Below, in pieces: positions 1 through 64,000 of a DNA stretch of 64,000 nt. The DNA lies in the NCBI GenBank assembly GCA_963806185.1, contig CAWDXE010000001.1, positions 960,001-1,024,000 of the forward strand. The letters run 5' to 3'. The translations under genes were made by a program, and so were the position numbers. Each line of letters begins with the position of its first letter. Positions within the stretch are counted from its first letter, which is position 1. Below the pieces are notes generated by a model. That model had not been told where the DNA came from. It did no database searches and was given only the letters and a program-made list of their open reading frames with translations. Source of the stretch: an uncultured candidate division Zixibacteria bacterium (lineage in GTDB: Bacteria; Zixibacteria; MSB-5A5; GN15; FEB-12).

Positions 1-1981
1 CACGTCCCCGACAGTGTGAGATCGCCGTTGATCGTGCCCACACTGGTGAGCGTCTTAACGCCACTTCCACTTAGCGTGAGATTGTGATATGCCGTAGGCT
101 TCACCGTCTGCGCTCCACCGCTGTAGTTGACAGTGTTGGCGCCGGCGGAAGCGTCAAGAGTGGTGATGGCCGACGTGCCGCCGATAGTGAGGGCGGCACC
201 AGTTCCTTGAACCAGATCCCCGGCCCCACTCAAGGCAGTGGAAACCGCGAAATTTGTCGCGTTGTTGGTGAGCGTAACCGCGTTGACGGTCACGTTGCTG
301 ATTGTGAGAGCGTTGCCGCCGTCAACGGTCTGGGGATTAGTACCAAAGGTATAGACTCCGGTACCGGAACTGAACGTGGTTCCGTTGTAGGTGAGTCCTC
401 CCTGAAGGGTGATCGCCGAGTTACCGGCATTTGTCCAGGAACCACCCGAGTCGATTGTGATCCGACCGTTATACGTCTTCGTGCCGGTTGCTGAGGAATG
501 GGCGAGTGTCCCGCCCACCGAGGTCGTGCCTGTCACGGTCAGGTCGAAACCGGCCACCGTAAACGTCGTGCCAGTGCCGACCGTGAGGTTTCCGCCGATC
601 GCAGTAGCTACTGCTGTAGCGGCTGTACATGTTCCTGACAAGGTGAGGTTGCCGCTGATGGTCCCCACGCCGGTGAGCGTCTTGGCGCCGCTTCCGCTCA
701 GGGTGAGGTGCTGATAGGCGATGGGCTTGACCGTCTGGGCCGCTCCATTGTAGTTGACGAGGTTGAGAGCGGCGGTACAGGTGAGAGTGGTGATGGCGGA
801 GGTACCGCCGATATTGAGGGTGGCGCCGGCTCCATTGGTAAGCGTGCCGGTCCCCGCGAGCGCCGTACTCACAGTCAGGACGCCGTTGTTGGTGACGGTT
901 CCGTTGGTGGTGAGATTCGGAATTGGGACAATGCTGGCACCGCTAATAGTCTTGGTTGCACCGCTAAACGTGTAGACCCCCGTACCCGCGTTGATCGTGC
1001 CATCATTGCGAAGACTTCCGGCCAGATCTATTGATTCGTTGCCGGAGGTGTTGTCCCAGAGTCCCCCGTTGTTGATAGTGATGTCGCCGGTGAAGGTCTT
1101 GGTGCCGGTCGATGAGGTGAAGGCGAGTCGGCCGGTCACGCTGGTCGATCCGGAAACCGTGAACGTGTAGGGACCAACCGTGAGAGTACCGCTCGCGACG
1201 GTGAGGGCGCCGCCGATGGTAGTTGTGCCGGTGAGAGTCACGCCACCGGAGGTATTGCTGACAGTGACATTGGCATAGGTGGTATACGTACCCAGGGTCT
1301 GTGCCGCGCTACCGTTGAAGTTGATAGTGCCGGCCCCGCCGGTGGTGAGCGTGCCACCACTTTCGAAATTGCCACCGACGTTGACTGTACTCGCGCCGGT
1401 AGAGATGAATTGTGCCTGGGCCGCCGTACCGGTAAACGTGACAGATCCGGCGACGGTGATGGTGCCGGTGCTGACAGTGACAACGCAGGTACGTCCGGCA
1501 GTGGCACTGCCGGGAATGGCAATGCTCGCAACATTGAGCGTACCGGCGCCAACATTAATTGTGGCCGTGCCTGCCGTTGGTGACGTCATCGCAATCGCAC
1601 CACTCACATTCAATAGTATGCCGGAACTGACAGTGATGCCATTCGTCCCACCTGTATTGGCAGCGATTGTTACCGAAGTAGCCTCCGCGTCAACCGCGAC
1701 GGTGACCACGTGACTGCTCGCGATTGTCACGTCATCTCCTGCTCCCGGCGGCACACCGCCAACCCAGGTCGTGCCGGCATCCCAGTTACCGCTTTGTGCC
1801 GTAACTATGCCGGCCGCCCGGGCGCGTGTTGCCGCAACGGATATAGACAGAAGGATTAGCGCAACTAGTAGGAGTCTTGAAGTTTGAATGCAGTGAGACA
1901 GGGCAACCTGAAGTATTCCCCGTCTTGATCTGAAATCCCCCCGCGGATACCGGGCGCGAACGGATCGCGGGCAATATCCAT
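1..1981 (-). CDS. Large secreted Gly/Thr-rich beta-strand-repeat (adhesin/autotransporter-passenger-like) protein, N-terminal part; runs off the left edge
   Basis: Absent from the ORF track. Manual translation gives a signal-peptide-like SRLLLVALILLSISVAATRARA, then GIVTAQSGNWDAGTTWVGGVPPGAGDDVTI and repeats such as YHNLTLSGSGVKTL / YQHLTLSGSGAKTL; sampled segments at both ends are in the same frame. There is no in-frame start before the signal peptide; the ATG at 1981 joins the frame only if the C6 run at 1937-1942 has one more base. Confidence 0.8.
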
Positions 1982-2772
1982 TGACACCAGCCCGTTCACA
2001 GCACCAACGGGCAGGGTTGGTTTTGAAACACGCTCACGTTTAACTCCATTTCCAAAGCTGGATAGTAGTCGACAGTCCGACACCAAGAGCGACCAGCAGG
2101 CAATTGCCGGACTAATCGATAGGATCGGGACTGACAGCTAATTCTCGCATTCCAGATTGTCTACTTTGGTGTCGGCTTTCCCGGGGCGAACTTGAGTCAT
2201 CGATAACTCAACTGCCACTACGCAAGCTGATGAAACTGCAATGGGTTGCGCTCATGAAAAACGGAGCGGCAAGAACGCGCAGCCTGACCTCATCGGTAGG
2301 GCTTTCTCCAAGGTCAAGAACAACCGGACGATCAGGGACTCGTAGCTGTACGTTTTCAAGGTGGGCCTGCCCCACGCGCGTTCAGCCGCCAGGGAGTTGA
2401 CGACTCGACAGCGCAAACCCTTGGTTAGTGAACGGGCAGAGTTCGGCAACTGTTGCGCGCCCAACATCTTTACTGTCGGAGGCCGCTCGCCCAACTTTTC
2501 CACAATCTGCCTTCGTAGAATCCCCTGTATGTGGACCTCTTCAACCTCTGAAGGAATTCGCGCTTCTTCCGACCTACACAAGTAAGTAGAACTCCTCAGG
2601 TGCTTGCTATTGAAGCACTTCATGAAGTACGGCGACTTGTTTCCCGAGCAGCACACAAAGCGACGGACATGGGGAAACGAAGAAAGGGTTTTCACATGAC
2701 ACCAGACGACTGCGTTTGTGTGAACGAGTTCATAGCGCTTGCTGAGCATCGCTCCGATGGAGTATCGGTACG

Positions 2773-5271
2773 ATGAAGGTTTGCGTGACTCGCGAGCCTG
2801 CCGAAAAGGCGCTCGGACATGACGAAGAGAAGTATCGGATCCTACTCGAGGCGACCGGTTACGGTTTTGCCGTATTCGGTGATGACTGCAAAGTGATCGA
2901 CGCCAATCTGGAGTACGTTCGTCTTGCCGGCCGTTCCAACCCCAGCGAGGTGGTTGGGCACAGCATGATGGAATGGACCGCCGACGGTGAGCGCTCAAAG
3001 AGTGAGGCGGCGGTACGTGAATGCCTGAAGAAAGGCTCAATCAGGGGTCTGGAAGTCAATTACCTCAGTCTTTCCGGCACTATTATTCCAGTGGAAGTGA
3101 GCGCCATCGTTGTTGATTCGGGGAATGGTCCGCATATACTGGCTCTCTGCCGCGATATCTCGCAACCTCGGCCATCTGACAGGAAGCTGCGTGAAACCGA
3201 GCGGGGGCTGGCCGACGCCGAGGGCTTTGTCAGGAACATCCTTAATTCAATTGGAACCGGAATTGTTATTGTCGACGCCCTCACGCACGAGATCGTAGAA
3301 ATCAACGACTACGCGCTGAGACTTATCGGGACGGACCTGGATGCTGCCAGGGGGAGGGTGTGCCATCAGTTCATCTGCCCGGCCCAAAAGGGGGCCTGCC
3401 CCATCTCTGACCTGAAGAACACCGTAGACAATTCCGAGCGGGTGCTGCTAACCGCGAATGGGAGCATGATTCCCATCCTGAAGACAGTGACACCTATCAC
3501 CCGCCAGGGTCGACCGTATCTCATCGAGAGTTTCTGGGATATAACCGATCGCAAGCGGGCCGAAGAAGCGCTCAAGCTCGACGAGTCCCGCCTCGGCGCA
3601 CTGTTGCAACTGCACCAGATGATCAACGCGACGGAGAGCCAGATCACGCACTTCGCGATGGAGGAAGCGGTCCGCCTGACCGGCAGCACGATCGGCTATA
3701 TCGCATTTGCCGACGAAACCGAATCGGTATTGACCATGTACGCCTGGTCAAGTACGGCCATGAAGGAATGCCGGATTCAGGACAAACCGATTGTCTACCC
3801 AGTGAAGGATACCGGCCTGTGGGGTGAAGCTGTTCGCCAGCGCCGTCCGGTAGTCACCAACGAATACGCCGAGCCTAGTCCACTGAAGAAGGGAATCCCC
3901 GAGGGCCACGTCCGCATCGCGCGTCACATGAACGTGCCCATATTCGATAATGATCGCATTGTCATCGTCGCCGGCGTCGGTAATAAATCAACGGCCTACG
4001 ACGACACGGACATCCGGCAGTTGACTCTGCTTATGTCCGGGCTCTGGAGTATTGTGCAATACAGGCGGTCTCAGGAACAGGCTCTGACCCTTCAGGACAA
4101 ACTCGAACGCGCCGAGCGCATGGAGTCGCTCGGCGTACTGGCCGGAGGTGTCGCCCACGACCTCAATAACATGCTCGGACCGGTGGTCGGATTCTCGGAG
4201 TTGGTCCTACGCGATCTTCCCAACGATTCTAAAATTGCCAGTCGAGTGGCCAAAATTATGAAATCGGCCCAGGACGCGGCCGACGTCATTCAGGATCTGC
4301 TCACACTCGCCCGCCGCGGCCGCTATGAGATGTGTCCGCTGTTGCTCAACGACGTGATCACGTCGTATCTCGAGTCGCCGGGTTTTGCCAAACTCAAGGA
4401 ACGACACCCAAACGCGCAACTCGATCTTGCCCTGGCTCCCGACCTCAAGCCGATAAACGGGTCGCACGTGCATTTGTCAAAGGTCATTATGAACCTCGTC
4501 GCGAACGCCTGCGAAGCCATGCCCGATTCAGGGATTCTGTCATTGCAGACAGAAACACATCACATCAAAACGTTGTTCAGCGGCTATGCCAAAATCGAAG
4601 AGGGCGAGTACGTCGTCCTCAAGGTAAAGGACTCCGGCATCGGGATCAGCCAGGAGGATTTGGCCAAGATTTTCGAGCCGTACTATTCAAAGAAGAAGTT
4701 GGGTCTGAGCGGCAGTGGCCTCGGTCTTTCGGTCGTATACGGCGTTGCCAAGGACCATGGCGGCTACTATGACGTCTTTTCCGAACTCGGCCAAGGAACG
4801 GAATTTGTGTTGTACTTTCCGGTGTGCGGGGACGCGCTTCCGATCAAAGAAGATCAAATCAACATTGCCTTCGGCACCGAACACGTACTGATAGTCGACG
4901 ATAGCCCGGACCAGCGCGAGCTGGCGAAGGAAATTGTCTCGACTCTCGGCTATCGCGTGGATGTGGTTGAAGACGGCCACGAGGCACTGCGCTTCCTTAA
5001 GCGGCAATCCGTCGATATAATCATGCTGGATATGATCATGGAAACCGGCTTCGACGGCCTCGATACTTACCGGGAAATCCTGAAGATCCGATCCGATCAG
5101 AAGGTTGTCATAGTCAGCGGCTTCTCTGCCACCGAGAGAGTAGAGGCGATGCAGGCACTCGGTGCCGGTACGTATGTCAGAAAACCTTACAACATGAATT
5201 CCATCGCCAAAGCGCTCCGAGACGAACTGAACCAATTACCGAAAAATGCCATCATGCACACGACGACCTAG
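2773..5271 (+). CDS. Hybrid sensor histidine kinase (2 PAS, GAF, HisKA, HATPase, receiver)
   Basis: H-box LAGGVAHDLNN, N-box NLVANA, G-boxes DSGIG and GSGLGL, receiver VLIVDD...MLDMIM. Confidence 0.93.
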   Translation: MKVCVTREPAEKALGHDEEKYRILLEATGYGFAVFGDDCKVIDANLEYVRLAGRSNPSEVVGHSMMEWTADGERSKSEAAVRECLKKGSIRGLEVNYLSLSGTIIPVEVSAIVVDSGNGPHILALCRDISQPRPSDRKLRETERGLADAEGFVRNILNSIGTGIVIVDALTHEIVEINDYALRLIGTDLDAARGRVCHQFICPAQKGACPISDLKNTVDNSERVLLTANGSMIPILKTVTPITRQGRPYLIESFWDITDRKRAEEALKLDESRLGALLQLHQMINATESQITHFAMEEAVRLTGSTIGYIAFADETESVLTMYAWSSTAMKECRIQDKPIVYPVKDTGLWGEAVRQRRPVVTNEYAEPSPLKKGIPEGHVRIARHMNVPIFDNDRIVIVAGVGNKSTAYDDTDIRQLTLLMSGLWSIVQYRRSQEQALTLQDKLERAERMESLGVLAGGVAHDLNNMLGPVVGFSELVLRDLPNDSKIASRVAKIMKSAQDAADVIQDLLTLARRGRYEMCPLLLNDVITSYLESPGFAKLKERHPNAQLDLALAPDLKPINGSHVHLSKVIMNLVANACEAMPDSGILSLQTETHHIKTLFSGYAKIEEGEYVVLKVKDSGIGISQEDLAKIFEPYYSKKKLGLSGSGLGLSVVYGVAKDHGGYYDVFSELGQGTEFVLYFPVCGDALPIKEDQINIAFGTEHVLIVDDSPDQRELAKEIVSTLGYRVDVVEDGHEALRFLKRQSVDIIMLDMIMETGFDGLDTYREILKIRSDQKVVIVSGFSATERVEAMQALGAGTYVRKPYNMNSIAKALRDELNQLPKNAIMHTTT

Positions 5272-5361
5272 GTGAGTCTCCGGCCGATACTCACTCTATG
5301 AACAAGAGTGGTTGAGAATCAACTTTGTGTGCGAATGCAACAGGTTAGAATGGGCGCAGGT

Positions 5362-6850
5362 TCAGCCGGTACAGGTTTTCGCCTTTTCCAGGCTGGATTT
5401 CAGGCGCTGCAGGGATTCCTGCTGGCCGAGAATCTCAAGGATGTCGGTTGCTCCGCCGGGCGTGGCGCTCGTACCGGATATTGCAATCCTGACAGCCCAC
5501 ATAACGGTTCCTGTTTTCAAACCAAGAGATGTGCTAAGTTTCTTAAGTTCTTCCCACAGAGATTCGTTTTTCCACGGCTGGACGGTATTGAGAACCTCAA
5601 TTGCCGCCGGCAGAATTTGTTTTGTGCTATCGAGAGTGGCCTTCTGCCCCTTGTTTACGAACAGCTCGCAGTCAAAACTCGGGAAGAGCCTCAAAGAAAG
5701 CAATGTGCTGCGGAATCTGAGAGAATTTTTCAATGCGAGGCTGAATCAAGGCCATCAATTTGGCAATATCAATATCCCGCGTGATGACGCCCTTCACATG
5801 CGGTAACGCAAGTTCGCTGAATCGCTCTGGCGTCAACTTGCGGATATACATGCCATTAAACCAGAGCAACTTCTCGAAATCAAATATCGACGACGATTTG
5901 TTTATCCCTGATACGCGAAATCTCTGTACCAGCTCCCCGAGTGTGAAAAATTCCTCACTCGTGTCTTTCGGGCTCCAGCCAAGCAATGCAATATAATTGA
6001 CTATGCTTTCAGGCATGAAGCCGTCTTGAACAAGGTCCTGAAAGCTGACGGCACCGTGTCGCTTCGAGAGCTTGGATACCGTACCGTCCTCGCTCTTTCC
6101 CATAATCAATGGCAGATGTACATACGCGGGACGTTCCCAACCGAAGTGATCATAGAGGATAACATACTGTGGAGTCGACGAGAGATATTCCGATCCGCGA
6201 ACAACGTGCGTCACTCCCATAAGGTGGTCGTCAACTACGTGGGCAAAATTGTAGGTTGGATAACCATCTGATTTGATGAGCACACTATCCTGGAGGTCCG
6301 AATTCGCTCGCGAAATACTACCGAAAACCAGGTCATCGAAGGTGGTCGTTCCGTCCAGCGGCACTTTCTGGCGAATCACATAGGGCATACCGCTCTGGAG
6401 CTTGTCACTTACTTCCTCCGGCGACAGGTTCCTGCAATGTCGGCCATAGCCGTAACTGCTACTATCTTCGGTCGCTTCATCGGGTTCCTGATTGCCGCAG
6501 AAGCAGTAGTACGCGTGGCCGGCGGAAATCAGTCTCTCAGCATATTCAATGTAAATGTCCTTCCTCTCACTTTGCACATAAGGGCCATTGGCCCCCCCTT
6601 TGCCCGGCCCTTCATCGTACTGTAGACCTGCCAGATTAAGCGTGTCGTAGATGATTTGAATGGCGTTCTCAACCAGTCGTTTTCTATCCGTATCTTCGAT
6701 GCGAAGTATGAATGTCCCGCCATTGGACTTTGCCAACAAGTATGAGTACAGTGCCGTGCGAAGATTACCAATGTGCATGTAACCAGAGGGGCTGGGTGCA
6801 AAGCGTGTGACAACCTTATCCTTGTTCATTCCATCCAATACCGGTTTCAT
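5362..6850 (-). CDS. gltX: Glutamate--tRNA ligase, split by a +1 frameshift in the A4 run at 5674-5677
   Basis: RFAPSPSGYMHIGN, RIEDTD and KLSKR motifs; the anticodon-binding C-terminus continues in ORF 5362..5733; removing one base joins ...ALPEF-DCELF... Confidence 0.9.
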
Positions 6851-6876
6851 ATGCTGACGATAGACTGTTTCTCGAT

Positions 6877-8886
6877 CTACGACTTGTACTGGCTGATCTG
6901 CGCAGCGTGCTTCTCGAAGAAATCAAAATGCGGCGGAAGCGCTTTGAATTCATGCGTCGCAAAATCGCCCACAAAAGCATCCAGCGGATCGAAGATCCGG
7001 TTCCACGACCAGAATTCTTCACCGACTCCAAAATACTCACGTATCAATTCGGTGCCGCGAGGAGCTATCGGATGCACCAGGACGGCCGCGATGCGCACGT
7101 AATGGAACAGATCAGTGAGAGCCTGGGGATCGATACCGCCGGTCGACTCAGATTTTGAGTGCTTTGCCCAGAACTTCGAAATATCACGAATATACTTGTC
7201 CACTGTTATCATGACTTGCTGGAATTGATGCGCATGCATCTGTCGTTCATACGTCAGCACGGTCTGGCTCGACGCGCTTCGCGCTTCTTCACTTACCTTG
7301 TTGGCGGGCAGGCGGCCACTGAACTCCTTCTGAACGGTGTAGAAACAGGATCTGGCACAGCGATTGAGCACATTGCTGAGCAGATTTCCCTCAACCAGCA
7401 CCGGATCGGCATCTTGCGGCTTGGCGTCGGGATCAAAGGCCTTTGGTTTGAAACTCACGCCCTGCTTTCCGAGTCCAAGCCCGAAGAAGTGAGCCCGCAA
7501 TTGATCCGAGGTGTAATGATCAAGCAGTTCCGTGGCGGCGGGAGGTTTAATGGGGCCGCTGCTGCTGATCTTCTTATTGAGAAACTGCACATGTTTATTT
7601 ACGACCAGCACCGGTAGCCGCATTGTCCCTTCAGGAGGAGGAAGTGCCGGCCGTTTGCCCTGCAGGCCGAGAAACATGGCCATTTCTGCCGGACCATAGA
7701 AATAGACGTTGTCTTCGCCGATGAACTGAAAGACGGAAGCGTCTTTGGAACACCACCATGCTTCCCACCCTGACGTGTTCGCCAGTCCACTCTGGCAGCA
7801 ATAGGCCGTAAATGAAATAGGGGCGAACAGCGACTCCGGCCATACCCACCAGGTTCGTTCCGGTTCGTTTTCCAAGACTGGCGCCGGCAGGCCCCATTCC
7901 TGATTGCCGGTCAAGCGAAATGGCACAAACGTCTTGCCGGTCCGAAAACGGAAACCGGCCGCGACAAGTGTCGCGCAGGCTTGCTCCCGTTCTTCAAGAC
8001 TTTCGAAAACCAATCCCACGGATTGGCTCTTGCTGCTTCGCTCAGTGTACCCGTGAACCGATCCCAGGATCTTATTGACCGATTCCAGATCATCTTTTTT
8101 GACAAAGACAATCGGCGGTTCAAAGAATTCCCTGATAGCTTTGACGGCAAACGGACGACCCTGTGGGCTTTCTTCTATTTCGCCAAGCCAACCTTCGAGC
8201 AGAGTCCTGAATTTGGGAACATCAACGTACCAGTTGCTGACCTGCTTGAGTACCGGTACCGATCCGGAAAGCGTACTCTTGGGGTTAATGAGATCCTGTG
8301 GTTCATATTGATGCCCCAATGAGCACTCGTCAGCATACCCCTTATCGGAGCCGCAACCGTCGATCGGGCAGATCCCTTCGACCTGGCGACCATTCAGAAA
8401 CATGGAAGTCACAGAATCATAGAATTGCTGACCCGACCTCTGGGTCAGGTGCCCCTCCTCAAATAGCCGTTTCATTAGTTGCTCGCACAGCTCCTTATGT
8501 GTCTTTGCGGGGCCGTCGAGAGCCGAGGCGGCAAACAGATTGAGCGAAATACCAAAAGCGGATAGGGACGCTTTTTGCAGCTCGTGGTTTTGGCGTACGA
8601 ACTGCTCAATACTGCCGGTAAAACCCTTCTCCGACACAGCGACCCGAAAGGCTTCGACAATCGAAGACCCATAGCAATCAGTGCCGGACACGAAGAGTAC
8701 ATTCTCTTTGCCGATACGATCACGAAGGAAACGGGCAAAGATATCCGCGTGTACAAAAACCCCGCCGATGTGGCCAAAGTGAAGGTCCTTGTTACCGTAC
8801 GGCATGCCCGCGGTCACGATGGCACGACGCGGAAAGGTCGGACGAGTATCACGATCCCCTGATTTATCCGGAGCAAAAGAATTCAT
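6877..8886 (-). CDS. metG: Methionine--tRNA ligase, divergent short form
   Basis: TAGMPYGNKDLHFGH (HIGH-like), SGTDCYG, Zn knuckle CPIDGC...ECSLGH, WWVWPES, FIGEDNVYF; KISSS in place of KMSKS; start set at ATG 8886. Confidence 0.82.
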   Translation of the reverse strand: MNSFAPDKSGDRDTRPTFPRRAIVTAGMPYGNKDLHFGHIGGVFVHADIFARFLRDRIGKENVLFVSGTDCYGSSIVEAFRVAVSEKGFTGSIEQFVRQNHELQKASLSAFGISLNLFAASALDGPAKTHKELCEQLMKRLFEEGHLTQRSGQQFYDSVTSMFLNGRQVEGICPIDGCGSDKGYADECSLGHQYEPQDLINPKSTLSGSVPVLKQVSNWYVDVPKFRTLLEGWLGEIEESPQGRPFAVKAIREFFEPPIVFVKKDDLESVNKILGSVHGYTERSSKSQSVGLVFESLEEREQACATLVAAGFRFRTGKTFVPFRLTGNQEWGLPAPVLENEPERTWWVWPESLFAPISFTAYCCQSGLANTSGWEAWWCSKDASVFQFIGEDNVYFYGPAEMAMFLGLQGKRPALPPPEGTMRLPVLVVNKHVQFLNKKISSSGPIKPPAATELLDHYTSDQLRAHFFGLGLGKQGVSFKPKAFDPDAKPQDADPVLVEGNLLSNVLNRCARSCFYTVQKEFSGRLPANKVSEEARSASSQTVLTYERQMHAHQFQQVMITVDKYIRDISKFWAKHSKSESTGGIDPQALTDLFHYVRIAAVLVHPIAPRGTELIREYFGVGEEFWSWNRIFDPLDAFVGDFATHEFKALPPHFDFFEKHAAQISQYKS

Positions 8887-9052
8887 TTGGCCTTGTAACC
8901 TCTGGAACTGCTTATAGTAAGGTCGCTTTTTATGGCAGACAACATAGGTGATTGTCACGGCAGTTGCAACATGTTCTTCAGCAGGCACTTTCCCGGGCCC
9001 GGACGAAAATCACGCCCGGCGATTGACGACAGGTATCCCGTAAATTTCTCTC

Positions 9053-9085
9053 TTGACATTGTCTAAATTAGTACTTAATCTAATT
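9053..9085 (+). promoter_or_regulatory. Sigma70 promoter for a leaderless transcript, overlapped by an AATTAG-N8-CTAATT inverted repeat (candidate Fur/PerR-family operator)
   Basis: TTGACA 9053-9058, 17 bp spacer, TAATCT 9076-9081, ATG at 9088. Confidence 0.65.
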
Positions 9086-9087
9086 CC

Positions 9088-9486
9088 ATGAAAGACGCCA
9101 TCTCGATCCTGCGACAGTGTGATATTCAGCCAACGCCTCAGCGGATTGCTGTTGTCGAGTGCATCTTGGCCAGTAAGACCCACCCGACTGCCGACGACGT
9201 CCTGATCCTCGCTCGAAAGAAGTGCCCGACCGTTTCTCGAGCCACGGTTTACAACACCCTGAACCTACTCGTCGAAAAGAAGCTTGTTGGTATGCAGACG
9301 ATCAGGGAAGGTGCCGTTATTTTTGATCCCAATATTCAGAAGCACCATCATCTCATCGATGAAGACACTGGTGACATACATGACATTCCGTGGGATCAAT
9401 TGGAGGTTAAAGGAATTAAGAAATTCGAGGATTTCGAGATTCTGGAGTTTCAGGTGATATTGCGAGGAAAGCGGAGAAGGAAATGA
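9088..9486 (+). CDS. Fur-family transcriptional regulator (PerR/Irr-like)
   Basis: TPQR, HPTAD, VSRATVYNTL and HHHLIDEDTG motifs; no CxxC zinc site; directly upstream of katG. Confidence 0.9.
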   Translation: MKDAISILRQCDIQPTPQRIAVVECILASKTHPTADDVLILARKKCPTVSRATVYNTLNLLVEKKLVGMQTIREGAVIFDPNIQKHHHLIDEDTGDIHDIPWDQLEVKGIKKFEDFEILEFQVILRGKRRRK

Positions 9487-9611
9487 TTTTTTTGTCCGGC
9501 AGTGACACTCTGTTTAAACATAGACTGTCTCTGCCTTTCCCCGTTGCCGGAAGCGATCGTGAATCCACACAGATATTGACAATCACGCGTATGAACGTTT
9601 GTACTTTGTAA

Positions 9612-11822
<2,211 letters not shown>

Positions 11823-11859
11823 TCGACTGGGTGGTTCGGGACATAGTCTGCATTTGTAG

Positions 11860-11896
11860 CCGCAACCGGGCATCGGAATATCCGAACCGGTTGCGG
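11860..11896 (+). terminator. Stem-loop after katG (terminator or REP-like)
   Basis: CCGCAACCGG / CCGGTTGCGG inverted repeat with inner TCGGA/TCCGA. Confidence 0.5.
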
Positions 11897-11975
11897 TGTT
11901 AGAACAAATCCCACTATGTCAACATATGCGAAAGAGTAGACCAGTCATCACTAGCTTGAATCCAAGGAGTGCATT

Positions 11976-12372
11976 GTGGCACTATTAGTCGGAGCGATCC
12001 TTGCAATTGCGGTAGCGATATTGGCGACCAGCGTCGGGCTGGATCGCGACCGGGCCTTTTATCCAGTCGTCACAATTGTCGTCGCCTCTTACTATGCGCT
12101 CTTTGCGGCCATGGGAGCTTCCACCGATACAATCGTTCTGGAGTCACTGGTCGGCGTGGCCTTTCTGGCGCTCGCAGTGGTGGGTTTCAGATCGTCGCTC
12201 TGGATCGTTATGGTTGCGCTTGGCGGGGCACGGCATTTTCGACCTCAGCCATGGGCTTATCATATCAAATCCGGGCATGCCGAATTGGTGGCCAAAATTC
12301 TGTTCCACATTCGATGTTTTGTTGGCGGCGTACCTGGCCTGGCAGCTCAAAACGGGGCGCATCCGAGGGTGA
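11976..12372 (+). CDS. Small multi-pass membrane protein, frameshifted near 12218
   Basis: AAGGAG RBS; hydrophobic N-half in ORF 11976.. (GLDRDRAFYPVVTIVVASYYALFA) continues in the frame of ORF 12076..12372 (LAGHGIFD...NPGMPNWWPKFC). Confidence 0.7.
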
Positions 12373-13030
12373 TGGGCTTTACGATTGTTTGGGCCGCATG
12401 CGCGAATCCTTCAAGGCGTACCTGCGTACCAAGAGGCTGACCACTCCGACTATGCGAATAGACGTCTGAGTCAAGTACGCTTCAACCATTACCTGGGAGA
12501 TCGTATGGTCATTCAGCAGCATGAACACCAGGGGCATGGCCATTCCCGGCGTTGCGGCCCCAAACTCACTCTCCTCTAACTCCTGTGGGCCTCATTCTTC
12601 CGATCCGATTGTAGTACATGACGGTCATGGAGAGTCGTTGGAAGGCAATCCACTGAGGAGACCTGTGCAAATAGGATGGACCTATTTCAGGAATGGAGGC
12701 AGGGAAATCGATCCCCAAAATTCGCGTTGTGGGACAAGGATTTACTAGCCATTGTGGCCAGATTGTGACGCTTTTTTGCATTCTCAGAAGCGTCGGTATG
12801 GCCCGAGTCAATCCACACAATTATGGGCGACACTGTCGAAGCGTCGTCAGGCCGCCGCTCCGCAATAATCTAGAAGATAACGTATATCCATGTAGTATAT
12901 TATCGGAGCTGTCGCGCCCATCATTCCAGTTCTTTTTTGGCAGGTCCAACAACTTTGCGACGATTGGTACATATCGAGGTCCCCCTCTCACGAAGACAGA
13001 AGTGCAATTTAGTATAACGAGGTTCGTGTT

Positions 13031-14554
13031 ATGAAACGTAACGTTTCGGTTATGGCCATCATGGTCTTGCTGTGCGGTCAGCTCCTGGCAGCTGTCCCGA
13101 CAATGATCAACTATCAGGGCCGCTTGACTGATGCCGGTGGCAATCCTGTCGCTGACGGCAATTATTCGATCGTCTTTAGAATCTATGACGCCGCCTCGGG
13201 TGGGACTAGCAAGTGGACCGAAACGCAATCTGTTTCCACCGCCGGAGGATTCTTTGCGGTTCTGCTGGGAACCCTTTCCCCGCTTACGGACACAATCTTT
13301 ACCTCAGCTACCCGCTATCTTAGTGTGAAGGTCGGCACAGATCCTGAGTTGACTCCTCGCACTCGGCTGCTTACTGTCCCCTTTGCAGACCGGGTCAGCA
13401 CAGTTGACGGCTCCAGCGGCGGAAGCATCAGTGGGAATCTCAATCTGAACAATTCGACAGCCACGACGGGTAATATCCTGAAGGAGGGCGTGTCGTTCAT
13501 TCAGAATTTTGGTACAAGCAATACGGCTATTGGTCTGAATGCCGGGAACCTGACAATGAGCGGCACTGAGAACACGATGACGGGGAGAAATGCCCTGCAC
13601 TCAAACACAAGTGGCAATTGGAATACGAGCACTGGTTTCAATGCACTTTCTTCCAACACGGTAGGTCATGGAAACACTGCTAACGGCCACAACGCTCTTC
13701 TCAACAACACGACCGGTCGGTACAACGCCGCCTTTGGAAAAGACGCTCTTTACAGCAGCACGGTCGGAGACAGCAATACAGCGTGCGGTTTCCAGGCACT
13801 CTTCTACAATACCGACGGGACATGTAATTCAGCCTTTGGTTTTCAGGCACTCCTCTTCAACACAGCAGACTACAATACCGCAGACGGCTACTTGGCGCTC
13901 TTGAACAACACTACTGGTTTCCAAAACACGGCTTCTGGTTGGGCCGCGCTTAGAAACAACGTAGCTGGCACCGGCAATACCGCGTATGGGGCTAATGCAC
14001 TCGCAGCCAACGTCAATGGAGGTGGTAATACGGGAATCGGAATCTATGCCGATGTTTCAACCGGCGGTCTTTTCAATGCCACTGCCATAGGTTCAGGCGC
14101 CGTTGTCGATGCCAGTAACAAGATTCGGTTGGGCAATAGTGCTGTTACTGTGATTCAGGGTCAAGTGGCCTACACCTTCACCTCCGACCGAAATCAGAAG
14201 GAGAATTTCCTGCCAGTCGATGGCGAGGCAGTCTTGCAAAAGATCCGTAGTTTGAGTCTTAGCAGCTGGAATTACAAGAACAACGATCCTAAGCAGTTCC
14301 GCCATTACGGTCCAGTGGCTCAAGATTTTTTTGCGGCCTTCGGACATGACAGTGTTGGAACCTGCGGAGACTCTGTTAGCATCAATTCTGGTGACATGGC
14401 GGGAATCACGCTGATTGCGGTGCAGACTCTCGAGACAGATAGGGAGCAGCTCAGAGCAAGGGTGGAAACTATTCAGGCGGAGAATACTGAACTCAAGGCG
14501 CGGCTCGAAAAATTGGAAGCGACGATGAACAAAATCGTGCACCATAAACTTTGA
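13031..14554 (+). CDS. Secreted fibre-like protein with Asn/Gly/Thr repeats and a C-terminal peptidase S74 intramolecular chaperone domain
   Basis: Signal peptide, VPTMINYQGRLTD N-terminus, repeats NTAxGxxALxxNTxG, then SDRNQKENF...WNYK...HYGPVAQDF and a coiled coil. Confidence 0.85.
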   Translation: MKRNVSVMAIMVLLCGQLLAAVPTMINYQGRLTDAGGNPVADGNYSIVFRIYDAASGGTSKWTETQSVSTAGGFFAVLLGTLSPLTDTIFTSATRYLSVKVGTDPELTPRTRLLTVPFADRVSTVDGSSGGSISGNLNLNNSTATTGNILKEGVSFIQNFGTSNTAIGLNAGNLTMSGTENTMTGRNALHSNTSGNWNTSTGFNALSSNTVGHGNTANGHNALLNNTTGRYNAAFGKDALYSSTVGDSNTACGFQALFYNTDGTCNSAFGFQALLFNTADYNTADGYLALLNNTTGFQNTASGWAALRNNVAGTGNTAYGANALAANVNGGGNTGIGIYADVSTGGLFNATAIGSGAVVDASNKIRLGNSAVTVIQGQVAYTFTSDRNQKENFLPVDGEAVLQKIRSLSLSSWNYKNNDPKQFRHYGPVAQDFFAAFGHDSVGTCGDSVSINSGDMAGITLIAVQTLETDREQLRARVETIQAENTELKARLEKLEATMNKIVHHKL

Positions 14555-14628
14555 TGCACAGTTCAGCGAAGTCAGAAATAGCCCGGAGCTCCTGGAGTTT
14601 CACACATAATGCGAATCATAGACCTATT

Positions 14629-14996
14629 TGGTGGAGGTGGGGGGAATCGAACCCCCGTCCGAGAATACCGTCAAGCCGTCCTCTACGTGCGTAGCCAATC
14701 TATAAATTCTCGTACTCCGTGCTGCCGATCAGCAGGCCACACAAAGTACCAGTCGCGTATCGTTTAAGCTGTCTGCAACGACATCAGACCGCCGAGCCTC
14801 CTTTTACGTCGTCGTGTCCCACCGTCGAAGGCAAGACTGTGAGCACAACGGGCACATCAACTAATCAGTTACGATTAGGCAGCCATGGCGTAGTTGTTTT
14901 CGCCATTTATTGGTTCGCCCAGTTTGGTAACGGAGACCCAGACAACTCCGGCACGCCAACAACCCCCCGATAAACCCGTCGAAACCTGTCACCCCC
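14629..14996 (-). ncRNA. ssrA: tmRNA; tag peptide (A)GENNYAMAA
   Basis: 5' GGGGGUGACAGGUUUCGAC; 3' GGGGGUUCGAUUCCCCCCACCUCCACCA with a G3:U acceptor wobble; tag reading frame 14904-14875 after AUAAAU. Confidence 0.96.
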
Positions 14997-15362
14997 AAAA
15001 TCTCGAAGAGTATCGAAAAGGCAGGGCCTTTTCGTTTGTCAAAGAACACGTGGGTCAATATACGCTATCGGCTGAATGCGCACAAACTCCCCACACCCGT
15101 ATAACGAAATACTCGACTCAAAGTTCCAATTTCGAGACGTCAGCCAATCCTATCCGCACCCTCTATCCCTCCTCCCATCAAGCGATTACGCGTCATGTCT
15201 CAGGCGCCGCAACGGAAAAACTTGCCCTTGTGATATCTGCCCTATGCCTTATACTTGTTAAGCTGCGCCGGCACCCGCTTCTACGGGCGTGGGTCCAAGT
15301 ACCTGACGGCAACAACGAACCACTCGCCTGTTCGAACGGCGGACAGCCATTTGGAGGATTCA

Positions 15363-15812
15363 ATGCCCAGTCCCGTAGGCCCGTTTCTTGATCGTCACCG
15401 ACTGCGCACAATCCATGATCTCGGGTTATTCTTCCTTCGCGTGGCGATGGCTCTACTCCTCCTGTTCGGCCACGGCTGGCCGAAATTGATGCAATTTGGC
15501 GAACGATCAGCGAGCTTCGCCGATCCCCTCGGCATAGGATCGATCGCCAGTTTGATTCTTACGCTTTTCTCCGAGGTTGGTTGTTCCGTCTTCGTCGCGC
15601 TCGGACTTTTCACCCGCTACGCCGTAATTCCACTCATCATCATGTTCACCGTCATACTGCTCTTCGTGCACGATGACGATCCGTTCACCAAACAGGAACT
15701 CGCCCTGATGTATCTGATACCGTTCATTACGTTGTTGTTGACCGGGCCAGGACGCTTTTCACTCGACAGAAAGTTGCGGAAGACGGAGACCTGGTGGTCG
15801 TGGGATCGCTGA
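15363..15812 (+). CDS. DoxX family membrane protein
   Basis: GLFFLRV...HGWPKL...FADPLGIG...GPGRFSLD; GGAGG RBS before ATG 15363. Confidence 0.88.
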   Translation: MPSPVGPFLDRHRLRTIHDLGLFFLRVAMALLLLFGHGWPKLMQFGERSASFADPLGIGSIASLILTLFSEVGCSVFVALGLFTRYAVIPLIIMFTVILLFVHDDDPFTKQELALMYLIPFITLLLTGPGRFSLDRKLRKTETWWSWDR

Positions 15813-15815
15813 GCG

Positions 15816-17714
15816 TCAGTTGAAGAGCATGAGGTGACAATTTTCCGGTAGCCGACCAATGAGACCGTTGACCACGTGCCCGCGTAAGAGATGGTAGATG
15901 GCACTGCGGTGCCCGACGCCCAGTACAACCGTATCCACGTTGAGCGCCCGTGCGGCGCGCGCCACGCCCTCCGCTACTGTGTACGAAATCGTCCAGACCG
16001 GAATGAGATTGAAGTTCTGTTGCTGAGCTTCGCGATAGGCAAACAGGAGTGATTCCTTGGCCTGCTGTGTCGGCGTGTTGGCGGTTGGATCGACAAACAG
16101 CCCGGGCCGTTCTTCCACATACAAGGCATATATGAAATTGCCGGCCAGTCCCTTCTCGCGGGTAATGGCCTCGTCGATCAGGCGTGGATTCTGTCCGAGC
16201 ACGGCCACCAGGGTGCGCGACGGATACAGCGGTGCGATACTCTCGGCGGCGCTCAAGCTGATCAACTCCGGAAAATCCTCGATGCTTCTTTCCGCCTCGG
16301 TAATCCGTTTGCTCGCCAGGCGGGCCATCATCGGCACCTTGTAGAACCAACTGAAGAACAGTCCCTGTTTATAGGGAATGGCTATCAGCATGCCGATGCC
16401 CACGACGATGCCGCCGAAGATGGTCGCCTGATGTTTTGTGATAATGACTACGATCCATGCGACCAGCACCATGCCGGTGGTGAGGATACCAACCCAGAAG
16501 CGTGTCCCGCGCTGACCTTCACGATACCGAATGACATCCAGCCCCCCCGAACTCAACACGAACGCACCCAATAAACCAAAGGCGTACATCTCGCCCAGCA
16601 GAGCAAGATTCCCTTTGGTGAATACGATGACACCGATAGGCACGACGGTAGCCAACAGGATAGCCCAGTGCGGCGTGCTAAACCGTTTGTTGCGGCGCGT
16701 CACGATTGACGGGAGAAAGTTCTGATTCGCCAGCGCCAGGAACACGTGATAGGTGCCGATAATCGCCGTGTTGGCGGCGAACAAAAGCAGCACTGAGGCG
16801 GTGACGACCACCGCTACTTTCAGCGGAAGACCGCCGTATACATCACCCAGCTCGGAAATGAACCGCTCCGAACCGGTCACCTTGACCGAATCCGACAGAA
16901 GCGATACCGAAAACAAGGTGAGCAAGGGTGACGTGAGCAATACGGTCACGATCACGATCATCATGCCTTTGTGTGCCGTACCCTTCAGCGGCGACTGCAT
17001 TGCGGGCGACAGCTGGCTGATGCTCTCCAACCCGGAGAAGGCCAGCCACGCGCCACCGAAACCGACCAGCAGCGTGGTAAGCGGCACTCCGCTGGGCACC
17101 TTGACATGCTGCCACACTAGATCCCACTGCGGCGGCCCCATCATGATCACGGTCACCAGGATAACCGCCAGCGACACCGCCAGCGCCGAGACCGCCATCA
17201 TCAGCGAGATGCCGGCACTTTCGCGAATACCGATGACGTTTATGAGTGCGAGAAAACTCAGTGCGATGACGGCAATCATAACGACATTCTCGCCTGCAAC
17301 CGGGATGACGGAGCCCAGATAATGCATGCCCGAAACCGCCGAGACGGCGGAGGTGAGAAAATAGTCGACCGTGATAAGCAATCCCCCAAATACGCCGAAG
17401 CGAGGGGAAAAGGCCTTCGTGGATACGGTGACAACACCGCCACCCTCCGGATTGCGCCAGCAGATTTCAATGTACTTGCTGGCCAGCAGCAGGAACCCGA
17501 CCGTAACGGCGAGCACCATGAGCGGCGCAAGCGATCCGATCTGACCGTACAAAATCCCCGGCACGTAGTATACCGACGTGCCAATGTCGCAAAACACCAC
17601 CGCCCAAACCAGCAGAGGCGAAAGGAGCTTGGGGTGCAGCTCAATCGCCTTTTCCGCGATCGAAGGGTTCTGCCCGGATGGTTCTTCGGTACTGGGGTTC
17701 GTGGCTGCGCTCAC
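15816..17714 (-). CDS. APC-superfamily transporter with C-terminal USP-like domain (KimA/YdaO-like)
   Basis: About 12 TM segments; DIGTSVYY, DYFLTSAVS and FSGLESIS motifs; soluble USP-like tail. Confidence 0.8.
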   Translation of the reverse strand: MSAATNPSTEEPSGQNPSIAEKAIELHPKLLSPLLVWAVVFCDIGTSVYYVPGILYGQIGSLAPLMVLAVTVGFLLLASKYIEICWRNPEGGGVVTVSTKAFSPRFGVFGGLLITVDYFLTSAVSAVSGMHYLGSVIPVAGENVVMIAVIALSFLALINVIGIRESAGISLMMAVSALAVSLAVILVTVIMMGPPQWDLVWQHVKVPSGVPLTTLLVGFGGAWLAFSGLESISQLSPAMQSPLKGTAHKGMMIVIVTVLLTSPLLTLFSVSLLSDSVKVTGSERFISELGDVYGGLPLKVAVVVTASVLLLFAANTAIIGTYHVFLALANQNFLPSIVTRRNKRFSTPHWAILLATVVPIGVIVFTKGNLALLGEMYAFGLLGAFVLSSGGLDVIRYREGQRGTRFWVGILTTGMVLVAWIVVIITKHQATIFGGIVVGIGMLIAIPYKQGLFFSWFYKVPMMARLASKRITEAERSIEDFPELISLSAAESIAPLYPSRTLVAVLGQNPRLIDEAITREKGLAGNFIYALYVEERPGLFVDPTANTPTQQAKESLLFAYREAQQQNFNLIPVWTISYTVAEGVARAARALNVDTVVLGVGHRSAIYHLLRGHVVNGLIGRLPENCHLMLFN

Positions 17715-17813
17715 AAAATATCCAAAATTGAATTGTCCCTGGATGGTGCCGCGGTCACCGTTACCTTCATAACGGCTATGGACAGAGTGTTTTCATACGT
17801 AAGAGCAGCGCTA

Positions 17814-17842
17814 AGTATATTGTCGTCGCCATGTTAAGGCAA
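17814..17842 (-). promoter_or_regulatory. Sigma70 promoter of the APC transporter
   Basis: TTGCCT-17-TATACT on the minus strand. Confidence 0.6.
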
Positions 17843-17972
17843 GCTTGTTTCGAGTGATCGGAGATTCCACCCCCGCCCACGTTTAACTCCTGCCGTCGGA
17901 GATTTCGCTGACGTAAGCATTTGGAATACTATAACTTAGATGGCCGATTCGGGTAGCCCACCGTCGCCGGCA

Positions 17973-19052
17973 TTATCTCGGCGCGGCGGAGGGAGACTTT
18001 GTCACAGTGGAAGCTCCGGGGTCGGGTCTCATATATGTCCCGACGAAATTGTTGGTGAACAAGTCTCCGAGCGTCGTGTGAATCGATCGGGTAGTATATC
18101 CCAATTCCTGACGGGCCTTCGAGGAAGAGAAGGCCCAGTCGTAGTCAAGCAGTTTGGTCAGTTCCGGATACATCCTGATGCGACTTCTTCCCAAAATGAC
18201 AGTCAGGGCATAACCGATTCTGGCCAGTCCGCGATAGACCCAGTTGGGAAGCCATAACAGATGTGGGCTCTTGCCGACGAAGACGGATACAGCCAGAACA
18301 AGCTCTCGTGCCGTCATGTTGTCACCGCCGAGGATATAACGCTCGTTGGGGCGACCCTTCCGCAGCGCGGCAATAACGCCCGGCGCCAGATCCCGCAAAT
18401 CGACCAGGTTCATCAGATTGGGAAAATCGGGCATGACGATGCCATTGATCCGCCTACGGCCGCGGCCGCGATCATCGCGGGTCGTTGACGGTGAGAGAAT
18501 GATCGATGGATTGACAATGACCAGCTCCGGCCCGCCGGCGGCGGCGAGCTTAAGCAATTCTTCCTCAGCGGCCCACTTCGTCATGAGATATGGGATCTTC
18601 ACGTCAGCGAGATTGAACGGCCATTGCTCGTTCAGCGACGCCGCAACAATGGGTACATTCTTGCCGTTTCCGCGGGGTCGACCGCCGATGGCCGCGACCG
18701 ACGATATATGTACGAATCGTTTGACCCGCGCCTTAGCGGCCGCATGATAAAGATACACGGCGCCGAAAGTGTTGATGCCGGTAAACTGCGTCAGTTTGTC
18801 CTTGCGGAAATCAACCCACGCGGCCGCGTGGATGATGGCATCGACACCAGCTACCAGTTGATCCAGCTCCGGCCGGTTGCGAAGATCGGCCAGCCGCTTT
18901 TCAAGGCCCAGAGAATCGATGAAGGTAGTGTCCGAACCCTCCCGTACGTGGGCAACGACGCGAATGCCCTGCTTGGCCAGTTCATAGATGATCTGCTGTC
19001 CAACCGAGCCGGACGCTCCGGTAATGAGTATGGTCTGCCCCTGTAAATCCAT
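17973..19052 (-). CDS. NAD-dependent epimerase/dehydratase (extended SDR)
   Basis: ILITGASGSVG and YLMTK (YxxxK) motifs. Confidence 0.88.
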   Translation of the reverse strand: MDLQGQTILITGASGSVGQQIIYELAKQGIRVVAHVREGSDTTFIDSLGLEKRLADLRNRPELDQLVAGVDAIIHAAAWVDFRKDKLTQFTGINTFGAVYLYHAAAKARVKRFVHISSVAAIGGRPRGNGKNVPIVAASLNEQWPFNLADVKIPYLMTKWAAEEELLKLAAAGGPELVIVNPSIILSPSTTRDDRGRGRRRINGIVMPDFPNLMNLVDLRDLAPGVIAALRKGRPNERYILGGDNMTARELVLAVSVFVGKSPHLLWLPNWVYRGLARIGYALTVILGRSRIRMYPELTKLLDYDWAFSSSKARQELGYTTRSIHTTLGDLFTNNFVGTYMRPDPGASTVTKSPSAAPR

Positions 19053-19295
19053 GAGTTCACTCACCCCTTCAGCCTGAGGCCGCCGCTCTGCATCGCGTTT
19101 ATCAGTCGGGGCTAACATAACCAATTTCTCTCCAAAGTGCCGCCAAATCTGAAAGCAAGTGTCAGCGGCGAATCTCGGAAAGGGAACGGTTACAGGCGAA
19201 AAAGGTCAGTTATCGACTGTCCGGCATAATCTTACAAGCGAGCCGAAAGCTCTGCAGCTTCCCGTGTCGTTCTAATGGCCAAATGCAGGTATCCA

Positions 19296-20015
19296 TTACC
19301 ACCGATCTATTAACTTAACCTGTTCGTCAAGCATAAACCGCGGGGGCACTCGCTCAGCGAGTGTGTCCAATATCACGGATTTTATCCAGAGGATGGAACT
19401 ACGGGCATCGCGGGCGCAACGCGTGTTGAAATTTCTAACATCTTTCGGAGATTTTGTCTTCGGCCAGTGATTTCGAGAATCTGAATCATCAACCGTATGC
19501 ACCCCTTGCTCTCCCATCGTAATCACCCACGCCACTTCTTCCGGTCGAGCGTGCACGATTGCATTTCGAATCTTAATGTACTCATCCAATCGTTGCCAAT
19601 CGCTCCTGTCTCGTTTGAGTACTTTTCTAGGGTCAACAATCGAATTCGCACAAATGGGAATTATGAAATACAGTTTTTCATTTAATGGCCACCATTCAAA
19701 GCCCTGCCCTCGCAAATGGTCCAGCCGTTTCTTAGTCCTAAAAATCTCATCCGGCAGACTGTCTTCCGAACGACTCTTGTACTCCTCATAAAGGCACATG
19801 ACAAAGGACTCAAGTCCGCTCATGCCCAGCAAGAAGCTAGCTGTAGCGAGATGCTTCTCCTTCGCCCATTCTCCCTGGTCAAGATTCATGTCATGTTTCC
19901 TTCGCTTATCTTCAATCATGTTGAAGATCGGTTCGGCCTCGATTAATAGCGCCTCCATCCCCGCAAACAGAGGTTGAAATGGTCGTGTCTGTAGAACCGA
20001 TTTAATGGTCGCCAT
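19296..20015 (-). CDS. Hypothetical protein with a HEPN-like RxxxxH motif
   Basis: IKIRNAIVHA motif; visibly more AT-rich than neighbours. Confidence 0.6.
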   Translation of the reverse strand: MATIKSVLQTRPFQPLFAGMEALLIEAEPIFNMIEDKRRKHDMNLDQGEWAKEKHLATASFLLGMSGLESFVMCLYEEYKSRSEDSLPDEIFRTKKRLDHLRGQGFEWWPLNEKLYFIIPICANSIVDPRKVLKRDRSDWQRLDEYIKIRNAIVHARPEEVAWVITMGEQGVHTVDDSDSRNHWPKTKSPKDVRNFNTRCARDARSSILWIKSVILDTLAERVPPRFMLDEQVKLIDRW

Positions 20016-20027
20016 CTGGCGATATCC

Positions 20028-21204
20028 TCATTTGTGTGCGGCAAACCGATCCAGGATTCCAGTCAGTCGGTCGATGTCCTGTTCATTGTTGAACAAGTGA
20101 CAAGAGACGCGAATTGAGCCCTCCCGCTGCACCAGAATAATCCGCTCCTTCAAAATCGCCTTGTGCAATCTGGCGATGTCGTCGCACGCAAACGTGAAGA
20201 TTGACGACCGGTGCTTTTCTTCCATTGACGACGTAATCCGATAATACGGCTTCTGTCTGATATAGGCGGCCAATCGATCAATCAGGCCGTGGGTATGTTT
20301 CTGAATATTCGGAATGCCCAGATCTACGAAAAGGTCCGCCGCGGCACGCATGCCGAAGATATTCAGCACGGCGTAATACCCCAATTCGAACTTCCGCGCT
20401 TCGTCGAACCACTCTTTGTCGTAGTGGAATAGGTCGGTGTACTGCATGTGCCAGTCGACGCCCAGCCAGCTCATGAAAGGTATCTGTAGCGATTGCTGCA
20501 CCTCGTCACTCAGGTAGAAAAAGGCACACCCTTGCGGCGCCAATAGCCACTTCTGGCAGCCGGAACTGAAGACATCAATCCCCAGCTCGACCACATTGAG
20601 TCGGCTCGACTCCCATCCCCTGAATACCGTCGACGATCAAGTAACAGCCATGTTCTTTCGCAATCCGTGAAATAGTCGCCAGATCGTTCTTGTACCCGTT
20701 GAAAAACTGCACGTACGAGAGCGCGATCACCCGCGTTTTCGGATTGATTGCCTTTTCCAGCTCAGCGATGTCAAAGCGACGGTTGTGCGACGGCACAAAG
20801 GTGAGTTTCAGTTCCCGTCGTTCCGCCGCCGCACGCCAGGCATAAACGATCGCCGGAAATTCAATATCGGATACCAGTACCTCGTCACCCGCCTTCAGCG
20901 GCAAGCCGAAGGCCGCCACATTGATGCCGAAACTGGTATTCAGGCCAAGACCTACCTGGTGCGACTTGGCGCCGATCAGCGAGGCGTAAATGTCGCGCAG
21001 TTCGCACTGCGCCACGTCGGCATCATGGCTGTCGTCTGTGGCGGCGTCCACCCGAATCTGGACATTGTGTCGGACGGCCTCGGCCACCGGAGTGCAAAAC
21101 GGACCGTAGGAGGCACTGTTGAAGTATATAACGTCCTTCGTATGAGGAAACAGGCTGCGCGCCTGTGCAAACTTCGCTTCAGTCGTCGGCGTGACGGTCG
21201 ACAT
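20028..21204 (-). CDS. Class V PLP-dependent aminotransferase (cysteine desulfurase/isopenicillin N epimerase-like), frameshifted near 20600
   Basis: YFNSAS and VDGIQ motifs in ORF 20575..; SGCQKWLLAPQG (PLP lysine) in ORF 20028..20594. Confidence 0.85.
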
Positions 21205-21215
21205 GTCACACTCCT

Positions 21216-21644
21216 TCACATGGCGTATATGAGTCCAATTACGGTCAGACACCCGGCTAACTTGATCAAGTGCGAAAGCAGCAGAAAAAGCAGGAAAGGC
21301 ATGGGCAATTTCAATCGGACCGACAGTGACATGATCACCGGCGCCGCTCCAAGTATGAACGCAAATATCGCGGCAGCAAACCCCGCCCGTACCGTTTCCA
21401 AGGGCAGGATCAGCCGGAGAAAGCCGTAGCCAAAGGCGGGAATGGCCACATAAAACAGGGCCTCCATCGTGAAATTCATGAAGGTCCACACAAATCCGGT
21501 CTCTTCTTTCAGTTCTTTCGGAATGGCATACGAAAGACGCAACCGGCGCTCGATGAAGTCGAGGATGAACGAGATGACCAGCAGGTACGCACCCGCGGCC
21601 AACAGGCAGACCAATGCCAGCGAACCGGACATTATCACAGCCAT
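21216..21644 (-). CDS. Hypothetical membrane protein
   Basis: Four hydrophobic segments; overlaps the stop of the upstream gene. Confidence 0.7.
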   Translation of the reverse strand: MAVIMSGSLALVCLLAAGAYLLVISFILDFIERRLRLSYAIPKELKEETGFVWTFMNFTMEALFYVAIPAFGYGFLRLILPLETVRAGFAAAIFAFILGAAPVIMSLSVRLKLPMPFLLFLLLSHLIKLAGCLTVIGLIYAM

Positions 21645-22627
21645 CCCTCCTTGAGGTACCAGTCAAATGTTTCTCGTGCACCCCGGTCAAACGGGATTGA
21701 CGATTCAAAGCCCAGCTCCCGCTTCGCTTTGTCGGTTGATACACTCCACGACGCCAACAGCTCACGCGATTTTTCGACCGTCAGCATCGGCACCGCTCGG
21801 ACCAATCGAAAGGCAGATTCCGACACGAAGGCAATGAATTTGAAGAGCGGCGCCGGTATCGGCAGCGGCAGCGCCCTTCGCCCGCAAACGGTCTCGAGCG
21901 TGGCCACAAGCTGCGCCATGGTATATGCCCGCGATTCGCCAATGAAATAGATTGAACCCGAAACCGTATTAGCCGTCAAGCCGCGCAATACACCGGCACA
22001 GACGTCGTCGACGTGCACCAATTGAATCAACCGCTTCGGATTACCGAAGAGCGGGTTGATACGACGGTATACCGTCTTGAACACAGTGAGTATTTCTTTG
22101 TCGCCGGGACCGTACACACCCATCGGACGAAGGATCACGGTCGGCAAGCGACTGGCGAATTCCTGTACCACCTTCTCTCCCGCCGCTTTCGATCGACCAT
22201 ACGTGGTGATAGGATTGGGCGGATCGGCCTCGGTCAGCGGTGTGTCACCTCTCATCGGTCCCGAAACGGCCAGTGATGAGACATAGATGACTTTCCTGAC
22301 GTGCGGATTGTGCGCGACAATCGCTTCAAGCAGATTGAGCGTCCCGGTTTCGTTGACCGCAAAAAATGTCTCGGCCGCTTTTGCCTTAACGATGCCGGCG
22401 TTATGAATGACATAATCAACGCCCGCTACCATGGCCGGCAGCGTATCCGGACTGCAGACATCACCATACCTGTAGGTGACCGGCAGCGTCTTCAACAACG
22501 ACAGATCGGCGGTTCGTCGCACACCGGCGTAGACGATGTACCCGTGTTCGAGGAAAGTGTTGCAGAGTCGTGAGCCAATGAAGCCATTGGCTCCCGTGAT
22601 CAGGACTGACGGTTTCGCTTCGGACAT
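21635..22627 (-). CDS. NAD-dependent epimerase/dehydratase
   Basis: VLITGANGFIG and YGRSK motifs. Confidence 0.9.
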   Translation of the reverse strand: MSEAKPSVLITGANGFIGSRLCNTFLEHGYIVYAGVRRTADLSLLKTLPVTYRYGDVCSPDTLPAMVAGVDYVIHNAGIVKAKAAETFFAVNETGTLNLLEAIVAHNPHVRKVIYVSSLAVSGPMRGDTPLTEADPPNPITTYGRSKAAGEKVVQEFASRLPTVILRPMGVYGPGDKEILTVFKTVYRRINPLFGNPKRLIQLVHVDDVCAGVLRGLTANTVSGSIYFIGESRAYTMAQLVATLETVCGRRALPLPIPAPLFKFIAFVSESAFRLVRAVPMLTVEKSRELLASWSVSTDKAKRELGFESSIPFDRGARETFDWYLKEGWL

Positions 22628-22678
22628 CGTCCGAATCTACCCATTTGAGCAGGCGCTTTCAAGCTGTTATCTTGCCCC
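22628..22678. promoter_or_regulatory. Overlapping divergent sigma70 promoters, both leaderless
   Basis: Minus strand: TTGAAA-17-TAGATT-N6-ATG(22627). Plus strand: TTGAGC-17-TATCTT-N5-ATG(22679). Confidence 0.65.
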
Positions 22679-23029
22679 ATGGATTTCGGCTATCGCCTGG
22701 TGACGGACGAACAGGGACGGATTGAGTACAAGCAGCGCCCGGGCCGCAAAAAGCACTTTCATCTTGAAGTCTTTGTGGATGAACCCGATTCGGTGCTGGA
22801 TTCTGTTCGTCTGGTCGAATATCGTCTGCACGAGTCGTTTAGCGAGCCGATCCGTCACAACGATGACCGTCGCCGCCGCTTCGCCGAACGATTCTTCACC
22901 TGGGGGAAATTTGCCATTGCTGTCACAGTGCTGTTTGTCGACGGCCGCCGCGAGTCGTTTCAGTTCAACCTGGATTACTCACTCCCACCCGATTACGGCC
23001 TGAATTACGTGAAAATTCCGGCGGAGTGA
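22679..23029 (+). CDS. Stand-alone prokaryotic YEATS (pYEATS) domain protein
   Basis: VRLVEYRLHESFSEP...F..RFFTWGKF matches the YEATS LHxSF...WGxF signature. Confidence 0.72.
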   Translation: MDFGYRLVTDEQGRIEYKQRPGRKKHFHLEVFVDEPDSVLDSVRLVEYRLHESFSEPIRHNDDRRRRFAERFFTWGKFAIAVTVLFVDGRRESFQFNLDYSLPPDYGLNYVKIPAE

Positions 23030-23032
23030 GTC

Positions 23033-23557
23033 TCACCCCGCATTGTGCCGTCGCACTGCCGCCACCAATAACGGTATCACAATGATTTGCACGGCAATTC
23101 CGGGCAATCCGCTGACTATCGCCCCGCCGGTCGAGAAAAAGGCCGCCGCCGTGTACGGCAATTCTATAAACATGCCCAGCACGAACAATCCAAGTCCAAA
23201 CATGAGGCGACCCACGATCAATGCCAATACGAGAGCAATATAGATATTGAAATGTAGATGCTTGTAGGCCAACCCCGCCACCAGGCCGTAGATCGGCAGT
23301 TCCAACGACATCAACGGCACAGCGTAGGTCGGCGGCATGCCGGTGAGCAAGTGCGACATGAGCGGGGCAATCAAACCGACTACCACTCCCGAAGCCGGCC
23401 CTACCAGAAACCCGGCCAGGAGTACCGGGATGTGCATCGGAAGAAGAATACGGCCGCTGATGCCAAAGAGGTGGAAGCCGATCGGCAGGAGTACCGCCAA
23501 CGCCAAATACAGCGCGGTGTGAGTCAACCATCGCGCTTTGGTGTGCTGATCTTTCAC
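23033..23557 (-). CDS. ECF transporter S component
   Basis: LLPMHIPVLLAGF and SHLLTGMP motifs; five to six TM segments. Confidence 0.85.
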   Translation of the reverse strand: MKDQHTKARWLTHTALYLALAVLLPIGFHLFGISGRILLPMHIPVLLAGFLVGPASGVVVGLIAPLMSHLLTGMPPTYAVPLMSLELPIYGLVAGLAYKHLHFNIYIALVLALIVGRLMFGLGLFVLGMFIELPYTAAAFFSTGGAIVSGLPGIAVQIIVIPLLVAAVRRHNAG

Positions 23558-23569
23558 GGAGAACTATGA

Positions 23570-24172
23570 TTAGTCGGCGCGGCTGGCCGACGCTGTGAAC
23601 AGCGAGGGATGGTCTTCAATCGCCACAGCCCCGAATCTGGACTGCTCGAACATCTTCTGCAATTCCGCGGCTGACGGCAACTGGTCCTTTTCCACCACCC
23701 CGCCGATTCGCTTATGCAGCTCACCCACTTCCTTTGACGAGGCGAGGTGGACGATGTGAAATTCGGCCCCGGACTTGAGCACGCGGTGGATTTCATCGAG
23801 AGCTTTGCGTTTCTCCACAAAGTGCGGAAAGGAGGCAAAGGCAATTGCCAGGTCGAACTTCTTGTCACTGAATGGGAGCATGGAAACGTCGGCATCGACG
23901 ACATTAACATTGTCGAACGGAAAATTGCGGTGGGCAATGCGGATCATGTTTATCGAGAAATCCAGGCCGGTCACGGTCCCCTTCTCTCCGGTTTTGCGCC
24001 GAAGCATGTCAAACAAGATACCGGTGCCACACCCGACATCGAGAATGTCCATACCGGGCTTGACGCCGAGCTTGTCCACCAGATGCATCAGCCGCTCAAG
24101 GTCCTCGGCGGTGAACATCAAGTCCCATTCTTCGGCAAGTTTATCAAAAAAGGCCTGATGGGGGTCGTGCAT
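23570..24172 (-). CDS. Class I SAM-dependent methyltransferase
   Basis: ILDVGCGTG motif. Confidence 0.9.
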   Translation of the reverse strand: MHDPHQAFFDKLAEEWDLMFTAEDLERLMHLVDKLGVKPGMDILDVGCGTGILFDMLRRKTGEKGTVTGLDFSINMIRIAHRNFPFDNVNVVDADVSMLPFSDKKFDLAIAFASFPHFVEKRKALDEIHRVLKSGAEFHIVHLASSKEVGELHKRIGGVVEKDQLPSAAELQKMFEQSRFGAVAIEDHPSLFTASASRAD

Positions 24173-24372
24173 AGGCCCGCAATGTAAATCCTACACCAAG
24201 CTTGTCAAGTTAAATTCCCCCCTTGTCACACAACGACTTACGACGCACGCACGGACGGCCTTTGTCGGCCGCACTGTCAGAATGTGACAACCAGCCGCCA
24301 AATCGTCGCCCCCGGGGAACCGGCAATCGTTATATTATGGGTTCCGCATTTGGTGGGAGAGACAAACAAACT

Positions 24373-27225
<2,853 letters not shown>

Positions 27226-27270
27226 TCGTCTGTTGTTGTTCCCGCAGTCCCAAGCCGATATATTCGCCCC

Positions 27271-28938
27271 ATGCAAACCGTCCTTCATATTCTCAACCTG
27301 GTCACCGAACTGCGGCGCGAACTGATCGGCGCCGAATTGGTCGGCACCGAGTACTACAAAAAGGAAAGGGCGGCTTACTTCTTCTTTCGGCAGGAGAAAA
27401 CGCGCTGGGCACTCGGCTTTCGCTTCCATCCGGCCGGGTCCGGTACGTTTCTGGTGCCGGCCTCAAAGATCACGATCGATACCACCGAAAAGCCCTGGCC
27501 GATGTTTGGCCTTTCGTCAGGAACAGTCAGCGCGGTGGAGCAACTCGGTCTGGATCGCCTTTTCTTCGTTACGCTTGCCATTAATGATGAGAAGAAACTC
27601 CTCGTGTTCGAGGCGATTGGCCCCAACGGCAATATCTGGTGCCTCGACAGTGATCGCCGCAAACAGGCTACGCTTCGCAACCGTGAATACAAAATCGGCG
27701 ATCAATACGACTTTCCCGCGCCGCCGGCTCGTCTCGATCCCTTCACAGTCGAGGCCTCAGCTATGCGCGAAAGGCTGACGGCTGAAATGCCATCCATGGT
27801 AACCTATGTCGAAAAACAGCTTATCGGCTTCACGCGCACGATGGCAAAGGAAGCTGTCGCTCGCGCCGGCATTGATTTCGTCGAGCCGTCAGCAGTGACC
27901 GATGAACAGCTTGCCACGTTGGCTAGGTCCGTCTGTGATCTTGCCGCTCGGTTTCCGGCGGCGGATTCTGCCTACCTCTACGTAATAAAGGGAGCGGCCG
28001 AGGTATACCCGTTCAAACTCTCAACCGTCACCGACGAGCCGGAGAAATTCAAATCGTTGTCACAGGCCGTGCTTGCCATGACCGAACATCGTCAGACCGT
28101 CGAGGAGGATGCTGATCGCGAAAAGCAAGTGACCGGCGCCGTCTCGCGAGCCATCAAACGACTCGAAGGACGGATACTTAAGATCGAGCACGACGTCACG
28201 GACGCCGAGAACTTCGAAATTTATAAGCGATACGGCGAACTCCTGCAAATTCACCATGCCGAGCTCAAGCGCGGGATGAGCAAGATCACAGTCGACGATA
28301 TCTTTCTCGAGCCGCATCAACCCGTCACCATAAAGCTCGATCCGGCGTTGCCACCGAGCGACAATATTGACGCTTATTTCAAACGCCACCGCAAAGGGCG
28401 CGAGGGTCTGGAGATTCTCCAGCGCCGGCTCGAGGTTTCCCGCCACGAGCTGGCCGAACTGCGGACAATTGCGGAGGCCCTTGAGATTAATTTCGACGTT
28501 GCCGTCAAGCAGTTCGACTCAGAACTTCAGGCTCTTCTCCCCCGCGAAGGCGAGCGAACCAAAGAAGCCCCCCGCCTGCCGTATCGCGAACACCAACTTT
28601 CCACCGGCGTGACCATCTTTGTCGGGCGCGAGGGGGCCGACAACGACCGACTGACGTTTGAGTTTGCCAAACCGCATGAGCTTTGGTTCCACGCCCAGCA
28701 GTGCCCCGGCTCACACGTGGTGATGAAATTCCCCAACAAGAGCTTTATCCCGTCCAAAAAGGAAATCGAAGAGACCGCTGCCTATGCGGCCGGCCATTCC
28801 AAGGCGAGAAATGACCGCCTGGTGCCGGTGATTTACACCGAACGCCGCTACGTCCGCAAACCGCGCAAAGCCAAGCCGGGGCTGGTGACGGTCGAGCGCG
28901 AGAAGTCGGTGATGGTGGTACCGAAGCGGCTCGGCTGA
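27271..28938 (+). CDS. rqcH: NFACT family ribosome quality control protein (RqcH/FbpA-like)
   Basis: NFACT-N (LDRL, EAIGPNGNI), coiled coil, NFACT-R (VGR..DND, WFHAQQCPGSHVV, VRKPRKAKPGLV). Confidence 0.85.
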   Translation: MQTVLHILNLVTELRRELIGAELVGTEYYKKERAAYFFFRQEKTRWALGFRFHPAGSGTFLVPASKITIDTTEKPWPMFGLSSGTVSAVEQLGLDRLFFVTLAINDEKKLLVFEAIGPNGNIWCLDSDRRKQATLRNREYKIGDQYDFPAPPARLDPFTVEASAMRERLTAEMPSMVTYVEKQLIGFTRTMAKEAVARAGIDFVEPSAVTDEQLATLARSVCDLAARFPAADSAYLYVIKGAAEVYPFKLSTVTDEPEKFKSLSQAVLAMTEHRQTVEEDADREKQVTGAVSRAIKRLEGRILKIEHDVTDAENFEIYKRYGELLQIHHAELKRGMSKITVDDIFLEPHQPVTIKLDPALPPSDNIDAYFKRHRKGREGLEILQRRLEVSRHELAELRTIAEALEINFDVAVKQFDSELQALLPREGERTKEAPRLPYREHQLSTGVTIFVGREGADNDRLTFEFAKPHELWFHAQQCPGSHVVMKFPNKSFIPSKKEIEETAAYAAGHSKARNDRLVPVIYTERRYVRKPRKAKPGLVTVEREKSVMVVPKRLG

Positions 28939-29012
28939 CACCCTCGTTGCTTTTGACACCGAATAACGCAATATTCTCCCCACTAATAGACACTACCCCG
29001 AAAGGACTTGCG

Positions 29013-30839
29013 ATGGCTACAGAGTCAGCCACCTCAAAAACCGCAATACCGCAGCGCAACGAAATCGCCGAACAGCACACCTGGCGACTTTCTGACATCT
29101 ATCCCTCCGATGCGGCCTGGGAAGCCGATTACGCCAAAGCTCAACAGCTTCTGGAGAAGGCGAAAGAGTTCGCCGGCAAACTGGCCTCGTCGCCGGCCGT
29201 TATGTACGACTGCTTTGAGTCGCGCAGTACCCTTTCGCTGATCCTCCACTCGCTCTATCAATACGCTTATCTCAATAAGGATCTCGACAACCGTGTCTCG
29301 AAGTGGCAGGCCTTCACCGAACGCGTCGCCATGCTCTCCTCGCAGGTGGCCGCGGCGTTCTCGTTTGTCGAGCCGGAATTGCTCAAAATGCCCGACGAGA
29401 AACTGCTGGCCATGGAAGCGCAGTTCCCCAAGCGGGGCATTTACGATTTCTATCTGAAGGAGCTGGTCCGTTCCAAAGCGCACGTGCGCAACGAAGAGGT
29501 AGAAGAAGTGCTCGCTATGTCATCGGTGATGGCCCGCGGCGCGGACAACATCTTTTCCATGCTCGACGATGCCGATATTACCTACCCGATCGTCAAAGGC
29601 GAGGACGGTCAGGAAATCAAGCTGACCAAACAGCGCTACGCCAAATTGATCGAATGCAAGGACCGCACCGTCCGCCGCGACGCCCACAATGCCTTCTACC
29701 AGCCGTATAAGGAACATGTCAATACACTCGGGGCATCGCTGTCGGCGTCGGTAAGTCGCGATATCTTTTACTCCCGCGTTCGTCGCTACGGCAACTGTCT
29801 CGAAAGTGCGCTCGACGGCAATAATATCCCGCTTTCGGTTTACCACTCCCTCCTCGACACCACCGAGGCGAACCTGCCGGGCATGCACGCGTACACGGCC
29901 CTGCGCAAACGCATTTTCAAGATCGACAACGTTTACACCTACGATATGGCCAACCCCCTCTTTCCGGAGCAGAACTACGAGGTTCCGTACGACCGCGCAG
30001 TTGAGCGGCTGCTCGAGGCGGTGGGGCCGCTGGGTGGCAAGTATGTCAGTGTGCTTCGCGACGCCATGCGGTCGCGCTGGGTTGACGTGTATGAAACCGA
30101 GGGCAAAGGCGGCGGCGCGTACAGCTGGGGGAACTACTCGATCCATCCGTATGTGCTGATGAATTACAACGACACCGTCGATAACATGTTTACGCTGGCG
30201 CACGAAATGGGCCACGCCATGCATTCGTACCTGTCGAATACGACCCAGCCCTTCCCCAAATCGCATTATGCCATCTTCATTGCCGAAATCGCCTCGACCC
30301 TGAATGAAGGGCTGCTCTGGAATCTGCTGATCAAAGAGGCCACCGATATCCGCGTCAAGCTCGACCTCTATAACCGGTATCTCGACATGACTTTCGGGAC
30401 GTTCTTCAATCAGGTCATGTACGCCCGGTTTGAACTGCTGATCCACGACCACGTCGAACAAGGAAATGCCCTCTCCCCCGAGTACTTCAACCAGGTCTGG
30501 GGCGATCTCACAAAGAAGTATTACGGCCCGGCTTTTACGCTCGACGAATTGACAGCCCTTAAGTGGTCGCGCATCCCGCACTTCTACAATTCGTTTTACG
30601 TGTACCAGTACGCCACATCCTATGCCGCGTCGCAGGCTATTCTGCAGAAATTCCTCAACGGCGAGCCGGGCATCATCGATCGGTATTTGGAAATGCTGTC
30701 CTCCGGCGGCAAGGACTACCCGATCGAACTGGTGAAGATCTGTGGGATAGACATGACCACTCCGGAGCCGTTTTTGGCGACTATTAATAGATTCGCCCAG
30801 CATGTGGCCGAGGTAGATCAACTGACTCGCGACCTCTAG
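29013..30839 (+). CDS. pepF: Oligoendopeptidase F (M3B)
   Basis: TLAHEMGHAMH, AEIAST and WSRIPHFY motifs; AAAGGA RBS. Confidence 0.95.
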   Translation: MATESATSKTAIPQRNEIAEQHTWRLSDIYPSDAAWEADYAKAQQLLEKAKEFAGKLASSPAVMYDCFESRSTLSLILHSLYQYAYLNKDLDNRVSKWQAFTERVAMLSSQVAAAFSFVEPELLKMPDEKLLAMEAQFPKRGIYDFYLKELVRSKAHVRNEEVEEVLAMSSVMARGADNIFSMLDDADITYPIVKGEDGQEIKLTKQRYAKLIECKDRTVRRDAHNAFYQPYKEHVNTLGASLSASVSRDIFYSRVRRYGNCLESALDGNNIPLSVYHSLLDTTEANLPGMHAYTALRKRIFKIDNVYTYDMANPLFPEQNYEVPYDRAVERLLEAVGPLGGKYVSVLRDAMRSRWVDVYETEGKGGGAYSWGNYSIHPYVLMNYNDTVDNMFTLAHEMGHAMHSYLSNTTQPFPKSHYAIFIAEIASTLNEGLLWNLLIKEATDIRVKLDLYNRYLDMTFGTFFNQVMYARFELLIHDHVEQGNALSPEYFNQVWGDLTKKYYGPAFTLDELTALKWSRIPHFYNSFYVYQYATSYAASQAILQKFLNGEPGIIDRYLEMLSSGGKDYPIELVKICGIDMTTPEPFLATINRFAQHVAEVDQLTRDL

Positions 30840-30867
30840 CCCCGCCAGCGACGTCTTAGACTGCAAC

Positions 30868-30904
30868 AAACCACCGGTCCACAGCAAACCGGTGGTTTTT
30901 CTTT
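30868..30904 (+). terminator. Intrinsic terminator after pepF
   Basis: AAACCACCGGT / ACCGGTGGTTT followed by a T-tract. Confidence 0.85.
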
Positions 30905-30998
30905 GACGATCACTCCTAATTGTATCTGACGGCGCTCTGCCAGGAGATCGACCGGTCCGCCAAAAACGAGAATGACTGATTGACGGAGGATGAATGTC

Positions 30999-31484
30999 GT
31001 GAATACAATCACCCGATTTCTTTGTCTGGGACTGATCCTTGCCGCCGTGTCGGCGTCGGCTCAGCCTCTTGTCCCCACCGACAGTGTCAAACTGGCCAAA
31101 CTTCGTGCCCATATCGACTGGTCCAACAGCAAGTGGTGCGAGGCGCACAAGATCAGCGACCCCAAGCTGTTGGCCTCGCTCTTTTCCGACGATGGCGCCC
31201 TGCTTTTGGGCGGCGGCGTTCTGGTTCAGGGGCATGAGAATATCGAGAAGCGGATCGGCCGGTTTATGGAAAAGTACGGTCCCTTTGAGATGACTATCAC
31301 TACGGCGACTGTCTGGCTGGTCGATTCAATTGGTTACGAATTCGGCCGGTACACTCGCAAGTCCCTGAGTACAGCGGCCGATGTCGACACTACGACCGAA
31401 CATGGGCAGTATTTCGAGATGTGGAAGGAGCGCCCCGACGGCACTTGGCGGATCTGGCGCGACGCCGGGATACCGAAAGAGTGA
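30999..31484 (+). CDS. Secreted NTF2-like (DUF4440/SnoaL) protein
   Basis: Signal peptide; GYEFGRY and WKERPDGTWRIWRD motifs; GGAGG RBS before GTG 30999. Confidence 0.8.
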   Translation: MNTITRFLCLGLILAAVSASAQPLVPTDSVKLAKLRAHIDWSNSKWCEAHKISDPKLLASLFSDDGALLLGGGVLVQGHENIEKRIGRFMEKYGPFEMTITTATVWLVDSIGYEFGRYTRKSLSTAADVDTTTEHGQYFEMWKERPDGTWRIWRDAGIPKE

Positions 31485-31582
31485 GCCTCGGTTCCCGGTA
31501 GCATCCTGTCTCAGAACTGTCGAGTTTTTCAGAGCCAAATTCCCAATTGCTATCTTTTTCGTCTAACCATATATTCCTTGGT

Positions 31583-32005
31583 ATGATAACCAAGAAGACG
31601 GAGTATGCCATCCGCGCCCTCTGGGAGCTTTCGACTCACCCCGAGGGTCAGAGTACCGCCAACGAAATTGCCCAACGTCAGGCGATTCCCCCCAAGTACC
31701 TTCCCCAGATTATTGCGGAACTGGTTCGGGCTGGATTGGTTATTACTGCCAGAGGTTTTGGCGGCGGCCTGCGACTGGCCCGCCCGGCGTCCGAAATCTC
31801 GCTCCTTGATGTCATTGAAGGAATCCAGGGGAAGTTCACGATGTTTGAATGCCAGATGGGTACAATGGAGTGTATCCACCTGCCGGATTGCGACCTAAAA
31901 GACGCGTATTGCGAGGCGCAGACGGCGGTCGAAAGAGTTTTCACCAATAAGCGGCTGTCCGACATAAGGCTCAGCTCGCCGCAACGGGGACCCCATGCCG
32001 ACTAA
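31583..32005 (+). CDS. Rrf2 family Fe-S transcriptional regulator
   Basis: TEYAIRAL, RGFGGG..LARP and three Cys (C-x6-C-x5-C). Confidence 0.9.
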   Translation: MITKKTEYAIRALWELSTHPEGQSTANEIAQRQAIPPKYLPQIIAELVRAGLVITARGFGGGLRLARPASEISLLDVIEGIQGKFTMFECQMGTMECIHLPDCDLKDAYCEAQTAVERVFTNKRLSDIRLSSPQRGPHAD

Positions 32006-33056
32006 AGAAATGGTGCTGCATATTCTCAGCGGGATCAATGACCCGGAACTGAAAAAGCCGCTGACTGAACTCGACATGGTAAAATTCGTCGAGATCGACG
32101 GTGGCCATGTCACCGTCGGCATTACCCTTACTGTCCCCGGTTGCCCACTCAAAGAGAAGATCACTTCCGACGTCACCGCCGGCCTGCGGCTTATCCCCGA
32201 TGTTGAGTCGGTCAAGGTTGTTTTCGACGTGATGTCCGACGAGCAAAGAGCGAGACTCCGTCAGAAACTCGGGCATGGTACGGCAACTGAGGGCGCTCAT
32301 CCGGTCACCGTCGGAAATTTCGCCAAGCGCTTCATCGCGGTGTCGTCAGGCAAGGGCGGTGTCGGTAAGTCCACCGTCACAACAAACTTAGCGACGGCGC
32401 TGGCCCGCCTTGGTCACAAGGTTGGGCTGCTCGATGCCGACGTGTATGGTTTCTCGATCCCCCGGATGCTTGGGATTCAAGGACAACCCACTATTATTGA
32501 CGACAAGATTGTGCCGCTGCGCAAAGGCGATAACCTGCAAGTGATATCGATGGGCTTGTTCGTGCACGAGGATGAGCCGGTCATCTGGCGCGGCCCGATG
32601 TTGCATAAGGCGATCAACCAATTTCTGTCCGACGTCATGTGGGACGAACTCGATTTTCTATTTCTCGATCTCCCCCCGGGCACGGGCGATGTCACCTTGA
32701 CTATCGCACAGGCCATCCCGGCGGCGGAACTGCTGGTGGTCACCACCCCTCAGGCCACAGCCACGCATGTTGCCGGTCGTGTCGCCAAGCTGGCAGAGAA
32801 GACAAAGTTACGTGTGATCGGCGTCCTCGAAAATATGTCGTATTTTGAGACTAATGGTACACGCGAATACGTCTTTGGACGCGGTGGTGGCAAGACGCTT
32901 GCTGAGAAACTGGGTGTGAAGTTCTTCGGAGAAATTCCCCTGCAGAGCACGATTCGCGAAGGAGCCGATACCGGACGTCCGGTCGCCATGTATGGCACTC
33001 CGGAGCAAATTGCTCTATTCGAGACCATCGCTCGAGCCATCGAAACGAGTGACTGA
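31995..33056 (+). CDS. mrp: Mrp/ApbC (NBP35) Fe-S carrier ATPase
   Basis: N-terminal DUF59 (DPEL, PGCP); SGKGGVGKST, DADVYG, WRGPM and DLPPGTGD motifs. Confidence 0.93.
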   Translation: MPTKEMVLHILSGINDPELKKPLTELDMVKFVEIDGGHVTVGITLTVPGCPLKEKITSDVTAGLRLIPDVESVKVVFDVMSDEQRARLRQKLGHGTATEGAHPVTVGNFAKRFIAVSSGKGGVGKSTVTTNLATALARLGHKVGLLDADVYGFSIPRMLGIQGQPTIIDDKIVPLRKGDNLQVISMGLFVHEDEPVIWRGPMLHKAINQFLSDVMWDELDFLFLDLPPGTGDVTLTIAQAIPAAELLVVTTPQATATHVAGRVAKLAEKTKLRVIGVLENMSYFETNGTREYVFGRGGGKTLAEKLGVKFFGEIPLQSTIREGADTGRPVAMYGTPEQIALFETIARAIETSD

Positions 33057-33147
33057 CGATAACTGCTTGTGAAGTCGCATCCTGCTTGAGACTCTAATTT
33101 ATTTCCATCATCGGTTTGGAATCATAGCCCCGGCACGCCGAATTTTG

Positions 33148-33443
33148 TTATCCGCCTAAGATACACTCAATCAACTGCTTCAAAAATGTCCGGTTTATTT
33201 TTATCCACAGGCTTGACGGTTATCGCCACGACGAATATGTATACACATGAATTCTCGAGGGAAATGCTGTGTGGGCAGCATGTGGATTGTAGGGAGCGCT
33301 TCGAGCACAGCCTCTTATTCAATCACGAGTTATAGAGCACACTCTTAGGCGTGTCTGTGGATGATTTTGTGGACAAGTCGCGGGTATAGTGTGCACAAAA
33401 TTGGGTAACCTACAGGGAGACCAACGACTCTCTCTGTGAACAA
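33148..33443. promoter_or_regulatory. DnaA-box cluster upstream of dnaA (left part of oriC and dnaA promoter region)
   Basis: Perfect TTATCCACA at 33201-33209; near-matches at 33239, 33281, 33356, 33368, 33390 and 33435. Confidence 0.85.
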
Positions 33444-33475
33444 GTGGATTGAACACCGCAGGGGATTGCGAACCA

Positions 33476-34852
33476 ATGGAAAAATCTATGTCAACCTCAC
33501 AACAGTGGTCGGACTGTCTTAAGTACATGTCGTTGCGCCTCAAACAACAGTCCTTCAACACTTGGCTTCGCCCCACCAAGGGGGAACTTGCCGAAACGGG
33601 CGACTTCAAAATCGCCGTCGCCAATCAATTCGTCGCCGACTGGATCAACGACCACTTCCGGGACCTCATCGAAGAGTCCTTCACGGAAGTCCTCGGCCGG
33701 CGGCTCGACATCACCTGGGTCATCACCGGCCAGTCCGAACCAGAGGAGCAGACTTCGCTCCTGTTGAATCAGATCCCGGCCGGTCAGATCTCGCCCACCG
33801 CACCGGCGCCGGTTGCCGGCTCGCCGTCCAATCATAACCTCAACGACAAGTATCGGTTCGACACGCTGGTGATTGGTGACTTCAACCAGTTTGCCGCGGC
33901 CGCCTCTCAGGCGGTGGCCGAGGGTCCGGGCATGACAAAGTACAATCCGCTCTACATCTACGGCGGCACCGGACTGGGCAAAACGCATATTGTCCAGGCC
34001 ATCGGTCACCAGATTCTGGAATTCTTCCCCAATAAGCGCATCATGTATGCCACCTCTGAGAAATTCACCTCCGACTTCATTTCCGCCATCTCCGACCGCA
34101 CCATCACCGACTTCCACCGCCTCTACCGTGATGTCGACGTGCTGATTATCGACGATATCCAGTTCTTTACCGGCAAGGAATCCACTCAGGAGCAGTTCTT
34201 TCACACGTTTAACGCTCTGTACCATTCCGGTAAACAGATTATTCTCACCTCCGATCGTCCGCCCAAAGAGATCAAAGGGCTTGAAGAACGGCTACTCTCC
34301 CGCTTTGGCTGGGGTTTGGTAACCGATCTTCAGGCCCCTGACCTTGAAAATCGCACTGCCATTTTGTACAAAAAACTCTCCTCGGAGGGTAAAACGCTCC
34401 CGGACGACGTTGTCCGCTATGTCGCCGACAAGGTGACCACTAATGTCCGCGAGTTGGAAGGGGCGCTCATTCGCCTGTTGGCCTGGGCGTCGATTAAGAA
34501 AGTAACTATCGACCTCTCTGTGGCGCAGCAGGTGCTCTCTGAGACCCTGAGTGCAGCTAAGAGAGAGATTACGATGGATACTATCCAGCGTAAGACTGCT
34601 ACGGTCTTCAACATTCCTCCGGAAATGATGCAAGCCAAAAAGAAGACTGCCAAGGTAGCTCTTGCCCGCCAGGTGGCAATGTATCTGTCCCGTTCACTTA
34701 CGGACAATTCCCTGAAGTCCATTGGAGGGGCCTTTGGCGGCCGCGATCATTCGACCGTAATTCACGCCTGTGACCTGATCTCTCGCCGGATTGCGGCAGA
34801 TATCACATTCCGCGAAAAGATTGACAAAATCTCTGCTTCACTACTATACTAA
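33476..34852 (+). CDS. dnaA: Chromosomal replication initiator
   Basis: YNPLYIYGGTGLGKTH, DDIQF and GGRDHSTVIHA motifs; alternative start at 33488. Confidence 0.98.
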   Translation: MEKSMSTSQQWSDCLKYMSLRLKQQSFNTWLRPTKGELAETGDFKIAVANQFVADWINDHFRDLIEESFTEVLGRRLDITWVITGQSEPEEQTSLLLNQIPAGQISPTAPAPVAGSPSNHNLNDKYRFDTLVIGDFNQFAAAASQAVAEGPGMTKYNPLYIYGGTGLGKTHIVQAIGHQILEFFPNKRIMYATSEKFTSDFISAISDRTITDFHRLYRDVDVLIIDDIQFFTGKESTQEQFFHTFNALYHSGKQIILTSDRPPKEIKGLEERLLSRFGWGLVTDLQAPDLENRTAILYKKLSSEGKTLPDDVVRYVADKVTTNVRELEGALIRLLAWASIKKVTIDLSVAQQVLSETLSAAKREITMDTIQRKTATVFNIPPEMMQAKKKTAKVALARQVAMYLSRSLTDNSLKSIGGAFGGRDHSTVIHACDLISRRIAADITFREKIDKISASLLY

Positions 34853-35133
34853 CATTTTGTCAATGGTTATGTGGATGCTATCTGAACTACAATCAGGGCC
34901 TAAGTAAATGTGGGGTACTCCCTCTATTTGTTGGTAACGTACTGTACTTGGTGTGAATAGAATTTGCGAAGAGAAAATGAAGAAGTCGCTTAGCACACAG
35001 TGTTTCCGTAAGCGATAATCTTACTTCTATCGACTTATCTACATCTTCACACCCCTTATTAATATCATCTCTTTTATATATAAGACCAGATAACAAGAGT
35101 AAGATGTGGGCAATCCACGTGGAGTGAGCATTC
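34853..35133. other. oriC unwinding region between dnaA and dnaN
   Basis: Boxes at 34870 and 34952; tandem TTATCTACA-TCTTCACA 35035-35051, CCCC, trio-like TTA TTA ATA TCA TCT, then AT-rich TTTTATATATAA. Confidence 0.8.
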
Positions 35134-36246
35134 ATGAAGTTCGCCTTACCTAAATCGAAACTTGCCGGTACACTTTCTTCAGTTCTTCAAGTTGTGCCGA
35201 GCAAATCAACATTGCCAATTCTGACGAATGTTCTCGTGGAAGCCCTCGATAACAAACTGAAGATATCCGCTACGGATCTGGATATATCCATCACCGGTTC
35301 AGTTGAATGTTCTGTCACTAAGAAAGGTTCCGCTGCGCTCCCTGCGCGGATTCTCTTTGAGATTATTCGCGAGCTGCCGGAATCCGAAGTTTCCTTTGAG
35401 GCAATAAACTCTAGGGTAGAGATTAAGATTCCGAACGGATCCTACAAGATTGCCGCCGTGGCACCCGATGATTTCCCTAAACTCCCGGCCGTCAATACGA
35501 AGAAAGAGATCAAAATTGACGGGGCTGATCTGGTTCAGATGATCCGCAAAACCACCTTTGCCGTATCAAACGATGAGACCCGTCCGGCCCTCAATGGAGT
35601 TCTCTGGCAGACCAAGGGTGAGCGGATGCTTATGGTGGCAACCGACGGCCATCGGTTGGCCCGCATGGCCGTGGCAAATAACAAGCTCAAGGGAATGAGC
35701 GAGGATATCATCATTCCGCCCAAAGTCTTGAATTTGATTCCCAAGTTCCTCGAGGGCGGTAAGGCTGAGGTGGGCGTCATTTTCGGTGAAAACAGTATCA
35801 TTTTCAATCTCGGGGAGACAGTGCTCACTTCGCGCCTCATCGAGGGGCCATATCCGAATTTTGAGCAGGTAATTCCCCCCAACAATGACAAGAAGCTGGC
35901 CGTATCAAAGGAAGAGCTGGGTTCGGCAGTGCGGCGGGTGTCCATCCTCTCGAACAGCCTCACCCACCAGGTGAAGTTCTCCCTTAAGAAGAACTCCCTA
36001 ACCTTGGCGACCAATAACGCTGATTACGGCGGCGAGGGTAAAGAGGTGCTCGACTGTGACTTCCAGGGTGAGGCAATGGAAATCGGGTACAACGCGACCT
36101 ATGTGTCGGAAATTCTGTCGCGCATTGAGGCCAGCGAGGTGACGTTCGAGCTTTCCAGTCCCGTGGCGGCCGGCATAGTCTACGGAAGTGACACGAAGAA
36201 GGAAGATTATCTCTGTTTGATAATGCCATTGCGGTTGGCTGAATAA
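35134..36246 (+). CDS. dnaN: DNA polymerase III beta sliding clamp
   Basis: ATDLDI, VATDGHRLA, SRLIEGPYP and LIMPLRL motifs. Confidence 0.98.
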   Translation: MKFALPKSKLAGTLSSVLQVVPSKSTLPILTNVLVEALDNKLKISATDLDISITGSVECSVTKKGSAALPARILFEIIRELPESEVSFEAINSRVEIKIPNGSYKIAAVAPDDFPKLPAVNTKKEIKIDGADLVQMIRKTTFAVSNDETRPALNGVLWQTKGERMLMVATDGHRLARMAVANNKLKGMSEDIIIPPKVLNLIPKFLEGGKAEVGVIFGENSIIFNLGETVLTSRLIEGPYPNFEQVIPPNNDKKLAVSKEELGSAVRRVSILSNSLTHQVKFSLKKNSLTLATNNADYGGEGKEVLDCDFQGEAMEIGYNATYVSEILSRIEASEVTFELSSPVAAGIVYGSDTKKEDYLCLIMPLRLAE

Positions 36247-36319
36247 GCCGCCGGAACAATGCGCACTGCACAACGTGGCGGATGATGACATTCGCCACGT
36301 TTTATTGTATCCTTGGCCC

Positions 36320-37411
36320 ATGCTTGTCGACACCCTGTCCCTGACCAATTTTCGAAACTTCAGCCAGTTGAGCACTGACCTGGCGCCGGGGATCAACATC
36401 TTCTATGGCGATAACGGATCGGGAAAAACCAACTTGTTGGAGGCAATCTACACTGTCTGCCTCGGCCGGTCCCAGCGGGGGGCGGTCGACGCGACGATGA
36501 TTCGCGACGGTGTCGATGTCTATCGGGTTGTCAGTCGAGTCGAAAACGGCGGCAGTCAGCCGGTGGAAGTAGCCGTGGCTTTCGGACGCAACGAGCGTAA
36601 GAAGATCACCCTTGATGGTGCGGTCATACCTATTTCGCGGCTCTATGGTCTTTTTTGCGCGGTTTCCTCGGGACCCGAGGACAGTACCATACTCTCCGGC
36701 GGACCGTCCGAGCGGCGCCTCTTTCTCAATCTTCACCTGGCGCAACACTCGGTGACCTATCTGGCCGACCTGGGTGATTATCAGCGTACCCTCTCGCAGA
36801 AAAATGCCGCGCTGAAAAACGGCATGGATCCGTCGCCGTTTGATCCCCTCCTGATCGAATATGGCATCCGCATAATGCGAGCCAGAGCACGGTTCATTGA
36901 CGCCCTGCGCGAAACAGCCCGGCCGTTTTACCAGCAGATTGCTCGCGGCGAGTCGATGGATCTCACCTACCTGCCGTCAGTAGCGGTGGGCGCCGACGCC
37001 TGGGATGACAACGGCGTTTCACGTGAATTCGAGGCCCGTCTCGCCCAAAACAGAGAGAAGGAACGGATCCTGAAGAACGCCAGCGTTGGCCCGCACCGCG
37101 ATGATATTGGGTTCACCATCGGTGGCCTGCCGGCCCGGACGCACGGCTCACAAGGCCAATGGCGGACCGCGGCGATAGCCCTCAAGTTGGGAATTTACCA
37201 CATCCTGAAGGAGAAACGGCGGACCACCCCGGTACTTTTGCTCGACGAAATTTTTGCTGAATTGGACGAAGGTCGGGCGTTAGGTTTGGTGCAGGAATTC
37301 GCCGAGGTGTCCCAGGTGTTCCTGACCACGGCCGTGGAGCCGCCCCAGTCTCTGAAAAGCCGCAGCCGTAGTTACCGCGTGGTCAAAGGCGCAATCGAGA
37401 GTGTAGATTGA
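36320..37411 (+). CDS. recF: DNA replication/repair protein RecF
   Basis: NFRN, GDNGSGKTNLLEAI, GSQGQWR and LLLDEIFAELD motifs. Confidence 0.95.
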   Translation: MLVDTLSLTNFRNFSQLSTDLAPGINIFYGDNGSGKTNLLEAIYTVCLGRSQRGAVDATMIRDGVDVYRVVSRVENGGSQPVEVAVAFGRNERKKITLDGAVIPISRLYGLFCAVSSGPEDSTILSGGPSERRLFLNLHLAQHSVTYLADLGDYQRTLSQKNAALKNGMDPSPFDPLLIEYGIRIMRARARFIDALRETARPFYQQIARGESMDLTYLPSVAVGADAWDDNGVSREFEARLAQNREKERILKNASVGPHRDDIGFTIGGLPARTHGSQGQWRTAAIALKLGIYHILKEKRRTTPVLLLDEIFAELDEGRALGLVQEFAEVSQVFLTTAVEPPQSLKSRSRSYRVVKGAIESVD

Positions 37412-38463
37412 AAGACGGTCTGATACTGTCACATATCACCAAGGCCTTCGGGCAGACCCGTGTGCTCAACGATATTTCCCTCGCATTGGGCCAGGGGGAA
37501 TTGCTGGTACTTCTGGGGCAGTCAGGGTGTGGCAAATCCACTCTCCTGCGAATTATTGCGGGTCTCGAGGAACAGGATTCCGGCGAAGTCAGCATCGCCG
37601 GCAGGCGTGTGGAACATCTGCGGCCGCGTGACCGCAACGTGGCGCTCGTTTTCCAGAACTACTCGCTCTACCCGCACATGTCGGTCGAAAAGAACCTGGC
37701 CTTTCCGCTCAAGGTGGCCGGGGCAAAGAAAGACGAAATCACCAGCCGGGTTCGTTCCGTTGCCGAGATGCTCGGCTTGACCGATCGATTACATAACAAA
37801 CCGGCCCAACTCTCCGGCGGGCAGCGCCAGCGTGTGGCGCTGGGACGAGCCATCATTCGGGAGCCTGCCATCTTCCTACTCGACGAACCGTTGTCCAATC
37901 TCGACGCCGACTTGCGCGTGCGTATGCGCCAGGAGATCGTAAGGCTCCAGCGGCAGGTAGGTGTCACCATGGTGCATGTCACCCACGACCAGGTCGAGGC
38001 GCTGACCATGGCCGACCGGATCGCCCTGTTGAATCAAGGGACCATTGAGCAACTCGGCACCCCGGAGGAACTGTACAAAAACCCCGCGTCGCTCTTTGTT
38101 GCCACTTTCATTGGTCAGCCGAAGATGAACACGTTTGATGCTGTGGTTGAGTCGGGTCTGTTGAATCCGCTGGGGATAAAGGTCGACGCTGCACTCCGAG
38201 GGCCTGTAGTTGCGGGCATCCGACCGGAAGCCGTCCAGTTGGTTCCTGACGGTGATCTGAGTGGCGAAATCACCGACGCCGAGTACATGGGCGACCATTA
38301 TGTCGTCTGGCTGGCTATTGGAAAAGTCACGCTTACCGCCGTGGCGGTGGCCGGCGAAGAATACGTGATCGGACAAAAGGTCCGCTTCAGCATTCCACCG
38401 GATGAAATACTTCTGTTTGATCGGGAGTCCGGAAAGAATCTGAATTCACTGCCGCCGCGGTGA
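37408..38463 (+). CDS. MalK/UgpC-like ABC transporter ATP-binding protein
   Basis: GQSGCGKST, LSGGQRQR and DEPLSNLD motifs; TOBE tail; TTGA overlap with recF. Confidence 0.92.
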   Translation: MKDGLILSHITKAFGQTRVLNDISLALGQGELLVLLGQSGCGKSTLLRIIAGLEEQDSGEVSIAGRRVEHLRPRDRNVALVFQNYSLYPHMSVEKNLAFPLKVAGAKKDEITSRVRSVAEMLGLTDRLHNKPAQLSGGQRQRVALGRAIIREPAIFLLDEPLSNLDADLRVRMRQEIVRLQRQVGVTMVHVTHDQVEALTMADRIALLNQGTIEQLGTPEELYKNPASLFVATFIGQPKMNTFDAVVESGLLNPLGIKVDAALRGPVVAGIRPEAVQLVPDGDLSGEITDAEYMGDHYVVWLAIGKVTLTAVAVAGEEYVIGQKVRFSIPPDEILLFDRESGKNLNSLPPR

Positions 38464-39293
38464 TCGCTGGCATTTCGGACAGTAATGGGCTGACCGAGAA
38501 CCGATCTTCATGCGCTTGATGTGTGAGCCGCACCGCTCGCAATCGTCCCCCTCGTTGCCGTAGACCTTTAAGTAATTCTGAAACCGCCCCGCCTTGCCGT
38601 TGACCCCCGCGTAGTTGTCGACCGAAGTTCCCATCATCCGAATCGCCTTCTTCATCAAGCGTTGAATGTGGCCGTGCAGTTCGGCCAGTTTCGCCTTAGA
38701 GATGCCGGTCGTGAGCCGAAGCGGATGGATGCCGGCCGCGTATAGTGACTCGTCGGCGTAAATGTTCCCCACGCCCGCGAGAAAGCCCTGGTCGAGCAGC
38801 GCCTGCTTGATCTGGCGTGGCCGCCGCACGCACAGTTCGACGAAGGCGTCGGAAGATATTTCGAGCGGCTCCGGACCAAGCTCCTTCAACCCTTTCTGTT
38901 GCCACAGCTCGTCAGTGCGAAATAGCCGCAAACGGCCAAAACGGCGATAGTCGTTAAACCGCAGCTCCATTGGCGTATCACGAAAGGTGAGAACCACCAG
39001 GTCGTGTTTCTCTCGAGGCGTTTCCGCCGGTACCCAGAAGAAGTTGCCGGTCATCTTGAGATGAACCCAGAGCGACGTCCCCCGGAGAGCTGGATGATAA
39101 TATTCTTCCCTCGCCGCGTCACGATATCAATTGATCGCCCCACTACGTTGGCGGCAAAACCGGTCGCCGGGAGCGACGGGCTGACTACCACTGATGCTTT
39201 TGGTGCGTCGATCTGCACGCCGGCAATCGTGCGTCCGCCTACGGCGTCGCGCAGGCCGCGAACAACGGTTTCGACTTCGGGAAGTTCAGGCAT
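38446..39293 (-). CDS. mutM: Formamidopyrimidine-DNA glycosylase, -1 frameshift in the C5 run at 39079-39083
   Basis: MPELPEVET start; adding one G restores ...SGGTSLWVHLKMTG; GVGNIYADE motif and C-terminal zinc finger. Confidence 0.92.
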
Positions 39294-39661
39294 GGGGAGT
39301 GGCGGGAGCGGTAATCTTCGATGGCAGCGCGGATGGCATCAGGCGCCAGATTGGAGCAGGTCATCTTTTGCGGCGGCAGACCGTGGAGTGTATCAGCGAC
39401 CTGTTCGCGTGTGAGCGCAAACGCCTCGTCGAGCGTTTTGCCGAGGACCATTTCCGACGCGGCCGAGCTGGTGGCGATAGCGGCGGCACAGCCGAAGGTC
39501 TTGAATTTGACGTCGACTAACCGGTTGTCGGCCACCTTGATATAGAGACGCATGACATCTCCGCAGGCGGGATTCCCCACCTCGCCGATCCCGTCGGCGT
39601 CGGCAATTTCCCCGGCGTTACGCGGGTTCTGGAAGTGGTCCATGACGGTTTCATTGTACAT
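39239..39661 (-). CDS. iscU: Fe-S cluster scaffold, IscU/NifU N-terminal type
   Basis: DHFQNPRN, NPACGD, TFGCAAAIA and KMTCSNL motifs; the 55-bp overlap with mutM may reflect an extra G at 39294-39297. Confidence 0.92.
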   Translation of the reverse strand: MYNETVMDHFQNPRNAGEIADADGIGEVGNPACGDVMRLYIKVADNRLVDVKFKTFGCAAAIATSSAASEMVLGKTLDEAFALTREQVADTLHGLPPQKMTCSNLAPDAIRAAIEDYRSRHSPCLNFPKSKPLFAACATP

Positions 39662-39827
39662 GTCGGCAAGGTACACGGCAGGGTCGGAAAAGGCAAGGCG
39701 GCGCGGCAAAACTGCTTGCGTCGCACGAAGCGGGCGATAGATTGGATGCAATAGTCGTTAACATAGTCCCTTATGTGGTCCATGTATTTCTATCTGAACG
39801 TACAGAATCGCTGCACGGAGGTACTAC

Positions 39828-42104
39828 GTGGTACGCCGAATCAGTTACTTCGTGATATTCATTCTGCTAGTCTCGAGCCCGACGATCTTCGCTGGCGAGT
39901 TCGGAGACACCTTGAAGGCCCGGATGGAGCGGTTGTATGAACTGCCGCTCGACACGACAACCGCCCTCTCGCTTTCGGATGTGACGCTGACTCATCAGGA
40001 TATGACGCTGACAATTGACTCCGGACGAATGGCCTATTTCCAGATGCCGGAGCTTGCCGGTAACACTGAAATCTCGGCCATGTATGTCGAGGGAAGGCTG
40101 CACTTTACCTTCACTCCGACACCGTCGGTAGAGCGAGGTCAACTGAGGCGGTTTTTCGACCGGGATTCACTCGATGTTCCGGTCAGCGCGGCAATTTTGT
40201 TCTGCCGTGCGGATTTCGTCAAGTCGCTCAAGACTTCCGTCGCCCTGCCCTTTTCGCGCGATGATGCCAAGAGCATCGGCAAGCGGCTCGGATCGCTCGA
40301 CGACTTCGATAAAGCCTACAGCTATAGGTTCTCCATCGTGCAGGCGTCGCTGTATCAAGCGGAACGGCCTTTTCTCTATGCGTTCGTCCAGCCCGAAGAG
40401 GGTGACCAGCTTCAGTACATCTTTGATCCCTTCGAGCGGGAACGGGTGCAATTGCGCAAGAGCTACCGTCGGCCCGGCATTGACGCGATGGAACTGATCT
40501 GCTCCTATGCAACGGACTCAAGACACTCAGGTGGTTTTGACGGCCTGCCGCGGGAGCGCTGCCATGCCTCTCACTACAAAACAAACGGTCAGATCGACCG
40601 AAACGGCAAGTACTCCGGATCGGCCGAGATTACCATCACGGCGGATTCAGCGCTTCGCGTAATCGCATTCGACTTTCATGAAATGCTCAAGGTTGACAGC
40701 GTCGTGGCCCCCAGCGGCGCAAAACTGACCTTCAGCCGCTATAAGAATCTATTTCGTTATTGGTATGCGGCGCTGAATGTATACCTTGATTCCACGCTGC
40801 CGGCGGGTTCGACAATCACGCTTACCGCATATTATTCGGGTGACGTGGCGGAACGCTGGGGAAGCGAGTTCGTCGTGAACGCCGGCGCCATGTGGTATCC
40901 GCGCGTCGGATGGTTGAACCGGGCCACCTTTGACATGACCTTCCGCACTATAAGGGAGTTCGCGTTTGTGGCGTGCGGTACGAAGACAAGTGAACGCGAA
41001 GTTGGTGACACGCTTATCACTACGTGGGCAGTCAAGGTACCGACGCATAATGTGTCATTTGCGATCGGTAACTTGAAAAAATACGAATTCGACGATCCGG
41101 CGGCCGGAGTGCTCGACATATATGTCAACGACGAGATCAGGAAATCGGATCGAAAAATGGCCAACGCCGTGAGCGAGGATCTCATTTCTGCCGGCCGCTT
41201 CTTCAAGGAGCGCTTCGGTAGTCTGCCGTATTCCCGCATCACAGCGACGGAGATACTGGATCGCCACGGCGAAGCGTTTGTCGGTTTCCTGCACCTCGGT
41301 TACAATACCTTCACGTCGACAAAGGAGTTCGGCGTTGAGGCAACATTTCGCGCCCACGAACTGGCCCATCAATGGTGGGGGGTCGAAGTAGGCTGGGACA
41401 CCTACCACGATCAGTGGTTGTCAGAGGGATTCTCAACTTACTGTGCTTTGATGTATGTCCAGGCGACTCAGGGCAACGATGTGTTTGTCAGCAAGCTGAT
41501 CGCCGGGCGAAAGGAAATCAACGGCGTCAGAAACTACATTTTCGGCTCGGGCGCCGAATCGGGTCCGATCTATCTGGGGTACCGTACCTCCAGCACCAAA
41601 ACCGAAGGCGACTATCAACTCATCATCTACAAGAAGGCCGCTCTGGTCCTGCACATGCTTCGGACCATGATGCTGGATCTGACCACCCTGCGGGAGGACC
41701 GCTTTTTCGCCATGATGCGGGACTTCTACGAATCCTATCGCGGCAAGAGCGCCTCTACCGACGATTTCCGCCGGGTGGTCGAACGACACGTTGGCGAGGA
41801 AATGGGCTGGTTCTTTGATCAGTGGGTCTACGGCACGGATATTCCCACTATCGATTTCTCATACACACTGGAGCCGGGTGAAAACGGCGCGTACACTGCC
41901 AAGTGCAAAATGGTGACCAGCGATGTTCGCGCGGACTTCTTTGCCTACATCCCGGTGGAAATCCAATTGGATGACAAGGCGAAAGCGTATGTCCGGGCTG
42001 TAATCGACAAGCCAGTCACCGAATTTGCACTCACCTTGCCGCACAAGCCAAAAGGGATTAAATTGAACCCCGGCGAGGCTGTCCTGGCCAACGTGAATCA
42101 GTAA
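39828..42104 (+). CDS. Secreted M1 family aminopeptidase
   Basis: Signal peptide; HELAHQWWG...WLSEG (HEXXH-x18-E) and IYKKAALVLHML motifs. Confidence 0.9.
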   Translation: MVRRISYFVIFILLVSSPTIFAGEFGDTLKARMERLYELPLDTTTALSLSDVTLTHQDMTLTIDSGRMAYFQMPELAGNTEISAMYVEGRLHFTFTPTPSVERGQLRRFFDRDSLDVPVSAAILFCRADFVKSLKTSVALPFSRDDAKSIGKRLGSLDDFDKAYSYRFSIVQASLYQAERPFLYAFVQPEEGDQLQYIFDPFERERVQLRKSYRRPGIDAMELICSYATDSRHSGGFDGLPRERCHASHYKTNGQIDRNGKYSGSAEITITADSALRVIAFDFHEMLKVDSVVAPSGAKLTFSRYKNLFRYWYAALNVYLDSTLPAGSTITLTAYYSGDVAERWGSEFVVNAGAMWYPRVGWLNRATFDMTFRTIREFAFVACGTKTSEREVGDTLITTWAVKVPTHNVSFAIGNLKKYEFDDPAAGVLDIYVNDEIRKSDRKMANAVSEDLISAGRFFKERFGSLPYSRITATEILDRHGEAFVGFLHLGYNTFTSTKEFGVEATFRAHELAHQWWGVEVGWDTYHDQWLSEGFSTYCALMYVQATQGNDVFVSKLIAGRKEINGVRNYIFGSGAESGPIYLGYRTSSTKTEGDYQLIIYKKAALVLHMLRTMMLDLTTLREDRFFAMMRDFYESYRGKSASTDDFRRVVERHVGEEMGWFFDQWVYGTDIPTIDFSYTLEPGENGAYTAKCKMVTSDVRADFFAYIPVEIQLDDKAKAYVRAVIDKPVTEFALTLPHKPKGIKLNPGEAVLANVNQ

Positions 42105-42230
42105 ATCAGTTGCTGAGATCATGAATGCTCGGCGCAGATTACTGTCGCACTGTCCGCGTGTGCAACGATGTTCACCTATTGCACATCGGGATGTGCTGCA
42201 ATCCGCGACCCCTCAGCCATGCGTGCGATC

Positions 42231-42266
42231 AAAACAGAAAAAACCCCCGTGTGTCACACGGGGGTT
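42231..42266 (-). terminator. Intrinsic terminator after the HmuY gene
   Basis: AACCCCCGTGTG / CACACGGGGGTT with a T-tract on the minus strand. Confidence 0.85.
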
Positions 42267-42292
42267 CAGTACCAACAGGGTAGGCGAGGAGA

Positions 42293-43390
42293 TCAGAGTT
42301 CTTTCCATTTGAATGTATAATAGCCGCTCGTCAGCACCTCATTGATGGCGGCGTAGTAACTCTGAATCTGCATCTTGTAGACGGCCGTCTCCGTCCGGAT
42401 CAAGTAGACATAATCTTTCGACGTCAGCTCGAAATTGGCGTCGTTGTAATCGTACCAGTTGCGAGTAGTGTCGTTTACGTCTCCATTGAAGATGGAGTTG
42501 TTGTAGTCGGCAAACATGGGTGCCGCTGCCGGATGTTGCGTCACACCGTTGAAATCGGTCGGATTGACCAGTTCGCCATACATCGGAAAGGCCTTGCAGT
42601 TGCCGGGACCGCTGATGCCGCCGTTGGTGCGAACCTCGTAGTTGGAGAAACTGATATCCCAACCGGTGGAAGTTTCCGGATTCGGCGGTGTTACTGCCGC
42701 GCCGGAAGAGAAATCAAAATAGCCGGTACCGCTCCCGACTGTGATGAGCGCCGTGTCAGGTGTGCCGGTAAGGGAATTCAGGTTTGCCGTCGGCTGGTAG
42801 ACGTAGATCAGTTTGACTGTCCCCATACTGCTCTGCCCCGGCCCTATGAGGGAGTCGATCTTGAACTTGATGAAATTGTCCCCCTCGGCATCGACCATCG
42901 TATACACATAATCGTTCATGGCCAGCGAGTGCGTTTGAAAATTGTAGATGTACCAGTTGTCGACGATCAGCTTGGCCGTGTCTTCCGCCCAATGTGCGCC
43001 GGTAGTGTCCGCGATTGTGACGGCGTCAAAATTGGTCGTGGAGAGTTTGGCCCCCTCCACCGAACCACTGTTTTCGGCAGAGGCACCGCCGTTTAGGTTG
43101 AGCGTGTAGCGCAACATGGAGATGTCCCAGTCGGCAGTCGTGAGCGCAATCTTCGGCAGCGCCGTCACCATCGAGTCAAACGAGTAATACTGCGGATCGG
43201 TGTGGCTGGACGCGTTGATTTTGGTGGTGTAGACACTATCGGCGGCGCTGTATAGCGTCGTATCTCGGTAGGCGCCGCTGTGTCCGCTGCCGGTCGGCGT
43301 GTTGTCGTCGGAACAACCAGCCACACCGGCAATGAGAGCGGCGAATCCAACCGCCATCAAGAGTCGTTTCATGATCCTGTTTCCTTTCAT
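42293..43390 (-). CDS. HmuY-family haem-binding lipoprotein, two HmuY-like domains
   Basis: Lipobox VAGC; duplicated WDIS..., NGG.S and WY.Y motifs; YKMQIQSYY...SGYYTFKW; alternative start at 43372. Confidence 0.8.
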   Translation of the reverse strand: MKGNRIMKRLLMAVGFAALIAGVAGCSDDNTPTGSGHSGAYRDTTLYSAADSVYTTKINASSHTDPQYYSFDSMVTALPKIALTTADWDISMLRYTLNLNGGASAENSGSVEGAKLSTTNFDAVTIADTTGAHWAEDTAKLIVDNWYIYNFQTHSLAMNDYVYTMVDAEGDNFIKFKIDSLIGPGQSSMGTVKLIYVYQPTANLNSLTGTPDTALITVGSGTGYFDFSSGAAVTPPNPETSTGWDISFSNYEVRTNGGISGPGNCKAFPMYGELVNPTDFNGVTQHPAAAPMFADYNNSIFNGDVNDTTRNWYDYNDANFELTSKDYVYLIRTETAVYKMQIQSYYAAINEVLTSGYYTFKWKEL

Positions 43391-43400
43391 ATTTCGTCTC

Positions 43401-45641
43401 CTAGTGAATAGACAAGTCGTACTTAAAGCCGGCAAATACCTGCCGCCCCGGCCAGTAGCCGTAGGTGACATTGGTGCGATCGAAGATATTGTCCAGCCGC
43501 ACAAACGCCTCTATGTCGCCCATGCGATGGAAGGTATTGAGCGAGATCACCGTCCGAGCCGGCGCCCATTCCGGATTTGCCTCCTGTTCGCCGGTATTGG
43601 ATCGCGACACCCAGAGCTTCTTTGATTCGTAATTCACCCAGCAAGTCCCGCCCCAGCGGCTGTCCCTGGTCATAGCCGAGAACATCACCTTGGCCGTGTG
43701 CGCGGGGCGATTGAGCAGTTCCTCCCCCGTTTTCAGATTGCGTGATTTCAGATAGGTATATGACAGGGAAAGGTCACAACCAGCGAGCATCTTCACGCGC
43801 GACTCCCACTCGATCCCCTGAGTGTAGGCCCGCTCGACATTCTGATACATATAAACACCGCGCCAGTAGGATGGCGTGAAACCAAGCAATGTGAAGTCAA
43901 TCATATCATTCAAATGGTTGTAATAGTAGGTCAGGCGGTGCAGGCCGATTGAGCCGTAGGAAAACTCCACCGAGACGGCACTATTGATAGAGGTTTCCTC
44001 CAAGAGTGGTCGATAGTCCTTTGGCTGCGGCATTTCCGGCGGCAAGGCCACCTCTCCCCCATAAACCACGTAGCCGGCAGCGCTGTGATCGAATATGAAA
44101 TACTGCTCCTTGATTGACGGTGCCCGGAACCCCTTGCCGACAAAGCCGCGAAACTTCAGTGCATCCGACGACTTGTACATCAGATTGAACGACGGATTGA
44201 AGTGCGTCCCGAAACTGGAATGATGTTCGTACCGGGCGCCGGGGAGCACTGTCAACGAGTTAAACAGATCAATTTCGTACTGCAGATATCCGGCGGTCGA
44301 TCTGTCGGCCTGTTTCGAATGGTCGAGCTCGCTTGAGACCAAATCCTGATAGGCGTAATCAAGACCGTAAGTGACGACGTGCTTGTCACCGATGACATAG
44401 TTTGACGTGTAGGAGGCCTCGAAGTACTTGTCCTTGGTGTCCGATGTGTCCACCCAGGTGCCGTACTGGGCGCCAAATTTCTTCCAGAGATGGTTGTACA
44501 ACGATCCGTAGAGCCGCAGCTTCATTGAGTACTTGTCGCCGGAGAGATAATCGAGCGATGCCGAACCGTCGTAGCGGTGATTGGTCTCGCGATCGTTGTA
44601 CACGATATCGACATCCCCCAGTCCTCCCTCCTCGATCCATTTGCGCTTTTCGTACATGAAGCGACCGGAAGTAACCAGATTCAACTTCTTAGAGAGACGG
44701 TGTGTCGACTTGGCGTCGCAGTTCCACCGGTCAATCGCATCCTGACCGTTGGTATGCCGAGTCGTCTTGTCGAGATCGAAGCCGGCCGTGTGATAGTACC
44801 GTGCTCCCGCGGTGACGCCGAAGTTGGCCTTGCCGTAATCGAGTTGGAGAGACGGATTAGCCGACGAAAACGTACCGTAGTCCAGGTATAGATTACCGCG
44901 CACTTGATCATAGGCAGGCTTTCGGGTGATGATATTAATGACCCCGCCGATCGCATCCGAGCCATACAGCGTCGAGCCGGTCCCCTTCACAATCTCAATC
45001 TTCTCGACATTGGTGAGCGCAAACTGGCTGAGATCAATGGAGCCATTGACCCTTCCAACAGCCCGCTCGCCGTCGATCATCACCAGCACGCGATCGCCTT
45101 CGACCCCCCGCATGGTCGCACCGCTCCCGGAGAAATCATTGTTGATATTGACGCCAATCGCGGCGTTAAGCGCTTCGTCGACCGTGGTTGCACCAGTGCG
45201 CTTAAAGTCGGCCGGCGTCACCACCTCAGTCTGCACCGGCACATTCTTCAACAGGTGAGGTGATCGGGTACCGGTGACGACGACGTCGTTCAGCACCCAC
45301 GGTGACGATTTCAGGGTGATGACAATGTCAGTGGATGACGGCACATTGACGTGCACCGTGTCGCTGTGATCATAGCCGACGTGTGAAGCGATCAACGCGT
45401 AGTCACCTTCCGGAAGATTGGGGAAACGGAAGGTTCCCTCCTTGTCGGTGGCGGTCGCCCGGCCGTTAGGCACGAGCCGGACGGTTACGTCGCGCAATAC
45501 CGTCCGCGTGTCGGCGTCTATAGTCTTGCCGCTCAATTCGGCCGCAGACAGGGAGGTCGAAACGAAAAGAAATCCAAGTGCGACACACAGCCGGAGAGCC
45601 ATTAATCGCGTCGCCCGGCAGCCAATCTTGGTCGTGTTCAT
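43401..45641 (-). CDS. TonB-dependent outer-membrane receptor (HmuR-like)
   Basis: VVVTGTR, plug IEIVKGTGSTLYGSDAIGGVINIIT and GFRAPS motifs; start uncertain. Confidence 0.92.
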   Translation of the reverse strand: MNTTKIGCRATRLMALRLCVALGFLFVSTSLSAAELSGKTIDADTRTVLRDVTVRLVPNGRATATDKEGTFRFPNLPEGDYALIASHVGYDHSDTVHVNVPSSTDIVITLKSSPWVLNDVVVTGTRSPHLLKNVPVQTEVVTPADFKRTGATTVDEALNAAIGVNINNDFSGSGATMRGVEGDRVLVMIDGERAVGRVNGSIDLSQFALTNVEKIEIVKGTGSTLYGSDAIGGVINIITRKPAYDQVRGNLYLDYGTFSSANPSLQLDYGKANFGVTAGARYYHTAGFDLDKTTRHTNGQDAIDRWNCDAKSTHRLSKKLNLVTSGRFMYEKRKWIEEGGLGDVDIVYNDRETNHRYDGSASLDYLSGDKYSMKLRLYGSLYNHLWKKFGAQYGTWVDTSDTKDKYFEASYTSNYVIGDKHVVTYGLDYAYQDLVSSELDHSKQADRSTAGYLQYEIDLFNSLTVLPGARYEHHSSFGTHFNPSFNLMYKSSDALKFRGFVGKGFRAPSIKEQYFIFDHSAAGYVVYGGEVALPPEMPQPKDYRPLLEETSINSAVSVEFSYGSIGLHRLTYYYNHLNDMIDFTLLGFTPSYWRGVYMYQNVERAYTQGIEWESRVKMLAGCDLSLSYTYLKSRNLKTGEELLNRPAHTAKVMFSAMTRDSRWGGTCWVNYESKKLWVSRSNTGEQEANPEWAPARTVISLNTFHRMGDIEAFVRLDNIFDRTNVTYGYWPGRQVFAGFKYDLSIH

Positions 45642-45773
45642 ACCGGCCAAAAGTACAGTTGTTGGCCCCGACTTTGTCATCCATCTGTCATGAACGCGGC
45701 CCGAACCGACCATTTTTGTATGTTTTTTCGTGTTGCCCTGAAAGGAATTAGAGAAATGCGAGAGAATTAGTCG

Positions 45774-46721
45774 TCAACGACTGAACTTGCGGACAGCCCG
45801 TTCAAAGGCCGGTGAAGTCAGCTTCTTTGTCACTGTAGCCAGCGCCCTGAGGTCACGCGGAGTGAGCTTGTTGAGCCGATTGGCGAAGGCTCCGGAGGCA
45901 ACCTCCTGATAGATCTTTTCCATCCGTCTGCGCACGGAACCGTCGATCAACACCGGCCCAGTCGTCGCCGAACCATAGCGTGCCGCGACGGAGATACGAT
46001 CAAACATCCCTGAGATGCCGAATTGTTTGATGAGCGCGATAATCAGGTCGAGCTGGTAAGCGACCTCAAGGTATGCATGCTCCGGCTTGATCCGCTTTTT
46101 GACAAGTGTCTCAAAACCGGCATGCACCAGCGAGGCCAGTCCACCGCACAGCACCGCCTGCTCGCCGAAGATGTCGCCGATAGCCTCATCGCGAAATGTT
46201 GTCTTGATCAGCCGCTTTGCCTTGAATCCACATGCCTCGGCCAGCGCAAAGACCGTCGATCTGGCTTGTCTGGATCGATTCTGGTGGATGGCATAGAAAG
46301 CCGAGACGGATTCATTGCCCAGGAATTTCTGCCTGACCGCCAACCCCGGCGCGTGCGGCGCGATGAGCACGACATCGCTCGACTTCGGCGGTCTTACAAA
46401 ACCAAAGTGTACCGACAGACCATGCAGAAACCAGAGCGTCGCGTTGCTCTTCAGATTCGATTTGATCTGGGCGTCGTGCACCCGCCCGTGCAGGTAGTCG
46501 GGAAAGGCGAAGCAGACGATATCGCCCCGAGCGGACGCCTCAGCCACCGTCGCGATGTTTGTGAATCCGTCGCGACGGGCCAGTTTACGGCCGGCGGAAC
46601 GTGGACGCAGGCCGATGATCACCTCGTACCCGGAGTCGCGCAGGTTGAGCGCCAGCGAACGCCCCTGCGATCCATACCCGAGCATGGCCACTGATTTTTT
46701 CGCTTTTGGTCGTCGCGGCAT
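45774..46721 (-). CDS. ilvC: Ketol-acid reductoisomerase
   Basis: GYGSQG, NLRDSG and DIFGEQAVLCGG motifs. Confidence 0.95.
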   Translation of the reverse strand: MPRRPKAKKSVAMLGYGSQGRSLALNLRDSGYEVIIGLRPRSAGRKLARRDGFTNIATVAEASARGDIVCFAFPDYLHGRVHDAQIKSNLKSNATLWFLHGLSVHFGFVRPPKSSDVVLIAPHAPGLAVRQKFLGNESVSAFYAIHQNRSRQARSTVFALAEACGFKAKRLIKTTFRDEAIGDIFGEQAVLCGGLASLVHAGFETLVKKRIKPEHAYLEVAYQLDLIIALIKQFGISGMFDRISVAARYGSATTGPVLIDGSVRRRMEKIYQEVASGAFANRLNKLTPRDLRALATVTKKLTSPAFERAVRKFSR

Positions 46722-46768
46722 TGGGGTAATATACGGTTCAAGTCTGCATTTGCCAACGGGACGTACGG

Positions 46769-47656
46769 ATGGACACGCAGTACAAAGCGATGCTCGAATT
46801 AGTCAGGACTGCACTGGCCGAGGATATCGGCCGGGGGGACTTGACGTCGCAGGCTTGCCTTGAGCCCAATCCTGCCAAAGCACGGGTGGTTGCCAAGTCG
46901 CCCGGCATCGTCTCCGGTCTGGCCCCCGCTCTGCTTGCGTTCGAGATCGTCGATTCCGCCAACGTTGTGGTTCCGGCCAAAAAAGACGGCGATTCTTTCT
47001 CGGTCGGGGATATCATCATCGATATCGACGGGTTCAATCAGACCGTCCTCGCCTCCGAGCGTGTCGCACTCAATTTCCTGGGTCATCTCAGTGGGATCGC
47101 CACCATGACTCATGAATTCGTGAAGCGAATCGAAGCCGTGAATCCCAATTGCCGCATTCTTGACACCCGCAAGACCACCCCCGGCCTGCGCTTCCTGGAA
47201 AAACAGGCGGTCGCCCACGGCGGCGGCACCAACCACCGATTCGGCCTGTATGACATGGTCCTCATCAAGGACAACCATATCGCTTCGTGCGGTTCCATCA
47301 TGGAAGCGGTCGTGCGCACGCGCGAATTTCTCGCCTCGCGCGATTTCCGAATTCAGTTTGACACCGACGCCGCACGAATTCTGATCGAGGTTGAGGTCAC
47401 CAATGAGGTGCAATTGACCGAAGCGGTCGAGGCGCGGGTGGATCGACTTTTACTCGACAACCAGACGCCCGAATCGCTCAGGAACTTGGTAGAATTGGCC
47501 AAGCGACTCGATCCGAGTGTTCACCTGGAGGCCTCGGGTAATGTCCGCCTTGAGAATGTTGCCGCTATGGCCGCCAGCGGCGTGGATTTCATTTCTATCG
47601 GCGCCCTTACGCACTCTGCCCCGGTGTCGGACTTTTCATTGAAGATCGTCCCATGA
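46769..47656 (+). CDS. nadC: Quinolinate phosphoribosyltransferase
   Basis: DTRKTTPG, LIKDNH and EASGN motifs. Confidence 0.96.
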   Translation: MDTQYKAMLELVRTALAEDIGRGDLTSQACLEPNPAKARVVAKSPGIVSGLAPALLAFEIVDSANVVVPAKKDGDSFSVGDIIIDIDGFNQTVLASERVALNFLGHLSGIATMTHEFVKRIEAVNPNCRILDTRKTTPGLRFLEKQAVAHGGGTNHRFGLYDMVLIKDNHIASCGSIMEAVVRTREFLASRDFRIQFDTDAARILIEVEVTNEVQLTEAVEARVDRLLLDNQTPESLRNLVELAKRLDPSVHLEASGNVRLENVAAMAASGVDFISIGALTHSAPVSDFSLKIVP

Positions 47657-48645
47657 TAACTACGCCGGACGAACAACTGGCCGATCGGATTCTGTCACGC
47701 ATCCGTCGCTCGCCGCTAAAGGCCTATTCCTACGTCGATCTGGCCAAGGGGGCCAAAGCGACAGTCGACCAGGTGGCTGACGCCGTCCGCCAGATTCAAG
47801 CGTGGGGGTACAAACCGCGCGTCCGCAAACAGACAATAGCCTTTGTGCGGGGGGCGGACCTTCTCACCGCCACGGAAATCCGTTACGGTCTGAAAACCAA
47901 ACTCATCGGCAAACAGGTGGTTGCCTATGGCACGGTGAGATCTACGAACGATCTCGCTTCGCAGATGGCCGACAATGGTGCGCCGGAGGGAACCATCGTC
48001 ACCGCCGAACAACAGACCAAAGGGCGCGGGCGCTTTGGCCGAAGCTGGCACTCACCGGCCGGGCTTGGCATCTACCTCTCCATCATCCTTCGCCCCAAGT
48101 TCCCACCCGAACGGGCGCCGGGGGTTTCGCTGATGACCGCCCTGGCCGTGGCTGACACGATCGCCCGCCACTGCAAAAGCCAGGTGCAGGTGAAATGGCC
48201 CAACGATATCCTCATCGGTGGCAAGAAAACGTCGGGTATTCTCACCGAACTCTCCGCCGAACGAGGCCACATTGATCATCTCATTGTGGGGATTGGCATC
48301 AATGTCAACCATGGGGTCGCACATTTTCCGGAGGAACTGCGGACGACAGCCACGTCAGTCCGACGCGCCTTGCGCCGGAAAGTGAATCGAGTCGGACTGC
48401 TACGCGAACTCCTGGTTCGATTCGAGGCGGAGTATGCGGAATACCAGAAACACGGCCTGAAGAATTCCCAGAAACGTCTGCGCAAATACTCATCCTTACT
48501 GGGCAAGACAATCCAGTTGGCATCCGGCACCAGCATCGTTTCCGGGCAGGCGATCGACATAGATGCCAATGGCTGTCTGATAGTCGAATCCGCCGAAGGC
48601 CGCCACCAGATCGTCGCCGGCGAGGTGACGGTGGTGAAAGAGTAA
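47653..48645 (+). CDS. birA: Biotin--protein ligase with N-terminal HTH-like region
   Basis: STND, QTKGRGRFGRSW and KWPND motifs. Confidence 0.94.
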   Translation: MITTPDEQLADRILSRIRRSPLKAYSYVDLAKGAKATVDQVADAVRQIQAWGYKPRVRKQTIAFVRGADLLTATEIRYGLKTKLIGKQVVAYGTVRSTNDLASQMADNGAPEGTIVTAEQQTKGRGRFGRSWHSPAGLGIYLSIILRPKFPPERAPGVSLMTALAVADTIARHCKSQVQVKWPNDILIGGKKTSGILTELSAERGHIDHLIVGIGINVNHGVAHFPEELRTTATSVRRALRRKVNRVGLLRELLVRFEAEYAEYQKHGLKNSQKRLRKYSSLLGKTIQLASGTSIVSGQAIDIDANGCLIVESAEGRHQIVAGEVTVVKE

Positions 48646-48668
48646 CTGTCGAAAGGTAGATTATCAAT

Positions 48669-49094
48669 ATGACCACCCTGACCACTAAAATTGCCTGGGC
48701 CGGCGGACTCGCCTTTGAAGGCACCTCCACCTTCGGCCACAAGATTCGCACCGACGTCAAACGCGAGGCCGGCGGCGAGGAATCCGGCCACCGCCCCACC
48801 GAGTTGCTGCTCTATGCCATCGCCTCCTGCACCGGCGTCGACATCGTCAATATCCTGCGCAAACAACGTCAGGACTTGACCGGCCTTGAAATCGAAGTCA
48901 TCGGCACCCAGCGCGATGAATACCCCAAGGCGTTTGTCCATATCGAAATCAAGTACACCGCGCATGGAAACAACCTCGATCCGGCCAAAGTCGCCCAGGC
49001 GATCGAACTTTCGGAGAGCAAGTACTGCTCAGTAAGCGAAACCGTCCGGCGGGAGACCCACATCGAAACGAAGTTTGACATCCTCCCGGCCTGA
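48669..49094 (+). CDS. OsmC/YhfA family protein
   Basis: RPTELLL..ASCTG and KYCSVS motifs. Confidence 0.9.
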   Translation: MTTLTTKIAWAGGLAFEGTSTFGHKIRTDVKREAGGEESGHRPTELLLYAIASCTGVDIVNILRKQRQDLTGLEIEVIGTQRDEYPKAFVHIEIKYTAHGNNLDPAKVAQAIELSESKYCSVSETVRRETHIETKFDILPA

Positions 49095-49138
49095 ATCATT
49101 TCGGATCACTCGCTGTCTAACCGTAAAGAGAGGAAACT

Positions 49139-49528
49139 ATGAAAGATCAGTTGAAATACGAAATCACCAGCGACAAACCGTTTGACACCGTTGTGGCCAA
49201 TATCGAACGCCTCGTTCCCGAAAAACAATTCCGCGTCCTGCATATTCACGACGTCAAAGCGACGCTCGAAGAAAAGGGATTCTACCGCGATTCGCTGAAA
49301 ATCATCGAGGTCTGCAACGCCGGCTTCGCCAGTCAGGCTCTCCAAAAGGATGTCGACGTCGCCCTCTTCATGCCCTGCAAGTTCTCCGTCTACGTGGTGA
49401 ACGGGAAGACGCATGTTTCCCTGGCGCGGCCGTCGATGATATCGCAAATGTTGCCCCAATCCGGCTTGAATGAACTGGCCGAATCGGTGGAAAAGACACT
49501 CAAAGAGGTCATGCACGCGGCTGTCTGA
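49139..49528 (+). CDS. DUF302 domain protein
   Basis: [14 protein letters not shown] and LFMPCK motifs. Confidence 0.85.
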
Positions 49529-49739
49529 CCCTTCGCCGATTCTTCTGCTGCCCCCATTTGCCCGTTTCACATTGACTTCTGTAAGTTTTTCATTACCTTA
49601 CAGTTGTCTCGCCTCGCGACGCTGCCCTGGCCGCGCCCACGATCCTCATCGCGACGACACAACGATTGCTCGACAACAGTCAAGATCACCGGTCTTGCCT
49701 ATTAGGTACCCATCTTTTTGTCCGCCTGAGGAGGGTGAC

Positions 49740-52700
49740 ATGCACGCGTCACGGTTATCGAAATATCTCCGCACCACCTGTTTCGCCACCGCCATGGCAT
49801 TGCTATTCAGTCTATCTTCAATCGCCGAATCCATGCATGCAAACCCGTTTACCGAAGTGAAAGCACTCGCAAGCGGCGATGGCGTTCAGACTACGGTTTC
49901 GCCCGATCTCTATACTGATCTCCGACAGGGCCCGGACAGTCGTACCATCACTCTTCCGGTAAGTGGTGACCAGACGTTGGCTCTGGAATTGGTGAAGTTT
50001 TCAGTATTGGCGCCCGACGCCCGCATTCTGGTCGCTACTCCGTCCGGTCAGGAACCCCTGGCGGCCGGCGAAGCCATCACTATGCAGGGCTCAATTGCCT
50101 CTGACCCGTCGTCACATGCCTACCTCTCGATTGCCCCCTCCGGCCTGATCAACGGCTTTGTGCAGTCGGCTGACGGTTTGTTTCTCTTCTCCACCCCCAT
50201 CGAGAACCAGAAAGTAGCCGACTATCTCGTTGTCCAGCATCCTTCCGCCTTTGGCGGTGATCGGTACGACAACTTCTGCGGCACAGAGATTAACCCCGAC
50301 CGCATCCGCCAGGAACACGGCATCGCCGCAGCCAACGACAAGAAGGGCAATCTGATGCTCAACGTGGCGATCGATTGCGACCAGAGTCTTACACAAATGT
50401 ACCCTTCAGTTAGTCTGGCGCGCGACTATGTCGTGCAAGTGATCGGGGCCGTAAGCAGTATCTATCAGCGCGATCTGAAAATTCGCCTCGCGCTCCGCTT
50501 TGCCCGCTTCTGGCCGTCAGGCGGCGAGCCGTTTGACGTCAATGATCTGAGCGGTTTCCGCAGCTGGTGGGTAGGCCATGAGGATACCACCGGACTTGAC
50601 CTGACCGAAATGTGGAGCGCCCGCTTTCCGGGCTCGTATGCCGGTATTGCCTACCTCTCCAATACCTGCGAGCATTATGGGTACGGCATTCAGGCGACGA
50701 TGAATGGCACCTTCAACGTGCCGACCGTGTCCCCCCACTGGCGCGTCTGGGACGTCAATATCGTCGCCCACGAAATGGGCCACAACCTCGGCGCCTACCA
50801 CACTCACGACTACGACCCGCCGATCGACCAGTGCGGCAGTATGGGCATTCCCAGCATCGGCACGATCATGAGCTACTGCCACATTGTCGACGGCTCTATG
50901 CTCAATCTCGACCTGCGCATGCACCGTCTCATCAGTACCTGGATTCGCAGCGATATCGATTGGGCCGGCTGTCAGGAGTATGACTGCAACGGCAATTCGA
51001 TTGATGACGCCCGGGATATCGCGCTCGGCACCAGCCTTGACGTCAATCACGACGGCATCCCCGACGAATGCCAGGACTGTAATAACAACGGCATCCTCGA
51101 CCCGATCGACATTTCGAATGGCGCTCCGGATGTCGACGGCAACGGGGTACTCGATGCGTGTGAGCCCGACTGCAACGGCAATAATTACCCGGATCGCGCG
51201 GAAACCGTCAATGGCATTTCACCGGATTTTGACGGTAATTTCCTTCCGGATGCCTGCGATGCCGACTGCAATAACAACGCGGTCATCGATTTTGCCGAAA
51301 TCAATGATGATCCCCTGCTGGACCAAAATCGCAACCGTATTCTCGACGCGTGTGAAGACTGTAACAGCAATACCGTCAACGATTACTACGATATGAATCT
51401 GCAGCGACTGATGATTGTCGGCGACTCGACCAATCAGGCGTCAATGATCATTCGCACCCTCAACGGGTATAGCGGCGCTACGCACTCGAACATCCTCTCA
51501 AACAGCGGCGGTATCTGGGACCTGGTCGTCAATCCCGTCGATAGGCTGGCGTATATCGCCAATTATGATGCCGGGCGCGTCTATCGGTTCAATCCGGTGA
51601 CAAACACGGTCACATCCATACTCTCGAACGGCTACATTTCGGCCAGTGGCATAGCGTTCCACGATATCGGCGGCACGCAATACCTGTTCCTTGTACAGCG
51701 CCTGCTGAATCGAGTGCTTCGCTTCACCACCGCAGGAGCGTTGGTGGGTACTTTCGTCGCGTCGGGGAGCAGTCCGATGACTTCACCACGTGGCCTCACC
51801 TTCGGCCCTGACGGCAATCTGTACGTAGGGTGTGATGGTACCAACGCCATTTATAAGTTCGACGGTACCACGGGCGCCTATCTGGGCGTCTTCATCTCCG
51901 CGGGATCGGGTGGCCTCAATGATCCTTCCGGCATGATGTTCGACCCGGTCGGTGGCAACTTCTGGGTTGCCTCTACCGGTTCCAATCAGGTACTCGAATA
52001 CAATGGTACATCGGGCGCATATATCGGTCCGTTCACGACCGACGGCCCATTTCTGGGTGTCCCGTGGGGCATTCGCAAAGGCCCGGACGGCCTGATTTAT
52101 ATCGGACGACAAAGCCCCGACTCCCGCATCTTCGCCTTTAATCCGACTACGCGCGAATACCTCTATGCCTTCGTGCGAAATCTTGCCGATGCCTCATTCA
52201 AACCGACCGGCTTCGACTTCCTGCCCGACTCGCCCAATGATCTGAATCACAACTGGATATTGGATGCTTGTGAGTCCGGTGACTTTGACGGTGACGGTAT
52301 CGCCAACCTCACTGATAATTGCCCCGGGGCAGGAAACGCCGGACAGGTCGACTCCGACGGTGACGGCGTCGGAGATGCCTGCGACAACTGTCTGGCTGTT
52401 GCCAACCCGGATCAGCGTGACGCTGACAGTGACGGCCTGGGCGATGCGTGCGATCCCTGTCCCTCGAGCCCACTGCAAACCGATGCCGACAGCGACGGCG
52501 TTCTCGACGGCTGTGACAACTGCCCGTTGGTCAGCAATCCCGGTCAGGAAGACGTCGATGGCGACTTGATTGGCGATGCCTGCGACATCTGCGTCAACTC
52601 GCGAGACAATTCCGACACTGACGGCGACGGCGTATGTCAGTCTGAAGACAATTGCCCGGCAATAGCTAACGCCGACCAGACCGATTCGGACCATGACGGC

Positions 52701-53045
52701 ATCGGCGATGCCTGTGATTTTGACGGCGACGCCGACGGAATTAATGACAACGTCGACAACTGCCCGTTCGTCTATAACCCGGGTCAGGAGGACACTGATA
52801 ACGACGGCATCGGCGACGTTTGTTGCTGCGTGGCCGCGACCGGCAACATCGATTGTAGTGCCGGCGATGGTGTCGATATTGGTGACCTGACCGTGCTCAT
52901 CGATAACCTCTTCATTACGTTTGCACCGCTGTGCTGTCCCGGTGAAGGGAATGTTGACGCCACGGGGGGGACCGATATTAGCGATCTGACCGTCCTGATC
53001 GACAACCTGTTTATCACCTTTGGCACGCTGCCGAATTGCCAGTAG
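49740..53045 (+). CDS. Secreted M12B/reprolysin-like zinc metalloprotease with Ca-binding Cys repeats, beta-propeller, TSP type 3 repeats and dockerin-like C-terminus
   Basis: [11 protein letters not shown] and Met-turn TIMSY; DCNxN repeats; GPDG propeller; DxDxDGxGDACD repeats; GGAGG RBS before ATG 49740. Confidence 0.88.
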
Positions 53046-53068
53046 GCTGCAGGTGCCAAGACTAATGT

Positions 53069-53108
53069 AGCGGCCGTTGGAAATGCACTGTTTCCAGCGG
53101 TCGCTTTT
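53069..53108 (+). terminator. Long hairpin between convergent genes
   Basis: AGCGGCCGTTGGAAA / TTTCCAGCGGTCGCT (with G:U pairs) followed by TTT. Confidence 0.65.
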
Positions 53109-53139
53109 GCTAGTCGACCTCTGGTCACTTGGCGGACAG

Positions 53140-54537
53140 TCACTCTATGTTCATGTCCACAACTCGCGATTTGTCGAAGTCGACACATACTCCAAAGGGA
53201 ACCTTGCACTCCCAGGGCAGATTCTCACACGAGCCGTCATCTGAAGAAGCGTCGAGGAATACACAGCGACCCTCAACTTCGGTCATGACAAGCATATGAT
53301 TGAATAGTCCGGAAAGTTGAAACGGCAATTTGTCTCTGGTACTTATCAGAACCGGCCATGCTTTCACGCCGGCGCTTTCCAACATCTTTACCATTAGAAG
53401 ATTGATTTCGAACGGTACGCCGTGCCGGGTTTTGTATAGTTTCCGAAGATCGTCATGTGCCGGATGCATATTGTACCCACCACTATCTGCTGTATACTGA
53501 CTTGTGAGATAGTCACAAATCTTGACAATACGTACCATAGGCGCATCGTCAGATGACCATAGCTTGCCAAACTGCTTTCTCATGCCGATGGTAACTTTCA
53601 GATACTCATTCAGATATCCTTGAATACTCCGGCCCACGTATTGCCAGTGGGTGGAATCGTACACCCCGCGAATAATCCTGTTTTCCCCTCGATCGACGGA
53701 TGAGAATCTGTTGAAATGCAGGCCGCTGCGATTCAGTTCCGAGAAACCCTGGGCACTGCTGTCCGACGGAAATGCTCTGATATTCTCCATGTGCCAGGTG
53801 TGCTTCTTGTAGGCGGTAGCTGTCAACACCTTGACTCGTTCGACCGCCGGATCGGCTCTTTCGGCCGGCATATTTAGGGGGACAAACAGGTAATCGCAAT
53901 CTGCGCCAATCTTGGCCGTAAACTCGGAAGTGAGGCAGTATATAGGATTATCAAAATGCCAGGATGGCAGGTTCCGCATGACAATTCCTTCACCAAAATG
54001 ATCAATATCTCCCTCAATCCTCGTCTTGAACTTGTACGCGTCGTAGTAGTGCTCCTGTCCAAACAGGTAGAACGCCTCGGGCCCAAGTTTGTCAAAACCT
54101 GAGTAGTATTCGATCGTATATCGATACTCTATGATATCACCGGGCTGCAAATCAGAAAACTGCAACACACAGTATCGCCAAGGTCCCTTTTCTACTGTCT
54201 GAGAATGGTCTTTGGCAGAGAGCTTAGAGGTGATGCCCTGCCTGTGAAGCCTCATCTCAATGTCAGTCAGATGGTCATAGTGAAGATATTCAATAGTCGC
54301 CTCACCGGCTTGCACCGCGCCCGCCGGCGTGAATACTTTTAAACGGGTATGCCGGTCGAAAGTCACACCGCTCTGTTCGGTTGTGACGAGACCGCGATCA
54401 AAAAGAATTACAGCATCCGGATAGTCCGCGGTCGGTTGAAGACGCTCCTCATTCTCACTGAACTGCTCCCAGTCTTGCGCATACACGGATACGGCAAAGA
54501 GAAGCGAAAAGATAGCGAAACACCTGAGTAGATTCAT
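53140..54537 (-). CDS. Secreted DUF3857/transglutaminase-like domain protein
   Basis: Signal peptide; DAVILFD, LQPGDIIEYRY and FNHML...FLDAS motifs; GGGAGG RBS. Confidence 0.75.
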   Translation of the reverse strand: MNLLRCFAIFSLLFAVSVYAQDWEQFSENEERLQPTADYPDAVILFDRGLVTTEQSGVTFDRHTRLKVFTPAGAVQAGEATIEYLHYDHLTDIEMRLHRQGITSKLSAKDHSQTVEKGPWRYCVLQFSDLQPGDIIEYRYTIEYYSGFDKLGPEAFYLFGQEHYYDAYKFKTRIEGDIDHFGEGIVMRNLPSWHFDNPIYCLTSEFTAKIGADCDYLFVPLNMPAERADPAVERVKVLTATAYKKHTWHMENIRAFPSDSSAQGFSELNRSGLHFNRFSSVDRGENRIIRGVYDSTHWQYVGRSIQGYLNEYLKVTIGMRKQFGKLWSSDDAPMVRIVKICDYLTSQYTADSGGYNMHPAHDDLRKLYKTRHGVPFEINLLMVKMLESAGVKAWPVLISTRDKLPFQLSGLFNHMLVMTEVEGRCVFLDASSDDGSCENLPWECKVPFGVCVDFDKSRVVDMNIE

Positions 54538-54678
54538 GCGATCCTCCCACCATCACTCAAATAGTCTCCAGGCCGGACAAATCGACAACTATTACTCGGC
54601 CAAGCCGGCTTGGGCAAAATGGCAATCAATGAAAGCTGGCTGGATCACGGCGCCGACCGGCGGCAGGAAACGGTAGAT

Positions 54679-54764
54679 TTGAGTTGGCGGAGGACTGCCG
54701 GACACCATCTACTCTCCGTGAGCACTCGGGTGAGTGGCTACCAGTTTATGCCTTTTCACTCAAC
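54679..54764 (-). ncRNA. Candidate structured small RNA of unknown family
   Basis: TTGACA-17-TAATTT promoter (54798-54770) with no ORF at the start site; self-complementary ends and internal stems. Confidence 0.35.
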
Positions 54765-54913
54765 AGGCGAAATTAAGATCCTAATAATGGTGTGTCAAGT
54801 CGAGAATTGCTCGCAGCCGAATTTGTGAGGCCGAAATCGGTGGGAACAAAGGTCATCTTTCGCGGAGACGAAATTCAGAGGAACTGCCCGCCTGCGGGTG
54901 TTGTTTCCCCTGC

Positions 54914-55117
54914 ATGCGTTTAGTTCGGTCAATCTTTGACAATCGATTCACCCGCTTGGGGCTGTTTGTTCTGGCCGGCGGCCTGCTGGGTGTTGCCATC
55001 TCGGTCGCTTATTCGTATTTTGGTTCCACCTGACAGATCATGTGTAATCCATACCTGGCCGGGTCGCTGGGTGCCGGAGTCGGACTTATGCTGTCGCTGG
55101 ATAAGGCGAAAAACTAG
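54914..55117 (+). CDS. Candidate selenoprotein: 67-aa two-TM membrane protein with UxxxC motif (UGA at 55031-55033)
   Basis: MRLVRSIFDNRFTRLGLFVLAGGLLGVAISVAYSYFGST-U-QIMCNPYLAGSLGAGVGLMLSLDKAKN; readthrough ends 1 nt before the next ATG; SECIS-like hairpin at 55053-55072. Confidence 0.7.
55053..55072 (+). promoter_or_regulatory. Candidate SECIS element 1
   Basis: ACCUGGC-CGGGUC-GCUGGGU; 7-bp stem, loop starting 26 nt after UGA. Confidence 0.6.
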
Positions 55118-55118
55118 A

Positions 55119-55334
55119 ATGCCGATTTTTGAGTATCAATGCCGCGATTGCGGCCGCAAATTCGAAGAGCTGGTGGGCGCAGCCGACGAAGCGATGAGCT
55201 GTCCCTCGTGCCAGTCGCAAAATGTCTTGAAACTGCTGTCGGTCTTCGCCGCCTCCGTGCCGTCCGGTGGCAGTGCTCCGGCGACTGCTTGCGGACGCCC
55301 CGGCTGTGGCGCCGGATTCAGTTGAGCCAATTGA
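55119..55334 (+). CDS. FmdB-family zinc-ribbon protein, candidate C-terminal selenocysteine (...CGRPGCGAGFS-U-AN)
   Basis: MPIFEYQCRDC...CPSC motif; UGA at 55323-55325 followed by a GGUC hairpin; ends at 55325 if UGA is a stop. Confidence 0.85.
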
Positions 55335-55339
55335 AGTGC

Positions 55340-55357
55340 GGCTCGCGGTCGCGGGCC
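55340..55357 (+). promoter_or_regulatory. Candidate SECIS element 2
   Basis: GGCUCGC-GGUC-GCGGGCC; 7-bp stem, loop starting 21 nt after UGA. Confidence 0.62.
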
Positions 55358-55368
55358 ATCGGAGAACT

Positions 55369-55902
55369 ATGAAGAACCTCGGTCTTAGCGTTGTCGTCAC
55401 CGTCCTGTTGATTGCAGGTTGCGGCCCGGCAAAACATCTCGATGACAAACTCGACTGGCAGAAGATCGGTACTGTTGCGGCCAATTTCCCCGCTGCCCCG
55501 CAACCCGGCTCCAAACCGATCTTTCTCTACTTCAGCCAGAATAACTGCCACTACTGTGCCGCGATGGACAGCCTTTTTGAACGGTCGGAGGTCGCCTGGT
55601 ATATCAACGAGCACTTCCTGCCGGTAAATGTAAACGTGGATACCGATCTCCCCCTGTATGTGGGCCGTGACACCCTCGACTACGCGCGTCTCTTCAAGAT
55701 CTTCAAAATGGACGGATTCCCGGCCTATTACTTTTTCGACACTACCGGTCACCTCATGGGGATGCTGGAACGCTCCATGGACCTGGTGCACCTCAAACGG
55801 AGTCTTGTTTACGTCAACGATGGTCACTTCGGCAAGCTGTCCTGGGAGGATTTTTTGAAGTTACCCGACGTACCAAAGGACACCGTTCGGGGAATCTTCT
55901 AG
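55369..55902 (+). CDS. Thioredoxin-fold lipoprotein (CHYC; SoxW/DUF255-like)
   Basis: Lipobox IAGC; KPIFLYFSQNNCHYCAAM and cis-Pro GFP motifs; GGAG RBS. Confidence 0.85.
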   Translation: MKNLGLSVVVTVLLIAGCGPAKHLDDKLDWQKIGTVAANFPAAPQPGSKPIFLYFSQNNCHYCAAMDSLFERSEVAWYINEHFLPVNVNVDTDLPLYVGRDTLDYARLFKIFKMDGFPAYYFFDTTGHLMGMLERSMDLVHLKRSLVYVNDGHFGKLSWEDFLKLPDVPKDTVRGIF

Positions 55903-56666
55903 CCGCGCTTTTGTGCCACCACGCAGATTCGTCCGGCATCCGCCGGCGCCTTTCCAAAGGTCCTGCAGTCGTAGACGCCGCGAATGACGAATCCGGCCCG
56001 GCGCACGAGCCGTTGTATCTCTGCTGGAGTATACCCGCGCTCGCAATGGGTTTCATCAAAGCGCTTCCAGTACTTCCCTTGCCGCACAAAAAACGCCGCG
56101 CGCAGTATGCCCAGCTTCCGCTTCGCGTCAAACTCCGCTCGCCACGCCCAGGCCAGATCATCAGTCGCCCCCGTCGAATTCTGCCACCTTCCAAGCCCGG
56201 CCAGCGTGTTCATGTCGAATATCAGCCACCCGCCGGGTACGGTGCGTGTATGCGCAGCGCGAAACGTTGCCAACAACTCCCGCTCTGTCAGGAGGTAGTT
56301 CAGGGCGTCGTAATAGCTGGTGACCAGGTCAAACCCCGTACCGATCGCTCTATCCGGTAGCTCCAGCTTAGGCAGGGTCGATCGGTAGAACCGTGCGTCG
56401 AAGCGGTGGCATTTCTCTCGGGCCACCTTCAGCATGGCCGCCGATTGATCAACTCCGACAACGCTATACCCATGCTCGGCAAACAGCTTTGCCGCCGTTC
56501 CGGTGCCGCAACACAGGTCGAGCACTCGACGAGGTCGAATCTTGTGGCGCCGCATAAGTTCCAGTGAATAGGCCACCATCTTCGTAGAAAATCGGTCCAT
56601 ACCGATCTGGTCATACACATCGGCGAACCGGCCGTAGACGCCGCGCGACCCGGTTTTAGTTGACAC
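55899..56666 (-). CDS. Class I SAM-dependent methyltransferase
   Basis: VLDLCCGTG and DALNY motifs; GGAGG RBS before GTG 56666. Confidence 0.9.
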   Translation of the reverse strand: MSTKTGSRGVYGRFADVYDQIGMDRFSTKMVAYSLELMRRHKIRPRRVLDLCCGTGTAAKLFAEHGYSVVGVDQSAAMLKVAREKCHRFDARFYRSTLPKLELPDRAIGTGFDLVTSYYDALNYLLTERELLATFRAAHTRTVPGGWLIFDMNTLAGLGRWQNSTGATDDLAWAWRAEFDAKRKLGILRAAFFVRQGKYWKRFDETHCERGYTPAEIQRLVRRAGFVIRGVYDCRTFGKAPADAGRICVVAQKRG

Positions 56667-56775
56667 TTTTTTTCCTCCAAATTTCTTACCAGCACGTATA
56701 CTCGGTTGCGACGGAAGCGGCAAGCAGAACTTTCACGTCTGGGCCGCAGCTCCGACGCAGAGAAAGGAACCCCTG

Positions 56776-57204
56776 ATGACGACGATGTTCTGGATATGGA
56801 TGGCGGCGGCGCTCATCTTTCTGATTATCGAGTTGACCACACCGACCCTGATCTTTCTGTCCTTCGTGGTCGCAGCAGCAGCAGCCGGTATTTATTCATA
56901 CTTTGAGCCGACGGAATACTATTGGCAACTGGGTATCTTCGCCGCACTGTCGCTAATACTGATTCCCACTACCCGCCGGTTTGCCAAGCGGATTACGAAG
57001 GAAGCCCCCGAGCATGCCAATGTCGATCGCATGTTGGGCGGCATTGCCATCGTCACCAAGGATATCGACCCCGATGTGGGCGGCCAGGTGAAGTACGAGG
57101 GCGAATTGTGGGTGGCCAAAGCCGACGAGCCGATCGCGGCCAACAACAAAGTCAAAATCATCTCGGTGGCCGGCACACGCGTGCACGTCCAGAAAGTGAG
57201 CTAA
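56776..57204 (+). CDS. NfeD family membrane protein
   Basis: Hydrophobic N-terminus and GQVKYEGELWVA OB-fold; adjacent to the SPFH gene. Confidence 0.9.
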   Translation: MTTMFWIWMAAALIFLIIELTTPTLIFLSFVVAAAAAGIYSYFEPTEYYWQLGIFAALSLILIPTTRRFAKRITKEAPEHANVDRMLGGIAIVTKDIDPDVGGQVKYEGELWVAKADEPIAANNKVKIISVAGTRVHVQKVS

Positions 57205-57207
57205 GTC

Positions 57208-58188
57208 GTGGAATCGTCACTGCATCCGGTTGTCATTTTTCTCCTCGTCCTGGTTGTCTTTGCATTCATTTATGTGCTTGCGGCGATACGTACCATCCGC
57301 CCCTTTGAAAAAGGACTGATTGAACGTCTCGGTCGCTTTCAGCGCGTCATCAATCCCGGCCTGAATTTGATTGTGCCGTTTTTCGACACCCTGATCAAAG
57401 TCGATATGCGCGAGGTAGTCATCGAAGTCCCGGCCCAGCTGGTGATCACCAAAGACAACGTCAATGTCGAGGTTGACGCTGTCATCTACTGTCAGGTGAC
57501 TGACCCCTTCCGCTCCCGCTACGAAATCACCAATTACATCATGGCGGCCACCAAACTGGCGCAAACCAACCTCCGTAACGTGATCGGCGAGCTCGACCTG
57601 GACCAGTGCCTGTCGTCACGCGAGCGGATCAACTCCCAATTGCGCGATGTCATGGATCAGGCGACCGACAAGTGGGGCGTAAAGGTCAATCGTATTGAAC
57701 TCCAGCGCATCGATCCGCCGGCCGACATCACGCAGGCGATGAGCCGCCAAATGAAGGCCGAACGTGACAAGCGCGCCACCATTCTCGACGCGGAAGCGAT
57801 CCGGCAGTCGGAAATCACGAAGGCGGAAGGCTCCAAGCTGTCACAGATTCTCGAAGCCGAAGGGTACTCACAATCGATACGGCTGAAAGCGGATGCGGAG
57901 AAGTATCGTCAAATCGCCGTGGCCGAGGGTGAAGCTCAGGCCACTATCAACGTCTTCAAGGCGATTCACGAGGGCCAGCCCGACGAACGACTGATCACAC
58001 TCAAATATCTGGAGATGCTGCCCAAACTGGCTGAGAACGAAGCCAACAAGATCTTCATGCCGTACGAAGCGACGGGAATCATTGCGAGCCTTGCGGCCAT
58101 GGTTGACGGTGTGCGTCTGAACAACGCCCCGAAGGCGAAAACTCCGGTGGCGGTCACCGCCACGCCCCCACCGATGAAGCAGGGGTAG
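57208..58188 (+). CDS. SPFH/Band 7 (stomatin/QmcA-like) protein
   Basis: ERLGRF, ITKDNV and QMKAERDKRA motifs. Confidence 0.94.
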   Translation: MESSLHPVVIFLLVLVVFAFIYVLAAIRTIRPFEKGLIERLGRFQRVINPGLNLIVPFFDTLIKVDMREVVIEVPAQLVITKDNVNVEVDAVIYCQVTDPFRSRYEITNYIMAATKLAQTNLRNVIGELDLDQCLSSRERINSQLRDVMDQATDKWGVKVNRIELQRIDPPADITQAMSRQMKAERDKRATILDAEAIRQSEITKAEGSKLSQILEAEGYSQSIRLKADAEKYRQIAVAEGEAQATINVFKAIHEGQPDERLITLKYLEMLPKLAENEANKIFMPYEATGIIASLAAMVDGVRLNNAPKAKTPVAVTATPPPMKQG

Positions 58189-58196
58189 GCAGCGTT

Positions 58197-58239
58197 GTAG
58201 GTCAGGCTTCTTTATCCAATTGCTCAAGAAGCCTGACAG
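58197..58239 (+). repeat. GTAG-family REP element, left copy
   Basis: GTAG-GTCAGGCTTCTT-loop-AAGAAGCCTGAC-AG. Confidence 0.85.
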
Positions 58240-58281
58240 GTAAGAACTTGCCTCCTTCATTTCGTTAGATGATAGTGTGCC

Positions 58282-58782
58282 ATGTCGATTCTTCGACGTT
58301 ACCCCAGTTTCGGAAAACCGGTTTTCGTGACGATGGTGACATGTAACCGAGCACCCGTTCTTGAACCAATGAGGTCGATGATTCTCGGCAAATTGCGTCG
58401 ACTGGACAGAGAAGGCGCTTGGCAACTCACCGCATGGGTCATATTGCCCGATCACCTTCACTTGCTAGTGCTCCCCAAGACGGCAGAGATATCACCCTTG
58501 ATTCATCGAGCAAAAATGGCGATTAGCTCAGGGTTACGCGCGCGGATAGGACACTCATTTGGGCGACTGTGGCAACATCGCTTCTTCGATCACATCATTC
58601 GAAATCAAGAAGATATGAATCGACACATAGATTACATTCACTACAACCCGGTAAGACATCACCTTGCGATCTCTCCGGGCGAGTATGAATATTCTTCCTT
58701 CAAGCTGTATCTCACTGACGAGAAGTATGAAGCTGATTGGGGCAGCGTGGAGGGGATGGATGGAAGGGACTTTGGCGAGTAG
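58282..58782 (+). mobile_element. rayT: REP-associated tyrosine transposase (RAYT, Y1 HUH)
   Basis: FVTMVT, WVILPDHLH (HUH), WQHRFFDHIIR and YIHYNPV motifs; flanked by inverted REPs. Confidence 0.92.
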
Positions 58783-58788
58783 ACTACC

Positions 58789-58831
58789 CTGTCAGGCTTC
58801 TTGACAAAATGGTTATAGAAGCCTGACCTAC
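58789..58831 (-). repeat. GTAG-family REP element, right copy (inverted)
   Basis: Reverse complement reads GTAG-GTCAGGCTTCT-loop-AGAAGCCTGAC-AG. Confidence 0.85.
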
Positions 58832-58881
58832 AGTTCCAAGCCAAAAACCTGACAACATAGCACCAAAGGATATAAACCACC

Positions 58882-59610
58882 ATGCCCATCAAAAACGTCT
58901 ACTCCGACAGCCGCCTCGCCGGCGACTATGCCAAACTCGAATTCCCCAATACCTACTACCTCGCCTTCCGTGACCTCCCGGCCATCATGGCCGAACACGC
59001 CACCGGCACGCGGGCGATTGATTTCGGTTGCGGCGCCGGGCGTAGCACCCGGTTCCTAAAACAATGCGGCTTCAGCCCTATCGGCATTGATATCTCCGAA
59101 GAAATGATCCGCCTGGCGAAACAAACGGATCCGTCCGGTGATTACCGCCACACTGCCGACGGTGACTTCTCGCAGTTTGCCTCAGGCACAATCGATCTCG
59201 TGCTCGCCGCCTTTACCTTCGACAACATCCCGACGCGCGAGAAGAAACTCTGGATCTTCCAGGAAATCGCCCGCTTGCTCAAAAAGAGCGGCCGCTTGAT
59301 TGTGCTGGTTTCCGCACCGGAATTGTACCTGCACGATTGGGCGTCCTTTACCTGCACCTGCTTTCCGGAGAATAGGACAGCCAAAACCGGCGAAATCGTG
59401 CGAACTATGATGAAAGATATCCCGGACAAGCGGCCGATCGACGATATCCTCTGGCCCGATGAAGCGTACCACGAAGTGACTTCGGCAGCCGGGCTCACGA
59501 TCATCAAGAAGTATCGCCCCTTAGGCAATGCCGACGAACCCTACGTCTGGGTCAACGAGACAACGATCGCACCCTGGGTGATCTACGTCCTGCGCAGTGC
59601 CGCCTGCTGA
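58882..59610 (+). CDS. Class I SAM-dependent methyltransferase
   Basis: AIDFGCGAGRS motif; AAGGA RBS. Confidence 0.88.
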   Translation: MPIKNVYSDSRLAGDYAKLEFPNTYYLAFRDLPAIMAEHATGTRAIDFGCGAGRSTRFLKQCGFSPIGIDISEEMIRLAKQTDPSGDYRHTADGDFSQFASGTIDLVLAAFTFDNIPTREKKLWIFQEIARLLKKSGRLIVLVSAPELYLHDWASFTCTCFPENRTAKTGEIVRTMMKDIPDKRPIDDILWPDEAYHEVTSAAGLTIIKKYRPLGNADEPYVWVNETTIAPWVIYVLRSAAC

Positions 59611-59639
59611 TTCCTGGCGTCACCTCTCGATTCAATATC

Positions 59640-59670
59640 AAAAGACCCCGGCGGGCAGCCGGGGTCTTTG
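59640..59670. terminator. Bidirectional terminator between convergent genes
   Basis: AAAGACCCCGGC / GCCGGGGTCTTT. Confidence 0.8.
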
Positions 59671-59693
59671 GGTTAGTGGGTTGGAGATTGCCC

Positions 59694-62636
59694 TCAATCG
59701 CACGGTGCGATCGGTGTGAAGGATATGAACATATAGTCCACCAGCGCCGTCAGGTCGCCGATATCCGGTGCCGACGGATTCCCCAGGCCGTCGCAATTCG
59801 CCTCTTCCGGACAACACAACGGTGTGAAGCTGATGAACAGGTTGTCTATGAGCACGGTTAGGTCACCAATATCCGGCTCCTCCAGTGTGCTGCAGTCAAT
59901 ATTCCCGGTCGATCCTTTGCAGCAGGTGGTTGCAGGATTGATACAGGTGCAATGCACCGGTGCCGGCCCTATGCCGATTCCGTAGTCGATAATGTACTGA
60001 ATATCGGCGTAGTTGATGATGCAGTCACCATTGGGATCACCGTTGGCCAGAGGCGATGGAGCGGGTCCACCGATTGTCAGATAGTTGATCAAATAGCTGA
60101 CGTCATTGATATCAATGGCGCCGTCGCTGTTCGCATCGCCCGGCATCTGCCCCAGACACGTATCGGCGGGGCAAATGACAAGCGCGAACTCCAAAACCGT
60201 GTGGATTGGTGCACCCACCGGTTGCACCGGCACCCAGCCCGGATTGTAGTAGTTCTGCCCCTGGAAATTCGCCACGTTTCCTGCATTAACAGGGTATCCC
60301 GAAAATTCCAGATGGAACGCCGGTGGCACCATGGGCAGGCAGGTCGACGGCACGACCGAATACCGATCGTGATGTATCGTCCCATGCGGTCCGGATACAT
60401 ACTGAGCGTCATTGTGCACGCTCGACGGATGGGCGGCCGCCTCATTGTCGTCGAAGTACGGATCAGAGATGCAAAACGCGGGTGTGCTCTCATCCGTACA
60501 GACTCCGGCTATCGTGACAAAATGGCCACCGATACGTTCACAGTAACCGGGCGCCATTTCCTGCCAGAAACCAAGCAGGAGAATCACATCCTGGCTCTTC
60601 ATTACCTGACTCTGCAACCACTCATAACCAAACGCCGGCTCGATCGGCACAACCTGTAACGTGTAGTAAGGGGCCAGTCCGGCGCCGTTGATCCAGGTCT
60701 GGGCAGCGGTGGCCAGATCGAATATGTTGGTTCCCGGCATCACGATATTGGTGTTTGCCAGTTTCGCCAAGGTATCGACGAATGGAATCACATTCGACGG
60801 GTCATGATCGTCCGCCTGAGTCATGCCTCGCACCAACGGATACTGATCACACACCGCGGGTGGCGGCGTGGTGCAGGTGTCGAATTTCGAATCAAACCAC
60901 CAGAGGCAATTGGCCAGGGCCACCGGCCCGCAGTGCGTCCACGGCGCGCCGGGTGGCATGCCGAACCACCAGCCATTCTGCTTTTGATCAAAGTCAGGCA
61001 TCCCCGCCGGGGTGTAATCCAGGTCGGCCGCCTTGTAATATTCACAAGTGTCGGGCCCCGCGCCGGGCACCGGAACTATGGCAGAGAACTCTGACGTATT
61101 CCTATTTACATCCGTAACGGTCGTCGTGAGAAAATCGCCGGGAGATGCCGCTGCAACTGTCAGCGTCCAGCTCCCATCCAGCAGCGGTGCCGCGCTGCCC
61201 AGATACGCCCGTCCCTCTCCATAACCGCTCGGGTCGGGACTGGCGAGGAATAACTCGACCGTTGCAGTGGTCGGGTCTCCGGGAATCGTTACCACGCCCG
61301 CCACCGTGGTATTGCCACCGGCGTAAGTGACTGATATAATCCCCGGAAAATTCAGCTCTTCGTTCGGCCCGGTGTCCAAGTCTCCCAGATCATTCAATGT
61401 TACACCATCGCTCTTCAAGTCGATGCCCAACGCGGCGTTGTCAAAGATGGCATTCATGGTGATCCGATTGCCGTCCGCATTGGTGTTGTCAACGGCATCC
61501 TCCCATACCGAAACACCGGCGGCGCCATTGGCGGAGATGCGGTTGCCCGGTCCTATCACGTTTCTCGGAGCGCATCCCCATTTGGCCTGGCCATATTCAC
61601 CGGCCGTCACGCCATTAAAGAGATTGGGCAGGGGGACGTTCGCAATGTCCAGGCCGATGATATTGGAATCGACGGTGTTGCTGTGAGTGAGAATAGGCGA
61701 TCCGAATCCTACGTTGTTGTACCCCTGGATGCCTATGCCGTCAAAATCATTGCCTGAGACCAGATTTCCGCGAACCAGATTGTGATGCGTGCCTTCGGCC
61801 AGACAAACCCCGTCGTGATCGTTCCCCAAATCTGCGGTCCCGTAGATATCGGTGCCAATGTAATTGTAGAGGATGAAGTTTTGCCAGACATCGCCCGGCA
61901 ATTGAGGTCCGATCACCGCCACACCTTCAGCATAATTTCCGGAAATGAGATTATGAGTGACCGTATTCCGGCAGGCGTAGCCCCCGGGTATGTTCTTAAT
62001 GCGCACGCCGCCCCACAGGGCTGTCATTTGACCGTTTCCCTGATCGAGCGTACCCTTGGGATCAGTGCCGATGAAACAACATTCAATCAGGTTATCGCAT
62101 GCCTCTCCGGTCGGCGTCCCCTCAATGCGAATGCCATCCTCCATGAACTGGTTGATCACCAGCCCACGAATGACATTGTTTGATGACTGTACATTTAGCC
62201 CAGGTGTCGGACCCGCTTGCGGTCCGGTGAGTACAATCATCAATATCGCTGTTGAAGGTGGATTGGTGCCGGCCGCAGAACCGGCCTGTGACAAACCGTC
62301 GATCACCACTCCGGATTGATCGGTGAGTGGCGGCAGGCCCGGCGGGAGAATCCAGAAGAAATATGGCCCCGGGAGGGGAAGATTGAAGATGATGGAATCT
62401 CGGCCCAGATTCGCATTGGCCGCCTGAATGGCCGCGCGAAGACTGCCGACTCCTCCATCCAGAACTGTGGTAACCACCAGGACAGCGGACGGTGAACGTG
62501 GCGCCTTCTGCCCCACTTGATTATCAGCCGATTCGCCTGGTGCTCGAATGGCGAGATCTCTGGTCTCAGCAATGGCTGCGGAGGCCAGGAGAAAAATAGC
62601 GACGCACACTACCATACACGCCCGGAAACGGAACAT
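59694..62636 (-). CDS. Secreted protein: parallel beta-helix, putative papain-fold Cys peptidase, two dockerin-like modules
   Basis: Signal peptide, GSLRAAI..AN, NxISGN repeats, DQ...HCGPVALANC and GGHFVT, GDANSDGAIDINDV; GGAGG RBS. Confidence 0.8.
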   Translation of the reverse strand: MFRFRACMVVCVAIFLLASAAIAETRDLAIRAPGESADNQVGQKAPRSPSAVLVVTTVLDGGVGSLRAAIQAANANLGRDSIIFNLPLPGPYFFWILPPGLPPLTDQSGVVIDGLSQAGSAAGTNPPSTAILMIVLTGPQAGPTPGLNVQSSNNVIRGLVINQFMEDGIRIEGTPTGEACDNLIECCFIGTDPKGTLDQGNGQMTALWGGVRIKNIPGGYACRNTVTHNLISGNYAEGVAVIGPQLPGDVWQNFILYNYIGTDIYGTADLGNDHDGVCLAEGTHHNLVRGNLVSGNDFDGIGIQGYNNVGFGSPILTHSNTVDSNIIGLDIANVPLPNLFNGVTAGEYGQAKWGCAPRNVIGPGNRISANGAAGVSVWEDAVDNTNADGNRITMNAIFDNAALGIDLKSDGVTLNDLGDLDTGPNEELNFPGIISVTYAGGNTTVAGVVTIPGDPTTATVELFLASPDPSGYGEGRAYLGSAAPLLDGSWTLTVAAASPGDFLTTTVTDVNRNTSEFSAIVPVPGAGPDTCEYYKAADLDYTPAGMPDFDQKQNGWWFGMPPGAPWTHCGPVALANCLWWFDSKFDTCTTPPPAVCDQYPLVRGMTQADDHDPSNVIPFVDTLAKLANTNIVMPGTNIFDLATAAQTWINGAGLAPYYTLQVVPIEPAFGYEWLQSQVMKSQDVILLLGFWQEMAPGYCERIGGHFVTIAGVCTDESTPAFCISDPYFDDNEAAAHPSSVHNDAQYVSGPHGTIHHDRYSVVPSTCLPMVPPAFHLEFSGYPVNAGNVANFQGQNYYNPGWVPVQPVGAPIHTVLEFALVICPADTCLGQMPGDANSDGAIDINDVSYLINYLTIGGPAPSPLANGDPNGDCIINYADIQYIIDYGIGIGPAPVHCTCINPATTCCKGSTGNIDCSTLEEPDIGDLTVLIDNLFISFTPLCCPEEANCDGLGNPSAPDIGDLTALVDYMFISFTPIAPCD

Positions 62637-63038
62637 ACATCCTCCTGCGCGCAAACGATTAATATGTAGTACCCAGTCTGCCGCGGCTGGATATTTGATT
62701 GTCGCGTAAAATGTGTCCAGGAGCCCGAGAGTCGGATTGGAACTCTGCGACTCCTGCATATGGAGTCTCTATAATTGAAATGTATCCCTGCCCTCAACAT
62801 GCGTCAAGACAATTCGGGCGTGGAACTATACGGGATAATCTTAAGGACTATTATTCACTTTGTTGACGATTACGGTCGCGTTGAGGGCGTTTCTTGTCAG
62901 CGGAGGGGCACCCCCTCTCGGCCAAGTCAATGGAGCAGGCAAGACAGGGGGCGTCAGCAGGTGTCAGTAAGGTCAACCTGGGCACTTGGGACTCGCGCCC
63001 AGGTTGGTTGTGTACTTACCGCTTGGTTGTGATGACCA

Positions 63039-64000
63039 TCACTGACAGGCGGGCAACACACTGAAATTGATAAACAGGCTGTCTATCAGCGCCGTCAGGT
63101 CGCCGATGTCAATGCCGCTCCAGCCATCGCAGTTTGCCTCAGCCTCGCAGCATAACGGCCCGAAGGTAATGAACAGGTTGTCGATCAGCGCCGTCAGATC
63201 GCCGATATCTACACCGTCGCCCGCCGAGCAGTCGATATTCCCTATCGTGGCGACACAACAGCCACCTCCATTGACATAACTGAAGGTGGGTGCCATTCGC
63301 ACGAATGCGCCGGAGCCGTTGGGCAAACGTCCCGTGCTGCTGTCGGTTACCTGAGCAGGAAATGTCACCGAGTCGATGATGGCCAAAACGGTATCCGACA
63401 GTATTACCGCCTCGCCCGACTTGGATAACGCAAACTTGGCGTGCAGTCCTGCCTGCAGCGTATCCTCGTCCGCCCAAATCATCAGATAGCCCCCCGCGGC
63501 GATCGACGTATCAGGGAATGTCCACTTGCCGGGATTGGTCACCTTGTCGGACAGGTGGCACCCCTTGAGCGATATCGGCGCCGCCGACGGATTGTAGAGT
63601 TCGATCCAGTCATCGTACTCGCCGTCCTGATCGGCTTGCGTAGTACCGTTGTCCGCCATGAACTCATTGATAACTACCTCGGAAACGGTTGGCGACGTAA
63701 CGATCACCACGGAATCTTCAAATTCAGCTCTGGCCGGCAGGAAAGAACCGGCCGACGCATTTTCCGCGTAGATATAGAAGTGAATGTCGGAAGTGCCGGC
63801 GGTGATGGATACGCCGTAGACACTATCTCCGGCTGCGCCATCGTTGTGATTGCCGTCATCCAGCATGTCGGCTTTCACAAAACCTTCGGCGGCACTCGCC
63901 TTGTAGCCAAGCTTCACGCTGGCGGCATACCGAACGTGCGCCGTAAAGGTCGCCGGATTACCGATCTCCACGGTTGTCGGCGTGTGAGACACCGCTACGA
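63039..64000 (-). CDS. C-terminal part of a secreted protein with a lamin-tail domain and dockerin-like C-terminus (5' end outside the window)
   Basis: VVINEFMADN...DWIELYN (LTD), DDGNHNDGAAGD and the Cys-bracketed dockerin-like tail. Confidence 0.85.
   Translation of the reverse strand, partial: VAVSHTPTTVEIGNPATFTAHVRYAASVKLGYKASAAEGFVKADMLDDGNHNDGAAGDSVYGVSITAGTSDIHFYIYAENASAGSFLPARAEFEDSVVIVTSPTVSEVVINEFMADNGTTQADQDGEYDDWIELYNPSAAPISLKGCHLSDKVTNPGKWTFPDTSIAAGGYLMIWADEDTLQAGLHAKFALSKSGEAVILSDTVLAIIDSVTFPAQVTDSSTGRLPNGSGAFVRMAPTFSYVNGGGCCVATIGNIDCSAGDGVDIGDLTALIDNLFITFGPLCCEAEANCDGWSGIDIGDLTALIDSLFINFSVLPACQ

Follow-up and report, generated by a model that had tools for sequence, protein, structure and literature searches.

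The DNA window analyzed here, a stretch of 64,000 nucleotides from an uncultured candidate division Zixibacteria bacterium, contains three tightly packed genes, two of which very likely encode uncatalogued selenoprotein forms of known families, as judged from comparative sequence analysis; both forms are absent from the 2026 inventory of 119 prokaryotic families. ORF1 (54914..55117, + strand) specifies a 67-residue, two-helix membrane protein related to DUF6132, with U40-x3-C44 in its loop. After a one-base gap, ORF2 (55119..55334, +) specifies an FmdB-family zinc ribbon with a Cys-Gly tail ending in GFS-U-Ala-Asn, and ORF3 (55369..55902, +) an exported thioredoxin-fold lipoprotein, which appears to be an accessory member of the operon. 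An initial annotation of this DNA had described the three packed genes at coordinates that all match the sequence, and had read both in-frame TGA codons as selenocysteine (Sec). The latter assignment is supported by the Sec machinery of the genome, by alignment columns in which TGA and Cys alternate, and by a covarying hairpin downstream of the ORF2 TGA. The genome under study possesses tRNA-Sec as well as selA, selB and selD above cut-off, the selD gene itself having one TGA, and selA was found in 262 of the 285 genomes of the phylum. Comparisons were made across 63 loci from 62 genomes in eight families of the phylum, namely 30 from a class-wide search, 13 new ones from a phylum-wide profile search after 17 duplicates were dropped, and 20 picked by hand. 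The hand-picked loci were chosen to cover Cys forms and distant families, so that the sample is not a random one, and kin within it are not independent. The ORF1 homologue of one of these loci, L032, is identical to a database protein assigned by its source to Candidatus Zixiibacteriota.

The TGA of ORF2 is almost certainly recoded as selenocysteine, so that a selenium-containing product is predicted. ORF2 scores 55.7 bits against PF09723 (cut-off 34.4) and 56.4 bits against TIGR02605 (cut-off 31.3), and its two CxxC knuckles are all Cys, as is expected of an FmdB protein. The predicted Sec69 corresponds to the TGA at 55323..55325 (+), two codons ahead of the true stop, giving the end GFS-TGA-Ala-Asn-TGA with the second TGA at 55332-55334. 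This tail is conserved in relatives: all 63 loci show a ribbon TGA with a second stop one to four codons on, mostly after G-F-S/T or a near variant. In the genome under study TGA ends 1022 of 2150 long genes, and a similar short tail occurs in just 16 of these 1022. A second Sec at 55332 was rejected, the second stop being TAA, TAG or TGA among relatives. The SECIS element of ORF2 (55340..55357, +) lies in non-coding DNA and comprises a 7-bp stem with a GGUC loop at +24. In 61/63 loci the ribbon TGA is followed by a hairpin with 4 bp or more, the loop of which lies between +18 and +29 and reads GGUC in 40. Covariation was assessed in 22 of the first 30 loci, eight with five-base or deviant loops being excluded, using an alignment centered by hand on the loop. 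Here, 85.7% of the cells were paired, with 55 two-sided changes and a covariation of 0.875, a value reached by 0 of 500 shuffles, while slid alignments gave at most 0.20. No Cys homologue exactly at the Sec position was found among the 63 loci. The 100% complete genome G058, in which selA gave no match and selB none above cut-off, encodes a ribbon with a Cys-rich tail and no GGUC-type hairpin, the tail not being alignable one to one with the Sec tail. Outside this set, a pattern scan of metagenomes returned at least 121 stretches, of which 34 were ribbon C-termini; a stem of 4 bp or more was present in 27 of these 34 versus 8 of the 87 other stretches, and all 34 ribbon tails stop within one to five codons. 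A variant ribbon tail, U-G-T-x-G/A-C (U-x4-C), was seen in L120, L121, L124, L127, L128, L173, L183, L188, L200 and L206, and some ribbons with this tail adjoin genes for ParA/4Fe-4S ATPases, DUF5320 or radical SAM proteins.

Recoding of the ORF1 TGA (codon 40 of 67; 55031..55033, +) is likewise highly probable, with Sec40 predicted four residues ahead of Cys44 and selenium again expected in the product. Across the 63 loci, the Sec column holds TGA in 38, Cys in 23 and Arg in 1, with one broken gene; the in-frame TGA thus aligns with the Cys of homologues, and conserved sequence continues beyond it. The Arg variant is L068, and in L081 the loop is deleted and an in-frame stop is present; both loci retain the ribbon TGA and SECIS despite the altered ORF1. 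Matches to ORF1 were found in 31/151 genomes across the class, with the in-frame TGA in 23, and a profile built from 24 sequences matched 157 of the 285 genomes of the phylum; among the 150 matches listed, a hand count gave TGA in 114, no stop in 35 and TAA alone in 1. C36 is unchanged in all 118 database homologues, three database relatives have Trp at the Sec column, and the second Cys near Sec is absent from L087 and some other relatives. As a single-sequence query ORF1 retrieved no homologue, and a contig scan with Cys-coded patterns hit a single unrelated Dorea locus. The starts of longer ORFs, at 54936 and 55267, do not appear in the alignments of relatives and were rejected.

A candidate SECIS hairpin of ORF1 (55053..55072, +) is weak in the genome under study (z of -0.77 and +0.48, not significant alone), and the argument for it is an excess of structure at the level of the family. 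Compared with synonymous recodings, the Sec forms have mean z values of -1.58 and -1.73 after the TGA in two windows (n = 23), the Cys forms 0.07 and 0.62 in the same windows (n = 7, from two families only), and in an upstream control window the Sec and Cys forms are equal in structure. Relatives do not preserve the GGUC loop at this position and share no single conserved loop. In a weakly supported FastTree phylogeny of 62 loci (121 columns, the broken L081 excluded), six changes between Sec and non-Sec states are needed versus a mean of 19 after shuffling, and, apart from one f11 locus, the Sec form is mostly confined to two families that are related to each other. Were both TGA codons plain stops, ORF1 would be broken and ORF2 would end at GFS, an explanation that we regard as scarcely credible. 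In its favor are the weakness of the ORF1 hairpin in this genome and the fact that all five database relatives of ORF2 terminate at GFS; however, these ends are those of gene callers, which stop at TGA. Moreover, the second helix of ORF1 is conserved past the TGA, its Sec column alternates between TGA and Cys rather than TAA or TAG, and the ribbon keeps both the TGA (63/63) and the hairpin (61/63).

DUF6132 (PF19628) comprises Cys-type small two-helix membrane proteins of unknown function. The PF19628 model gave no match to ORF1 at an E-value of 0.1, which is short of its gathering cut-off, and it matched only 4 of 24 aligned ORF1 relatives at E-values up to 1, the best being 3e-5; as the model missed it, ORF1 is classed as DUF6132-related and not as a member. 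In the reverse direction, the ORF1 profile retrieves PF19628 proteins, including those from other taxa, which argues for homology at the profile level. Both have two Gly-rich helices, and S/N-P follows the Sec column, at which DUF6132 has an invariant loop Cys. They differ in that ORF1 has Sec at the invariant Cys of DUF6132 and lacks the first Cys of the DUF6132 C-x2-G-x-C motif, having its own Cys four residues on. In three families of the phylum, canonical DUF6132 with C-x2-G-x-C fills the place of ORF1 before the ribbon. DUF6132 was found in 3 of 201 sampled genomes of another phylum, with TGA in none. With respect to topology, which the initial annotation had proposed predicting in order to place the UxxxC loop, the mean Lys+Arg count falls from 4.1 ahead of helix 1 to 0.2 within the loop and is 1.25 past helix 2; by the positive-inside rule the loop is therefore predicted to face outside, and the predicted cytoplasmic side of ORF1 has no cysteine. 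An AlphaFold2 model gives a helical hairpin with a pLDDT of 67-68. Foldseek returned nothing at an E-value of 0.001, fold searches yielded only generic hairpins (best Z 6.2), and a PDB sequence search produced no entry below an E-value of 0.2.

Further candidate selenoproteins were observed in the same genome and elsewhere. A GGUC hairpin also follows the TGA in two more genes of the genome under study (G000). A candidate exported thioredoxin-like selenoprotein, which has U-x2-C and a long, helical C-terminal region, lies at G000:C3:277892 (-), and a candidate glutaredoxin-like selenoprotein ending in GGG-U-GI, with a GGUC hairpin at +24, at G000:C4:166744 (+). In L141 and L156, a one-helix ORF ending in LP[KR]LGVPT-TGA, with the frame open beyond, precedes the Sec ribbon in an operon that is led by ArsR and also contains DUF302, and is a candidate membrane selenoprotein at the place of ORF1.

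The operon is probably preceded by a genuine ECF-type promoter (SigH/SigE type; 54880..54905, +), predicted from its -35 GGAAC (54880-54884) and -10 GTT (54903-54905), which are separated by an 18-nt spacer and end 8 nt before the ATG at 54914. No purine-rich Shine-Dalgarno sequence occurs within 20 nt ahead of this ATG, and an mRNA starting from the predicted promoter would be leaderless or nearly so. The initial annotation had noted the same motif, its distance from the ATG and the missing Shine-Dalgarno sequence, all of which match the DNA, and its proposal of ECF control gains from the distribution of the motif. Of the 21 loci without an upstream DUF302 gene, 12, spanning four families, have GGAAC-N17/18-GTT no more than 250 nt from ORF1, as compared with 18 of 2150 genes in the genome-wide background; the motif-less loci among the 21 are seven of f9/f15 and two of f1. 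It was found within the same distance in 2 of the 41 loci with an upstream DUF302 gene, and the strict motif is present ahead of 4 of 36 osmC-led operons, so ECF control may hold in some lineages only. In G000, with placement scored on a crude gene map, the intergenic share is 26/83 for the N17 and 19/55 for the N18 spacing, versus 10-17% for five other spacings. Approximately 45 intergenic sites make up a candidate thiol-stress regulon of G000, and a further intergenic GGAAC-N17-GTT site lies at 15103 (-) of the window (G000:C1:975103).

As in a SigH/SigR-type regulon, the motif is conserved before the first gene, and of 14 sigma-factor genes only the SigH-like one carries it. This ECF sigma gene (G000:C5:128325-129790; L034) has its own GGAAC-N18-GTT and is followed 3' by a zf-HC2 gene, the product of which is predicted to have a membrane helix and an outside domain and is a candidate membrane-anchored anti-sigma factor. 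The sigma factor scores 189 bits against TIGR02947 (actinobacterial SigH), below the cut-off of 251.55, the next sigma factor reaching 82 bits. Other genes behind the motif encode what we take to be a WCGPC thioredoxin, two superoxide dismutases, cysteine synthase, YceI and HesB/IscA proteins. A comparable regulon, with a GGAAC-N17/18-GTT promoter, a zinc anti-sigma factor and a thioredoxin target, is that of SigR/RsrA in Streptomyces. SigH/SigE promoters of Corynebacterium are given as GGAAC-N17-18-cGTT (PMC10012870), and the Corynebacterium system shares with the present one the promoter motif, apparent autoregulation, a zinc anti-sigma gene downstream and a thioredoxin target. The present case differs from SigH/SigR regulons in the phylum, in a sigma factor that falls under the TIGR02947 cut-off and in an anti-sigma factor with a predicted membrane helix.

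The initial annotation had recommended examining the co-conservation of the genes, and for the first two it is complete in the set, ORF1 lying directly 5' of the ribbon in 63/63 loci. The third gene is far less constant. An exported thioredoxin follows the pair in 19 of the 63 loci, in five of the eight families (f1 5/36, f4 6/6, f5 1/1, f9 2/2, f15 5/5; none in f7 0/3, f11 0/6 or f18 0/4), and is absent from the remaining 44; when only the 58 loci whose downstream DNA extends 700 nt or more are counted, it is absent from 40. By alignment, 3 of the 19 lack CxxC. ORF3 itself is above the cut-off for Thioredoxin_2 (PF13098), with CHYC at 55546-55557 and a lipoprotein-type signal read off the sequence, and RNA data from one run contain a single 176-nt contig, which lies within ORF3. 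Its likely ribosome-binding site, GGAG (55361..55364, +), begins 3 nt past the SECIS stem. The suggestion that this hairpin couples selenium supply to ORF3 translation was rejected, since GGAG is outside the stem; moreover, the SECIS is kept in loci without the thioredoxin gene. The distance from SECIS end to ORF3 start is 8-22 nt in 14/19 loci, as expected for a compact operon.

Upstream of ORF1, DUF302 occurs in 41/63 loci and OsmC in 39/63. The OsmC-family gene (48669..49094, +; PF02566), the first operon gene in most relatives, is detached here, and the DUF302 gene (49139..49528, +; PF03625), directly 5' of ORF1 in most relatives, is 5.4 kb off. Two genes at 49700-54537 part this otherwise adjacent group from ORF1, namely a minus-strand DUF3857/transglutaminase-like gene and a gene for a long secreted protein, in which we presume a peptidase-like motif. 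On the other side, a convergent methyltransferase gene and an NfeD-SPFH pair (55899-58188) keep their synteny with the operon in a number of relatives, and an IS200-like transposase gene lies at 58282-58782. The genome G017 possesses osmC, DUF302, the Sec ribbon and the thioredoxin, with ORF1 absent. No ORF1 was seen upstream of the 34 metagenome ribbons in the DNA examined, which was short for many; their neighbors include DUF6132 downstream of one, and DUF302, OsmC, thioredoxin, ArsR-/CsoR-family genes and ParA/4Fe-4S ATPases for others.

Our preferred reading, which we hold tentatively and at slightly under even chances, is that the three genes form a thiol-stress operon whose Sec/Cys products may buffer redox state in parallel, at either face of the inner membrane; parallel action is favored over serial action because each gene occurs without the others. 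The SigH-like ECF sigma factor, freed from its zinc anti-sigma factor, would drive transcription of the operon, along with that of trxA and of superoxide dismutase genes. On the outer face, ORF1 would expose U-x3-C (canonical DUF6132 has C-x2-G-x-C), cycling between selenol/thiol and selenenylsulfide, and would be re-reduced by a thioredoxin, the neighboring lipoprotein, fed by DsbD/CcdA proteins. The zinc ribbon of ORF2 would be a scaffold for a flexible tail bearing the terminal Sec, which together with the tail Cys may reduce oxidized thiols or scavenge oxidants in the cytoplasm. The constant adjacency of ORF1 and ORF2 could point to a tighter link than parallel action. A link to thioredoxins is supported by the exported thioredoxin gene that follows the pair in five of the eight families, and by two database proteins that have a C-x3-C hairpin fused to a C-terminal thioredoxin domain; because this domain is predicted to be cytoplasmic, opposite the loop, either the topology or the step involving an outer-face partner may be wrong, and these fusions are at odds with the predicted sidedness of ORF1.

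In the view of the initial annotation, the three products may form an electron relay across the envelope. CcdA/DsbD and SoxV-SoxW are transmembrane electron relays, and as in those systems a cytoplasmic thiol protein, a membrane protein and an exported thioredoxin are here encoded together. The ribbon Sec tail would then pass electrons to ORF1, probably as an oligomer, and ORF1 to the exported thioredoxin, as CcdA/SoxV does to SoxW. One redox-motif protein per compartment, a gene order conserved in 19 loci of five families, the invariable ORF1-ORF2 adjacency and the ORF1-thioredoxin fusions are all consistent with it. As an obligate arrangement of three parts it is not supported: most loci lack the thioredoxin, CxxC is lost in three of those that have one, Sec-tailed ribbons are found with no ORF1 upstream in the metagenome DNA examined, and G017 has the ribbon and the thioredoxin but not ORF1. 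A serial relay is weakened in general by such independent loss of members, by the lack of a Cys on the predicted cytoplasmic side of ORF1 and by the three DsbD/CcdA-type membrane domains above cut-off elsewhere in the genome, and we consider it quite improbable. ORF1 also differs from CcdA/DsbD in having two helices with the redox pair in a surface loop, and PF02683 does not match it. In a bolder version, which is slightly more doubtful still, ORF1 oligomers would be a selenium-based, 67-residue substitute for CcdA/DsbD, receiving electrons or sulfane sulfur from the ribbon Sec tail on the cytoplasmic side and delivering them through their U-x3-C loops to the exported thioredoxin.

Two other readings assign the pair to chemistries other than the redox buffering that we prefer. 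ORF1 and ORF2 might be carriers or acceptors of persulfide or perselenide on the two membrane faces, handling sulfane sulfur or selenium and acting with OsmC and DUF302 to detoxify or traffic reactive sulfur. This is unlikely, though several neighborhoods point that way: on a Pontibacter plasmid a DUF6132 match lies amid three rhodanese genes, trxB and genes for TauE, an MBL hydrolase and YeeE/YedE; a rhodanese gene flanks a weak DUF6132 match in L092; and Sec-tailed ribbons elsewhere occur with DUF302, OsmC, thioredoxin and regulators of the ArsR and CsoR families, both of which include persulfide sensors. These are, however, a few loci, and no rhodanese, YeeE or TauE was found among the 80 neighbor proteins scanned in part of the phylum loci. 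Alternatively, the ORF1 loop might capture soft metals (Cu(I), Hg, Ag) outside, as small Mer membrane proteins do, with the ORF2 tail chelating them inside. On four Riemerella plasmids, one region of which was inspected, DUF6132 is directly 3' of a gene for a heavy-metal-associated domain, a MerR-family gene lies 3' of the ORF1-ORF2 pair in L085, a CsoR-family gene lies 5' of the Sec ribbon in L133, and the Sec-less G058 substitutes a Cys-rich ribbon tail. Against metal binding or shuttling, no metal ATPase or efflux gene was present among the same 80 neighbor proteins, and among the genes listed behind the promoter motif are those for thioredoxin and superoxide dismutases and not metal pumps; we judge it to have a rather low probability.

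Neither Sec form could be traced in the sources consulted. Two FmdB selenoproteins predicted from GOS reads have Sec in the first zinc knuckle (PMC2398784), and a different FmdB is described elsewhere (PMC11227280). ORF2 belongs to the same zinc-ribbon family as the GOS proteins and Sec is predicted in both; the GOS sequences, however, have a C-terminus of another type, whereas the ribbons described here have Sec 2-5 residues from the C-terminus, all-Cys knuckles and a SECIS in non-coding DNA. Table 1 of PMC13188914 enters TIGR02605 FmdB solely as UxxU, and lists no Sec form of DUF6132 and no two-helix U-x3-C family. Its UXX-star entry (NF041211, GxGU motif) resembles ORF2 in having a C-terminal Sec followed by a few residues, but is a glutaredoxin fold whereas ORF2 is a zinc ribbon; the glutaredoxin-like GGG-U-GI gene of the genome is UXX-star by motif only, and its GGUC hairpin is at +24 as in ORF2. 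NCBIfam 20.0 contains no selenoprotein model matching ORF1 or ORF2, literature word searches showed no paper on either Sec form among the titles listed, and the families of Haft and Tolstoy 2025, as listed in a review, include neither.

Both types are cut or missed by gene callers. DUF6132 and the FmdB ribbon, families of unknown function, are tied by this locus to thioredoxins and a thiol-stress promoter, so that their function becomes open to testing. Should the membrane protein prove to be a substitute for CcdA/DsbD, no smaller transmembrane redox conduit would be known; it would be present in more than half of the genomes of the phylum and belong to a SigH-like regulon found outside the Actinobacteria. 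Finally, the SigH-like regulon and the GGUC-loop SECIS signature in this uncultured phylum are usable for finding more hidden selenoproteins.

Follow-up and report, generated by a model that had tools for sequence, protein, structure and literature searches.

Is a TGA codon in the middle of a short, unannotated reading frame read as selenocysteine (Sec), and if so, what kind of protein carries it? The question is raised by a small locus in the 64,000-nucleotide stretch of DNA analysed here, referred to throughout as the window. A preliminary description of the window had proposed a hidden membrane selenoprotein with a UxxxC motif at this position.

The reading frame and its predicted product

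The candidate gene (54914–55117, like all features of the locus on the + strand unless stated) has 67 codons. It opens with ATG at 54914, meets an in-frame TGA at 55031–55033 and closes with TAG at 55115–55117, a single base ahead of the ATG of the next gene at 55119, the arrangement given in the preliminary description. Translation through the TGA yields 67 amino acids, with the putative Sec at position 40 and a cysteine (TGT, 55043–55045) at position 44, a U40-x3-C44 pattern. The frame was unannotated and had been described as two helices joined by the loop GST-U-QIMCNP. AlphaFold2, run with a 72-row alignment, agrees, predicting helix 1 at residues 11–36 (54944–55021; hydrophobic and glycine-spaced) and helix 2 at residues 46–65 (55049–55108), with a mean pLDDT of 69. 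Residues G53 and G57 are invariant among 25 TGA forms. The choice of ATG 54914 as the start is uncertain, because no clear ribosome-binding site was seen ahead of it and most relatives begin ∼33–35 codons ahead of the site, compared with 39 here. A weak promoter-like match lies at 54760–54788.

A misread base at 55031 had been raised as a possible source of the TGA, and strain contigs show TGA there and no TGC, TGT or TGG. For example, a 151-nt contig of depth 2 from an independent run (X7) spans the site with the TGA and the downstream hairpin identical. None of its seven differences falls in either element, and the four that lie in the gene 3′ of the TGA are all synonymous third-position changes. 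The X6 contig also spans the site, with no TGA difference among the 8 of its 15 differences listed; the contigs of runs X1–X5 and X10 lacked a 31-nt overlap on both sides of the TGA. An RNA run (n = 1) covered only the thioredoxin gene of the window, and no habitat was assigned since all run shares were below 0.2. An Rfam scan of 48000–58000 returned no match. A genome-wide coding-potential scan, itself noisy, placed this TGA at rank 78 of 47817.

Decoding machinery and the genetic code

The genome (82% complete) contains tRNA-Sec, selA, selB (over cut-off) and a selD with an in-frame TGA of its own, and thus all of selA, selB, selC and selD, which the preliminary description had named as the machinery to look for. 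Of six further TGA candidates tested in the same genome, four (L200–L203, on G000 C4, C3 and C7) match known selenoprotein-type families, namely HesB-like, thioredoxin-TPR with UxxC, and two DUF1573 genes with UGC, and two match no family. Across the phylum, selA is present in 262 of 285 genomes, and hence there is no useful negative group for the TGA forms. A search for tRNA-Sec at E ≤ 1e-8 found none in G049 or G286 (150 candidates scored in each), and both genomes have selA and selB.

Could the TGA instead be read as Trp, as in codes of the 4 or 25 type, or be a sequencing error? A W stands at the site in three database homologues (P0002, P0005 and P0106), as Trp decoding would have it. The DNA encoding P0002 (two metagenome matches), however, reads TGA at the site, so the W there stands for TGA. 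All 30 matches (26 distinct) to a metagenome pattern permitting TGN carry TGA and none TGG, a result biased towards TGA forms because the pattern was derived from the TGA subfamily. Furthermore, TGA is the commonest stop, ending 481 of 1098 long genes, which argues that the code is not reassigned, and the sole tRNA with a TCA anticodon is tRNA-Sec. With the strain contigs also reading TGA, the probability that remains for Trp decoding or a sequencing error is very small.

TGA and Cys share one column

A homologue was found in 24 of 40 relatives, and all 24 carry TGA in the same column. Of 285 genomes in the phylum, 169 were matched by a 72-row profile whose site column is C or U in every row; TGA occurs within 113 of the 150 matches listed, by a hand count in which at least one TGA is a terminal stop only. 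At the DNA level, 87 distinct loci have TGA (57), Cys as TGC or TGT (29) or Arg as AGA (1) at the site, in a non-random sample for which Cys forms were deliberately fetched and whose relatives are not independent. Two weak matches (L046 and L047, E ∼0.09) and eight duplicate loci of the same genomes were left out of these counts, and the site was set by hand in L075, L079 and L095. The single Arg codon belongs to L079 (G117:C52), whose gene is otherwise intact, proximal hairpin included, and points to either misassembly or a recent mutation.

A site-masked tree (87 rows, 55 columns) requires seven changes at this position, at least six of them forced by well-supported branches; it is unrooted with many open forks, and gains are not distinguishable from losses. 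The closest relative of the window gene on the tree, L054, carries Cys. A wider 64-row tree, from which L161 was left out, rejects a single clade of TGA forms (p-AU 2e-52). In a second phylum, that of G286, 20 of 121 genomes match and TGA occupies the site in 9 of 21 matches. None of the 15 Bacteroidota-centred loci carries TGA there, and selA was absent from the one such genome checked. Because relatives carry either TGA or Cys in the same column, the TGA at 55031–55033 is, on this comparative evidence, very likely decoded as selenocysteine.

Two further observations concern the canonical motif. L105 (G049:C40) has CxxGx-U-MITSSP with TGA in an otherwise Cys clade, followed by a short GGUG-loop hairpin at +17, and is likely a separate Sec gain. 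A GTDB-wide DNA pattern for this motif gave 16 matches, of which one (L119) is real and 15 look like chance.

Conservation beyond the UGA, to which the preliminary description had looked for a decision, is evident. Over the 21 codons past the TGA, in-frame stops occur in 0 of 57 TGA forms; the other two frames are interrupted in 52 and 23 of them. The pN/pS ratio there is 0.33 (21 pairs), synonymous change is 0.28 versus 0.49 upstream, and the strain changes noted above are synonymous only. A true stop at the TGA would mean either a pseudogene or a peptide of 39 amino acids, perhaps accompanied by a second one that restarts at Met43. Such a restart is suggested by an ATG within five codons past the TGA in 44 of 57 TGA forms, and two database products are indeed cut at the TGA: P0112 and P0150, the latter an NCBI hypothetical protein of Candidatus Zixiibacteriota, presumably the phylum to which the window belongs. 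Yet the 13 forms that lack this ATG still keep the frame, the Cys forms are one continuous protein, and a nonsense change is not expected to hit the same Cys column again and again in distinct lineages that also have hairpins. We therefore regard a true stop as very improbable. Trp reassignment, sequencing error and a split gene were all rejected, on the grounds of code use, tRNA set, strain contigs and frame conservation.

Candidate SECIS hairpins

A hairpin with a GGUC-containing loop had been proposed 26 nt past the UGA, with 7 base pairs, and it is found at 55052–55073. It has 8 pairs counting a terminal U-G and 7 without it, a folding energy of −9.0 kcal/mol and a 6-nt loop, CGGGUC, with G at position 2. 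The bacterial SECIS model in PMC13188914 calls for a loop of 3–9 nt, a G in the first two loop positions and a distance of 16–37 nt from the UGA; a scripted check placed the window hairpin within all four constraints of that model. Among 2500 Cys codons in the same genome, just 2.3% are followed by an equally strong G-loop hairpin at that spacing. Nonetheless, the window hairpin shows no gain in stability over shuffled sequence (z ∼0), with p = 0.13 against synonymous shuffles.

Comparison among relatives is more telling than the single hairpin. G-loop hairpins (≤ −3 kcal/mol, 16–37 or 45–52 nt) follow the site in 54 of 57 TGA forms versus 6 of 29 Cys forms; the background for such hairpins after Cys codons of the genome is 27% and 12%. 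Tested at each hairpin position against synonymous shuffles, p ≤ 0.05 was reached in only 10 of the 57 TGA forms. A consensus helix from +43 to +59 has a mean pair probability of ∼0.35, compared with 0–0.03 in Cys forms and 0.07–0.09 in synonymous shuffles, and two-sided changes occur at 4 of its 6 pairs, as counted on the same sequences that served to define the helix.

The position of the hairpin differs between groups. LA[GS]S-type sequences, including the window gene, have the proximal hairpin in 12 of 12 cases and the distal one in 1 of 12, and the other 71 sequences have 5 proximal and 53 distal hairpins, a partly circular count given that the group is defined by residues encoding the hairpin. 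Five genome-derived LA[GS]S-type sequences group on the tree with moderate support only. In the second phylum, a C(GGUC)G hairpin stands at +20 nt in 9 of 9 TGA forms. The distal hairpin, 43–59 nt after the TGA (L024, L027, L030, L106, L107 and others), takes the GG that starts its loop from an invariant Gly codon. A hairpin at ∼+50 also occurs in a separate TGA lineage (L106 and L107) and is absent from its Cys sisters.

The proposal that the window hairpin is a SECIS element thus stands in part: it fits the model and is common to its sub-clade, to which its position is specific, but it is not significant alone, and most relatives place their hairpin elsewhere. That common position, 48–49 nt from the UGA, lies outside the 16–37 nt stated in PMC13188914. 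From the comparison of TGA and Cys forms, we infer that this distal hairpin may be a working SECIS. If so, the spacing rule of SECIS search tools would be too narrow.

Gene neighbourhood and a second candidate selenoprotein

The next gene (55119–55334) encodes an FmdB-family zinc-ribbon protein (TIGR02605). Its frame reaches a TGA at 55323–55325 that is likely Sec (...GFS-U-A-N) and, shortly after, another TGA at 55332–55334 that is likely the stop. A candidate SECIS for this gene, a 7-bp hairpin with a GGUC loop, lies at 55340–55357, 21 nt after the first TGA. Downstream follows a gene for a thioredoxin-fold protein with a CHYC motif (55369–55902; PF13098 over cut-off), which appears to be a periplasmic lipoprotein, judging by eye from its lipobox-like LIAGC N-terminus. 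Upstream are an OsmC-like gene (48669–49094), usually just upstream of the membrane gene in relatives, and a DUF302 gene (49139–49528), which is directly upstream in relatives and ∼5.4 kb off here. The interval between DUF302 and the membrane gene (49530–54900) holds an M12 metallopeptidase/TSP3-repeat gene (+) and a DUF3857/transglutaminase-like gene (−). A search of the literature on DUF302 function found nothing relevant.

This neighbourhood recurs among relatives. Within 1.5-kb flanks, all 87 loci have FmdB downstream; 54 have DUF302 upstream and 52 have OsmC, and in 26 a thioredoxin-fold gene lies downstream. In 86 of 87 loci the FmdB gene reaches a TGA with a further stop one to four codons on, the remaining one being a pattern mis-hit. 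The resulting tails (UG*, UAS* or UASC*) are also found beside Cys forms of the membrane protein. The FmdB TGA is followed in 73 of 86 cases by a hairpin of ≤ −5 kcal/mol, with a GGUC loop in 48, against a background of 83 and 47 among 481 TGA-ending genes. On these sequence patterns FmdB is likely a second selenoprotein, with Sec near its C-terminus.

FmdB selenoproteins have been predicted before from ocean reads, with a CxxU motif described in two sequences (PMC2398784), and the motif is listed as UxxU in the 2026 table (PMC13188914). The gene downstream of the membrane gene belongs to the same TIGR02605 family as the ocean-read sequences, but unlike those described in PMC2398784 it has its TGA one to four codons ahead of the C-terminus, outside the zinc ribbon. 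It suggests a further selenoprotein class hidden at gene ends.

The Cys forms at the 15 Bacteroidota-centred loci have rhodanese (7), thioredoxin-fold (6), DUF302 (4) and OsmC (2) neighbours, with YeeE-type, FmdB and CoA-disulfide-reductase-like genes at one locus each. A thioredoxin, rhodanese, OsmC or CoA-disulfide-reductase-like neighbour was present at 13 of 15, in a scan of 40 and 64 ORFs taken mostly from 131 candidates. In the second phylum, the selection of ORFs scanned beside eight of the nine TGA forms contained no redox family, and the ninth likewise showed none. The domain is fused to thioredoxin in two database proteins (P0158 and P0038).

Other features of the window are recorded here for completeness. 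A Y1 (IS200-like) transposase gene (58282–58782, +) lies below the redox cluster, and a tmRNA gene (14629–14996, −) encodes the tag GENNYAMAA. Three large secreted-type proteins (49740–53045, +; 59694–62759, −; 63039–63992, −) have a similar Cys-/Asp-rich C-terminal domain, which may be dockerin-like.

Possible function and mechanism

Sec usually replaces a functional Cys, and the site therefore marks a catalytic residue in an otherwise uncharacterised family. A partner Cys is found at +4 or 4–7 residues upstream in 119 of 121 members, with both in two only, and at +4 in 49 of 57 TGA forms. An invariant site residue accompanied by a second Cys of alternating position suggests a pattern of attacking and resolving residues. 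By the positive-inside rule, positively charged tails of membrane proteins stay in the cytoplasm. Mean K+R counts are 3.5 in the N-tail, 0.16 in the loop and 1.4 in the C-tail, and this charge bias places the tails inside and the loop outside.

A mechanism can be sketched from these features. SelB would bind the hairpin at 55052–55073, and Sec would be inserted at position 40. Both ends of the protein would be cytoplasmic and the U40/C44 loop periplasmic. U40 could then attack an oxidised sulfur species such as a disulfide, persulfide or peroxide, and C44 would resolve the adduct to give a selenenyl-sulfide. A thioredoxin-fold partner, for example the putative lipoprotein at 55369–55902, might recycle the U40/C44 pair. 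The cluster of OsmC, DUF302, membrane protein, Sec-tailed FmdB and thioredoxin-fold protein would in this way handle reactive sulfur or oxidative stress at the membrane. We lean slightly towards this reading, in which a Sec/Cys redox pair anchored in the membrane serves in reactive-sulfur or oxidative stress and depends on a thioredoxin-fold partner for its recycling. One feature sits awkwardly with it: the fused thioredoxin domains would be cytoplasmic, opposite the predicted loop side, so that direct contact is unexplained.

The same feature is what an oligomeric trans-membrane conduit, with the selenoprotein as its subunit, would accommodate. CcdA/DsbD and YeeE/YedE carry electrons or sulfane sulfur through the membrane. 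A conduit for either is in keeping with the glycine-spaced helices, with C-terminal thioredoxin fusions in the cytoplasm while the loop faces out, and with the neighbours at the 15 Bacteroidota-centred loci, of which seven have rhodanese and one a YeeE-type gene. Against this, the model puts the U/C pair on a surface loop and not mid-membrane, and a 67-residue hairpin has no evident moving part; a conduit therefore seems unlikely. Structure comparison bears on any likeness to CcdA/DsbD or YeeE/YedE through a small, low-confidence helical model: Foldseek gave no match at E ≤ 0.001, and another structure search (best Z 5.9) returned generic helical hairpins only. A PDB sequence search gave two weak partial matches, and the thioredoxin fusion, modelled from its sequence alone, reached a pLDDT of 51, too low for use.

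MerF/MerT-type proteins are small membrane metal transport proteins, and the window protein might similarly use U40/C44 to bind and pass on soft metals (Cu, Hg). Its two-helix size, the Sec/Cys ligand pair and the adjoining zinc-ribbon gene would suit such a role. A Sec-containing mercuric transport protein is moreover listed in the 2026 catalogue (PMC13188914). Still, none of 25 members matched a Mer family of Pfam or NCBIfam (E ≤ 0.1), and the neighbours are thiol and sulfur enzymes, not metal pumps or regulators, which makes metal transfer a distinctly doubtful reading.

Returning to the redox reading, a broader picture can be drawn of an uncatalogued, membrane-bound Sec/Cys-switching family with an in-CDS SECIS at +20 (one phylum), +26–28 (sub-clade) or +48–49 (most), which together with the Sec-ended FmdB would form a two-selenoprotein redox or sulfur-relay module. 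We hold this full picture to be evenly balanced between right and wrong.

Relation to DUF6132 and to known selenoproteins

The preliminary description had likened the loop to the GTCPITSNP motif of DUF6132-like proteins. A profile search returned 455 proteins at E ≤ 0.001, and 19 of the top 39 scanned passed the DUF6132 (PF19628) gathering cut-off of 23.2 bits. Comparison by hhalign with these 19 members gave 99.55% (E 1.9e-23, 61 columns), the 19 having themselves been found with a profile of the window protein's own family. The window protein had no match in Pfam or NCBIfam, and at E ≤ 0.1 DUF6132 was matched by 3 of 25 TGA forms (best 3.5e-4). Word-indexed protein searches with the window protein or a 25-row alignment gave no match, whereas the unindexed profile search did find homologues. 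In an atlas, a Cys homologue lies near DUF6132 clusters at 0.86–0.87, a lead only.

The likened motif therefore holds up in that the TGA aligns with its Cys and the profiles are homologous, but not as family membership, the window protein being below the Pfam cut-off. Like DUF6132 Cys forms, it has two glycine-spaced helices, a TGA aligned with the loop Cys of GTCPITSNP, and DUF302, OsmC, thioredoxin and FmdB neighbours in common. Unlike them, it has Sec with a partner Cys at +4 (UxxxC), where DUF6132 has its partner five residues upstream (CxxGxC), and it is without the YYxFIGC segment. In other words, of the DUF6132 loop CxxGxC-PITSNP, the loop GST-U-QIMCNP keeps the second position as Sec and lacks the first Cys. 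Judged by profile alignment, the window protein is a homologous sister branch of DUF6132, not a Pfam member.

The family is absent from the 119-family catalogue and from NCBIfam. Table 1 of PMC13188914 lists 119 bacterial selenoprotein families, among them those of PMC12013261, and holds neither a DUF6132/PF19628 entry nor a UxxxC motif. Our literature search found no prior report of DUF6132/PF19628 as a selenoprotein; supplements, subscription journals or RefSeq annotations could hold one. Catalogues miss the family because gene callers end the protein at the TGA or write W. Its recognition adds a small integral-membrane family, likely redox-active, to the bacterial selenoproteome.

The nearest catalogued entries by type in PMC13188914 are the mercuric transport protein PF02411, YeeE/YedE PF04143 and the SaoP permease. 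The window family differs from these three in that their Pfam/NCBIfam models match 0 of 25 members at E ≤ 0.1. Like the selenoproteins described in that catalogue, it combines a UGA at a conserved Cys position, a 3′ hairpin with G first in the loop, Cys homologues and a membrane location.

What the first reader, a model, noticed from the sequence alone, without database searches (positions are those of the whole stretch)
55119..55357. Second in-tandem Sec candidate: FmdB zinc ribbon ending GFS-U-AN
Seen in sequence: the apparent stop UGA (55323) follows CGRPGCGAGFS. It is followed by GCC AAU UGA and a GC-rich hairpin GGCUCGC-GGUC-GCGGGCC, with the loop 21 nt from the first UGA. The loop and closing bases (GC..GGUC-GC) match the hairpin in the preceding gene, which gives an internal SECIS consensus. 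FmdB-family selenoproteins have been reported, as I recall. The hairpin has no U-tract, so it is not an obvious terminator.
Basis: partly seen in the sequence, partly recalled or inferred. Interest (0 to 1): 0.75.

Follow-up and report, generated by a model that had tools for sequence, protein, structure and literature searches.

The report
Hidden selenocysteine tail on zinc-ribbon protein
A small zinc-ribbon gene that seems to stop at a TGA codon very likely reads that codon as selenocysteine and adds a short selenium-bearing end that databases cut off, and every close relative examined keeps the same signature.

Summary
Gene 55119..55334 (+) is an FmdB-family zinc ribbon (PF09723, TIGR02605). 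It ends GFS-TGA-GCC-AAT-TGA and is followed by a 7-bp hairpin with a GGUC loop, which starts 21 nt after the first TGA.

The Sec reading is strongly supported:
- The genome has selA, selB, tRNA-Sec and a Sec-containing selD.
- In 30 of 30 orthologue loci the first stop is TGA. It is followed by 1-3 codons (27/30 start with Gly or Ala, using all synonymous codons) and a second stop of varying type.
- 29/30 loci have a hairpin 17-24 nt after the TGA, with different, compensating stems.
- A curated Uxx-star glutaredoxin-like selenoprotein in the same genome has the same geometry.
- In other phyla the TGA form occurs in genomes with selA (11/12). Other tail forms occur in genomes with selA in 10/24.

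The FmdB selenoproteins in print carry Sec in a CxxC knuckle (CxxU), not in the tail. RefSeq truncates this form at the TGA.

What the tail does is inferred only. I found no Cys orthologue at the Sec position, and there is no protein evidence.

This scan has flagged the same hidden tail on other DNA before (17 notes, at least 15 genomes).

Verdict: a real feature and a new variant of a known kind.

The parts
55119..55334 (+). Full gene as predicted to be read: 71 codons (68 + Sec + Ala + Asn) plus the true stop
   Evidence: PF09723 scores 55.9 bits (cut-off 34.4). TIGR02605 scores 56.4 bits (cut-off 31.3).
55119..55238 (+). Zinc-ribbon domain, residues 1-40, with Cys8, Cys11, Cys28 and Cys31 (all TGY codons)
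   Evidence: Pfam match covers residues 1-39. The AF2 model has three strands, with block-mean pLDDT 74-85 over residues 1-40. The four Cys are invariant in 30/30.
55239..55322 (+). Low-complexity Ser/Gly/Pro/Ala linker and Cys tail (Cys58 at 55290-55292, Cys63 at 55305-55307, then G-A-G-F-S)
   Evidence: pLDDT is about 46-52 over residues 41-71. Cys63 and Phe67 are nearly invariant.
55323..55325 (+). UGA predicted to encode selenocysteine (residue 69)
   Evidence: TGA at this position in 30/30 orthologue loci and in 3 of 4 further matches.
55326..55331 (+). Two sense codons after Sec (GCC Ala, AAT Asn)
   Evidence: The extension is 1, 2 or 3 codons in 11, 15 and 4 loci. The first codon is Gly in 16 and Ala in 11, and all 8 synonymous codons are used.
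55332..55334 (+). True stop codon (TGA)
   Evidence: The second stop is TAA in 18, TGA in 9 and TAG in 3 of the 30 loci.
55340..55357 (+). SECIS-like hairpin in the 3' untranslated, intercistronic RNA: 7-bp stem (one U-G pair) and GGUC loop at 55347-55350
   Evidence: Covariation score 0.578, against 0.177 for shuffles (0/500 reach it) and at most 0.342 for slid controls.
54914..55117 (+). Context: upstream two-helix membrane microprotein gene with its own in-frame TGA (55031-55033; G-S-T-U-Q-I-M-C-N-P). It ends 1 nt before the zinc-ribbon ATG.
   Evidence: The in-frame TGA and the motif are conserved in 23/30 loci. No Pfam or NCBIfam family matches.
55369..55902 (+). Context: downstream thioredoxin-like lipoprotein gene (CxxC = C-H-Y-C). 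Its GGAG ribosome-binding site lies at 55361-55364, just after the hairpin.
   Evidence: PF13098 3.3e-9 and PF03190 3.1e-8. This gene is present downstream in 11/30 loci, the window's own L013 among them.

Best explanation
The UGA at 55323 is very likely decoded as selenocysteine, not as a stop, by SelB carrying Sec-tRNA(Sec), which would be guided by the GGUC-loop hairpin at 55340-55357. Translation would then end three codons later, at the UGA at 55332. The recoding signal therefore lies wholly in the untranslated spacer before the next gene.

The predicted product is a 71-residue protein with three parts:
- an N-terminal FmdB-type Cys4 zinc ribbon (shown by profile matches and by the fold prediction);
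- a predicted disordered Ser/Gly/Pro linker;
- a C-terminal tail C58-x4-C63-G-A-G-F-S-U69-A-N.

Inferred function (about 0.4): the flexible tail likely acts as a swinging redox arm. Sec69 would form a selenenylsulfide with Cys63 (C-x5-U) and exchange it with partner thiols or selenols, much as the G-C-U-G end of animal thioredoxin reductase does. In this lineage the likely partners are the co-transcribed membrane microprotein (U-x3-C) and, in some genomes, the periplasmic thioredoxin-like lipoprotein.

What is shown: the anatomy, its conservation, the covariation, and the presence of the Sec machinery. What is inferred: Sec insertion itself and everything about function.
For: 1. Machinery. tRNA-SeC. 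selB 329.7 bits (cut-off 242). selA 498 bits (cut-off 268). selD with one in-frame TGA.

2. Conservation. The first stop is TGA in 30/30 loci from 30 genomes of the same order. The protein identities to the window's protein are 36-60% in the alignment. Three of four further matches show the same form.

3. Coding signature past the UGA.
- 1-3 codons then a stop in 30/30, against a background of 7.8%.
- The next codon is G[GC]N in 27/30, against a background of 13.9%, and all four Gly and all four Ala codons are used.
- Within family f4 the ending U-A-S-C-stop is kept through synonymous changes (TCA/TCC, TGT/TGC), and the terminal stop changes between TAA and TGA.

4. Hairpin.
- 29/30 have the loop 17-24 nt after the first UGA, whatever the length of the extension. 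The stems differ.
- 16/30 loops are GGTC.
- Pair counts: 71% paired against 47% for shuffles; covariation 0.578 against 0.177.
- The hairpin is present whether or not the downstream gene is the Trx-like one, which it is in only 11/30.

5. Internal controls, same genome. The curated Uxx-star glutaredoxin-like selenoprotein (NF041212 110 bits against cut-off 66; NF041114 74.7 against 72) ends GGG-U-G-I-stop and has a 7-bp GGUC hairpin 21 nt after its UGA. A Trx-like W-U-S-W-C gene has an 8-bp GGUC hairpin at 23 nt.

6. Other phyla. Twelve loci carry the TGA form (Desulfobacterota, Bryobacterales, Chloroflexia), and selA is over its cut-off in 11/12 of those genomes. It is over its cut-off in 10/24 genomes whose FmdB homologue has another ending (Fisher P = 0.005, kin not independent).

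7. Feasibility. E. coli inserts Sec at the penultimate codon of rat TrxR1 (Sec498-Gly499-stop). It uses a 17-nt SECIS with a GGUC loop, which (inferred, since only Gly and the stop follow the Sec codon) must lie beyond the stop (PMC3834832, passages).

8. Tail. Residues 41-71 have low confidence in the AF2 model. Cys63, Phe67 and U69 are nearly invariant.
Against: - There is no protein or selenium-labelling evidence.
- I found no orthologue with Cys (TGY) at the U position. None of the 145 small proteins among the 150 best representatives ends G-F-S-C-x. The Cys-tailed relatives (38/145 with a Cys in the last four residues, e.g. G-M-C-G-L-N) cannot be aligned reliably in this low-complexity tail.
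- This hairpin alone is no more stable than shuffles (z = 0.11), and it has no bulged U like the one in E. coli fdhF.
- Rfam gives no match.
- Three orthologue hairpins have no GU in the loop: L021, L023 and L032. That of L023 is also weaker and sits closer to the UGA, at 14 nt.
- selA is present in 40/41 relatives, so the order itself offers no contrast.
- Two carriers showed no selA over the cut-off: G003 (85% complete) and G045.
- The genomes are related, so counts across them overstate independence.
- The function is argued only by analogy and neighbourhood. The membrane-microprotein neighbour is absent from the 12 TGA-form loci of other phyla.
Confidence: 0.82

Rival explanations
1. The UGA is an ordinary stop, so the protein ends at G-F-S. 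The hairpin is a conserved intercistronic RNA structure, for example for mRNA stability or processing, or for control of downstream translation.
For: Gene callers and RefSeq end the protein here. The hairpin sits 3 nt before the next gene's GGAG. Its stability is unremarkable in the single sequence. Rfam gives no match.
Against: This reading does not explain several observations.
- TGA in 30/30 when TGA usage is 53%.
- A second in-frame stop within 3 codons in 30/30.
- Gly or Ala codons with free third positions right after the 'stop'.
- A hairpin position tied to the first TGA rather than to the downstream gene, which differs among loci.
- The identical geometry in a curated selenoprotein of the same genome.
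- The association with selA in other phyla.

The hairpin has no T-run and is not flagged as a terminator.
Confidence: 0.07
2. Sec is inserted as in the best explanation, but the tail works as a soft-metal or metalloid ligand (Hg, As, Cu, Zn or selenium itself) in a small chaperone, not as a redox arm.
For: The tail offers Cys58, Cys63 and Sec69 on a flexible end. The 2026 review says the Sec of Uxx-star proteins, SaoB and SaoC may be metal ligands (PMC13188914, passage). The upstream neighbour is a two-helix membrane protein with U-x3-C. By my recollection this resembles small mercury transporters. Many FmdB relatives have Cys-rich ends such as G-C-G-C-H.
Against: No metal-resistance or transporter gene lies within about 2 kb. 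The neighbours are DUF3857, a SAM methyltransferase, NfeD and SPFH. The thioredoxin-like CxxC lipoprotein neighbour, present in 11/30 loci, points to thiol exchange. Nothing here tests either function.
Confidence: 0.3
3. The gene encodes a ribosomal peptide precursor. Its Cys/Ser/Sec-rich tail is modified after translation, for example into azoles, as proposed for selenobacteriocins.
For: By my recollection the TIGR02605 description notes that FmdB tails resemble bacteriocin precursor tails. The review lists a selenobacteriocin family with motif S-G-U-G (PMC13188914, table row). Here the motif is F-S-U-G/A.
Against: TIGR04081 does not match. No YcaO, radical SAM or other maturase lies among the neighbours scanned. 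The neighbourhood varies among loci while the gene stays. The structured zinc ribbon is conserved along its whole length, unlike a leader peptide.
Confidence: 0.04
4. The UGA is read through by something other than Sec: near-cognate Trp or Cys insertion, or a variant genetic code.
For: The coding signature after the UGA shows only that translation continues, not which residue is inserted.
Against: TGA ends 53% of long ORFs in this genome, so it is not reassigned. A complete Sec system and a SelB-type hairpin at the right distance are present. The TGA form tracks selA.
Confidence: 0.02

Closest known systems
'Putative regulatory protein, FmdB family' selenoproteins from Global Ocean Sampling reads (Zhang & Gladyshev 2008, PMC2398784; listed in PMC9312934 and PMC13188914 under TIGR02605)
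   Same: The same protein family (TIGR02605, COG2331). Both are predicted bacterial selenoproteins of unknown function.
   Different: The published form is 2 reads with a CxxU motif (U/CxxU or UxxU in the reviews). The Sec aligns with a Cys that has 807 Cys homologues, which I infer to be a zinc-knuckle Cys. Here all four knuckle residues are Cys, and Sec lies in the tail, three residues from the end, six residues after Cys63 (C-x5-U), with the SECIS beyond the stop. I could not see the paper's figure.
Uxx-star glutaredoxin-like (seleno)proteins (NF041212, NF041114, NF041211, NF047338; Haft & Tolstoy 2025, known to me only through PMC13188914 and the NCBIfam model names)
   Same: Small proteins ending Sec-Xaa-Xaa-stop after a Gly-rich run, with the recoding hairpin after the stop codon. 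The window's own genome has one, with the same loop, stem length and spacing. Desulfosarcina FmdB forms end A-G-G-U-G-I-stop, almost the same ending.
   Different: The fold differs: zinc ribbon plus disordered tail against a glutaredoxin fold with CPYC. No Uxx-star model matches at E <= 0.1. The extension varies from 1 to 3 residues.
Animal thioredoxin reductase C-terminus (G-C-U-G-stop) and its expression in E. coli with an engineered bacterial SECIS after the stop (PMC3834832, passages; Arner et al. 1999 cited there, not read)
   Same: Sec next to the C-terminus on a flexible tail near a Cys. In the E. coli system a GGUC-loop hairpin beyond the stop drives insertion.
   Different: That arrangement is natural in eukaryotes and engineered in bacteria. 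The Cys is adjacent to Sec there (C-U) but six residues away here (C-x5-U). It is a large flavoenzyme, not a 7-kDa protein.
E. coli fdhF SECIS (PMC8659212, passage)
   Same: A hairpin shortly after the UGA with G and U in the apical loop. The GGUC loop is identical to that of the 17-nt minimal element (PMC3834832).
   Different: The stem starts 14 nt after the UGA here, against 11 nt in fdhF. There is no bulged U. The element is untranslated here but lies within the coding sequence in fdhF.
Dual CXXC motif small (seleno)protein (NF041197, CxxC_Se_CxxC; OS_HP3 / hypothetical protein DW in PMC13188914)
   Same: A small protein with two CxxC motifs and one Sec.
   Different: The model does not match this gene even at E <= 10 in the whole genome or in the library scan. 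By its name, that family has Sec between the two CxxC motifs.

Membership tests
FmdB family zinc ribbon (TIGR02605 / PF09723) | Profile match above the curated cut-off; N-terminal domain starting at the initiator Met | tested here: met
   TIGR02605 scores 56.4 bits against cut-off 31.3. PF09723 scores 55.9 against 34.4, covering residues 1-39.
FmdB family zinc ribbon (TIGR02605 / PF09723) | Two CxxC motifs about 17 residues apart that form a zinc ribbon | tested here: met
   C8-x2-C11 and C28-x2-C31 are invariant in 30/30. The AF2 model has three strands over residues 3-39, with block-mean pLDDT 74-85 over residues 1-40. Zinc binding itself was not tested.
Bacterial SelB/SECIS-dependent selenoprotein gene | The genome encodes selA, selB, selC (tRNA-Sec) and selD | tested here: met
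   all are over their curated cut-offs.
Bacterial SelB/SECIS-dependent selenoprotein gene | In-frame UGA conserved among orthologues, with conserved coding sequence after it | tested here: met
   TGA in 30/30 loci and in 3 of 4 further matches. Gly or Ala follows in 27/30. A second stop lies within 3 codons in 30/30.
Bacterial SelB/SECIS-dependent selenoprotein gene | Stem-loop with G (and U) in the apical loop, at a fixed short distance after the UGA, supported by covariation | tested here: met
   29/30 have the loop at 17-24 nt. 27/30 have GU in the loop or across its closing base. 16/30 have GGUC. Covariation is 0.578 against 0.177 for shuffles.
Bacterial SelB/SECIS-dependent selenoprotein gene | Homologues with Cys aligned to the Sec position | tested here: inconclusive
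   No G-F-S-C form occurs among the 145 small proteins of the 150 best representatives. 38/145 have a Cys in the last four residues, but the tail alignment is unreliable.
Bacterial SelB/SECIS-dependent selenoprotein gene | Selenium demonstrated in the protein (75Se labelling or mass spectrometry) | not testable with these tools
Published FmdB-family selenoprotein form (GOS; CxxU / UxxU) | Sec replaces a Cys of a CxxC motif | tested here: not met
   All four knuckle codons are TGY. Sec lies in the tail as C-x5-U. The motif is taken from passages of PMC2398784, PMC9312934 and PMC13188914.
Uxx-star glutaredoxin-like (seleno)protein (NF041212 and subfamilies) | Glutaredoxin-like fold matched by the family models | tested here: not met
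   No Uxx-star model matches at E <= 0.1. The same scan finds them readily in the genome's true member.
Uxx-star glutaredoxin-like (seleno)protein (NF041212 and subfamilies) | C-terminus Sec-Xaa-Xaa-stop with the recoding hairpin beyond the stop | tested here: met
   U-A-N-stop with the hairpin at 55340-55357. Among orthologues the extension is 1-3 residues.
Dual CXXC motif small (seleno)protein (NF041197) | Profile match | tested here: not met
   No match at this locus at E <= 10. None in the library scan.
SbtA-type selenobacteriocin precursor (TIGR04081) | Profile match and a neighbouring maturase | tested here: not met
   No match. No maturase family appears among the neighbours scanned, which were five of the flanking ORFs within about 2 kb.

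The most novel reading that the evidence does not exclude
The zinc-ribbon protein with its Sec tail and the upstream two-helix membrane microprotein (G-S-T-U-x3-C-N-P) form a dedicated two-selenoprotein module. It would be a minimal selenol/thiol relay that carries reducing equivalents, or selenium or a soft metal, between the cytoplasm and the envelope, feeding the thioredoxin-like lipoprotein encoded next to it in some genomes. That would be a new, DsbD-like system built from two proteins of about 70 residues. More broadly, Sec-tailed FmdB proteins would be a large family, spread over several phyla, that annotation has missed entirely.
Probability: 0.2. Interest if true: 0.8.

Novelty: new variant of a known kind. 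Interest (0 to 1): 0.66.

Why it matters
FmdB-family zinc ribbons are among the commonest small bacterial proteins of unknown function. The profile search found 19071 representatives at E <= 0.001.

A conserved selenocysteine three residues from the end points to the tail as the working part, and it gives a chemical handle for finding out what these proteins do.

It also exposes a systematic annotation gap. Gene callers and RefSeq stop at the UGA (e.g. WP_028583563.1). Fifty of the 145 small proteins among the 150 best representatives end exactly at the residue before the predicted Sec.

With the Uxx-star proteins, it would show that bacteria naturally use untranslated SECIS elements placed after the stop codon. 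The 2026 review still states that bacterial SECIS elements lie within coding regions (PMC13188914, passage).

At least one cultured, non-pathogenic carrier exists (Desulfogranum mediterraneum DSM 13871), so the prediction can be tested directly.

Tried and rejected
- **Rfam scan** of 53000-57500 at E <= 10: no match.
- **Single-sequence fold** of the hairpin: not better than shuffles. The argument therefore rests on comparison.
- **MAFFT alignment** of the 54-nt regions (A1) did not put the hairpins in register. I re-cut them around each hairpin (A3). Rows with 3- or 5-nt loops are still out of register there, so the figures are lower bounds. They also lean on hairpins picked separately in each sequence.
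The single protein was used instead.
- **Haft & Tolstoy 2025** (PMC12013261) is not held. Xiao & Zhang 2025 was not looked up. I know both only through table rows of PMC13188914, so either could mention this form.
- **Literature searches** for 'FmdB' + 'selenoprotein', 'UXX-star', 'selenoprotein' + 'zinc ribbon' + 'C-terminal' + 'UGA', and 'CxxC_CxxC_SSSS' turned up no description of a Sec-tailed FmdB protein. A fifth search, for Uxx-star and glutaredoxin-like selenoproteins, listed 10 of 24 papers and I saw only titles and abstract openings.
- **Relatives of the upstream membrane microprotein**: the ESM Atlas did not take the recoded reading. The word-based protein search found none.
- **A selA contrast within the order** is impossible, because 40/41 genomes have it.
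- **Not run**: a covariance-model search of the genome, because the simple scan already showed that GGTC hairpins are common (357) and informative only in ORF context. Complex prediction, the look-up of sequencing runs and read laying were also not used.
- **Loci left out of the selA comparison**: 19 of the 55 distant loci (L049, L053, L055, L057, L059, L061, L067, L069, L072, L081, L085, L087, L089, L092-L095, L097, L099). Their endings were ambiguous, cut off, or not clearly homologous.
Full report
**What is there.** On the + strand an ORF starts at ATG 55119 and reaches TGA at 55323-55325 (68 codons). The product is MPIFEYQC..C..(16)..CPSC.. followed by a Ser/Gly/Pro/Ala-rich stretch and ...TACGRPGCGAGFS.
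- It matches the FmdB-type zinc ribbon. PF09723 gives E 4e-15 and 55.9 bits against cut-off 34.4. TIGR02605 gives 56.4 bits against cut-off 31.3.
- After the TGA come GCC AAT and a second TGA (55332-55334).
- Five bases later there is a perfect 7-bp hairpin with one U-G pair: GGCTCGC / GGTC / GCGGGCC (55340-55357). The loop starts 21 nt after the first TGA.
- No T-run follows, and the terminator scan does not flag the hairpin.
- The next gene starts at 55369, with GGAG at 55361-55364.
- The preceding small gene ends 1 nt before the ATG at 55119.

**Is the organism able to do it?** The assembly is 8 contigs, 3.65 Mb, 56% GC and 82% complete. It has:
- tRNA-SeC;
- selA and selB side by side on contig 4;
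- a selD with one in-frame TGA.

TGA still ends 2016 of 3818 long ORFs (53%), so it is not a reassigned codon.

**Comparative test.** The 68-residue product was searched in 41 genomes of the same order, and 39 had a match. I read the 30 loci that were returned, which are the best place in each of 30 genomes including the window's own. The protein identities to the window's protein are 36-60% in the alignment.
- In 30 of 30 the first stop is TGA.
- It follows G-F-[ST] or a close variant.
- It is followed by one (11), two (15) or three (4) sense codons.
- A second stop then follows: TAA in 18, TGA in 9 and TAG in 3.
- The first codon after the TGA is Gly in 16 and Ala in 11, and all four GGN and all four GCN codons are used. 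The other three are AGT, AAC and AAC.
- In family f4 the ending is U-A-S-C-stop in four genomes. It is kept through synonymous changes (TCA/TCC, TGT/TGC), and the terminal stop changes between TAA and TGA.

Four further good matches had not been returned as loci, so I fetched them. Three show the same form (K-S-F-G-U-A-S-C, G-F-R-U-G, R-F-T-U-G, each with a hairpin). The fourth is a second copy in one genome with a different, Cys-rich end.

Background in the window's own genome, over 2016 TGA-ended long ORFs:
- a second stop after 1-3 codons in 7.8%;
- G[GC]N as the next codon in 13.9%;
- both in 1.5%.

This is the pattern of a codon that is translated, not of a terminator.

**The hairpin.**
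- In 29 of 30 loci a hairpin of at least 5 bp has its loop starting 17-24 nt after the first TGA. L023 has a weaker one at 14 nt.
- The distance does not follow the length of the extension.
- The loop is exactly GGTC in 16 loci. It is GGT, GTT, GTG, GTC, CGTGA, CGTGC or CGGGT in 11 more. GU is lacking only in L021, L023 and L032.
- The stems differ widely (CTCGC, CTCAC, CGGCA, CCTGC, GTCAC, TCCGC, CCTGT, GGGCC ...).
- On a gap-poor alignment of the hairpins, a 6-pair helix has 71% of cells paired against 47% in shuffles. All 6 pairs show changes on both sides. The covariation score is 0.578, against 0.177 for shuffles (0 of 500 reach it) and 0.12-0.34 for slid partners. Rows with 3- or 5-nt loops are out of register, so this is a lower bound. 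The hairpins were located separately in each sequence, which favours pairing.
- As an outside control, the same search after the stops of the genome's long ORFs finds such a hairpin in 12-13% (239/2016 TGA, 114/880 TAA, 117/922 TAG). It finds a GGTC loop in 3/2016, 0 and 0.
- The window's hairpin by itself is not unusually stable (z = 0.11), and Rfam has no match.
- The hairpin is kept although the downstream gene varies. It is the Trx-like lipoprotein in only 11/30 loci.

**Comparison with confident Sec sites of the same genome.** A scan for GGTC-loop hairpins 15-25 nt after a TGA picked out two other genes in a sensible ORF context.
- One is a 73-residue glutaredoxin-like protein (CPYC) ending G-F-G-G-G-U-G-I-stop. 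[quoted passage not shown] Its hairpin is CGGCGAC/GGTC/GTCGCCG, 21 nt after the UGA and beyond the stop. That is the same geometry as here.
- The other is a thioredoxin-fold protein whose UGA sits at the first Cys of the W-C-x-x-C motif (W-U-S-W-C; thioredoxin and DsbD matches). It has an 8-bp GGUC hairpin at 23 nt.
- selD has an AGUUC loop at 19 nt.

The GGUC loop is also that of the 17-nt E. coli element used to express rat thioredoxin reductase (Sec498-Gly499-stop) in E. coli (PMC3834832, passages). That work shows a bacterial system inserting Sec next to the C-terminus, and since only Gly and the stop follow the Sec codon the signal must lie beyond the stop (inferred). G and U of the apical loop are the conserved SelB contacts in E. 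coli (PMC8659212, passage).

**Beyond the order.**
- A profile of the 30 proteins (U read as C) found 19071 representatives at E <= 0.001. Of the best 150, 145 are small proteins. Fifty of these end in [FYV][STGR] right after a C-G-S-G-like motif, which is the place where a caller would stop at the UGA. Thirty-eight have a Cys within the last four residues (G-M-C-G-L-N, G-C-G-C-H ...). None reads G-F-S-C.
- A DNA-level search of species genomes gave 55 loci in other phyla. Twelve show TGA, at most 3 codons, a stop and a hairpin: a Bryobacterales MAG, a Chloroflexia MAG, four Desulfosarcina (A-G-G-U-G-I-stop), Desulfogranum mediterraneum DSM 13871 (G-F-S-U-A-stop), Desulfotignum, Pelovirga, a Desulfobacteraceae MAG, a Desulfuromonadales MAG and a Desulfobacterales MAG.
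- selA is over its cut-off in 11 of these 12 genomes. It is over its cut-off in 10 of 24 genomes whose FmdB homologue ends otherwise (Fisher P = 0.005). Several of these genomes are kin, and 19 ambiguous loci were left out.
- Within the order, selA is in 40 of 41 genomes, so there is no contrast there.
- RefSeq names the D. mediterraneum product 'FmdB family zinc ribbon protein', 71 residues, ending at G-F-S. That is a truncation at the UGA. The same holds for Desulfuromonas sp. KJ2020.

**What is known.**
- FmdB-family selenoproteins were predicted from two GOS reads, with a CxxU motif and 807 Cys homologues (PMC2398784, passages).
- The 2022 and 2026 reviews list the family under TIGR02605 with U/CxxU and UxxU, without an accession. 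That is a knuckle position, not the tail.
- The 2026 table rows I saw list no Sec-tailed FmdB form.
- The table's 'dual CXXC motif small protein' (NF041197) does not match this gene. Nor do the Uxx-star models or TIGR04081.
- Four literature searches found no description of a Sec-tailed FmdB protein. A fifth, on Uxx-star and glutaredoxin-like selenoproteins, listed 10 of 24 papers, seen by title and abstract opening only.
- I could not read Haft & Tolstoy 2025.
- The other 'FmdB' selenoprotein, formylmethanofuran dehydrogenase subunit B, is unrelated (PMC4807772).

**How it most likely works.**
- Shown: the anatomy, its conservation, the covariation and the presence of the machinery.
- Inferred, with high confidence: SelB with Sec-tRNA binds the GGUC hairpin while the ribosome has the UGA in its A site. 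Sec is inserted, two more residues are added, and release occurs at the second UGA, which lies too close to the hairpin to be recoded.
- Inferred, with modest confidence: the function. The AF2 model gives a confident zinc ribbon (residues 1-40) and a low-confidence tail. Cys63, Phe67 and U69 are nearly invariant. I read the tail as a mobile Cys63/Sec69 redox arm. A metal-ligand role is the main functional rival.

**Neighbourhood.**
- The upstream gene (54914-55117) encodes a two-helix membrane microprotein with its own in-frame TGA. The motif G-[SA]-T-U-x3-C-N-P is conserved in 23/30 loci.
- It has no family match and no relative in the protein collection.
- It is absent from the 12 TGA-form loci of other phyla.
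- The other neighbours are DUF3857, a convergent SAM methyltransferase (12/30 loci), NfeD and SPFH.

**Earlier notes of this scan.** A word search made after my own analysis returned 17 notes, from at least 15 other genomes, that describe the same hidden Sec tail on FmdB zinc ribbons. One describes a membrane-microprotein and zinc-ribbon pair. They agree with this report but are not independent evidence. One note calls this genome Zixibacteria; I did not check that.

**Verdict.** The finding is real and the Sec interpretation is well supported (about 0.85 for recoding). It is a new variant of two known kinds: FmdB-family selenoproteins, and Sec-Xaa-Xaa-stop selenoproteins with an untranslated SECIS. 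Function remains inferred.

Noticed in passing
window 54914-55117 (+), TGA at 55031-55033: A two-helix membrane microprotein gene with an in-frame TGA (…Y-F-G-S-T-U-Q-I-M-C-N-P…). The TGA and the motif are conserved in 23/30 relatives' loci, always directly upstream of the zinc-ribbon gene. It has no Pfam or NCBIfam family and no relative in the protein collection. It is probably a second unannotated selenoprotein.
   Followed up: partly
G000:C4:166534-166755 (L043:235-456, +): A Uxx-star glutaredoxin-like selenoprotein (NF041212, NF041114) ending GGG-U-G-I-stop, with a GGUC hairpin after the stop. It lies directly downstream of a NuoM-like open frame.
   Followed up: partly
G000:C3, minus strand, TGA at 277892 (L044): A thioredoxin-fold plus TPR protein with W-U-S-W-C (Sec at the first active-site Cys) and an 8-bp GGUC hairpin 23 nt after the UGA.
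   Followed up: partly
L058, L068, L070, L075 (Desulfosarcina MAGs): FmdB homologues ending A-G-G-U-G-I-stop (or U-R-R-stop). This is almost the same ending as the glutaredoxin-like Uxx-star proteins, as if the Sec tail with its hairpin were a portable module.
   Followed up: no
L067, L087 (Candidatus Poribacteria MAGs): FmdB homologues where TGA is followed by a conserved longer extension (U-A-[LI]-P-N-S-G-S). This may be another Sec form with a longer tail.
   Followed up: no
L027 (G008), upstream of the zinc-ribbon gene: The membrane-microprotein frame has TAA, and a short gap, where relatives have G-S-T-U-x3-C. The gene is either broken or a different form in that genome.
   Followed up: no
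L047 (Bryobacterales MAG), upstream of the TGA-form gene: A second FmdB-type gene with a Cys tail (…M-P-C-G-N-A-stop) lies next to the TGA-form copy (…G-M-A-U-R-P-R-stop). This is a possible Cys/Sec paralogue pair.
   Followed up: no
window 55902-56723 (-): A convergent class I SAM methyltransferase gene is kept next to the zinc-ribbon gene in 12/30 relatives' loci.
   Followed up: no
window 55358-55371: The hairpin ends 3 nt before the GGAG ribosome-binding site of the downstream Trx-like gene. SelB binding or the hairpin could influence that gene's translation.
   Followed up: no
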